Translations under genes and position numbers: made by a program | The notes under the pieces: generated by a model | What the model was told of the DNA's origin: nothing | The model's input: the letters and a program-made list of their open reading frames with translations, nothing else | The model's database searches: none | In this document: positions 1 through 64,000 of the stretch, piece by piece | Numbering within the stretch: position 1 is the stretch's first letter | Layout of the letters: every line of letters begins with the position of its first letter | Source: Lophium mytilinum | Taxonomy: Eukaryota | Length of the DNA: 64,000 bases | Assembly: GCA_010093605.1 (NCBI GenBank) | Contig: MU004182.1 | Span: 1,025,032 to 1,089,031, forward strand | Reading direction: 5' to 3'

Positions 1-2406
1 AGGGAGCCCCATCCCCTGGTCGGGGCTACGACTACCATATTAGGAGACAAGCTCTATGTGTTTGGCGGGAGGAGACTCTCCCGGACAAGGCCACAGCTTA
101 CTGCGGATCTGTACGAGCTTGACCTTGTCAGAAGGCATTGGACCAAACTTGACACTAAAGGCGATATACCTCCTCCGCGATATTTCCACAGCGTCTGTGC
201 GTTGGGCGACACCAAACTAGTTTGCTATGGAGGAATGTCCCCAGCCGCTCCACAAGCCACTCAGCCAGCTCCACCTCAACAGGGAAATTCCGCAGACGCC
301 CAGCCCGAGGTTGTAGTAATGTCGGATATACACATTTACGATGTGCCTACGCAGACGTGGATGAATATTGCTACCGTTGACTCACCCCAGGGAAGGTACG
401 CACATTGCGCGACCATTCTACCATCATCGGCTGTATTCGCATCTGCGAGTGCTCCAATGGCGGCCATACAGCATAACCCTCCGTCAACAAATCCCAACCA
501 GGGCTCGCTTGGGGTCCAATTGGATGGAAATGGTGGCGCAGAAATGGTCGTCGTCGGCGGCCAAGATAGCGCCAATCACTACATTGAGCAAATTAGCGTG
601 TTCAACCTCAGGAGTTTGAAGTGGACAGCTACCAATACCCTGGGAAGGAGCTGCGGAGCATACAGAAGCGTTATTGCGCCCTTGAGTACCATGGAACCGT
701 CGAGGATTGGCACTGGACCAAGAAAAAGCGGTGAAGCTCAAGCCCAAGAAGCACAATCAGAAGGTGCCACCGATGGAGGCTCTTCCATGCTCATTTACTC
801 TAATTATAACTTTTTGGATGTAAGGCTTGAACTTCAAGTCAGGCTACCCGATGGCACATTATCGGAAAAACCCATGCATGGGAACTTCTCGCCCCCGGGC
901 TTACGATTCCCGAATGGTGGAATAATAGACAACCATTTCGTTGTCAGTGGCACCTTTCTGACGTCCTCCAAACAAGAATATGCTCTCTGGGCATTAGACC
1001 TTCGGTCTCTTACATGGAGTCGAATAGATGCAGGCGGAAGCATTTTCAGCCAAGGAAGCTGGAATCGTGGTGTTCTATGGAACCGGCGTAACTGTTTTGT
1101 CATTCTCGGAAATCGTAAACGTAATCTCGTGGAGGACTATAATCACCGTCGGATCAACTTCTCCAACATCTGTGTCGTTGAATTAGAGGCATTTGGTCTC
1201 TACGATAACCCTCGCAAATCCGCGCCCAACTCGGCATATTATTCTATTAGTTCGCCTATACCCACCCAGTATCTGGACGGAAAAGCGGGTGGCCGACAGC
1301 TTTCTTTAGCTGCTGCAGAGATGGGCCAATTAGCTTTGGGCATCCGTGAACTCGCGGACATGGACTTTCTGGCCATGGGCGGCGAGCGGATCCCAGTCAA
1401 CTCTCACCTAATCGCACGACGATGGGGCCCTTATTTCAACCACCTCCTTCGCGAAGGCAGCAACACGCTTGAAAATGCTGACACTGCAACTCTCCGCCCG
1501 TCGAACGCAACACTCCCATCTCGTAATTCCAGCATCACTATAACACCCTCAATCAAGACTAACTACTCGAGTGCCACAACGCTTACGAACAACACCGGTG
1601 CAGAAAACGGGGTACCTTCCTCCTTCGATCCACCGGAACCTCGCGCCCCCCTTCCCGCCAGCAGACCCCGCACTCTTTACCTCCCGCACACTCACCTCAC
1701 AATCCAAGCCTTGATCCACTACCTATACACTTCTTCACTACCACCCCCATCCTCCCAACTCTGCAGTCCACAAATCCTCTGCTCCCTCCTCCAGCTCGCC
1801 CGACCCTACCACATCGACGGCCTCCTCGAAGCGATAGTCGAGCGCCTCCACGTCCTCCTCGACGGCCGCAACACGGCCGCCATCTTCAACGCCGCCGCCA
1901 TGGCAGCTGGAGGCGGCTCGGGCGTCGCCTTTGTCGGTGTCACTAACGGCGCCGGTCTCAGTCTCGAGGCTCAGAACTCACTTTCACCGGATTCGGCTGG
2001 AAATGGTGTTGGGAGTAGCTCTGGCGGGGGAGCGAGTGCTGCCACGGCGCGCTCGCTCGATGCTGGACTCCGTGCGCTGAGGATTAATACCGACCTCAGC
2101 GGAAACGGAGTGAGGGCGCAACAGGATGATGAAGTTAGCAGTGCGAGCACTAGCACTAGCACATCTGCCAGCGATATCGGTAGTGCCAGTGGTATTGGCA
2201 GCGAGAGGGAGGTGTGGGCTGGGGAGCTGAGTGCGGTTGTGGGGCTGCAAAAGAGGGGGCTGAGAGGGTTGATGGAGGGGAGGAGAATTAGGGAGATGGG
2301 CCGTGGTGGGAGTGGCGGAGGCGGCTCGGCCGGTGGCGGCTCGGCCGGTGGAGTGGGAGCTGATGTAGGAGATGGGAGAGTTGGATTGGGAATTGCGCAG
2401 TCGTGA
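1..2406 (+). CDS. ral2: Kelch-repeat/BTB regulatory protein, Ral2/Mds3-like (5' end lies outside the window)
   Basis: Kelch motifs (LYVFGG, PPPRYFHS, CYGG, GRYAHCA, VVVGG), BTB-like segment (DMDFLAMGGERIPVNSHLIARRWGPYF...IQALIHYLYT) and C-terminal VVGLQKRGLRGLMEGRR; frame is open from the window start. Confidence 0.8.
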   Translation, partial: REPHPLVGATTTILGDKLYVFGGRRLSRTRPQLTADLYELDLVRRHWTKLDTKGDIPPPRYFHSVCALGDTKLVCYGGMSPAAPQATQPAPPQQGNSADAQPEVVVMSDIHIYDVPTQTWMNIATVDSPQGRYAHCATILPSSAVFASASAPMAAIQHNPPSTNPNQGSLGVQLDGNGGAEMVVVGGQDSANHYIEQISVFNLRSLKWTATNTLGRSCGAYRSVIAPLSTMEPSRIGTGPRKSGEAQAQEAQSEGATDGGSSMLIYSNYNFLDVRLELQVRLPDGTLSEKPMHGNFSPPGLRFPNGGIIDNHFVVSGTFLTSSKQEYALWALDLRSLTWSRIDAGGSIFSQGSWNRGVLWNRRNCFVILGNRKRNLVEDYNHRRINFSNICVVELEAFGLYDNPRKSAPNSAYYSISSPIPTQYLDGKAGGRQLSLAAAEMGQLALGIRELADMDFLAMGGERIPVNSHLIARRWGPYFNHLLREGSNTLENADTATLRPSNATLPSRNSSITITPSIKTNYSSATTLTNNTGAENGVPSSFDPPEPRAPLPASRPRTLYLPHTHLTIQALIHYLYTSSLPPPSSQLCSPQILCSLLQLARPYHIDGLLEAIVERLHVLLDGRNTAAIFNAAAMAAGGGSGVAFVGVTNGAGLSLEAQNSLSPDSAGNGVGSSSGGGASAATARSLDAGLRALRINTDLSGNGVRAQQDDEVSSASTSTSTSASDIGSASGIGSEREVWAGELSAVVGLQKRGLRGLMEGRRIREMGRGGSGGGGSAGGGSAGGVGADVGDGRVGLGIAQS

Positions 2407-3296
2407 GATATGTTGTTATCTTCCACTTCTTCTTTTTCCAGCGATGTCTTCGAGATCCAAGACGAGCCATGGCTTCTTCCGATCTACCAATAGGCGTTTT
2501 GTAGGAGCGGTTTCTTCGATCGGGGGGCCGAGAGATTTAAATTGGGATAGGACGCACGAAGTTGCATTTTGAGGAGCTTGGGCTGATGGGATCGGGCGTG
2601 GTGGGAGTATTGTCTAGCCTTATTCTTTTTTCTTGTTTAGCTTCAAAGACGGTTGGGATAGGATGTCTGAGGGGTGAATCGGCAATATCACTGCAGAGAT
2701 TCGATTCGCTGTCTTGCTCGCAATGCCTAGTCTATGATGTTGGTTGTTCGGTCACTGCCCACAGACCATGTTGTTAGAATAGGTAAGGGTGGCCAGATGG
2801 TGCGGTCGAGGTAAGGAAGCACGAGAGCTACATGAGCTATGCGTTCGAGAGTGACGCGCAGCGGGTGGCTTGCCCCGCCGTGTGGCACGGCAGACTTGAT
2901 CGATGCAAGGTGCCGTTGAGATGGGCGGAAACGTATCACGGGCCTGATGAGGGGCTTCTTGCATGCGAACGGCATCTGAAACGGCATTCTGTGGTAGGGA
3001 TATGCGTCAGGAGCTCGTCATGTAGGTTGGTTTGTCTGCTCGCTGTCCACCAATTTCATTCTTTCTTTTTACAACAGATAATTGAGGTGCGGCCTGAGCA
3101 TTGAGAAGTGCGGTAGTCAAGCTACGTGAAAGAACAATGGCAGTCTATGCTCTTGATTTCGGTTCTGAAGCTTCCGATTCATCAAATATACGCCTATTTA
3201 GGGTTTGCATACACTTGTCTAGCATCGTTTGAGGTCCCCCGATACGTTATTAAGAACTGGAAAACGACACTTTTAACAACCCTAATAACTCGCTGG

Positions 3297-3375
3297 GCCA
3301 CTTTAGACGGTGTCGTACCTTTGTAAGAGACTGCCACTTTAGACGGTCTCGTACCTTTGTAAGAGACTGCCACTT
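3297..3375. repeat. 36-bp tandem repeat, about 2.2 copies
   Basis: GCCACTTTAGACGGT(G/C)TCGTACCTTTGTAAGAGACT at 3297 and 3333, partial third copy at 3369. Confidence 0.9.
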
Positions 3376-3711
3376 GATGTTTAACGGAGCGGGGTGGCCC
3401 GTGCGAAAAAGCCGCCCTACACACTTCGACCACGTGTTCTCGAGATCGCGTCCGCTGTCAAAACACTTCAAGGAACCTAACAGTAAGTGTACCCCGTAAT
3501 TGGCGTCTCTAGGTCCTTGCAATGGCCCGAACAACTCACGGTCAGAGCTATACGAGACGCCGAAATAGCGGACGCTTGGCCCTCCCGAAGACCGACTTGT
3601 GTATGACGCGTGCATAGGACGTCGTCATTTTGAGTCAATATCTCGACGACGAGACTATGCATTCGTGATTAAAACGTCATTTCTTGCGGTTGTGTTTACC
3701 TACTTAAGAAA

Positions 3712-4543
3712 ATGAATTCAATTACGATTTCGCGTTCGGTATTCTCAAGCACAAAAGTCGTGTCTCGAATAATTCCAAAACAAGCGTTTACAAGACTATC
3801 ATCAACTTCTTTCCAAACTCGCCAGAATCGTGCTATTCCTAGTCGTCAATTCTCCCAAACAACGTCTTTCAAAATGCCAGATACTCTCACGAAGGAGGAG
3901 GTCAACTCTCAGACTGATCCGTCGCTCTCGAAGCAGTATGATAACGAGACGCCCAAGGACCAGCAAATAAAGGAGCTCTACGACCTGGTTGACAGCAAGA
4001 AGATTGGACTGCTCAGCACGTTCAGGAATGGCGTAGGTATGTATATCCTCTATTCGCAAAGCATTCAAGTACTGATATCCCGTTCTAGGCCCCGTTGCCC
4101 GCTCTATGGCCGTAGCCAAACGAGTGGGCCCCGACTTCCTCTTCCTTGCCAACCTACATAGCAACAAATTCAAGGACATCAAAGAGAATCCAGTGGTCCA
4201 GGTGACATTTCAGGATAGTTCCACTCAAGACTGGGTCTCTGTCGCTGGCAAAGTAGTCACCTCGGCGAACGACGATCCCCGCATCAAGGAGCTGTGGAGC
4301 CATGGTGTGAAGGCCTGGTTCGGAGATCTTGGGGATGGGAAGCATGACGGGAGCGCGGATGATCCAAGGATGGCGCTCATTGAAGTCAAGACCAACTACA
4401 TTTCTTACTGGCTGCACCAAGTCGGCACGCTGGGCTTCATCAAAGAAGTTGGGCTGGCGGCTGCGACTGGGAAAGTTGCGAATACTGGAGTTTCGAGGGA
4501 GTTGAAGGAGGCGGATGTTGAGAAGGCCAGGAGGGAGGCGTGA
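3712..4543 (+). CDS. bli-3: BLI-3-like protein (pyridoxamine 5'-phosphate oxidase-like fold); intron 4037-4088; ATG at 3874, with an in-frame upstream ATG at 3712
   Basis: Spliced product reads GLLSTFRNGVG/PVARSMAVAKRVGPDFLFLAN...KAWFGDLGDGKHDGSADDPRMALIEV...TGKVANTG; intron GTATGT...TACTGAT...TAG. Confidence 0.85.
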
Positions 4544-5226
4544 CTGCGCCTCAGTAGGGCTTCTTTGTAAACTATAACGGGGTACGGAAATGATATGTAT
4601 GTACCGTATACGGTCAAGTGGCTTAACGAGCACAACTTTCTCAGCTTTTATAGCGTCTTAAGTATTTCTGCACTTCTCATAAAACAGTACCAGTGGCAAT
4701 CCATAAGAAGGATTTACTATTAAAATCTTTTAGTCTCGTTTTTTCTTTAATATAGCTTATTTCAGCATCAACTTGTACGTGAACACTATCTCGTTACAGT
4801 AACAGTTCTTAAGCCTGCGTACACTTGTTCGCCAGTGTCGGCGGGGGCTCCGCAGGATCTCGAATTTGCACGAGCGATGTCGAGTTTCAAGAAGTGCAAA
4901 TGAGGTTACCTCTTGACTAAATCACCGCAGCACAGTTGGTCTACCCCTGACAGTGGTGTCAAGTGAGCAAAACCCAAGTCAAGCAGTGATGGATCCTTGT
5001 GCCCTAACTTACAGTCAAGTACTATAGCATCCACACCTCCCGGCAAACGTACTGAAGCAGCCGCCAAGCAAAACAAGCGAGTTATAGCACATAGCAGTGT
5101 GGTAAGCCTCTTCATGATCGTTTAATCCTGGGAATAGAGGTGACGATTTGACCTGTTTTCATCTACGTTATGGATTCGTTGGCACAGATTTCCAGTCTTT
5201 TCTGGTCCAAATGACAACGTGTGACC

Positions 5227-6126
5227 TTACTTTTGTTCAAGCTCTTCCATTCTTGCGAAAGCTTCGCGAGCAATCTCCCTCGTTTCTTCCGCGACGTCGT
5301 CCCGTTCCACTACTTCTTTGAAGGCCTTCTTCCCCGCCACCCATCTTTCCTCATAAAAGCTGGACTTGACGCTGCGATCTTCATTCTCGCCGGCTTTGTG
5401 ATCCCGCACAATGCTTCCCGCTTGCAATATCCACACCGCTGCAGGCGGGACAACAGCATCCAGCCTAGTTCCTTTAGGCACTCTCCCCTTCTTCTGCCCC
5501 ATCACCTCTAGCATCATCTTCACCATCCATCCAGAATAGATCACAAAATCTGCGATCCCTTCCACCGTCAGCCTCGCAACGAACGAGTTCACATTCGTCC
5601 ACGCATGGATCTCCGCTATGGAAACCTCATAATCTTCCCTCGGGACATCATTCCAGCTCTCTCTTGTCGCGGGTCCAATCATCAGTAGCTCGCTCCATAG
5701 CACACCCGGTTCCCAAATCCAATCGCCTTGCAGCTTCTCAGGCATTGGGTCTGGCCGAGGAGGGTCTGGCCGTGCTTTTAGAGCCTTCACGAGCGCGAGC
5801 AGCCGATCGTGGGCAGCAGGTTCGCGCCATGAGTTTCGTTTCGCTGTGTGGAGAACGCTGTACCAGAGATTCCAGAGTAAACCTTCTGCCGATTTCTCGT
5901 TGTCTGAGCGTTCGGTCGCCTTCTTGGCCTGAGGAGGGTCGCTATATGCGTGGTCGATGGGTGTAGCCAGTGCATTTACAGTATCGCCGAGAGTCGAAGA
6001 TCCGCTCATGTATGACAGTAGAGTTTTGTAGGCCGGGCCGTCCATCTCTGGCATGAACCAATTCCTCAAAGGGCCTAGTTGATCGATCTCTGCGGCCTCG
6101 TCTGTGGAGGGTGCTTCGCTCGCCAT
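5227..6126 (-). CDS. DUF3632-like fungal hypothetical protein
   Basis: LWNLWYSVLHTAK, HDRLLALVKALKARP, LWSELLMIGPATRESWN, WTNVNSFVARL, AAVWILQAG and ERW motifs typical of this family. Confidence 0.75.
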   Translation of the reverse strand: MASEAPSTDEAAEIDQLGPLRNWFMPEMDGPAYKTLLSYMSGSSTLGDTVNALATPIDHAYSDPPQAKKATERSDNEKSAEGLLWNLWYSVLHTAKRNSWREPAAHDRLLALVKALKARPDPPRPDPMPEKLQGDWIWEPGVLWSELLMIGPATRESWNDVPREDYEVSIAEIHAWTNVNSFVARLTVEGIADFVIYSGWMVKMMLEVMGQKKGRVPKGTRLDAVVPPAAVWILQAGSIVRDHKAGENEDRSVKSSFYEERWVAGKKAFKEVVERDDVAEETREIAREAFARMEELEQK

Positions 6127-6826
6127 TGTGCAGTGCTGAGTGCAGTTGTAGATAGCTGCGATGTTTGAAATGTACTTCAAGCTCTCAAGGGGCGGATTCG
6201 AGGCTTATGTCAATGTTTTGTAGAGATAGACGGTAACGAATTGGGCAGGTGCTGCGTCATAGGCCTGCAACCTACTATAATTTAGCGTTCGAATGAAGTA
6301 CACGATGGGAATATGCAGGGCTGCCTTGTATCATTTTCCCACGGTATTACCCGAAGAACTACATGTGAATGGTAGAAAGACAGAGTTAAAGAAGAAGACG
6401 AAGATACGGTAGACTCCGCTGAACATAAAGTGGCAGTCCAACACCGTCTGAGGTGGCTCGAAGAGCTATCAGGCTTGCCAAAGATATTACCAGACGCGTT
6501 TTCATAACATACCAGAGAGCCTCTAACAGTGCTAGACATGGGTACAACAGTACAAAAAGAGTGTGTATGCTAGAGAAAGGAAAATTGGAATCAAAAGCAC
6601 GCCGTCGCTGCGGTTAGACGCACAGACCAATCCTCGAATCCGCAAGCTTCAGACCGTGAATCTGCCACTGGATTCACCCTCATCCACACTCTTTGGCTCG
6701 ACATCTAGGCTTGTCCTTAATCGCTTTCTTTAAGCTCTCTAAACTTATTACAATGCCTTGTACATACTCATATCCTTCATAATACCCTGTACACCTCCCA
6801 AGCGCGTTTCCATCCCGATTGACAAC

Positions 6827-7438
6827 ATGATCCTCCAATACCCCCTCTTCGCAATTACACTCCTCTTTACGATCGCACGCGCACAAAACTACTGCACCAC
6901 TGCTCCAAAATACACATCTGCCTGGCAACCAACAATGACCTTCGGCGACGAGAGCCCGACCGTCACCCCTCCGCTACCATGCCCCGGCTGGTACGCCGCG
7001 CAGGAAGGCTACTGCTGTAGCGGCGGTATCAATTGCTCCGGCAGCGCATGTACCTGTCCTAATGGAACCCTCGTATACTCTCTCCCGCTCGCGCCTTGTG
7101 TGTTTGAAAACCCGGAGTGGACCAAATGTCCGGGAAACATGATGCATGGCCTGTGTTGCTCGGGACCTGGAATATTCTTAAATGGACCCTACAATAGTAC
7201 TTGGAGCACGGCGGTGTGTAATAGGGGAACTGCGGTGTTCAATGTTACGACGGCGATGGATGGCACTGTGGGCACAACTACTCTTCCGCCGGGGATCAGC
7301 TATACTGAGACGCGGTGTTTTACGTGTCCCTTGTATACTAGGACAACGTCGTCGAAAGGGCTAGCAGCGAGGACAATGGCGTCGGAGGAGATGGTGGCGA
7401 AGGTCGTGGCTGTTGGAGCGCTGCTGGCGGCGCTCTAG
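6827..7438 (+). CDS. Secreted Cys-rich protein, probably GPI-anchored or cell-wall associated (203 aa)
   Basis: Signal peptide MILQYPLFAITLLFTIARA; two CPG...CCSG modules; Thr-rich stalk; hydrophobic C-terminus VVAVGALLAAL. Confidence 0.75.
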   Translation: MILQYPLFAITLLFTIARAQNYCTTAPKYTSAWQPTMTFGDESPTVTPPLPCPGWYAAQEGYCCSGGINCSGSACTCPNGTLVYSLPLAPCVFENPEWTKCPGNMMHGLCCSGPGIFLNGPYNSTWSTAVCNRGTAVFNVTTAMDGTVGTTTLPPGISYTETRCFTCPLYTRTTSSKGLAARTMASEEMVAKVVAVGALLAAL

Positions 7439-8086
7439 GTCTGGTTAATTGTATCACAGACTAAAGGAGCGTTATGTAAGGCCTAATTACCAGCATTCCA
7501 GCGTAGTTCTCTACTGCCTTCAGGCTGACTACTTATAATGAGGCAGATTCGCAATATCATTGCAGTCGGGTGGACTAATTAGCAATCCAGATAAAGTTAT
7601 ACCCTAAGGTCCACACCTCAGCTTCTTTGACTGTCACACGTCTTCTTCAGAAGACAAGCTATACACATATGCCCATATAACGCTATTATCTAAGAGACAT
7701 TTCCTTTGCGCTGGTGCTCCTTCTGATCTTGCTAGGCTATATCAGCCTCCGCCTTTGTTTCATTCGTCATCCGTTAATATTGACCACTTGCTCGCCCTCC
7801 TTCCATATGTCAATATCATTGTAGCCCGCCAAGCGCAGGTGCTGGAAGGTATGGGTTCCCTAAGATGTCCATCTCCGCGGACCGAACGCCGGTTACACCG
7901 ATTAAAACCATCCTGACAAGAACGGTCCAGACTGGCGTGATGGCGAACTACACTGCACCGGATAGATATTGCTGCTGTCACGGGTAGTCAGGTTTGGAAA
8001 AGAGAAGCCGCTGTCAACTTGCAAGAACGGTAAGTCAGATACTGTCTCTTAACTATATCAGGCATCAAAAAGAAAAGCATGTTAGC

Positions 8087-8190
8087 GTCCGGCGCCGCGG
8101 ATCGAACGCGGGTTACACCAACTATAGCGGGCTGCGCCACATGGCGCGGCCCTGGAGCTGGTGTGTTATAACCAACTAAACTACACCGGA
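8087..8190 (-). tRNA. tRNA-like Pol III gene, copy 1; best reading is an atypical intron-containing tRNA-Trp(CCA), identity uncertain
   Basis: Minus strand: acceptor stem TCCGGTG/CGCCGGA; box A TAGTTTAGTTGG; T-arm CCGCG-TTCGATC-CGCGG; CACCAG-CT-CCA-G...TTGGTG; terminator TTTTCTTTTT about 10 nt downstream. Confidence 0.7.
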
Positions 8191-8388
8191 TTGACTCTGC
8201 TTTGGACGGGGGCTTGAACTACGGCACTTGTATACGCGCAGCCTTCACCTCTTTGGAGAAATTCAAACAAGGGACTGCTGAACTTCCGAAAATCCCAGAC
8301 GACAAGAGCGTGAAGTATAACATCAACTTGAAAATAATGCGAGTATCTAGGCGGAACGATGCGCAAAAGTGAAGCAAAAAAACAGTAT

Positions 8389-8500
8389 GTCCGGCGCCGC
8401 GGATCGAACGCGGGTTACACCGGTCAAGGTATGAGCTAGGCTATTGAGCCCGGCACAAAGAGCTTGCCGTATGCGTTATGGCCAACTAAACTACACCGGA
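8389..8500 (-). ncRNA. tRNA-like Pol III gene, copy 2; no canonical anticodon loop
   Basis: Same acceptor and T arms as copy 1, D arm differing by 2 nt; unrelated ~56-nt central hairpin; T7 terminator at 8376-8382. Confidence 0.7.
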
Positions 8501-9508
8501 TTAATGATCTCTCCAAATTATTCCTGTTATAACCATCCTCTTCGTTGAAAGCAAGGAAAACTACAATAGTTTTCGAGATGACGTAGCGGGCGGATAGTAA
8601 GTTTTGAACTTCGTAGTGACAGGCAGCGAGGCTGTCGTAGAAAGAAGTGTACGAGGAGCTATAAGAGATATGTGAGAGGAATGGTCAGCAAAGCGAAAAA
8701 GGTGAGACTCAATTTTGAGTTCTGTACATCTGTCTGCCGCTGCTTGGGGTGCTCCAATGCATTTTTAAAATTGAAAACTCTTAGCTTTGCGCTATTTGGA
8801 AACTTGTTGAAGCATTCCGAGCAGTGGCAAACAATTGCACCAACTTACGTTAGTCTCTATTTACACAAGGCGCAAGAATCTCCCAGAATTGAGTATTGAT
8901 TCGGGGCCCTCTTTGAGCATTCTACATGGAGGCAATCCGGCGTCCCCTCTGGTATCGACGAAAGTATCAGATAAACGGCAAACGCACATAAAAACGGCGG
9001 GCTGGAACGATGCATCGAGCCTGTCGTCAAGGTCGTTCATGCGATCCCGCGTAGATTCATCTCTCGACATTGCCCTCGTAAGGGGCGTCCCTGGGTGGCG
9101 AGAAACCCCCGTGCCGAAAAAAAACAATTGTTCAAACATTTCAAGTATTTCCTCGTAAGCCTATGAAGTCATAACCAATGAAATAATGTTTTTTGGGCAT
9201 TTATCCTTAAGATGGGAGTTTGCGACTAGATATATACGTCGGTCTTGGTCATGCTGTCGATCGTTCCGTTTATGGCGTCCAGAACCAAATCGGCTTTACA
9301 CCCCTACTCCACCACCACTACCTACCTATTTTCCGGTTTCGGAGCCTTAGGGCAATAGTTTTGTTGAAGAAAAATATATCTAAAAGCGGTAAGAATACTT
9401 AGACTCTAAAAACGCATTCACTTTAAAGTTTCTCCGTGCGAGCGCCCGGTGTCTTGGCGTATGACTTCAGCCTGCTTACATGATGAGGTCAGCTAATCGT
9501 ATTACAGG

Positions 9509-10231
9509 GGGCAATAGTCTGGATTGCCAGCATCTTGGCGGTAAACGTTTCACGATGCCAGCAAACGCCACCAAGACGCTAAAGGCTTTAAGCGATGCCA
9601 AATACAGTGTAGGCCACTGTAAATCAGCATCGCACCCCGGCCGTCAGCGTCCATATGTTGTTTTCTGGCATGCACAAATCAGACGCTCACGTGACCCAAA
9701 GAAAATCAGGTATTACAAGCCTTTTTTTAATCGCTTCATCGTACTTATTATAAACGTTCTTAGTAAGGCTATACTTCATTTTAGTTGCGCAAGCTGTAAG
9801 GTGTGCAAGAGGGAGAGAAGAGGGTTAGGGGGCGGCTAAGTATTATGTTATCTAGTGGTTGCTCGGCTAACTTAGCACGTGCCATGCACGTACACGCCTC
9901 CCCCTTTATTATCTGCCTATCCCCCTCGCCCTCTTATTATCCTATACACCTTACAGGCACACCTAGAGGACATGCGACCGGGGAAACTACCTGCTGCAAG
10001 GCAAAAATCCTAAAATGCGTGTCGCTAGAGTTTGCTTCTAACCATCACGTAATGGCTAAGCAGCTCTGCGTAGGCTGTATAAGTTGTGCATGCTAGATAA
10101 TGCTGCACGGACGCTAATGTTTAGTGCTACAGCTATTTTTGGCTTAGAGCGTGAACGCTAACGTTCGGGTGGTATTTGCTGGCATTGTAAAACGTTTACC
10201 GCTAAGATGCTGGTATTCCAAACTATTGCCC
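9509..10231. mobile_element. Non-autonomous Mutator-like (MULE) DNA transposon / MITE, 723 bp
   Basis: TIRs GGGCAATAGT(C/T)TGGA...GCCAGCAAA(C/T)(G/A)CCACC: about 64 bp well matched, loosely extending to about 130 bp; 9-bp TSD TATTACAGG at 9500-9508 and 10232-10240; no transposase ORF. Confidence 0.85.
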
Positions 10232-10876
10232 TATTACAGGCAACTGAGACGACCCCAGTCGACTACTTTTCCGGGCTAATGTTGATTTGGCTCAAAGACT
10301 GATTGGCTAGGAGGCTGCTAATTACCCTTAAGGCCGGCCGGAAAAGCTACCTCAAATGGTAAGTCTTTGGCTTGATTTTAGCGCTTGTTCACCGGACGTG
10401 GTGAACTGCTGTAGAAGTGTGGGCGCTCTTCTAGGATTCAACCAGGTTTTACTCCGTACACCCTAGTAATCTTGAGATTGTTAAATATTAAATTCGTATT
10501 TGAACTCATCTAAGTGGCCGATGTTGGTAGGGTTGCTGTTTCGGGCACAATGGCTTGTCTAGATGTGGCATAGATTTACACAAGAACAGGGGCCTGCCTT
10601 CCCGTGGATACCGTCTTCTCTGAGATTATACATACGCCACCCTTGGCGCGCTATTTTAACCTTACTTGTTGAGCGTATCAGGTCACCCCTATCGAGCTGA
10701 TTTGTGGGCCTGTCGGCACCCATCGGCGCCCATCGGCGCCTGGCAGCTCGATTCCCCGACCAACTTTACGCTCATGGGTTTAGTGCGTGCCAAGGGTGGC
10801 GTATGTATAATCTCAGAGAAGACGGTAGAGTGAGATGCACTCTTAACTGTCTCTTATTAACCTTACAAAGGGTACG

Positions 10877-22119: not shown

Positions 22120-23073
22120 TCCGGTTCTTTCCGTTTCAATTACTTTCGCTCCTCGGTCATTATTCTCTCATAGATACCCGTAGTCGCCCGCTACACCTTC
22201 AATCCGTTGTCGATTTGGAGTTATGCTTTCTATGGCGACAATCTTCAAGCCGCTTGCGTTGTACCAGGGAAGGTAGCAACTTTAATTTTCTCATTTGTCA
22301 ATTGTATGATATTGAAGGACAAAGGACAGTTGTCTCTCTATGGTAGAATCTTTAAAGGCTAGTTTGAGTGCAGCATACAAACACATCGCCGATCTCACAA
22401 ACATTACCGTTTCTGCGGTCTCCATTCTATTGCAAACAACTAATACTGAAGGCCCCCGCGAACACAAACCCCAGTTTACTACTACATAAGCCTTTCTATC
22501 CCGATTTTTAGCTCTTCTTCATGGGTTTCAGCTTACTGCTTGCCCTGTTGTGTAAATTCTTGCTCTCGAACGAGGGAGTAAGGTACACTGTCCTCTCCAC
22601 AAATTTTCATCATGTTACACACCCTCTTTCTCTCTATTTTCTTTCCTCTAGCGTTCTTCATGGACCGTGTACAACATCTTACCACTGCTTGTGGGGCCTC
22701 AACCCATGTTCGGTTTTATAATACGATCTAATACTGGCTTTTGGACAACTGGTAAGCTTGCGAGGCTACCTCGGACGGTGGTAGAAAGCTGTACACAAAC
22801 TGGTGTTCTGCCATTCGTATACTCGGGCCTATTCGCCCGCTGACAACATATGACTTAGCTTTCGACAGTGTTATTTCGCCAAAGTATATACTGCTTTCCT
22901 CTCGCACAACCCCTTAGTTGTAGCTTAGGTACAACACCATAGCGGCGAGCGAGCCTGCAGTGAATGCCGATCACGCGAAAACCACAGCCCTGAAGCCGTT
23001 GTGCTGCCGCGATCAATTCACATTTTGTGACCCTTCCTTAACTATTAGAACCCGAATACAGCATTGATATAAG

Positions 23074-23928
23074 ATGCTCAACTATACAAATCACACCTCA
23101 ACCACCCCTTTCGTACCTACCACCACCACCACAACCGGCACAAGCGCCTTGTCTGTTCGATACTTTTCGGGGATCCAAATGCCACAATCGGACTCGTCTG
23201 TACTCGCTGAAGACCACCAAGTTACAGACGTTAACCCAATCGTGTCCGATGCTAAGAATGGTTCTGAAGAACCCTTTTGCAAGATCTGCCTCGAGCACCC
23301 ACAAGTGGGTAATCAGCTGATCCGCATGAGCTGCAACGAGCACTGGGTCTGCGTAGGATGTGCTACCAGGGCCATTCAGACAAAGGTGGACGGGCAATAC
23401 GAGTATCCTCCCAGAGTCTGTTGCGGATATGGTGATATCGATCCTGCAGATCACCCACAGCTCTTCTCCAAAGAGTTGGTTGCCGAGTACAACCTTCGCT
23501 CTATTGAATTTGCCACATTCGCGGATGACAGGCGGTATTGCGGGAATATTTCGTGTATGGCGTTCCTCGATCCCGACACGTACTGCATGCGCGAGGAGTA
23601 CTTCGTCAGCCTCTTCCGCTACGCAACGTGTCCGATGGAGGCTTGTCAGAGTATGACCTGCGTGGAGTGCAAGCAAACACTGGATGCCTCGCAGCTCGCA
23701 ACGCATGTCGGAAAGTGCAATCCTGAAGACAAACCGGATATCCCACTGGGTGATGAGATGAAGAGTTGTCCATCGTGCCACTACATCGTTGCAATTCCGC
23801 TGGAGTGCTTCAGGGCCCAGTGTCTCAACTGTCATGAGAATTTTTGTTGGAAGTGTCTGAAAATCTGGACGGGGCCGCACGGCTGTCCGACTTGGCAGGC
23901 GGAACCGGATCGAGGGTGGGATATTTGA
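23074..23928 (+). CDS. RBR (RING-IBR-RING) E3 ubiquitin ligase-like protein; alternative ATG at 23179
   Basis: CKIC...CNEHWVCVGC, PPRVCC, RRYCGNISC...CPMEAC...TCVECK, KSCPSC...C...CLNCHENFCWKC. Confidence 0.8.
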   Translation: MLNYTNHTSTTPFVPTTTTTTGTSALSVRYFSGIQMPQSDSSVLAEDHQVTDVNPIVSDAKNGSEEPFCKICLEHPQVGNQLIRMSCNEHWVCVGCATRAIQTKVDGQYEYPPRVCCGYGDIDPADHPQLFSKELVAEYNLRSIEFATFADDRRYCGNISCMAFLDPDTYCMREEYFVSLFRYATCPMEACQSMTCVECKQTLDASQLATHVGKCNPEDKPDIPLGDEMKSCPSCHYIVAIPLECFRAQCLNCHENFCWKCLKIWTGPHGCPTWQAEPDRGWDI

Positions 23929-24313
23929 GGAAGATTGATCATCGCTACGCTACATTCAAAGAGATATATATAATTGACGGTACTAGGCCATAAGTTTAGG
24001 CACACTCATTCATCACTGCTTGGCTCGAGTTCTGCGCACTCGACACCACTATCAGGGGTAGCTCCGCTAATGTGCCACGGCTTAGTCAAGAGGCAGCCTG
24101 ATCTATGCTGCTTGAAATTCGACATCCGCCTACAGGTTTGTATTTGTGTGGGGGTTCTCCAGACAGTGGCGAACGACTGTGCATAGAATCCTGATCTGCC
24201 GCTGTATCTACATTTTTCTGCCACTGTCTGAAGCCCTCCAGCTCATTCAATTTTTTTCTTCAAATGTAGGCGTCCCTGTGTGCCGAAACAGGAGCAATGA
24301 GCCTGAACCTCAT

Positions 24314-25515
24314 TCATTTCTTGATGAACGGCGCCTTCTCTAGGGCTCCCGCCTGAATTCTCCATACCTCCCTTCCCAAACTCATCAGCTCCGACCCAAA
24401 CTCTCTTAGTATATCTTCTGCATTCAGACATGCCGCTTGGAGCTCTTCCTTATGTTCTTCATCCGTTCCAAAAGTCGCGGCCTTCCACTGCCTCTTCCAC
24501 CTTTCCACCGCCAATCCAGCCTCACAGTGCTGGCCCTGAATGTTGGTAGCAATCATGTAGAAGGATGAGCGCTTGGCATGGTGTTTTGCCGGCTTGAAGA
24601 GCTTGATTGAAGAGAACTTGCTGAACATATACAGCAAGCTAACGGTGTGCGGGGCCTCAACTTTATGGAGAAGAACGACCATAGTCCCGCCAACCTTGAC
24701 ATGCTGAAGCCCAATGGCAAGTTGAGTGACTGTTAGCCTCAAGGCCTGCCGGTTCTCTTTGTCGGCGGCCCGGACGTGGGTACGCAGGATCTGACCGTCG
24801 CACAGGACGAGATCGAATAGTTGTCTAGGGTCTAATTGTTGTGGTAGCATATTCTTTGCTTCGGGATGATCTGCTGAGAAGTTCGTGACGCCTACATCTG
24901 CAGCAAGCATCGTAACGTCAAGGAATTTGAGCGTTACGTTGGGATCGTTTCGATAGTTGGGTAAAAGCACCTTATGCCCTCCCTTGTCAATAGGCAAGCT
25001 GAACCCCAGAGCGTGGGCTCCAGGATTCAAACTCAGCGCTGTCGCAAGAAAGCCGCCGGGGGCCATACATATGTCCAGAATAGCCGGGCTGCTTGCAGTC
25101 GTCTTCGCTATCGCCAGTGCGCCGTTGGATAGGTTCATCTCTTGGCCGATCTCCTTCATCATCTTGTAGAAAATCACAGCCATTTTTGCGTCCGCGTTGT
25201 CGGCATCGTGGCGTTGTTTTTTGAAGTATTCATCGCCTTTTGGATTGCTCCATCCCTGTCTCAGTTAGCGTCGTCGCCCTGGAGTCGAGTGAGAGCCATG
25301 ACGCAGAGTTTATTTACCTGCTTTCGAAGTTCGGTTAGTCGCCGGAATTCTGCGACGTTCTCCTGCAGAAACTGTGTTATCATGGAGCTAGCACGTTGTG
25401 CCTCTTCGTCGCGAGGCCATTGCGATTGGTACATGGTCTTTTGGGGGTCGGTTTTTAGTGCATCTTGGAGCAAGACATCATTTGTCTCCATCACTCGGCG
25501 TGTAGCCGTGGCCAT
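24314..25515 (-). CDS. FtsJ/RrmJ-like SAM-dependent methyltransferase; intron 25256-25317
   Basis: ILDICMAPGGF, FLDVTML, FDLVLCDGQ, GGTMVVLLHK, LFKP...RSSFY. Confidence 0.85.
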
Positions 25516-25935
25516 TGATCTTCGGGGGGAACAAATAAATTGATGGGTCGTATATTTTTGAAGTTAGTGGGAGCGTTTGCAATACCAACATACCCTGATA
25601 CTGTAAGGGAATGATTCACTGTAGCCTTGAACGTACGTGGCGCGTGTAGGTTGGCTTCTGAGACAGCTTTCAATTGTCACAAAGGCTAGCCTCCTTCAGA
25701 CACTGTCTTGACCGGGCGCCTAATCAAGACAAGACCATGATGCAGGGACGCATATTAGAAGTTCTTGTTATCATCGTGCATTGAGCCCTCCAACTATGCC
25801 TTGCCATTGTGCGCCACTTACCTAGGTACTCCAAACACCATGACGAAATGCAACCAGAAAATGCCCTGTCCAAATGCACCCTGCATCATTATCCCCTCAC
25901 GATAACAGTGACCTATGCAAATAAGTAGACTGAAC

Positions 25936-27603
25936 TCAGTAGACGGTCAAGCATCCCACAGCCCCGTTCTTCAGCACCTCGAAGATCATACCCGGGAAGC
26001 CGAAGAGCTCCACATTCCCCACGCTACCATCTGCTGCATCTGTGTTCACAGAAGACGCATTCGCAAACTTCTTCTTCATCCCGGACGCATCTTCCCAACC
26101 ACCTAGAAGCTCGCAACTACTTCCAGGGCTATCGCCCCAGCCACGATTGAGCGCCATGCCGCGTTGCTGCAGTCGCTCTTCCTCTTCGCTTTCGTAGTAC
26201 GATTTGAAAACCTCTCTCAGCCGCCCTGAAATATCTGCAAAGCGCATTTCTGAGTTGAGAGGGTCCTTATACTGTCCGGATGGGACATGCTCTAACGTCC
26301 ATCGGCTCCGGCGGTGGCGGTTGAATTGATAGGACCCTGGAATGTTGCCGTGAAAGATGATTTTGGTGGCTGTGAGGTGATTTAAAGGCTGAGCGCTAAG
26401 TGCACCCTCTTCGTTCTCGTCAAGCTCACGGCGTTCTGATGTAGGCGAGGCCGGTGAGATCTGCGTGGGTTGCGAGATCAGAATGTCGATTCCGTGATGA
26501 TAATAATTATAAAAGTGTTCTGCGGCGGCTACTTCTCGCTCATTGGCCTCGGCAACCAAATCGTCGTCGTCCTCCCATTCATCCTCATTGTCAGTGCCGA
26601 CTATTGAGCCATGATCAGAGTCCAACACATCATCGTGTCCATCACGTGAGATACCCCCGGCTGAATTCTCCGACGCATCGCTGGCCCGTCGCTCTTTGTG
26701 AATGGACAGCCTGTGGTCGTTCTTTCGGTATATTGAGTCAGGCGCACCAAGTTCCATGATCAGGTCCTGAGGGGTTGTTTCGCTTAAGATGAGCCAGAAA
26801 GATGGGCTAGATCGGCGAACCAGTTCTATCCTGCCTTCGCCGTGTATTCTTGCAGTTTCGATTTCATCCGGACCACCATCCTTGCCCTTCCCTGCAAGAG
26901 TGAGGGATCTTGGGTTAGGCGGAATCGCTGTGAACAGAGTTCCGCGTGCCTTTTGCCAGGATTCCCCACTGAACACTGCCATGGAAGTCGCAGGTCCGGT
27001 CGCCGAGGACGAAAGTAACGAGATGAAGTCTTTCTTTGGCGAAAAGGCGGAGTGCTGCACCGGAAAGTTGAAAGCAATCCCAGGATACGAAAGGTTGTAT
27101 ACCCCTCGCACATCCCCCTCATCCTTTGGCGGGAGATATTCACCGCCGTAGGTAGGTCCTAATAGCTTATCATAAATATGCCGGAACCTTGGGCCAGCCG
27201 GTCCTGACATAACCCCTCCAGCTCCGTCCGGTGCCTTGAACACCTCTACGTCTTTATATACCAGCTTGGCTTTCACAAAGTCTCGGATTTCGATGAGTCT
27301 GAGTCGTTGATCAGGTCCATCAAACTGTAGCCGCAGCCCATTTTCAGGGAGAACGAGGTGGATCGGCGTGGTAATGGGTTGGTCGAGGTCGTGGTATAGT
27401 TCAAATTTGGGGAAGGCTTTGACTTCGGTTTTAATGGTGGTGAGAGTTTCATGGAGCGAGCATCCGAGGGCTGTTCTTAGCAGTTATTAGAAAATGCAAG
27501 CTCGAAAGAGGACGTGGTGCAGTCTCGAAGCTGCGAACGTACTCATGAAGCCCACTGAGCGGCCAGGAACCACTTGCATGGTAGTGTTATCTAAGTTGTC
27601 CAT
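25936..27603 (-). CDS. UPF0183 / PHAF1 (C16orf70-like) protein; one 5' intron at about 27471-27542
   Basis: VVPGRSVGF, LQFDGPDQRLRLIE, LGPTYGGEY, LSYPGIAFNF, TTPQDLIMELGAPD, HFYNYYHHGIDIL, HGNIPGSYQFNRHRR, LFGFPGMIFEV. Confidence 0.9.
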
Positions 27604-28183
27604 ACCTCACAGGGCTGCGAGGTGGTGTTTGGGGGAGTTGGGTGTATAGTCAGGGCCGGAGGTGGTTTTGTATCCTCGTGCAGCGTTCACGAGGCTGGTG
27701 AGACAACAAATGTGGAGTCATAGGGGCGCCACAGCTCAGAACATGATATGGTGCAGACCAAAAGGGGTCATAAGGGTAGAGTCGACCACTTGGATTCTTC
27801 TGCAGAGCTGGGTAGTCGGTGCCTTGGGATCTCAGGTTGCTTGATGGCGGGGAGGTATGCAGTTGAACGGAAATGCGCGCCGGTCTGACGGGAGGACTAA
27901 GGTGCTACCACGAGGTGACTAGGCCAAAGAGTGTGCTTGTCACTGTCTAGGGTAAATGAGTGAGTTACTGGATATCCGAAGGCCTCAACGTGAATGCGAG
28001 ATGTCCCAGATGACAGAAGTGGAGCGCGGAGCACGTGATGGCGATAAGATAAGGAACGACCCCTGTCGGCTTGGCGCGGTTCCTTGTTGACCAAAACAAA
28101 CCCGGCCCTCGCATAAACACAGCAATCAACTCTCCACGAGCATTGCTAACCACACCGCAACACCACCATATTCAGCCCTGAAT

Positions 28184-31100
28184 ATGTCCGGCCTTCCTCG
28201 GGGCGTCCATCCACCCAAGAAGGTTCCCACAATGCGGCCCAGCACTCGACCTCCCATGAACATGCGCGGCCGGTCTGGCACACCTGCGCTAAACGGTCGA
28301 GCCTCACCAACCGATTCCGTCGCATCATTTGCAACCAACGCTTCACGAGCCCGGTCGCCAGCAACATCGCAGATTGGAGGGAAAAGGAAAGAAAGAGATT
28401 TTGATAATGATGGCGGTGAAGAAACGAACATCAATGTCGTTGTCCGGTGTCGAGGCCGTAATGACCGCGAGGTCCGCGAGAATAGTGGCGTCGTGGTATC
28501 AACAGATGGAATCAAGGGAAAGACGGTCGGCCTGTCCATGGGCCCCAGTGCGCTGAGTAACAAGACGTACTCCTTCGACAAGGTGTTTTCGCCCGCTGCA
28601 GATCAGGGCATTATCTTCGATGAAGTAGTTGCGCCTATACTTGATGAGGTATGCACACGAGATTGCCGCTCGATAGCAAGCTAACAGTTGTCCAAGGTGT
28701 TGAGTGGCTTCAATTGTACAATCTTCGCGTACGGCCAAACTGGAACTGGTAAAACATATACTATGTCTGGCGACATTTCCGACATGCTTCCTCAGCCAGA
28801 CGCGGCCGGCATCATCCCGCGAGCTCTGTATTCGCTGTTCAACAAACTGGAAAGCGAAGATTCAGAGCATTCAGTAAAATGCTCCTTCATTGAGCTGTAC
28901 AACGAAGAACTTCGCGATCTCCTCTCACCTGACGACGGTGTCAAGCTGAAAATATATAATGATGAAGGAGGCAAGAAGGGTCACAGCTCCACAATGGTAC
29001 AGGGTGTGGAAGAGTCGCACATCAAGTCCGCCGCCAAAGGAATTCAGCTTTTACGCGAAGGTAGCCACAAGCGCCAGGTTGCAGCGACAAAATGCAATGA
29101 CCTGAGTTCCCGAAGCCACACTGTTTTCACAGTCACAGTCTACATGAAGCGAACAACCGACACTGGAGAAGATTTTATCAGTGCTGGAAAGCTCAACTTG
29201 GTCGATTTGGCCGGCAGTGAGAACATCCAACGTAGTGGAGCTGAGAACAAGCGCGCCGCAGAAGCAGGTCTCATCAACAAGAGCTTATTAACCCTGGGAC
29301 GTGTTATCAATGCCCTGGTTGAACGAGGACCCCACATTCCGTACCGAGAGTCCAAGTTGACGCGTTTGCTACAAGACTCTTTAGGCGGACGAACCAAGAC
29401 CTGTATCATCGCCACACTATCACCAGCGAAGAGCAATCTAGAGGAGACGATTTCCACTTTGGACTACGCCTTTCGAGCGAAGAACATCCGGAATAAGCCA
29501 CAAATCAATCAGATGGTCTCAAAAAAGACCCTGCTCAGGGAATTCACCGGCGAGATCGAGAAGTTGAAGAGCGAGCTCATCGCAACCCGTCAACGAAATG
29601 GTGTCTATCTCACACAAGAGTCGTACGAAGAAATCATGACTGAGAGCGAGTCGAGAAGGATTCTTAGCGAGGAACAGCGCGACAAGCTTGAGACCATGGA
29701 AGTGAACCTCCGAAACAAAGTCCAGGAACTGTTTTCTCTTACAAGTAACTTCAACAGCATGAAGAAAGACAACGAAGCGACGAAATTGGTTCTCGAGGGG
29801 ACGAAGAGTCTACTTGAGAAAACCGAGGTAGTTCTAGCTCATACTCGACAGAACCTGGCCGACGAAGCATCGATGAGAAGAGCGCATGAGAAGACAGAAG
29901 AGGAACTGGCTACCATTGGCCACGACTTGATATCTACCCTGGGGAAGACAACGACTGATCTTGGCGGGCTGCACTCCAAGCTGCGCCGTAGATCAGATCT
30001 TCATACCGAAAACCGGAAGCACTGGACATCGACACAGTCCGAAGTTTCGGAAACGACACTTCTCGTAGAAAACCGCATTGCTGAGTTCCAAGCTCAGCAA
30101 GATCAGTTGATGCAAACTTTAGCATCTCGGATGCAAGGATTTGTTCAGGATGAGCTCATAAAACTCGGAACTTCACAATCATTTCTGCAGGAGAAGGTCA
30201 AGTCCTTCGAGTCTTCCAAAATGGAAGTGAATGAGCAAACTGCTAAGGCTAGAGATGATATGAATGAGGTGCTGGAAGAGATCAAGACGCTACGAGAAGA
30301 TGTCAAGGAGAAGGTTGGAGCTGGTCTCGATGACCTAACAGCTGCTGCTCAAAAGATTTCTGCGGGAATCGTGACGGAGTTGGACGCGTTCCATACCCAG
30401 GTAAAGATGATTCGCGCAATACCCAATAGAGTTTGAACATGTTACTGACGCTTTCATAGCTACACTCGTCATATATTGGTCTAGGCCGCGATTTCAAGGA
30501 CACCTTCACTGACCTAATCAAGCACCTCCACGAACAACAAGGCGAGGCAGATCAGCTCCGACAGCAAATCGTGCAGGCGGATACGGCTCTTTTGGCGGCC
30601 AACAAGTCTGCGCAAGGTCGACTTTCGCAAATGATAGAAGAAGAGAAGCTCAAAGCTGCAGAGGAGCGGCAAAATCTTCTGACGCAGATGACAAGCCTAA
30701 TAAATTCAAACGCAGAAGCACAAGAAAGCCGGTTCGCCGGCAAGATCCTCAACGTCAACGAAAGCATTGATTCTTCGCATGCCGCCTATCACATCACCCA
30801 CAATGCCTATAACCAGGGTGTCGACAACTGGCTGGGCAAGTCGAAAGATATCATCGGTGGCGTGACGAGATCAAGAGACAACGTGAAGGCAAAGATCAAG
30901 GCTGACTTTTCCGTAAGTCAACATTCTCTGCTCTTTGCAAAATTATGCTAATCAATTCCAGGCGGCAAACGACCACACAACCTCCCTTCGCAACACCACG
31001 ACTTCCGTGCACGATAGTACTGTAGAAATTGTGTCTGCTCAGAAAGCGCACATGGATACTCAGCTCCATTCCCTGGATGAGATCGTGTCACGAGTCCGCG

Positions 31101-31924
31101 CACAGAACAATACTCATCACGCCGCTCATACCTCCTCTTTGGGCTCGCTAGCTTCAAATGTACAGTCATCTTACTCCAGCATCGATGAGCACCTGTCGAC
31201 TTCATTCGACCGTGTTAAAGAGCTCGACACCGACATGACATCTCATACGTCCACCCTCCAATCTATGCTCCCGCAACTTGCTTCCGAAGCTGAGATACGG
31301 GCTCCGCTGCGAGACCTCCGCGCAGGGATCGAGGACCAGACCTTGTTTGAGTACGTACCTACAGGAGAGACTCCCCAACGCATGCAGTACGCGTATCCTT
31401 CTACACTACCCAGGACCGAACCACATGACTCGTTGTTGTCACGTCTCCGTGGTCGCCCAGAGTCAGCATCGGATCCAAACCGGAGCCCGACTAAGGGAAT
31501 GGTTTTCAACGACCCTGCCTCTTCACCCACAGAACTCGTTGGATCAACTCTCTTTGCTGCGTCGACGAATATTCGACCTTCCAGTGCTGCAAGTGCAGGC
31601 ACAGCACCGAGTCTCAGGGAGCTGGATGTGAACATTGTCACGGGGGACCTTTCAGCCTCCGCTCCGGCATCAACCTTTGCGACTCCCTCCGAGCTTGACA
31701 AAGTTGCCATGCCCCCGCTCAAGCGGCAGAATACGAACGCAGGAGCTAGCGATGGCGGCATTAGCAAGCTGCCTATGAAATCAATGAATAAGAAGGGGAT
31801 GCGGAAGACGGTGGCCGGTGTAGGTATGGGCCCTGGTGTTGGTGACAGAGAGAACCTACCTGTGGTCAACTTCAGCGCAAGCGTAGGGCCCGGAAGGAGG
31901 AGACTCAGAAGTCACGAGAACTGA
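28184..31924 (+). CDS. bimC: Kinesin-5 mitotic motor; introns 28649-28696, 30401-30459, 30913-30961
   Basis: NINVVVRCRGRN, P-loop GQTGTGKT, SSRSH, LVDLAGSE, HIPYRESKLTRLLQDSLGG, coiled-coil stalk, BimC box TGETPQR. Confidence 0.97.
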
Positions 31925-32372
31925 AAGGAAAAGTATGAGTTTGGAGTAGTGAGAGGCGTTGATGGTTGTGGCGGTAATCAAATGCATGTTGGGTGGTTCT
32001 ACAAGGTTTCTGATCGACGAAGGGCTTGATACCCGGTTGGCTTGCGTTGTGTGGGCACTTTTTTATAGGAGGCTGGAGTCTGTTCCGATTTCTTCATTAG
32101 CGTTTCTCATGGCGTAGCGTAGATTTCTCCGGAACATAATTCATTGGAGTGGACTCCTATCTGGCTATTGTACTTGGTAGTCCAAGACCCTGGAAATGTT
32201 GCTATACTGCGATTGTCTTAGCGTGGCTTGTGCACCCGGCATCTCAAAGTCAACGTCTGACGCCGGTTTAGGTGAGCATCATCCATCCGATGCCCCATCT
32301 CCAGCGTTGAGAAGCCTTTCAAGCTGGCCACAATCAATAGTTTACATCCGTATTTGTTGCTTACTTACCGCG

Positions 32373-33788
32373 ATGGCCACGAAAGTAGCTTCCCTCCTTG
32401 GTCTCCCAGTCGAGCTGCGGCTCGCTATCTACACCCTCGTCTTCAATCGGTTTGACTCAGGCCACAGCCGGAACATTCTCCTAGTAAGCCATCAGATCCG
32501 CGTAGAAGCATTTCCGGTATACTTTGAGTGGACGCGATACTTCGGGAGCTTTGAACGTTTGATTGAGTGGACGGCGGCGGGAAACCCGAACCTGCTTGAG
32601 CATGTCAGAGATGTCTCAATCCAGGTCCTACATGACCGCTGGCTCAGCTTCCGACATGCAGCTAGTCAAGCGTCTGAGAAAGAAAGTCTTGAAGATGAGG
32701 CTCCCAATACTGCAGCTTGGTGGAGTAAGCAGCTCGGAGAACTGGGCGACCCTTTGCCATACGAGCGCCGCGAAGACATGGCGCCAAAAGAGAACAAGAT
32801 CCTGCGTCAGGCCCGCCAGTTTGGCAAAATGATCTTTCCCAAGAAACCTCAGCCCGAAACAGATCTGATCGAAGAAATATGGACAGCTCTAGCCCGTATG
32901 CCGAATGTGCGTTATTGTTGGGTCAATCTTGCGCACCGAGACGCAAGAATGGACCCGTTGACCCGGATTTTCCTAGAGATGATATCGAGCGCTTTTCCCA
33001 GAATGTCTACGTTCTCGTTCTTCTCACATCCCCATGACGTCGAGTTTCTGCGCAATTTCCAGCACATTCGCTTTCTCCGTTTCACAGGCCGCAGTACCAG
33101 CACGCCGGACGAGCTGCTTGATATACTTCTAAGCCTGAAGTCACTGGATAGCCTAAGCTTGTATCGCTATCCGGAGACATATGACCACGACCGCGGTGTC
33201 CGCCCAGATGGAGTCTTGTCCTTGACTGAATCGGTCGTTGCTCGCATGCGGCCGCTGGCGAGCCTTGAGATATCCCACATGAGCAGTAGAATACCTTCAG
33301 CTTTTCTCACGCATCCTATGCTTGAGGCCTGGAAAACTCATCTGCCATCTCTCCGCATCCTCAAAATTGGGACCGATGAGCGACTTAGTGCGACAATCAC
33401 AACGGAACTGCTTGATTTAATAGCGCTATCACGCCTTACGAAATTACAAATACGCTCGCAGGGCGATAAAAAGCCTATCGACATTTCGACCTATCTTCCG
33501 AGCTCTCTAAAGCAATGCGATGCTGCGCTTAAGTGCGACGAGTTCAAAGGCACAGGCTCCTCAGGTACGTACCCTCAAGACGGTAATTCTCTGATGCTTT
33601 AAATATTACGAAATGAAGGCGTTGTCCCGAAGGCCATTTCTCGCATTGGCATAGCCATGAAAATAGCTGACGTAGAGTGTATAGGTGGCGGCCAATTCCA
33701 TAATCATACCTTCACCGAGATCGAGCTTCAGGACCCGCAGTTTCAGGGGATTTTGGAAGATTCTTTTTCAACGCAATTATTGCATTGA
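32373..33788 (+). CDS. F-box-like / LRR-type hypothetical protein; probable 3' intron at about 33565-33618
   Basis: N-terminal LLGLPVELRLAIY, LVSHQIRVEAFPVYF, LRR-like repeats (LKSLDSLSL, LASLEI, LRILKI). Confidence 0.7.
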
Positions 33789-33949
33789 ACTATCGAGGAG
33801 CGGGGTCGCTAGGACAATCAACTGCTCTATCATTCATTCTAGCACTCTCGGAGCAGCCGTAAGAGAGTAGCGGGGCTGATCCGGTAAGGCTGTCCTTAAG
33901 CGCTGTCCGCTGACCCACCCTTACATGAGCGGGATGAAGGAAACGTGTT

Positions 33950-34250
33950 ACTGGAAATGGCAACAACTATTTTTTGGGCATGCTAATGTAGTCCTAGTTC
34001 CAGAGATGTTCTTCGTTTGCGCTTGTGGAGCCGTATGCAGGAAGGTCGCGTTGACTTCAAAAGCCGCGGCCTACGCCACCAACACCAAATCCGATCCCCA
34101 GTTAGTGGTTCACGTCTCGCTCAAGACCGGCAACGAGAGGAGGAAGCCGAAAAAGAGGCTGGCCCACCGCGGTTTCGATTTTTCCGCCTTCCAGGAGAAC
34201 TGCCAGGCTTAATTGAACGAGAAGTGGCAGTCAACGAGCATATGATTCTA
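33950..34250 (+). pseudogene. Possible frameshifted fragment of an F-box-like gene
   Basis: FVCACGAVC in one frame; GLRHQHQ...PPRFRFFRLPGELPGLIEREV in another, resembling FxFxxLPxELRxxIY. Confidence 0.3.
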
Positions 34251-34438
34251 ATCTAGAGCTTCAGGCGCTTTGCATACAAACCCATCCTAGGCTGTATACA
34301 CTTGCCTAGCACCGCCTAAATTTGGGCGTGACTATATTTATGGATTTGCCCGAGACCAGTATATGGTTGCTTAGCGTAGATGCATCCAACCGGTGGTGAA
34401 ATTGAAGTCAGTTACCTGTTCGGGGCAAGTCTTGGCAG

Positions 34439-34574
34439 TGCGCAAAAAGTGTGGAAGGCACAGACAAGAGCCCGCGAAATTGTAGCCAGTTTAACCGGAA
34501 CCTTGACTCCCTCCCTCGTTAAATTGGCTACAATTTCGCGGGCTCTTGTCTCTGCCTTCCACACTTTATGCGCA
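34439..34574. repeat. Long inverted repeat (57-bp arms, 22-nt loop) with a third partial inverted copy at 34627-34655
   Basis: 34439-34495 is the reverse complement of 34518-34574 with 3 mismatches, one of them a G-T wobble. Confidence 0.95.
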
Positions 34575-35129
34575 TTTGCCCGAATGGGTATCTCATCACG
34601 TGTCAGCCCCCCCGACGAACCCTTTTTGCCTTCCACGGTTTTGCGCACTGCCAGGTCCCCTCTAGACATTTTCATGAACCAAGAGACAGAATTGTCCTCT
34701 ATTTTCCCCCTTTGCTCGCGGCAAACTCTGCCTACCTGGGCAGTACTGCTGATGTAGGTCGCATGCGGAAACTAGATCACGGCCGGATATATCCATACAC
34801 CCCTGAGGCAGTTCCCAATTGCGCTCATTGTGATTTTCCATAACGTTAGAGTGCGTTGCCAAAAGTTTGGATGCATTTACACGCTACCGTTGAGAATGCT
34901 CTACAGCATTCTAATCTTTATACTATGCGGAGGCAGGCATTAGATGATACGAAATCACATCGCAGGTCTGTTGATTTGGGGGAGCCCAGAGGTGCATGGA
35001 GAGCCTCTTGGGTTACACGACCGGAAAAGGGGCAAGATGTATGTAACTTTATGGAACCAGATGTTCATACTTCGCCACTCATAATTGATTCCAATGCTCA
35101 TAAAGCCTAATCTCTAGATAAATACACAC

Positions 35130-37098
35130 TCAGCCTCCTCCCCCTTCATTCCTCTCCTCCCCCTCCCCCTCCAACAAAATCTCATGCCCACTCCCATCCC
35201 TCACCCAAAAACTCGCCCCACACCCCACCGCGCTCACCCCAGCGACCGCCCACCATGCCAACCCCACCCTCCCAATCTCCAACCCCCTCCCGTTCCAATA
35301 CCCTGCCACCACCGGCCCAACGGTCCGCCCCGCCGTACTAACACTCTGCCCAACCCCATGAACCGTCGCCAGCACCGACGGGTGCGGCGCCGCGTTGTTC
35401 AGCAGTACGATGGACGCCGGCAGCGCGAACGTGCGCGCCGCGACCTGCAGCGTCAGGACGGCGCAGATGCCCGCCCAAACCCACATCCCTGAAGCGGGGG
35501 CTGGCGCAGGGGTGGAAGAGGGAAGGAGGGCGAGGTAGGGGGCGAGGGCGTAGGCGGCGGGGAAGAGGAAGAGGGCGGCGCGGAAGCAGCGTAGGAGGCC
35601 GTGTCGGGCGGTGGCGGTGGGGTAGAGGAGGAGTTGGAGGGCGAGGCCGACGAGGCCCAGGACAGCGAGGGAGGCGCCGATGGTGGCGGGGTGGAAGGCG
35701 AGGCCGCCGGTGAAGTGGAAAGGGGTGCGTTTTGAGATAGGGGTGGAAGAGGCGCGGGAGGTGGAGAGGAAGATGGGCCAGAGGCTCGAGAAGGCGCCCA
35801 TGTGAAAGTCGAAGATGGCGATTGAGAGAAGGGTGCAGAGGACGTTGGGGGTCCATATGCGTTTGAAAGGGAGGGCCTGGGGCGGTTTTGGAAGGAGAGT
35901 CTTTTCGTTGTGAGGGTTGGCTAGGGAATCGAGTTCGTCTTTCTTATCTTGATCGTATGTAGTTGGTGAAGGGTCGACTGGAAGGTAGCCTTGGTTTGTG
36001 CTCGGTCTGAAAATGCCAATAATCCCATGCCACATCTCCAGGAAAAAGGAGTTCTTTCCTTGGCGGAGCCTTGCTGCCGGGAGAGTTTCTCGCAGGTACA
36101 TGATTACGAGAGCTGCTTCTGAAAACAATAGGAACGTGCAAAGAAGACTAGGAAGCGCAAATGGATATTTCATCATCCAAGCCACACCGGTGGCGCCTCC
36201 ATACGTGGAGTTCCGACCAAATGTACTAGAAAATCTTGTAGCTGGGTGCACCAACAGGCCCCCGACAACTGCACATAGTCAGCACGTCTCATCTTCAAAA
36301 TAAACATCCGGGATGGGTAGCATAGGCAAGCATACCTGGTCCGAGGATATTTGCTACATTGAACGCCACCGGCAGAAGAAGAAACGCCCTCGAATGGTAC
36401 TTCTTCTCCACACACTCGGCAACCATGGTCCGCGCCGCGCCTACAGTACCGTTAATTGCACCGCCCAACATCCTCCACACCGCTGCCTGCCAGAAAGTCT
36501 CGGCAAACCCAACCCCAATGCACGAGATGCCAGTGCCAATGAGCCCAGTCAAGAGAACGTTCTTTCTCCCCAGCGCCGGCTTATCCGCCGCACGACCCCA
36601 AAGAATCGACGTTACGATCTGGGCAGCTGTGAAGCTGCCTTGGAGAATTCCCGCTTGGTGCGAGATGGTAGCTTCCGGGAGCATTGGATCAAAAGAGCGC
36701 AGCTGGTGAATCATGTACGACTGTAAGCCAGCCATCTGCCAGAAGTCGACAAGACGCGAAAGTGCCAGGATGGCGAGTTGGTCTTTGTTTGGGATGGTGG
36801 CCCATGATGCTTCCACAGTCTGCTTCTCAGCCACTGGAAAGATGTTCGCCGGCTTGCTGTACATTGGAGATTCGGTTATGGGAGTAGCGACGATTGTGCT
36901 CTCGACTTGCTCCTCGAGGTTCCCAGGTCGATTGAGGACGTGTAGGAGTGGCCGGACATCTGATTGGTGGCGCATGTGGACTTGCGAGTTGGTTTTCTTA
37001 TGCGAAGCTCCCGAGACGCTGGATCTCGGCGGACTGGGCGGACTGGGGAGGGAAGTGGAAATGGAATCCACCACGTGGTGGTGCCGTTGGCCGTCCAT
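35130..37098 (-). CDS. MFS transporter (DHA/ZIFL-like); intron 36269-36335
   Basis: WGRAADKPALGRKNVLL, RMLGGAINGTVGAARTMVAE, HSRAFLLLP, LATVHGVGQSVSTAGRTVGP. Confidence 0.9.
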
Positions 37099-38335
37099 AT
37101 CTACCAAAGAAAGGCTGTGGGTGTGAAACTAGCACTGGCTCATACTTTCGGTAGTAGACGAACAGAACGGGTGACGACTGCTGAAGCGCGGTATGAAGCA
37201 GGAAATCAAGCAGCTAGCAAGAAGCGCATACAGACTAGGGAGAGAGCGAACACGTACACAGACTAAAGGAAAATACGGCATGAGACCATGAGAGCAGGAC
37301 GAAAAGAGCGACGTAATGCTTCTCCGCAGACTGACGACTGCAACGCTCTTTACCTCAAGTAAGGCTAGACGCATGGATACTTGGTGTGGGGCTGACCTCG
37401 ACTTAACCAATTCACCGCCAGCCCTGCCAGACCACACATAACCATCCCGTGCGCATAAAGCGGCGGCAGTCGTCACTCTGGCCTGTCGGCATATTCTCAG
37501 ATGCTTCAGGGTGTGCGTAGGCCTTACAGCCCCATCCCGGTCGGGCATCTTGAGTCTGTGACGCGTTCCCTGCCGCAAGTGGCATCGACGCCGTCAGTGC
37601 ATTTCAGTCTTCATCACCCGCACACAACGTGAAACTGGCCGTTAGTGGGGCTGCAGCCACCCAGCTCGTGACACCGGGAAGCAGCCGGGACCCTCCCAGG
37701 TCGGGAGAAGCGATTTCTACAGGCCCTAGGGCTGTAAACAGTCGCTGCATCTGGCAGCTGGGCGTGGCGCGCCACCGATCAGCGCCGCAACTAGCATGTC
37801 GCTGGCCTGACTGGCCTATCTGTCCGCAGACTGGCGAGAGTGCTGCAAGGCGAAATGAGCATGCACCTTGTACTTCTGTTTCGTCGATAAACAGTGGACG
37901 AAGGATGAGGAAGCTGAGTGGGCGTCTGGTAGAGTGCGATCGGCTTGCATTGATGGAACTTAAGGGGAGAGGGGAGCAGCGACGGAATGCGTCTGTTAAT
38001 GGAAGGTTGGCTGTCGACCCGGATCAATCTTCCGGCTATAGGAGAGGGACGCTGCGGGTAGGGGATTGATGAAGATAGGGTGGTCTGTGGGTGGAGAGTC
38101 CTCAGAAATCCGTGCGCCTCATAACAATCATGCCAAGACATTTGCTCAACATCTGCATAATCGAATGAAGGTAAATGATGTTCATGCTATTTGATCCATA
38201 ATTTCAAACAAGTGGATATCTCTAGACAAGCTAAGCATCACCAAATGCCCCTCGAATGCCCCGAACCCGTCCCAAGCGCCGTGAACACCCTCTCAACTTT
38301 GTGCATTATGAACAATCATATCGTGATGAAGATAT

Positions 38336-40322
38336 TCAAGCCTCTTCCACCTTCATATAACTTCCTCGCACTGGGCTTCTGATCACCTGCGTCTGCAAGA
38401 ACTCGTGCGCCCTCCTAACGCTCTTCCGCGCTGTGTGCCTGAAAAAAAGCAACACGCATCCCGCCATTGCAAACGCGGCAAGGGCTGCAGGCCAGCCTAG
38501 CCCTATAAGCTTCACGTTCGGTAACAATACATCGAGGTAGTACATCGACGTGTCATAGCCTCGAGTGTAGTTGGCGCCACGGTTCCCGACCTTCGGAACG
38601 AGTTTCTCGAACTCTTCGCCTTTGTCTAGTGGAGGTACTGGTTTGCAATGGCGTTTGTCGCAGAGGTCGCGAATACCAATCGAAGGGACAAAAGTCTTCG
38701 AAATAGAGGATCTGGCGATAGGCTTGTGATCCTGGTCGAGGGCTTCGGTGAAAGACCACAGCTTTGCGTACGGGATGTGGAACTCGGTTTCAAAGCCAAA
38801 TTTGTCCTTGGTGCCCGCCAGTTCCCAAGGCCCCTTTGGTGAGTCTGAGACGTAGAAGTTCCAATACCGGACTTCAGTCGCACCATTCCAAGATGTGTAG
38901 ATCACGAGATCGTTGTCGTCGGTCCCAGTGAGAGAATAGGACCATATGGCTGGTTTACTGAGAGGTTGCGCCTTCCATTGGAACTTGTTGCAACGGTAGA
39001 TATTGACGTCTGAGCCCCAGAAAGCCAATTTGCCGTACATGACAGCTTCTCCAGAATCGAGGTGCTCCGAGTAATATGCGTGGTCGCCCCACCCGATGAA
39101 AACGTTGCTGGGAGAAAGGACTTGTAGATTGCCCTGAGAAGCTGCTACGACGCCATTACCGTCTTCTTCGGGTGCTAGCCATTCTCGTATCTTAGATGCT
39201 TTCTTCTTAATATGATCGATTGCGATGATCAGACCGCGCGACTCGGGATTAGTCCTATTGGGCCCATTGCTCGCATTGTCGAACATGGAGAGAATGGTGT
39301 GTGTCTGGTTCTCGTGCAACCACAAGGCATGATGCTGGCTTGAAAAGTGCAGGTTCTCATTTCGAAATGTCGGGTTCGCGCCGTTCAGTTCCCACATAAC
39401 CCTTCCGCTTTTACCTGATATCTTATAGACGGCAGCCATGTGGCGTGCAGAGATCATGTAATCTCCATCCGCGTTTTTATCGATGGAATTGATATGGAAA
39501 TAGTCCCACGGCGTTTCGGCAGTCAGTCCATTTCCACTCGTATCTGTGGAACCAGCTAGGGTGTAGCTGAAACTCGGTGCAATGTGATCCAGTGATCTCC
39601 ATTCGAAGATGAGTTCCCCAGTTTCGACATCGATTTCTTGGAACACTCCATCCATGATCCAGCCCATGCCAGGCCCGATTCCGAAGTCGGCCAAATCGAA
39701 TTGGCGGGGCGAATAAACGGTGACCAGAGCGGACTTTCCATCGTTTATGAGTCGGAATTCGTGCATATCGGTGGACGTAGCTGAACCAGCCGCTTCAACG
39801 GTCTGAACAACGCGGTAGCGGTTGTCCATGATGACGCCGTGCCCTCTCGCATATCCATGGTGCTGGTGACCTTGGAAGAAGCAGAGATGGTCGCTGCCCT
39901 TGTACTTGCATACTTGAACATTGTGCGCCGTGGAAGATCCTTGGGTTGCTGCTCCGGACCAGACCAGTCGCTAAGAGTAGATGAGCGTAAGTAGTTTACT
40001 TCTGGTGATTCGAACGTACGCCATTGTTGTCGTAGATGTACGGCCCAGAGTCAATATTACGGTACGGCGCTAGAAAGATGTAGCCAGGTGTGACATACTC
40101 CGGCTTCAGAATCTCTAGTGTCACAATGGGCGCATTGATTTCAGGTCTCTACAAGGAGGCAGAACCTGGAGTTTGTCTCTAGAGTGGTAGCAAGGTGTAT
40201 ACCGAATGGAAGATGGAGACTGGCGATGAGGTATTATCAGGTGTCGCAGAGACAAAAGGAAGCAGAAGACTGGAAACAGAGAGCAAGCACAAGGCTTGGG
40301 ACGAAAAGAATGAAGCGAGCAT
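38336..40322 (-). CDS. Arylsulfotransferase (ASST-type), signal peptide plus C-terminal TM; two 5' introns
   Basis: GPYIYDNNG, DMHEF, FQEIDVETGELIFEWRSLDH, WDYFHINSIDK, ISARH, FSSQHHA, FDNA, SQGNLQVL, SWNGATEV. Confidence 0.9.
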
Positions 40323-41604
40323 TGCTCTTGGAGGCACAAAAGACAGCGTAACGACGGCTGTGAGGTTAGTCCTCAAGATGGCACAGCTTTCGAGAAAATA
40401 TCTGGGACGTCAGTCAGCCCCTCGACCCTAGCCCTCAACAAGCTATCTCCAGGATCTGCCTTATCCATCTATCCCTGGTACCGACCGCACAGTCCGTCGG
40501 ATGATAGCGCTGGAGGGAAGGCAATGCCAAGGCCGTTGATGCCGCTCATCAGGAAACATTTGCCCGCACATATAACAAGACTTATGGACAGCTGGCTAAT
40601 AAGAGGACGTCGTGCTCTATGTGAAGAAGCACTAGCAGGTGGAGGGTGCCCCAACTGGCCAACTGCCGCTTCAGAGGGCGGATCGTCACCGGCTGCGCGT
40701 CGTCGCACATGTCCCAGTTTCATTCCCACAATTGCAAGCCATCACTCCGGCCCATACAGGACACGCGGCGAGAGCTTGGCACGCCTGATGTTCTTGCTTT
40801 CGAGATAGATGATCCCGAGACTGGACGGAGGTAGGATGAGGCCTGCGAGATGCGGGCTCGCCGTGAGGAGGCCCAAATGTGAGGAGTGGTTGTGGCCAGG
40901 CACGACGACGAAGCAATTGGCTCTGCAGCCATCAACGAACGTCTCAGCCAAGACAGCGGAGCAGGGCTCGGAGCAGGGCTCCGAGCCCCACGATGAACAG
41001 ACTGCCAAGGCCCGTACAGGGGTTGAAATGAAGCCAAGAATGTCTTCGTCGTCCTCCTGCCCCACATCGGCCGGTCCGTGACGCTTCTCTCAACGTCCGG
41101 TTGTTGTCACCGCATCATTTTCCTTGCACAACCACTGCAATGACCCTTTTCAACTGATAGTCATGGGGCTCATTGCTATCTGCAAGTTTCAAGGAACATC
41201 GTCCTTCCCCAATGGTCATCGCAGCCAATCTCAAGATTTCCTGCAAGGCCCTGCTACATGCCCAAAGCGGCAGCACATGTGGTGTTCTCTGAACTCTGGA
41301 AGTAGGAGGTCGATATGCGCAATTCCGCAGGCTGTATCACTCGCTCTGGATGCTATCCGGGCAGTACCGAGTATTATCATCATTGAGATATTCACATCAA
41401 GTCGCCGGAGTGATTGCCGCCGTCGGGCTTGTAGATTGAAGGGTATGCATGTATCTGCAGAGACCATATCCAGACGCCACATAAACGCCACCACTACGTA
41501 TGCAATATGCATGTTCAGAAATAAGAAATGCACCAGGACTAGCACCACCACCCGGAAATACCCCATCCTATCACAAGAACGTCCTCCAACCAACCACAGC
41601 GCTG

Positions 41605-42640
41605 CTATGCCCGGAATGCGGACAACCGCGCTCCCAGCCTGTGAAAGGTGACAGAGGCAGATAGCACGGCCGCGATGACACCGCCACCCATCACGAGAGC
41701 GCGGAAGGCCACGTTCATCATTTGCGCGCGGTTACGGGCCTTGCACCGGTCAACGAAGCCATCTGTGTCGTTGGTGTGCGGGAACTTCTTTCCCTGTGGC
41801 ACCGGCACCTCGAGGAACTCGCATAGTGGACCCCAACCCTGCCCCATGCGGTACTCGAGCAGGTTGTCTGCAGGCACTGTGGCACGCAGCTCCGCGTAGT
41901 AGTCGTTGAAGACAGACTTGCCGTACTTCTTGAAGTCGCCCTTGAAGAACGTGTCCCAGAACCGCTTCAGCATTGGCTGGTAGAGGCCCGCTCCCCAGTC
42001 CCATTGTGCAACGAGCTTGAGCTCTGGATCGTTGGCCCGCCAGTCTACTGTCTTTGTCGTGGAGCTAGCTTGCTAGTCAGTAGTGGTCGCGGGGTTTGCT
42101 GTAGGGTAAGAAGCTTACGCGTGCCATGAATCAACATCTCGTGTGGTGAGGATCACTTTCGCATCTGGATACGCCTCGATGAGCTCTTGGGCAAAAGCAA
42201 CTGCTGGCCAATCGCAAACTGCCTATGAGAGGTATCAGCGAGCTGTTAAGAAAAGAGTTCGTTAGAAGCGTAATACTCACTTGGCAATGGCCAAGCAGCT
42301 TATCCCATTCTTCCCTTCCGAAGGTCCCCTGACCATCGAATTTTGCAGCAAAGGCATCTTGCCACATCAAGCAGTCAGGGGGGTTCTCAACGCTCGCGGA
42401 CATCATGTGATAGGTATCTGTGAAGCCGAGTTCTTTCAGGGCGGTTCTTAGGGCTGTGAACGACTTATTAGTTTGGGTCCGTCGTGTTTGAACACCAGAC
42501 TTACAAGCAGTGCCAGTCCGCCCCAGACCAAGAGCAAGAACCTTCATGGGCACAGTACGCTGGCACTTCCGGCGGTCAATGTCAGTGTCTGCGGTGAAGA
42601 CATCTGTGATAGGCTTTGGAGTGTATGGTTGAAAGGCCAT
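41605..42640 (-). CDS. Sulfotransferase family 4-like P-loop protein; three introns
   Basis: MKVLALGLGRTGT, TYHM, AVCDWP, ELIEAYPDAKVILTTRD, VPADNLLEY...GWGPLCEFL..PVP...FPHTND, C-terminal TM. Confidence 0.85.
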
Positions 42641-44255
42641 GTTTTCGATTGTAGTACAGCTAAGATGTAGATTTTCTACTGTAACGAGTTGTGACGGATG
42701 ATGATAAGGAGTGTCGAGAAGATATAGATAAACACAGCGAGTGAAAGACTATCCAGAACCCTTGATATTAGGCTCTCTAGAATACGGAAGCTGCGAAACG
42801 ACGATATAGATTAGAAGGATGCAGATATCGGATATATGAGCAGGAGAAACAAAAGCACCAAGTCTTTCTAGCCAAGTCCTCCTAGGCATAATGCACGCGC
42901 TGCTCCGCCAAAATGTGGAACCCGCAGCCCGGTCGTCACGCTCTCTTGCTCCAGAAATGGAGGACTCTGTGGCCCGATACGTCTCCCCTTGATACTTGGT
43001 TGACGTACCCATCCACAAAGCACAGCAGGGGTGCACTTTGCCGCCACCCATAGCTCTTTGCTGATCCTGACAAGCAGCCCAAGCATGCCGGTTTGAGTTC
43101 CAGATGCCCCTTCCGCACGCTCGCCTCGCCTGCGATAAAGCACCGCTGAAACACTACATCTGGCGATCTGAATTACACGGCGGCGTGCGTTCTCCACTGG
43201 GCGGAGCGAAGGGCTTGGCCTCTTCGGGGAGCTGGCTATTCCCCGGCTTCATTGGGCAGCTGGCTCATATTGATGGCATGGTCTGCCTCCGCTCAGTAGA
43301 CAGACCGTGGCGATGAAGTGGTCGAGGAGATGTTGAGGCATCTCAATTCGAAACTCCCGTCGTCGTGCGCGTGAAGCTGGAAGGCCCTGCGGCGTGTGTC
43401 AGGGAGACGAGTCGTAGCCGGAGGGACGCGTATCACGGGGCCGATTGGGTGCGCGTGCTATTGTGGCCTTCGTCGACTGGCTGTGGGGGCCTCATCAAGG
43501 TGGTGAAGTTATTTGTCCCGAGATTCTGGCGGAGAACGTCATCCTTTTCGACCTTCAGGAGGGCGGGCTACTATCGCATTCGAAAGGTGATGGATTGTTG
43601 TGGTGCGTGGTGTCCTGATGGCAAGGGGAACAGACCTTTTAGCAGAGGGGGACGCGCCTTTATGTAGCGAGCGAATCACATCATTCGCAATTGTCCTTCA
43701 CAATGGCGAATCTAATTCCAATCGCTTGGCTCGTCGCAACGTCCCCTATTCCGTCCATCTCGAATCCCACAAACAGTAGGTCTTCTATTACCGGTTTGTA
43801 CTGCAGTTTCAGCCACATCTATTTCGGCTTCCACGCCGTTGTTCTATCTACTACGAGCGTGCGCCGAGAACTCGTACGTACCTAAGGCCATGATAGCATC
43901 GTGCCAAGGAGGCTCATCTCCATGATTCCACGTCATCTACATACTAAGCAGAGTTTGTATGTTGGGCTTGAACGCTCAGGGTGATTCACGACAAAAAGCC
44001 GGGTTGTTGAGGAATGGAAGACTAGCACTTACGAGATTAAGAGTACTTTCACATTTCTCTTTACGTGATCGGGTCTAATGGAAAAAACAGTGTCTCTCTG
44101 CGTCCGGTAGTCAGCTATACCTAGGTAAAACAGGGGTAATGTTCAAAATAACGCCGCAAAGTACGGTGCTTTTAGCAGCCTCGGATCCACACGTTGATCG
44201 GTATGTATGATACAAGTTTCAATATCGACACCTAGCTATGGCAACCAATGCAGGC

Positions 44256-44470
44256 TCATAGCTGCAATTCACGTGCAATTCGTCTCTTTGCAGCGGCCTC
44301 CACCTCCCCAGAGTTATCTTTGAATACTATATCCATCTGCTCAAGCGTCATGCCAGACGTTTCTGGTACAAAGAAGTACGAAAACACGGCTGCTGCAAAG
44401 CAGAAGCAGGCGAAAAAGATGTAAGTTCCATAACCAATATTAATCATCATCGGTGGCACAGAAACACCAG
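44256..44470 (-). pseudogene. 3' remnant of a sugar porter (MFS) gene
   Basis: [19 protein letters not shown]...[19 protein letters not shown]; no upstream exons present. Confidence 0.8.
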
Positions 44471-44499
44471 TGTGTTAGACAGCCAGATGGTTGCTGTTG

Positions 44500-46940
44500 C
44501 GGCACCTACGCCTTTGGCGCGGAGGTGATTTGGAAAAACCTCAGCAGGCATGCACCACGCAAGTGGACCGTAGGAAACAGCGTAGCATAGGATGTAGATG
44601 TCTGCACAAGATTAGCAAGCGAAGAGCGTAAGTGAGAGAGGTACCTACAGATCAAGGCGAAGCCGAACCAATTTACGGGAATGACCACACCAACGAGTAC
44701 GGAAGCCCCCAAGGGCGTCTGCAGTTCAGCCCACCATCCAGCTGGTCTACGCATTCACGGCAAAGAGAACATGAAAGTATACCATTACCAGTATATCCTC
44801 TAACTCCATCACCTCATACATTCGGCTGGGAGCAGCCGCTGGCTTTATCATGCTCTCCTACGTTGAAGTACGTTCTATGCCACCTTGGATGAGCCGGAGA
44901 GGTGGCGCTCCGGGGCCAACAGCTCATTGCGAATCTTTGCAAGTAGCTCCCTTTGCCATTCCTGCAACTCCATCGACGTCAGCAAACTTCGCCGCACCAG
45001 CCCTACAACGTATCGAGCTATCACAGCACGTAACTTCAAGATAGTCTCTTCAGAACAACGAGGAAGGGCAATTGATGCACCATTACGTCCAAGAGTTGGC
45101 TAGCTGGTTCGATGTTTTGGATCCAGCTCAACACTTTGCACGAGTAGTCCCCCATCGAGCCGCGCAGTGCGTACCACTACAGCAAGCGATATTTGCGCTC
45201 TCGGCTCGACATCTCAGTCGGATCAGTGACATGAATCCTTACATCTCTGATCAGTATTTCAAACGATGTATCGATGTGCTCATGCCCGTGATCAACGAGA
45301 CGCAGGCAATCATAGAGGAGGATATTCTTTGTGCTATGGTTTGTCTTCGTCTACTAGAAGAGTTGGATGGTAACCCTCTCCCCATTCGTTACCTGACTTC
45401 ACAGTGCTAACTTGATTTCACAGTTCCCCTGAGCGGCTGTGATAACCAACGTCACCTGAAAGGCATCCAAGTTCTCGTCAACGCTCAAGCGCGCTCGGCT
45501 GCCACAGCTGGCGGTCTTTTCCAAGCGGCCTTTTGAGCTGGCCTCCTGTTGATTGCAGGCCGTAGCGTCTGATATTAGGTGGAAGACTAGCTAATATACA
45601 GGAATTGACCCAAGTTTGCTACCGTGATTGCTTGCTGTGGTGATTGTCCTAATCCAACATCCTCCCTCAATATCAACAGCGGGCAATAATGGTGGGAAAC
45701 CTCCTTGATGGAGAGCGTCCAGTGATGAACAAGGGAACCATGCGTGGTTATGCTAAGGAGCGTGTGTCGATGGTAGACGTGTGAAGCATCGTGCGATAGC
45801 TGAGACCACTGTGTAGTTGAAGTAGTGAGTGGAAGAAGCGTCCAGTATTGATGATGTCTGACAACCTGTGATGATGGCTGACATCTTGTGGTGATGGCTA
45901 ATATCCTGTGTAGTGATGGCTGGTATCCTGTGGCGATGGCTGAGTGCATCTAGGAAATGCATCTAGGAATGCATGAAGAAGGCATCGAGGAAAGCATGCG
46001 ATGATGGACGAAAGGATCTGCTAATAACACCCTGCAGGAGCGGGCGGACGACCTGAGGCTTAGGGCAGCTTTGAATGAAGCCGGGCTCATTACCTGTTGA
46101 TTGCAGGCCGTAGCGTCTGATATTAGGTGGAAGACTAGCTAATATACAGGAATTGACCCAAGTTTGCTACCGTGATTGCTTGCTGTGGTGATTGTCCTAA
46201 TCCAACACCTCCACTAGGAGATGTTCATGGCTTTCATCACTTAGCGGCCCGTTGCACAAGCCCTTCTTTCCTACTGCAACATCGACCGTACATGCTCGCC
46301 CGCCGATGACTGCACATGGGTATACCGAATCATGGTCAATTTCGCGGATATCCTCGCCTTTTGCTATGGGCAAGCTCTTAGTCCTGCGTCAAGCCCTGGC
46401 GTAGAAGAAGATCTGCGCCGAAAAGCGCAATGGGACCAGCTCACGCGCTACGCAAGAGAGTGACACGAATCTCATCCACCACACTTCCACCCGACGTACT
46501 CCGCGGCTCCAGCGTCCGGGGAGACTTTCCCAAGCATTTACTACCACCTCCCAATCCAAGTCACAGCCTCCCTCTACCACCACGTCTCCTGCATTCTCCT
46601 CGCCATCCACAATCCCGCCCTACACCAAGAGCCCCCATCATCTTCTACTGTCCTTCGCCTCCGCACTGCCGCCCGCGCCCTTCACGACCTCGACACGACC
46701 GTCCGCGAGCACGTTCGCGCTCTCTGCGGTGTTGCACTATGCAACTCGTGGCTGGCGCCCGCGATGACGATGACAAGCACGGCGCTGACGATGTGCGGGG
46801 AGCATTTCTGTGATGTCGAGAGGGGAGAGCAGAATGGGATGATGAAGTTGCTTGTAAAGAATGAGGAGAAACATGGGTGGCCGACTGGAACGGCTTAGAG
46901 GTATTTGAAGCGGGTTTGGGGGTGGGAAGGGGAGGGTTGA
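44500..46940 (+). pseudogene. Fungal-specific transcription factor (ArcA-like) pseudogene, interrupted by a TRIM
   Basis: LMHHYVQELASWFDVLDPAQHFARVVP, AIFALSARHL, LRLLEE, AAF*AGL//H*EMFMAF, DDCTW, HGWPT; several in-frame stops; no Zn2Cys6 cluster found. Confidence 0.8.
45547..46207 (-). mobile_element. Copia-type TRIM (non-autonomous LTR retrotransposon), 661 bp
   Basis: Identical 113-bp LTRs 45547-45659 and 46095-46207 (TGTTG...CAACA); 5-bp TSD CCTCC; PBS GGTAATGAGCCCGG and PPT GAGGGAGGA on the minus strand. Confidence 0.92.
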
Positions 46941-47579
46941 TTAAATAGAAGAAGTGATAGAAAGAGCCACATATCTAGATCAGCTCGAGCCTAGAAAGTG
47001 TACATTTGGATTTGGGAGCCATTCTGTAGTTCATTAGCGTACAGGCTTAGTCGAGACTCTATCGGACAACGTATAATATGATACTGAGGTTAAGCTTTAA
47101 CCTATGACATTTTCGTATCTTGAACTGCGTTTTCCACGGAAAGCGCTCTAAGTAATGGAATGATACTAATCTTGAACATACCGGATAGATAGAAGATGAT
47201 GCTGGAGCTAATGTGAATATATGATGAAAGGCGGACATGAAGACGAAGTTAAAGAGCATGCATTTTGACCTACCATTCTCAACCGCACCCTGGATAATCC
47301 AAATCTACGCTGCCGCACAACACAGGATCCAACCTCATTGACCAGTCTTTCGCCAGACATGGAAACGGACTTGTCCTTTCACAGGAACAAAATTTGAAAA
47401 GGAGAGCAAATGGCGATGAGTCGTCGTTTCAACCCCTTCAAGCCTTGCGCAAGTACCCTTTCCCGGCCCGTGCCACCCGTTTCTCTTAATCTGCCGAAAT
47501 CTCGAGCGCGTTTTTTCGCGTCACAGAAGCAAAAATCTGCGATTTCACCCTTCAACACCGTTAAACTGAGCCCATCAAC

Positions 47580-48877
47580 ATGTCCGCCTCCGAAGTTGCG
47601 CGCAAGAGAGGCCGTCCCAAGAAAGGTGCGGCTAGCGAAGAAGCGCCATCAGCAGCGGCGATTGTCGTCGAATCTCCGAAAAAAACCACCGCCGCGCGCA
47701 AAGCATCGACGAAAGCTGCGAAGGGAGCGCCATTAAGTCCGGCGAAAAAGATGGAGAAAACTCTAGAGAAGGATGTGGTGAAACCGGCGAAGAAGGCTCA
47801 AGAGGTGGAAATGGCCGCGAAAGGTGCGGAGGTGCCGAAGACGGTCGTCCCGCCAAAGCAACCCACGCCTGTTACGCCCTCGTCGTCAAAGATATTGCAA
47901 GAAGTGGCCTCGAAGGGGACATTTAAGACAAGCAATGCGCCGTTGAAAGTAGAAGCAGTTGCGAAAACGCAGCCTTCGCCTTCAGTCTCGAGGACCACAC
48001 CAGCAGCTCCTCCGCAACCAACCCCCTCCTCGAAATTTGCCGCAGAAGTCCCAACACCTCCGAAACCGACTCCTATACCACCCTCAAAGGCACCTTCGCC
48101 ACCCAATTCAACCTCCGCGTCCGCTCTAAAACCACAAATACAACCAAGTCCAGTTTCAGCGCCATCCGCAAAACCACAAATACAAACTCCCCCCTCTACC
48201 TCAGGCCCCAGAGCCCCTCCACCACCACCCTCCACCTCAGTCCTGGAGACCCCTCCACCACCCCCCTCCGCGTCAGCGCCAAACCTAGAAACACTATCAA
48301 AAGTGTCCTCTCCTCCCACACCAGCAGCAAAACAACCTCCAAACCCCGCCCCTCGACCGCTCCCCTACCGCCCCTCCCGCATCCCCCCTAAAGGCCTCCC
48401 CGTCGAACCGGCCCCCCCACCTCCTCCCAAACCCGCCGCACCTACACCCACCCCAGCACCCGTAGCACCAACCCCCGCCCCCCTCCCCAGCACCTCCGCC
48501 AACGCCATCGGCGCCATCGTCGGCGGCGGCAGCGGCAGCATGGGCGAGATGCCCGGGCCGCTGCCCAAGAAATACAAAGGCGCCGCGTTCCGGGTGACGG
48601 CGATCATGTGCGCGCTGCCGATAGCAGTCGTGACGGGGTACGAGCTTTATGGGCGATGTGAGTACCCTGACTCTATTTATTTGCAGACTCAAAGCTGTAG
48701 GCAAGAGTGAGGAGTGAGTGGACGGTTGCTAACGTGGGATCAGTTTTCGAAGGGAAGGAGAGGAAGATTCTCCCGCGCATGGAGCCGTTGCCGCCTGCGA
48801 TTGCAGCGGCGGGGGTGGTGCCGACGCCGGCGCCGCCGCCGCCGCCTCCATCTCCAGCGCCTGCTGAAGAGGAGTAG
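47580..48877 (+). CDS. Lys/Pro-rich protein with an AT-hook-like motif and a C-terminal TM; intron at about 48658-48743
   Basis: RKRGRPKK; long PxP region; KYKGAAFRVTAIMCALPIAVVTGYELYGR; GTGAGT...GCTAAC...CAG intron. Confidence 0.7.
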
Positions 48878-49398
48878 GGCGGTGTGTCTGTTTTTCAGTG
48901 TCGAGGAGTTTCGCCGGTCGAGGAAGAGCGTGAGAAGGAGCTGTGTGAACGGAGCGACATCGAAAACCCAAACCCACGAACGAACTCAACGAGTGACGGT
49001 AATGTGTATCAGACCCTGTAAAATGTGTAAAGAAGATCCGCATTTTGCATTCTGCATGTAGGACGAACGGTTTTCATGATTTTGTGCAACGATCTGTATA
49101 TTTCTCGAACTGTATCGAGAATCTTGTATATACCACTCAATCCCACCTATATCATCTTTATGCTCATCTTATATTTCAATCCACCCATCTAGTCTTATCC
49201 ATTCTTCCAAAAATCAAAACACCCCCCGAATGCCCCTTTCCATCTACATAGACAAAGCGCGCTAATGCAGGCCCAAAACCCAAATCCTACGCTAACAATC
49301 AACAAAAGAAAAATACGCTGCGTAAAGTGACTGAATCATCTTGGTATCAATAAGCGGAATATAACAACATCACCCTCACCCTCCCCCGTTTCCTGTCT

Positions 49399-52027
49399 TC
49401 ACCCGACCCCCCCACTCCCCCGACTCCGACTCCGCTTCCTCCTCAACATCATGCCCCTCGTCCCCGAAATATCCAGCAAAAGCCCCAACCCCCCCGCCCC
49501 GCTCTTCTCCCTCCGCTTCCGCTCCTTCTTCTCCTTCTTCGTCTCCTTCACGCCCTCGTTCTCGTCCATCGCGCCGTCCTTCTGCGGGACTGGCGGCGCG
49601 AGATCCGACCGCGAACGCGTGAGACTACCCCGCGGCGTGCCCGGTCTTGGAAGACTCGTGTTCTCGCCCATGGGAAGGTGGAAGAGGGATTTGTATTTCC
49701 GCTCCGGCGAGCTAGGGATATCAGGCGCGGTTTTCGTCATAGCTAGATTAAGGCTCGAGCTAGTTCTATGTGCGAAAGTGCGGGAAGCGAGCGAGGGCGT
49801 GCTGGGCTGCGAGATAGACGGGAAGAGCTGGCGGGTAGACGGCCACAGATTTGGGAGAGTAGATGAGGGCGTCGACGGGGAGAGCGGCGGTGAAGGGGGG
49901 AGTTCGGTATCCTCGTCAGACCCACTCTCGGAGTCTCCTGAAGTGGGGAAGTCGGCGGCGCCGAAGTTGGAGGGGTTGAAGCGAATGTGTTGCGGATCGG
50001 GATTGCTAGGTCGGCGGACAGCGTTGGAGTGTGAGGGGAGGTACGGTTTGGTATTCGACAGAGGCTGCATTCCCGGTGGGAGTTTCAGTGGAGTGTGGAG
50101 TTTCCGGCGAAGTGAGGTTTGGGAGCCACGCTTGGAAAGACTGTGGTCGTGCTCGAAGCGGGTGATTTTGTGAGGAGGCCTCGAGCGATGCCGCGGCGTG
50201 CGTTCGTCGCCCTGTGACAGCGGCCTGGTGAAGCCGCTTAGGCGTAAATCGACTTGGCTCGGACTGAATACAACGCGTGCTCGAAGCTGTCGGATGGTTT
50301 CGTCTAGAGCGAGTTCGATAGCGACGTGGTTCTGGACGCGTGAGAGTTTTGGCCAGGTTGCTCGCTCGCCTGTGAGGGTGCATTGCAGCATGTACTCTGT
50401 AGTCGGGTTGCTAAGGACCTTGGGAAAATGAGCGAGAGAAATGGCGGGGAATATGGTGATGTCTCCAGAGTATCGCTGGTTGAGAATAGATCTCATCTTA
50501 GTAAGATAGTTAGGAAATACTCCCATTTCTGCCAGGACGTGGAGTCGATGTAATGCCTCTCCCTTTGCAAGATTCGCCATGGAGTGTAGCCAGCTAGGAC
50601 CAGCGGTGAATGCCTGGTTGGATAGCCGAGCCTCTGCTGTGATCATTTCCTCCTCTTTTACGAGAAATGGAACGACGTGCGGATTAACTTGAGACACAAT
50701 AAAATGATTGACGTTGAACATTTCTGCCAAACGAGTCATCGGGAGATCATTGTCCACCGAGCCGTCGATCCAGCCAGCATTGGGTGTAGGGTTCCACGGT
50801 ACTTCTTCACCAGTGCGGGGATCTTTCGCAAGCAGCGAAGCGGGTAAGAAGACAAACGGAACGGAGCAAGATGCCGCTACAGCGGACCAAATCAAGACGT
50901 TGGGAGCAGTAACATAATTGAGCAACCGAGGCAATTCGTATAAGCTGGCGCTGGACACTGTAATATTCAAAATCCTTCGGGTCCGGTTGTAGGCTTCCTG
51001 GAAAGTCATGTCGCCGAGGAGGTTCCTCATAACAGTGATCAGGTGGTTGATCTCGAAGAGTGATCCGTACTTGAGGAATCGAACAACCTTGTCCATATAG
51101 GAGTCTTCCTGCCCGGGCCTATCAAAAACATTGAGATCGCCATAGCAAAAGTCTTCTAAGACCTGAGGGATCTCCTCATCAGTCTTGATGCACAGAACGG
51201 CGCAAACAATGCTACCAGCCGAGGCTCCAGAGATAATGCGAGGGAGAAGTCGAGCCTTCCAGAGGCTTTTTATGACGCCAATGTGGTTCATGCCAAAGGT
51301 CCCGCCTCCTGACATCAGCAGTGCACTTCTGCCGAATGACTGCCGGGCTTCCAGCAGCTGCTCCAGTATGACTCTGTGTTCGATACAGCGGTCATCATTC
51401 TGCTTGGCCGAGACGTCCAGCAGAGCTCGCAGAGTCTTTTGAGCAGAATCGATATAGCGCTCGATTAGGGCCTTTGTGCCAACATGGGAGTGTTTGTACA
51501 GCCGCAAGTCTCCCATGCCCCCAAGTCCACGAGTCAGGGACGTCCGAATGAGGAAGAGCATTCTTTTGACATCGCAGTTAAGCCTAGCGTCGTCGAGTTG
51601 CTTGAGTCTTGCTTCCACGAGAGCGTAGTCGTATTCGAGGGATTCATGCTCGTCTTTCCAGGCATCGTTGCCCTCGAGGACGTCCAATTCGGTGGCCGCG
51701 GCGCGCCATTCATCGTACGTCTCGGCCTGTGAATGTTAGATATGTTACTAAAAGGGCCCAACGCGTACCCACCTCTCTCATACGAAGATACAGTATTTCC
51801 CTGCGATTCTCGTCCACGGCACTATCCAGAGCAATCGTCGACGTGTCCTCATATATAACACTGCCTATAGTGCCTACCGGGTCGCGCACGAGGTGTATGA
51901 GCGGCGAGAGGAAGCCGGCATGGCTCCTGCTCTTCCGCAGCACGCGCTGCTTCTCCGTCCCTCCATTGTCGGCGCCTGCAAAGAGCTTGTTCGCGCCGGG
52001 AAAGACGGGATCGTAGAGGAAGGACAT
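49399..52027 (-). CDS. TGL4: Patatin-like triacylglycerol lipase (TGL4/TGL5-like); intron 51727-51772
   Basis: SGGGTFGMNHIG, nucleophile motif SGASAGS, LTFQEAY-like motif, WIDGSVDNDLP, HFIVSQVNPH. Confidence 0.9.
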
Positions 52028-54001
52028 GAGCTGTGCGTTGGTGCCATGCGCGAGGCGGGCGCTGGCGCTGTGGGGCCGTGTGTGGCCTGGGGAAAAGGGC
52101 GGGGAGACCAGTATAAGAATAGCAGGCGCGTAAGCTGCGTGAGATCTGGGGTTGTGGGTAAGAATACGGAGGTGGTCAGGTGTAGGAATGCGTCGAGGGT
52201 GTGGTCGAGTTGATGTAGCGGTAAGACAGTCCAGCACCGAGTCGTCACTGCGGTACGGTCATGCGCGGCATTGACTAGAGAACTACGGGAACCGACCGTA
52301 CCGGCGCCCGGCGCAGAGACGAACGGAACGGCAGATGATGGGAAGCAAGATCAGAGCCGGCGGGACTGATCAGGCGTGGGCCAAGGATGCTTTCTTCTGG
52401 AGCATCACTGCTCGGCCTGACCTGGCCATCTGACACGTTTCCCGGGTTGGCGTCATGCTTGCAGCCTCGACATGCACCTCGACGAGCCACAATCGACAAA
52501 GAAAGGCTCCTTTGTATTCTAGCTGCATCGCCCACCTATATCCACCCATCGCATCAGGCCATGTCACCGCGCGCCTCAAAAAGAACCTCTTTTCTTCTGC
52601 ATCCTGCACCTATTGGATCCAATCCAGGGCACCCCACGCAGCCGCAGCTCCCAATCCGCAAGGCACCGCATTTACGTCCCCGCTGATTCGACACGCCCTC
52701 CAGCTGCCGGGTCTGCATGGTGGAGGGCTGGCTGCTGCATGTGAGATCCAGCGATGCAGCCAACCGCGCTGCTGGGTGCTCTTCCCTGTACGTCGTCGTG
52801 GCACGCGCTTCCAAGGTTGGGGACGGAGACAGTGTGGGCGTGGGGGCGAAGATGGTGCTCTTGTGGTTGAATCCCGACTTCAGCTCTATGGCCGCCAAGG
52901 TACAGTCTTTGCTCCTGATTCACATTTTCTGATTTTGATACGTGTCTACTTTGAATGTCTCATTTGAAATCTATGAACCAGTACGGAAAGTCTTCTCTCG
53001 GCCGAGCATTGTTTCCCAGTGACCTGAGGTGGTACCTTTATCCCACATTCACATGCCACGCTTCCGAATGCCGCACCCTGTATTGCATGAACGATAGAAC
53101 ACGTTGTACAAAAGTCTCCTAGATGATTCTCCCGAACGGCACGGGCTAGCAGCTTGATTCCGCGGCAGCTAGCTACCCAGGTGTCAGGTCTTACGCTATC
53201 CCTCTAGTAAACGTCCTCGTTCCTCCGCTTCTTTCTCAACCATGTGGTACCCTAGGTAGGCGAGACCTCTATCAAGTCTTCTGCATTCAAAAACCGTTGA
53301 GCTTCCATATCCTCCGGAGCCATCTCCAACCCAACCCTCTGTTGTTTACAGATTCATCCACTATCACATGCCAAACCCGTCCCCTGTGATCACGACTCGC
53401 GCAAGCAAGCCAGGGTGCTGTTGAGAGATAACACCGACGAGCAACCCACAAAACCAGGAACCCTCTTTCACATGTCACTGATACCACCATAGGGCTGTCA
53501 CTACATGCAGCCGGATTACATGGACACTGGTAGCGGAAGATCGCCAGGGGAGGCCCAACGTTTCGTAGTAGTCTAATTGGACATCGCCATGTTTCGGAGT
53601 TGAGATAGATGGTGATTGGAGCCCTGGGATTGACTCATTGCGACCGCCATGTACCTAGGTACCTTGGTAAAGACACGTTGATATCAGAAGCCTAGGATAC
53701 TTCCGGCTTTCCGAATGCGTGTGTTGCATCTCAACAACTCCCAACTCATGCCACTGGAAGGACGTGTCGAGGACTTGACTGCTTCAGGAGCATTTTGGGC
53801 GACTGCGTTTTCAGTAATTATGGGTCCAAGATCGCGGCCAGTGACAGCTATCCGAATACCATGTGGCATCTCAAGAACTCGGCCCACGGGTCATCTTATT
53901 GGACTCCTTCCGAAGACGATTCGTCGAGTGGTCCTCCGTTTGCTGCGCTAGCGTCTTGCGAGACCCAACGAAATCCCCTAACAGAAGTCGAAATACCGTG
54001 C

Positions 54002-56428
54002 TCAAGCAATGACGAACTGATCCCACTCATCCCTCCCGAGCGCCTCGCCTTTCATGATGCCATGCACGTAGCAGTCCCCTACCACCTCAAACCCCTCCCG
54101 TCCCCGCCCGGGGCGAATCACGAATGGCGTTCGCGCACCAACAAACACCACGATACGATCTCCATTCCTCAAATCCTCAGGCCCAATGCCGATATGCCCG
54201 CTCGCAGTGCGGAAGAGACAACGCCCGCTCATTGTTACGCTGACGAGGGCTGCGTAGCGTTGGGCGTACTCGTGCTTGCGAGGCGTATCGGGGCTTGAAG
54301 AGTGACTAGATGGCCAGGATGGCGTAGGCGATGTAAGTCCCGGCGAAACCCCTCCTGACGTTGCAGCTGTGCGACACAGTTGCTCAAACCCAGACTCCAA
54401 CATCCGCCTCAACCTTGTCTGCGATGCCTTCTCTTCCGTGTCTCTCGACATCGGTAGCCATGGGAAGCGCTCTGAGAGGGCTTGGTCTGCGATCAGGGTA
54501 GTTGCCAACTTCCTTCGGGTCTCTTGATCATCGTCCACGGTGTATCTTGCTACCGCACGGTACTGTGGTATCATACTACAGATGTCATCGAAGCTAGGCG
54601 TTTTACTGATAGAGTCGCTGCGATCTTCGATTGTGTCGAAAACAAACCCCTCAATTACAAGGCGATTGGTGCCGGAGCTAAAGATTATGGGCGTAGGCGG
54701 CGTGAGCGAGTCTTGCGGACCTCCAATACCTGCTGAATACTTGCGAATATTCAGAAAGGGTCTGTACCGAGGAGAACTACGCCAATCCGGAACCCAGGAT
54801 GCCGAATCTAAGGGACGGAATGTGCCGGCAAGGTGCAGTATATCGAGCGTCTGCGTCCTTTCGAGCGCGTTCCGTGCAAACTTGGTGTAGAACGCCTCAG
54901 GCGATTGGGTGTAGTAGTCCTGCCCAAAGTCGATATAGGACTCTGCGTTCTCGGCGAAGCTGAGGAGTGCGAGGATACGATCTTGTGCTCGAGCTGTATC
55001 TGCAGCGTGGAAGAGATTCAATGAGTCTAGTAGACCAAATCCTTGTGTAAGCTCGGGGCAGCTCTTCATCAAGTCCATCAAACGGAGACCTTGTAGAACG
55101 CCTAGTACGGTTCCTCGGAATAGTGTTATTCGTGAGTCGACATCGTAAAGGAATTTGATTGCTTCGGCGAAGTCGTCCCAGTCGCACTGATATGGACCAC
55201 ATGAGAGGATGGCTGCCCGAGATGTCGTGACTTCTTGTATCACCCACCGACGCCTAAACCAGGAACGGGTCAGAAAGTGCTGGAGTGTTGGTAAGCTAGG
55301 CTGCATAGAATCGGCCACGGTCTGAGGAACGTCCTTTCCCAACTTCATAGTGGTGAAGGGGTAGAATTGCTGGCGCCATCGGCCTAATTCTTCCAGCCAT
55401 CGAAGAGTCTGCCCACCGCCTTGCCCTTCATCTCCAAGCCAAACCTGAACTCGGGTAGCTTCTTGATAGATACGTTTCATTTGCTTGACTTGGTGCATTT
55501 TCTCTCCGCTGTCGGCTTGATTGATGCATCTTTTCATTCAATTAGTTTCGCTTAGTGGAGAGAGAAATGGAAATTGTCCTTACACAGCGTCAATCCAGAA
55601 CACAATCTCCTTCGTTGTCGAGCGATAGGCTCTCAAGGCAGCGTTCAGGCTATCAGTGATTCTTAAATGCCACATATCTCGTCTTTCAGACGGACTTCTC
55701 GAGCCTCGGCGGAACGAAGGAGTATCATCACACCACATGACATTAGGCAGCTCCGGTTTGCCCCATGCATAAGACAACGCTTCGTAAGATAATGGGATGC
55801 GATTGTTGTCAACAAGGTCGGCTTGATAGAAACTACAGTGCAGATCGTCGCCTGGGTACCTTGCAGGGTGCAGTTCAATGAGCCTGATGGTGTGGGCGCC
55901 TTGAAGCTTCGAGTAGGGATAGAGAGGCACATCTTGCAGATGATGAGACCGAGAAAAAGCACTAGCTGCGCTTTGAGGTTGAAAGCTCTCTGGGGCTTTT
56001 CTGGCGTTAGTACAACTAGTTTGGCTTAGACCGTCAAAGCTGCTTCGAGGATGACGATGGCGGGCAATGCCTTCGTCAGAGTGTCGTCGTGTTTGTGGAT
56101 GGACCATGTTGTACCAGCCATCGTAGCTGTATGTTTCTTGTCCGAAACCTTGATTAGAGGGACCGTACTCTCGAGGCGGGTAGTATGGGTATTTCAAGGG
56201 AACGTGGAGTGGAGCCTCAGGCGCAGTAGGTAGCAGAAGAGGGGGATGGCCGCGATATGTCCTGTCATCTGATGAATCCTCGCTCGTTTCTGTCAGGCTG
56301 ATATCCGAGCGGTAATGTTCTTCTTCACGTGAGAGTTTCTCTCTCCGGCTCCTTCGGATTTGGTCACGGATTCGTCCACCAGCGTATAACACTGTAGCCA
56401 CTAGTGGCAGAACAGCAGTAAAGGACAT
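54002..56428 (-). CDS. HET-domain (HET-6-like) heterokaryon incompatibility protein; intron 55530-55583
   Basis: IRLIELHP, YEALSYAWG, FWIDAVCINQAD..EK..QV..M..IY..A..V.VWLG, WFRRRWVIQE, SWVPDW, GHIGIGP...GD, VGDCYVHGIM. Confidence 0.92.
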
Positions 56429-57601
56429 CGTTAAGGAGGGCGCATGAAACACAAGTAGAAATCAGAGAACGGCGCTGTTTAATGTAATGAAACAAATGGT
56501 TTACGAGACCGGTGAAACGAGTGAGACCACAAGAAGAGGCGTAGGAAACCCAAGACTGAGGCTTGACAATTAGATAAGGCTCGGAGGGTGAGATCTGGGG
56601 AATGTGTCTGTATCATGAGTGGGGTCCCGTGTTGTGAAGAGGATGGAGGGTGATTTAGTCTCGTGCTTCAGATTGTATTGGTTCGCGACTAAGGCTTGCC
56701 TACATAATGACGAAACGGTAGGCAGCCAGCTCTGGGCGCACGAGGCAGAAGTCTGCACGTAACGATGCGCGTATGCAGCCTGGTGACCAACAAGATAAAT
56801 CTCGCGTCTAGCACTTTGAGATCGGCAGACGATTAGGGTTGTCTCTAATACTGACTTCTACATGTAGCAGCTATTATGCAAACCCTATTGCATCTCGGTG
56901 AAGAAAGAGAACAGCCTACATGAGCTCAAGCTAGACAGCAACTTCAAGCATCTTGTGCCAGGATCGAAAGTGAAAACAGGTTGCACTGTATGATTTTCGA
57001 ATGAATGCCGCGAAAGCGTAGGTACGCTGTCAACATTCTTGGGCGGTGTCGACCCGCTTCACCGGAACTGCGCCACTTGCTGCACCACGCCACTGACAGT
57101 CCGGTGAAACTGGGCGAGGGACGGGCCACCCATCGCATTGCTGGATATTTTCTTCAAACCGATCAAGGTGGGTTGGAGATGGGGGAACTGGTGTTGACGG
57201 CGAGGATCACGTCGTGTTCCGTAGGGGAAGGAATGGGTTGTGTACCTAAATATAACGATGCTTGGCGTGCAGAATTCCAGCCATAAATTTACAGGTGCGA
57301 ATCCTTAGAATTTCTCAATGATGTCATTGAAGGTGGCATAGCAAGGCCTAGACGCTTGAGAGAATGTTGTGCATCTCGCTCAAATCCCCAAGGTTGTGAA
57401 GTACTTTGAGTGCCAGTGAGTGGTGTGGGCGTTTCCTCGTTCAGGTTCCATGATAATTACTCTAAGTACAATCAATCTCACATTAAACAAAACTAGTCTT
57501 CTTAAATAAAGCCAGGCTGCTATAATACCTAAATGTTCAAATAAAAGAGCAAAAGACCACCCTCCTCGAGGAGGGTGTAGAAACTCCGAAGAGTTTACTC
57601 C

Positions 57602-57676
57602 GTGACATCCGCGCGACTTTTCAGTCGAAACTATAGGAGTGACTTTCCGCGCGACTTTGCAGTCGAATCTATAGGA
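57602..57676. repeat. Tandem ~37-bp duplication, each unit with an internal CGACT/AGTCG hairpin
   Basis: GTGACATCCGCGCGACTTTTCAGTCGAAACTATAGGA followed by GTGACTTTCCGCGCGACTTTGCAGTCGAATCTATAGGA. Confidence 0.85.
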
Positions 57677-58932
57677 AAGCCATGTCAATTCCTGACAAGG
57701 GCGGGAGTCAAACCCAGCGCCCTCGCAGGTGTTGTTGCGCTGGACAGTTGCCACTGCGCCCGACCGGCCTGCTGCTCGAATTAGTAATTGGGAGTTTCAG
57801 AAAATGAATGGAATATGTACCTTAATGGAGAGTTCACTTCACTGCTGGCTTGTTTGTCCAGCACCCGCGCTCATCACCTTGACCGACTCACCGTGCTGAG
57901 TTCCAATCACTACAGCGGGCGTCACTTGCCCGATAATATCCATCTCACCTCATTCACCGTTCTATTCCACGCCGGCAAAGCCTCTCACCCACGCGCCTGC
58001 ATTCGAGATCACCCTGTTGCCAGCTCCTTTGGGGCATTCTTCGCATCCGCCTCTTTCTCTTTAGACTCATTATCGCAATAGCACTACAGCAATAAATCAC
58101 ACTCCTGAATAGAATAAAAGAAGAGAAGGCGAAATGTGCGGAAAGGAGCTCACCAAATCGATGTGCAGCATTGCCTTACAGTTCAACAAAAGTCTTTCTG
58201 CGAAAAGAAACGCGTCGGCATCGTGATTACACCGCATAGAAATTTTAGGACGGGCGCAAGGGTAGAGCAACAGCCCAAAAATAACTCACCACGCACACTC
58301 ACATATATCATATACCAAGTCCAAGCATCGGTCTATTCAAGATATCGAATCTCCTACCTACTCTCCTACCTAATCTTTGGCAACATACCGTGCCACCATT
58401 CTATCCCCTCCTTTCCACATCTCAACAGCACCCAAACACAGCAAAGAAACAAAAGAACCGACCGACCATTAAAAGCATTTCTCGGACCCATCTCATATAC
58501 AGATGCAAAAGCCCAGCGTTGTCCATACTCGCAACACTGCAACGGAAAGGAAACACATTAAAGGAAGACTCCCAGTTGTAATCAAGAACACCAAGACGAG
58601 GAAAAATGTAACCTGATAAGTAAGAGGGAAAATTGTAGATACCCAGCGCCGCCGTGAGCAGCATAACATAGAATCCAATGCACCAAGATGAAGTATCCCT
58701 TGTGGTGCTATTCTTCCGCTGCCAGCCAGCCATCATCCCGGGTATCCTCACGAACCTGCTGTCTTCTGACTTGACTCTGCTCTCTCTCTGTCTGTATCTG
58801 CCATCGATAAACTTGTTTCGTCCAAGTCGCCGATAGGTCCACGCTGCTCTCCTCGCCACGCAATGCCAACTCTACCCTTTCAAGTATAGGCCAACTCGTC
58901 CCAACCAAGCCCCTTGGCATTTCATTCCCCAA

Positions 58933-59782
<850 letters not shown>

Positions 59783-60418
59783 GGTGGGAATGTGGAGGCA
59801 GGGTTGGAGGAGTCGATGGTGGTGGAGGAGGTTGCGGAGGAGGGAAGGATATCGGGGTATCTATGCACTGGCCAAGTGCTACTTTGGCGAGGACAGCGGT
59901 CGGATCGAGCAGCCACGGGAGTCGCAGTGGTTTAGAGAGGTATCTGGGCGCACGAGGTGTTGTATTCGTTTGTATTCGGGGGCGTCTCTAGTAGTGAAGG
60001 CGAGGTTGAGGGGTCGGATTCCTTTCACGAGGCAGCGTCGAACGGCGGTCGACGTGAGATTTGACTCTCCGCGAGGAAGCGAGCGGCGTTTGGCATCCCT
60101 GCTTCACCAACGCTAGGTGGTGAACGTGATGATGGAAGAGGCGTGTCGCTCGCCACAGTGACAGCTTTCACTCGGGGCTACTTCATATGCACTCAGTTGG
60201 CAGAATTCACGTGAAAAGTGTGCAGAGGGTTAGGGAACGCTATATATATGTACGCAAACGATTCCAATCTGTCTTAATTGAGTTCGAATCGAAATGCTAA
60301 TGATATCCCGCTTTTCCATCCGTCCATGCTAGCGGAGCGGGCTAAATTTTGTACAGTCCCCGTGTAGTAAAGGTGAGATTCCACTGGGGTGGAGTAAACC
60401 ATACATGATGTAGACAAC

Positions 60419-62609
60419 TCAGGCAAACCATTTGGCATACGCCCAACGCATGCGCTCCACAACCTTTTGTTGCCTCGTCAGCCCTGCCCGGATATCCACC
60501 AGCTCGTCAATCTCCTCGAGGAAGTCATGGAAGATACGCCTTGGAAGCACGCCACTCGCTGTTTGGCGTAATAGATGCACTTCGCAGAGAAGTAAGCCGT
60601 GATCTTTGTATGGAAGCTCTCCGAATTCAGTCGGTACTGCTCCTACTAAGATGCGATCGATGTTCCTATTGAAACAGTTAGTATGGCCACGCAAAATTAG
60701 ACTTGGGCTATTAGCTACCGTAATATGACCAGCAATTGGCCTTGTTTTGTGCCTTTCTCAAGGCCCCTTCGGCTACTGAAGACGCCTCCTAGCCATCTCC
60801 AGACACCGATAGTCACCAATACACCAGGGGTAAGACCGATGAATCTACTGATATCAGCCTTCGATCTTAAAAGTTTGGGTGCAAACATACCCAAAAAGCA
60901 GCTCCTGGCTCTTCAGTATCGAGTCGATACCGCTCATAGCAACCTCGACGTCGACCTTCGTCTTCTGTATCTGGATCAAGAGCGCCTGTATGAGGTTCCC
61001 TCGGAGTGCGCCCCAGACTGGTGATTGCATGTCCTTCTCGTACACTTTGAGGACAGCCGTGAGGTCACCTTCCCGAACCTTTGCGCGGAGATCGGTCAAT
61101 TGCGAGTCGTTTAGCCCATCCACCTTCGCAAAATCAACCACCATGCGCTCAAGACTAGCATGATCGGCTTCGAGACTTCTTTTGCTCATTATCGAAACTT
61201 CGCTATCCTCGTCGTGTCGGATAGTCCCAAGGATCTTCTTTATGGGCTCAACCACCCAGTTCGACCAAAAGTCAATGACGGTGGTGCCGAAGTCTCGGAC
61301 CCATTCTAGCAGCTCAGCTTTTCGATTGACGGCGATGCGAAATATAGTTGTGGAGGACACGAGAAGCAGTGATGCAGGTAGCCAATACCGGATGAGTCTA
61401 GATGGCCGGCCATTTTCCGCCACCACCTGGTTGAAGGTTGCAGTATATTGGGGCAAGCCTTGCCCAAGTAGATTTTGGAGCCGCACAACGACATCAGCTG
61501 GTTTGAGAGACGTTGCAGTACGCTCGCCAGAGCGTTCGTGGAGGGCAAAGTAATGATCATCCTGGGTCATGGTGGCAACGGAATCGTTGAACTTGTCCAC
61601 AACCAGCTCGTTGTCGCTGACGTTTGCGAGTACTGCATCTATGAGAGCAATGCTCTTGGCGGTGGTAGTCTTCCATCTATGGCGAGTATCGTTGCCGTCT
61701 TCTCCATCTAGACTCCTTAGACCGTCTTCGTGAATGCTGTGAGATGTTAGGGTAGTGTTGTAAAGCACGGAATTGGACATGCAAACCTCTCATTACTCAA
61801 CCCCTCGCCCAGCAGTACACCCAGTGCATTCGCATTAATCTGCCTTATCCGCTTCAACTTCGCCTGCTTCCGCCTCGCCTCATCGTACACCAGAGCCAGC
61901 GGCGACACCACCCGCCGCTGAATATCAGCAATCGACCTCTCATGCACCACCTCCCTCACGAGCCCATAAAACTTCCCCCACCCATCTGCAATCCCTCCTC
62001 CTCTTGCGCGCACATCGTGCCAGATGCCCTGCGTCCATCCCCAAAGCCGCAGTGGTGACGTCTGGATCGAATAAAGCCCCGCATTCGCATACGTCCCCAG
62101 TATATCATCCCAATACCAGATATCATCACTCAACGGTATCGTCTGCTCCAAGATGGTGCTCAGCACCTGCCCATACACCTGCGCCGTAGCTTTACTGAGC
62201 AGCAGCCACTCCAACTCATGCTCATAGGTCGGGTCCGCATGAGGTACCAACTCTGCCTCGTCGTCCTGCGCAAAGTACTGTGCGCATGTCGTGCAGCTTT
62301 CCGATATTTGGGCCTGGTCGAGAATGGAGCGGATGCGGTAGGTGGGCACGAGGGCTTTCGAGGTGGTCGAGAGGCTCTTCACTAAATCCTGCAATTGCAG
62401 GATGCGCGCCGCTTTGGTGGGATCTTGAGCTTCGGTGGTGCTGAAGGGTGATGGCGCGGCGCGTGCGTGTTCCGCGGTTGAGGGGACGCTGGAGAGCTGT
62501 AGTCGGTCGAGCTGGCTGTCGATGCGACGCACTTGGCTGGTGGGAGATGGGATGTTAGTATTGACTTGCGGATTGAATCTGAGAGAACTCACTCCACCAC
62601 GAACGACAT
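60419..62609 (-). CDS. NCA2: ATP synthase regulation protein NCA2-like, multi-exon
   Basis: IWYWDDIL, LYSIQTSPLRLW, RPSRLIRYW, SLERMVVDF, LLIQIQKTKVDVEVAMSGIDSILKSQEL, GLLLCEVHLLR. Confidence 0.9.

Positions 62610-64000: not shown

What the first reader, a model, noticed from the sequence alone, without database searches (positions are those of the whole stretch)
8067..8500. Tandem tRNA-shaped Pol III genes with a shared scaffold but unrelated hairpin 'cargo' in the anticodon position
Seen: two minus-strand genes about 200 bp apart share an identical 33-nt 3' block (GGTGTAACCCGCGTTCGATCCGCGGCGCCGGAC) and an identical 5' block (TCCGGTGTAGTTTAGTTGG). Each has box A, box B and its own oligo-T terminator, but the middles and flanks are unrelated. 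Copy 1 folds CACCAGCT/AGTTGGTG + GGGC/GCCC + GCGCC-ATGT-GGCGC; reading it as tRNA-Trp(CCA) with an intron needs a 6-bp anticodon stem and a C discriminator, both atypical. Copy 2 folds CAT-CGG-CAAG/CTTG-CCG-GTG + GGGCT/AGCCT and has no canonical anticodon loop. Inference: conserved arms with freely replaced yet still paired centres look like selection on the scaffold rather than decay. These may be non-decoding tRNA-like RNAs that carry variable hairpins (small-RNA precursors, splicing-endonuclease-released introns or decoys).
Basis: partly seen in the sequence, partly recalled or inferred. Interest (0 to 1): 0.75.

Follow-up and report, generated by a model that had tools for sequence, protein, structure and literature searches.

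The report
Fungal tRNA-like genes with odd centres
Two neighbouring genes in a mould genome keep a perfect, identical tRNA body but carry different long hairpins where the anticodon arm should be, so they look like small tRNA-shaped RNAs that no longer decode, although RNA evidence is missing.

Summary
On the minus strand, unit 1 (8190-8087) and unit 2 (8500-8389) share an identical 19-nt 5' block and 33-nt 3' block. Flanks and middles are no more alike than shuffles, and each unit is followed by its own T-run. I add a third, decayed unit (7962-7867). DNA contigs of the same organism show at least two more loci with the same 5' block and other middles.

The window is nuclear DNA of a filamentous ascomycete (HET, kinesin, patatin domains). 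The shared blocks make a complete tRNA body. The middles fold into closed 48- and 56-nt hairpins.

After in-silico excision, unit 1 gives a normal anticodon arm only in two ways:
- an intron placed before position 32 (anticodon AUA);
- an intron at N37/N38 with a 6-bp stem (CCA) and no A-I pair.

Unit 2 gives none in any geometry tried. Rfam's tRNA model matches neither unit at E up to 10.

Best reading (about 0.4): a small, lineage-restricted family of Pol III tRNA-derived genes whose body is under selection and which do not decode. Main rival (about 0.33): a birth-and-death tRNA gene cluster.

No RNA data and no cross-species relatives could be obtained, so function stays inferred. The claim of "unrelated cargo" is overstated. 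Interest is moderate.

The parts
8087..8190 (-). Unit 1, a 104-nt tRNA-like gene. It has a 7-bp acceptor stem (U1:A72 ... G7:C66, with one G.U pair), a D arm, a 48-nt central hairpin, a 4-nt variable loop TAAC, a T arm CCGCG/TTCGATC/CGCGG, and discriminator C.
   Evidence: Sequence. The predicted fold is a cloverleaf at -51.0 kcal/mol, z -4.56, 0 of 200 shuffles as good. ARAGORN -i calls it a tRNA with a 31-nt intron.
8116..8163 (-). Central arm of unit 1: an 8-bp basal helix, a 3x5 internal loop (CCA / GCTAT), the 4-bp helix GGGC/GCCC, a 1x1 mismatch, then GCGCC-ATGT-GGCGC.
   Evidence: Folded alone: -29.6 kcal/mol, z -4.54, 1 of 1000 shuffles as good.
8067..8076 (-). T-run TTTTCTTTTT, starting 11 nt after the unit 1 discriminator. 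Putative Pol III terminator.
8389..8500 (-). Unit 2, a 112-nt tRNA-like gene. Positions 1-19, 21-25, 27-28 and 40-73 are identical to unit 1. The D loop has CC where unit 1 has TT, and position 26 is G instead of A.
   Evidence: The predicted fold is a cloverleaf at -39.3 kcal/mol, z -1.04.
8418..8473 (-). Central arm of unit 2: CAT(A)CGG-CAAG pairs with CTTG(A)CCG-GTG, followed by an irregular stem capped by GGGCT-CAAT-AGCCT.
   Evidence: Folded alone: -18.1 kcal/mol, z -1.91, 42 of 1000 shuffles as good. No excision gives a canonical anticodon arm.
8376..8382 (-). T7 run starting 7 nt after the unit 2 discriminator. Putative Pol III terminator.
7867..7962 (-). Unit 3, a decayed copy. It has 3 mismatches in the 19-nt 5' block (GG18-19 are lost) and changes in the T stem, at A58 of the B box and in the 3' acceptor strand. 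It has no T-run and its predicted fold is not a cloverleaf.
   Evidence: (z -0.27).
8172..8183 (-). A-box-like segment of unit 1, TAGTTTAGTTGG (tRNA positions 8-19). The same letters lie at 8482-8493 in unit 2.
   Evidence: Sequence. The box A consensus is recalled, not taken from a call.
8098..8108 (-). B-box-like segment of unit 1, containing GTTCGATCC (T loop). The same letters lie at 8400-8410 in unit 2.
   Evidence: Sequence. The box B consensus is recalled, not taken from a call.

Best explanation
Units 1 and 2 are members of a small, lineage-restricted family of tRNA-derived genes. They are probably transcribed by RNA polymerase III from internal A and B boxes and terminated at their own T-runs.

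The RNA would keep a full tRNA body: acceptor stem, D arm, T arm and the elbow contacts. It should therefore be handled like a pre-tRNA, meaning 5' cut by RNase P, 3' cut by RNase Z, CCA addition and export. In place of a 17-nt anticodon stem-loop it carries a closed, irregular hairpin of 48 or 56 nt. That hairpin does not have the shape of a eukaryotic tRNA intron, so it probably stays in the RNA, and the RNA does not decode.

Selection appears to act on the tRNA body and on keeping the centre paired, while the centre's sequence drifts. Unit 3 is a dead member.

Shown here: the anatomy, the identity of the arms against diverged surroundings, the failure of unit 2 to yield a canonical arm, and the existence of further loci.

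Inferred: transcription, processing, non-splicing, and any function. My guess is a stable tRNA mimic whose hairpin is the specific part.
For: 1. Arms against surroundings. 52 of 52 arm positions (19 + 33) are identical between units 1 and 2. Upstream, downstream and middle sequences align no better than shuffles: 283, 254 and 209 of 300 shuffles reach the observed scores. Neutral copies old enough to lose all flank similarity should not keep 52 sites intact.

2. Decayed neighbour. Unit 3 has lost base pairs in the acceptor and T stems, GG18-19, A58 and the T-run. So decay does happen at this locus, and conversion does not repair it.

3. Both strands conserved. Both acceptor strands and the discriminator are kept, not only the promoter boxes. 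This points to selection on the RNA.

4. Tertiary contacts. T8-A14, G15-C48, G18/G19 with T55/C56, and T54-A58 are all present by direct reading. The numbering rules are established tRNA knowledge.

5. Independent T-runs at +7 and +11 in non-homologous trailers.

6. Unit 2 excision. 0 of 18 excision positions in the standard geometry give a paired 5-bp stem with Y32, U33 and R37. None do in the 18 geometries of the wider grid either.

7. Unit 1 excision. At N37/N38 in the standard geometry the loop lacks U33. The CCA reading needs a 6-bp stem or a 2-nt junction. There C32 faces an A at the antepenultimate intron residue, so there is no A-I pair; this is read from the sequence against the rule quoted in PMC10275265 (passages).

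8. Rfam. The tRNA model gives no match at E up to 10, even on inputs of 131 and 141 nt.

9. Closed centres. All three middles fold as closed hairpins: z -4.54, -1.91 and -1.70. Where the basal helix differs between units 1 and 2, pairing is kept (A:T and G:T become G:C and G:C), read.

10. More loci. DNA contigs of the same organism join the 30-31-nt 5' block to two other continuations and two other upstream flanks (tables 7 and 8). The family therefore has at least 4 intact-looking 5' halves plus one dead copy.
Against: - No RNA evidence of any kind was obtained.
- No relatives from other species were found, so there is no covariation test. The second organism's contigs are 100% identical over the parts they cover and add nothing.
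- The fold of the unit 2 centre is only marginally better than chance (42 of 1000 shuffles). Its whole-unit z-score is -1.04.
- Unit 1 can be read as a tRNA in two ways. ARAGORN -i accepts both units as intron-bearing tRNAs, though unit 2 only with a G.G mismatch and an irregular junction.
- The exact 33-nt 3' block has the depth of two copies only (330 against about 160). A 'shared scaffold' on both sides is therefore shown for just these two units.
- The 5' continuation of one other locus can be parsed as a normal 5-bp stem followed by a loop with anticodon CCG (by eye). The family may therefore descend from, or still include, ordinary tRNA genes.
- tRNA pseudogenes are common in eukaryotes, whereas functional non-decoding tRNA-like Pol III genes are rare.
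Confidence: 0.4

Rival explanations
1. Birth-and-death tRNA gene cluster. The three units are tandem duplicates of an intron-bearing nuclear tRNA gene at different stages. Unit 1 is still a working, or just-failed, intron-containing tRNA with anticodon CCA. Unit 2 was recently disabled in its anticodon arm. Unit 3 is long dead. The variable middles are mostly fast-evolving intron.
For: - The gradient from intact to decayed within 640 bp.
- Unit 1 gives loop CTCCAGG at N37/N38 with a 29-nt intron if a 6-bp stem is allowed.
- ARAGORN -i calls both units tRNAs.
- The review PMC10275265 (passage) says that intron sequences vary among family members in fission yeast and vertebrates.
- One other locus shares the start of the unit 1 middle and can be parsed with anticodon CCG (by eye). 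This looks like drift of a tRNA family.
Against: - By my count, unit 2 needs at least about 4 changes within roughly 17 exonic anticodon-arm positions to become canonical. It has 0 changes in the 52 arm positions. That is not the pattern of uniform recent decay.
- Unit 1 has no A-I pair, and its 5' splice site lies inside a predicted helix.
- U1:A72 with C73 is not what I recall for eukaryotic tRNA-Trp (recalled, not tested).
- The Rfam tRNA model is silent on both units.
Confidence: 0.33
2. Both units are genuine decoding tRNAs. Their precursors would be spliced at unusual positions, for example an intron before position 32, or by a relaxed endonuclease.
For: ARAGORN -i output for unit 1: a perfect 73-nt cloverleaf, loop CTATAGT, with a 31-nt intron placed before position 32. 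4 of 18 excision positions give that arm.
Against: - Eukaryotic tRNA introns lie between N37 and N38, and the endonuclease measures from the mature domain (PMC10275265, passages).
- Anticodon AUA is not a normal eukaryotic tyrosine anticodon (recalled).
- Unit 2 has no solution in any geometry tried. ARAGORN's solution for it carries a G.G mismatch and an irregular junction.
Confidence: 0.05
3. The units matter as DNA, or as mobile-element relics. They could be TFIIIC-bound boundary elements, or retro-copied Pol III transcripts or SINE heads.
For: - Intact A- and B-box-like segments.
- 4-6 nt upstream of position 1 are shared between unit 1 and the two other loci. This would fit copying of a primary transcript with its leader and its T-run.
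Against: - The units are in tandem and in the same orientation.
- Copy number is low: depths correspond to about 2 copies of the 3' block and a few of the 5' block.
- No tRNA-unrelated body follows, because T-runs come 7-11 nt after the discriminator.
- Conservation of the 3' acceptor strand and the discriminator is not needed for TFIIIC binding (inference).
- By eye, no target-site duplications flank the units.
Confidence: 0.1

Closest known systems
Intron-containing nuclear tRNA genes of eukaryotes
   Same: The cloverleaf body, internal promoter boxes and T-run terminator are shared. An insert of 30-40 nt sits in the anticodon region. Family members have identical arms but different inserts and flanks. 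Intron sequences are reported to vary among family members in some species (PMC10275265, passage).
   Different: The insert is not a clean N37/N38 intron. Unit 1 needs a 6-bp stem and lacks the A-I pair. Unit 2 yields no anticodon loop at all. The anticodon-stem sequences themselves differ between the units.
tRNA pseudogenes and tRNA-gene turnover or remolding
   Same: Clustered duplicates at different stages of decay. Unit 3 fits this fully.
   Different: Units 1 and 2 show no decay in 52 arm positions, although their flanks are unalignable. Both keep terminators.
Functional RNAs carried inside tRNA introns: tricRNAs of animals (PMC4536317, abstract) and free tRNA introns of yeast (bioRxiv 10.1101/2025.11.19.689297, abstract). 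From recall only: the box C/D guide in the archaeal tRNA-Trp intron.
   Same: In each case a tRNA body serves as the expression and processing frame for a second RNA sitting in the anticodon region.
   Different: Those are released by splicing from tRNAs that then decode. Here the splice-site architecture is absent or atypical, and no C/D motifs were seen by eye.
Engineered 'tRNA scaffold' RNAs, and the viral tRNA-like/pre-miRNA chimeras of murine gammaherpesvirus 68. The first is recalled; for the second I saw only the search listing.
   Same: A tRNA-shaped Pol III frame carrying a foreign hairpin. In the engineered scaffold the hairpin replaces the anticodon arm, as it does here.
   Different: One is man-made. 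In the viral RNAs the hairpins follow the tRNA-like part instead of replacing its anticodon arm. No cellular fungal counterpart turned up in my searches.
tRNA-derived SINEs
   Same: A tRNA-like head with A and B boxes.
   Different: There is no downstream body, the terminator follows directly, and there are only a few copies.

Membership tests
Eukaryotic nuclear tRNA gene (decoding, intron-containing) | Cloverleaf body: a 7-bp acceptor stem, D and T arms, and conserved tertiary positions | tested here: met
   Units 1 and 2: sequence, predicted cloverleaf folds and the ARAGORN -i drawing. Unit 3 does not meet it.
Eukaryotic nuclear tRNA gene (decoding, intron-containing) | Intron between N37 and N38 (PMC10275265, passage) | tested here: inconclusive
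   For unit 1 this is possible only with a 6-bp anticodon stem or two nucleotides at the D/anticodon junction. In the standard geometry the loop lacks U33. Unit 2 has no solution.
Eukaryotic nuclear tRNA gene (decoding, intron-containing) | After excision: a 5-bp anticodon stem and a 7-nt loop with Y32, U33 and R37 | tested here: not met
   Unit 2 meets it at 0 of 18 positions and in none of the 18 geometries tried. Unit 1 meets it only when the excision lies before position 32 (4 of 18 positions).
Eukaryotic nuclear tRNA gene (decoding, intron-containing) | A-I pair between N32 and the antepenultimate intron residue, with splice sites in single-stranded bulge and loop (PMC10275265, passage) | tested here: not met
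   In the CCA reading of unit 1, C32 faces A. G37 lies in the predicted GGGC/GCCC helix.
Eukaryotic nuclear tRNA gene (decoding, intron-containing) | Match to the Rfam tRNA covariance model | tested here: not met
   No tRNA match at the gathering score or at E up to 10. A long insert lowers such scores, so this is weak evidence.
Eukaryotic nuclear tRNA gene (decoding, intron-containing) | Transcription, end processing, CCA addition and aminoacylation | not testable with these tools
   No run on record as RNA was listed.
Pol III type 2 gene | Internal A and B boxes and a downstream T-run | tested here: met
   TAGTTTAGTTGG and GTTCGATCC are present in units 1 and 2. T-runs lie at +11 and +7. The box consensus sequences are recalled.
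tRNA-derived SINE | A tRNA-like head followed by a tRNA-unrelated body and tail, in many dispersed copies | tested here: not met
   T-runs come 7-11 nt after the discriminator. Depths indicate about 2 copies of the 3' block and a few of the 5' block.
Archaeal-type bulge-helix-bulge intron | Two 3-nt bulges on opposite strands separated by a 4-bp helix | tested here: not met
   Unit 1 has a 3x5 internal loop, a 4-bp helix and then a 1x1 mismatch. Unit 2 has nothing alike.
tRNA pseudogene | Loss of stem pairing, promoter boxes and terminator | tested here: not met
   Not met for units 1 and 2 outside the anticodon arm. Met for unit 3.

The most novel reading that the evidence does not exclude
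A natural counterpart of the laboratory 'tRNA scaffold'. A fungal family of Pol III genes would keep a tRNA body only as a frame for transcription, processing, stability and export. The anticodon arm would be a diversifying GC-rich hairpin that does the real work, such as binding a protein, acting as a tRNA decoy, or serving as a small-RNA precursor. Each locus would carry a different hairpin.
Probability: 0.3. Interest if true: 0.75.

Novelty: new variant of a known kind. Interest (0 to 1): 0.45.

Why it matters
If these RNAs are made and stay unspliced, they would be cellular tRNA-shaped RNAs that have left decoding yet are kept by selection. That class is known only from scattered cases, and my literature searches found no description of it in filamentous fungi. 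They would also give a natural test of which parts of a tRNA are needed for processing and stability. If they prove to be dying tRNA genes, the locus is still a compact picture of tRNA gene birth and death, which is ordinary.

Tried and rejected
- Whole genome: none is held for this window, so family members could not be collected.
- Expression: the run search listed no holder on record as RNA. One run is only a guessed 'RNA?'. Its even depth of about 3 over intergenic DNA looks like genomic DNA to me. Nothing can be said about expression.
- The 'goes back 302' joint in that run spans the 33-nt repeat. I read it as an assembly-graph effect.
- Public collections:
  - The 25-nt T-arm/acceptor pattern gave 0 hits in metagenome contigs and 0 in viral contigs.
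  - The 19-nt 5' block gave 2 metagenome hits. Neither is tRNA-like, so I treat them as chance. It gave 0 viral hits.
  - The 19-nt block also gave 2 prokaryote hits. Both are the first 19 nt of tRNA-His(GTG) genes in Bacteroidota MAGs, and the rest of those genes is unlike ours. I read this as convergence. It shows only that the block is a normal tRNA 5' end.
  - None of these collections is built for fungi.
- Earlier notes of this scan: nothing by place, sequence or words.
- Literature: no paper found on such fungal genes, and the 19-mer appears in no held text. No supplements were opened.
- Mobile GC-rich palindromes as the source of the middles: 3 distinct GC-rich perfect hairpins in 64 kb, against 1-4 in 10 shuffles. 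No support.
- Box C/D or other known RNA families in the middles: no credible Rfam match.
- Default ARAGORN finds no tRNA in the whole window. With introns allowed it finds only these two units.
Full report
WHAT IS THERE

Read on the minus strand, the stretch holds three tRNA-shaped units in tandem.

The 33-nt 3' block is present twice without a mismatch; 0 of 100 shuffles gave two matches. The 19-nt 5' block is present twice without a mismatch and once with three mismatches; 0 of 100 shuffles gave three matches.

Alignments show units 1 and 2 identical at tRNA positions 1-19, 21-25, 27-28 and 40-73. They differ in two D-loop letters, at position 26, and throughout the middle.

Upstream flanks, downstream flanks and middles of the three units align no better than shuffled sequence. 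For unit 1 against unit 2, 283, 254 and 209 of 300 shuffles reach the observed scores.

Unit 1 is followed by TTTT-C-TTTTT from +11 and unit 2 by T7 from +7. Unit 3 has no run of four T within 40 nt.

The window is nuclear DNA of a filamentous ascomycete. Its long frames carry HET, kinesin, patatin, Kelch and DUF3632 domains. No whole genome is held for it.

THE tRNA BODY

Read directly from the sequence, units 1 and 2 have:
- a 7-bp acceptor stem, TCCGGTG paired with CGCCGGA, with one G.U pair;
- discriminator C;
- T8 and A9;
- a D stem GTT(T)/(T)AAC, with A14, G15, G18, G19 and A21;
- a 4-nt variable loop TAAC;
- a T arm CCGCG-TTCGATC-CGCGG.

The usual elbow and core contacts are therefore all available: T8-A14, G15-C48, G18/G19 with T55/C56, and T54-A58. 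The numbering and these contacts are established tRNA knowledge.

The segments TAGTTTAGTTGG and GTTCGATCC fit the internal box A and box B of Pol III type 2 genes; that consensus is recalled. Predicted folds of both units are cloverleaves with a long central arm. Unit 1 folds at -51.0 kcal/mol, z -4.56 (0 of 200 shuffles as good). Unit 2 folds at -39.3 kcal/mol, z -1.04 (37 of 200).

Unit 3 has lost GG18-19, A58, pairs in the T and acceptor stems, and the T-run. It does not fold as a cloverleaf (z -0.27). It is a dead copy.

The exact 19-nt 5' block also begins tRNA-His(GTG) genes of two Bacteroidota MAGs, whose remaining sequence is unlike ours. I take this as convergence. It shows only that the block is an ordinary tRNA 5' end.

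THE CENTRES

Folded alone, the 48-nt centre of unit 1 is a closed hairpin. It has an 8-bp base, a 3x5 internal loop, the helix GGGC/GCCC, a 1x1 mismatch, then GCGCC-ATGT-GGCGC. Its energy is -29.6 kcal/mol, z -4.54, with 1 of 1000 shuffles as good.

The 56-nt centre of unit 2 is a closed but irregular hairpin: -18.1 kcal/mol, z -1.91, 42 of 1000. The centre of unit 3 also closes: z -1.70, 68 of 1000. The pairing is therefore clear for unit 1 and only marginal for the others.

Where the basal helix differs between units 1 and 2, pairing is kept: A:T and G:T in unit 1 against G:C and G:C in unit 2. Unit 2 carries one bulged A on each strand of the arm.

CAN THEY BECOME NORMAL tRNAs?

Default ARAGORN finds no tRNA in the window. 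With introns allowed it reports exactly these two units.
- Unit 1 is called 'Tyr(ata)', with a 31-nt intron placed before the anticodon loop.
- Unit 2 is called 'Ser(tga)', with a 39-nt intron, a G.G mismatch and an irregular junction.

I then enumerated every single excision. In the standard geometry (one nucleotide at position 26, a 5-bp stem, a 7-nt loop and a 4-nt variable loop):
- Unit 1 gives a perfect arm with Y32, U33 and R37 at 4 of 18 positions, all before position 32, with anticodon ATA.
- At N37/N38 the unit 1 loop reads GCTCCAT, without U33.
- Unit 2 gives none of 18.

In a wider grid (0-2 junction nucleotides, 5- or 6-bp stems, 3-5-nt variable loops), unit 1 also gives CTCCAGG at N37/N38. 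Units 2 and 3 still give nothing.

According to the review PMC10275265 (passages read):
- eukaryotic tRNA introns lie between N37 and N38;
- they pair with part of the anticodon loop;
- they form an A-I pair between N32 and the antepenultimate intron residue;
- they present both cleavage sites in single-stranded regions;
- the endonuclease measures from the mature domain.

In the CCA reading of unit 1, C32 faces an A, and G37 sits inside the predicted GGGC/GCCC helix. The archaeal bulge-helix-bulge shape is not present either.

Rfam's tRNA model gives no match at the gathering score or at E up to 10, even when only 131 or 141 nt are searched. A long insert lowers such scores, so I count this as weak evidence.

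THE FAMILY BEYOND THE WINDOW

Two DNA runs of the same organism (one sample) and one low-depth run of a second, coded organism hold the stretch. Laid on the window, the second organism is 100% identical over the parts it covers, so it gives no comparative information.

In the first organism the 33-nt 3' block is its own graph node, at depth 330 against about 160 for unique sequence. That is two copies: the ones in the window.

The 30-31 nt from 4-6 nt upstream of position 1 to the end of the D arm are also joined to two other upstream flanks and two other continuations (tables 7 and 8). At least two further loci therefore carry the same 5' half with other middles. I have only 30 letters of each continuation.

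By eye:
- Both continuations contain a GGGC...GCCC helix, as do units 1 and 2 (GGGC/GCCT in unit 2).
- One shares about 13 nt with the start of the unit 1 middle, differing by a one-letter indel that would change the triplet CCA to CCG.
- That locus can be parsed as an ordinary 5-bp stem plus loop, but its 3' half is unknown.

The middles are thus not free, unrelated cargo. They look like diverged versions of one ancestral centre.

No relatives were found in the metagenome, viral or prokaryote collections. None of these is built for fungi. Nothing was found in this scan's earlier notes.

READING

The strongest fact is the contrast between 52 unchanged arm positions and complete loss of similarity in flanks and middles, next to a decayed third copy. 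That calls for selection on the RNA body of units 1 and 2. The promoter boxes alone would not require the 3' acceptor strand and the discriminator to be conserved.

Gene conversion across arms of only 19-28 and 33 nt, separated by unlike sequence, seems unlikely to me. That is inference.

Unit 2 cannot yield an anticodon arm, and unit 1 can do so only in atypical ways. My best reading is therefore a small family of Pol III tRNA-derived genes whose RNA is processed like a tRNA, keeps a long hairpin in place of the anticodon arm, and does not decode (confidence about 0.4).

The main rival is an ordinary birth-and-death tRNA cluster with fast-evolving introns. In it, unit 1 still works or has just failed, and unit 2 has recently died (about 0.33). 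Against this rival, unit 2 would need roughly four changes within about 17 anticodon-arm positions and none within 52 arm positions. For it stand the high base rate of tRNA pseudogenes and the tRNA-like parse of one other locus.

Unusual splicing to decoding tRNAs (0.05) and DNA-level or mobile-element readings (0.1) are less likely. T-runs follow the discriminator directly, copy number is low, and the units are tandem and co-oriented.

I found no excess of GC-rich palindromes in the window that could point to a mobile hairpin: 3 distinct, against 1-4 in 10 shuffles.

WHAT IS KNOWN

The closest known kinds are:
- intron-containing tRNA genes;
- tRNA pseudogenes;
- RNAs carried in tRNA introns, namely tricRNAs (PMC4536317, abstract) and free tRNA introns in yeast (bioRxiv 10.1101/2025.11.19.689297, abstract);
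- engineered tRNA scaffolds (recalled);
- the viral tRNA-like/pre-miRNA chimeras (search listing only).

My searches of the held library found no description of fungal tRNA-shaped genes with a hairpin in place of the anticodon arm. The 19-mer occurs in no held text. Supplements were not opened, and subscription journals are not covered.

VERDICT

The finding is a plausible new variant of tRNA-derived Pol III genes, but it lacks RNA evidence and comparative evidence. Interest is moderate (0.45).

Noticed in passing
window 8731-8838 (+), about 230-340 nt upstream of unit 2: A long, nearly perfect hairpin: about 24 bp of stem around a loop of roughly 45 nt, -47.1 kcal/mol, z -5.94, 0 of 200 shuffles as good. 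It gives only a weak chance-level match to a miRNA family in Rfam (E 0.035, 25.5 bits against a gathering score of 60). It could be an inverted-repeat element or a small-RNA precursor.
   Followed up: partly
window 9509-9581 / 10159-10231 and 10609-10651 / 10785-10827: Two inverted-repeat pairs lie in the same 3.4-kb intergenic region. One has 73-nt arms, 84% complementary and 577 nt apart. The other has 43-nt arms, 98% complementary and 133 nt apart. They may be MITE-like elements near the tRNA-like cluster.
   Followed up: no
window 40964-40988: A perfect GC-rich palindrome with an 11-bp stem and a 3-nt loop. It is the only long one in the window.
   Followed up: no
L003 and L004 (prokaryote genome contigs), positions 301-373: The tRNA-His(GTG) genes of two Bacteroidota MAGs begin with the same 19 letters as the fungal units and have T or C, not G, just upstream. 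They sit in tRNA clusters of five genes within 619 nt.
   Followed up: no
window 54002-55537 (-): A frame with a HET (heterokaryon incompatibility) domain. This is what places the window in filamentous ascomycetes.
   Followed up: no
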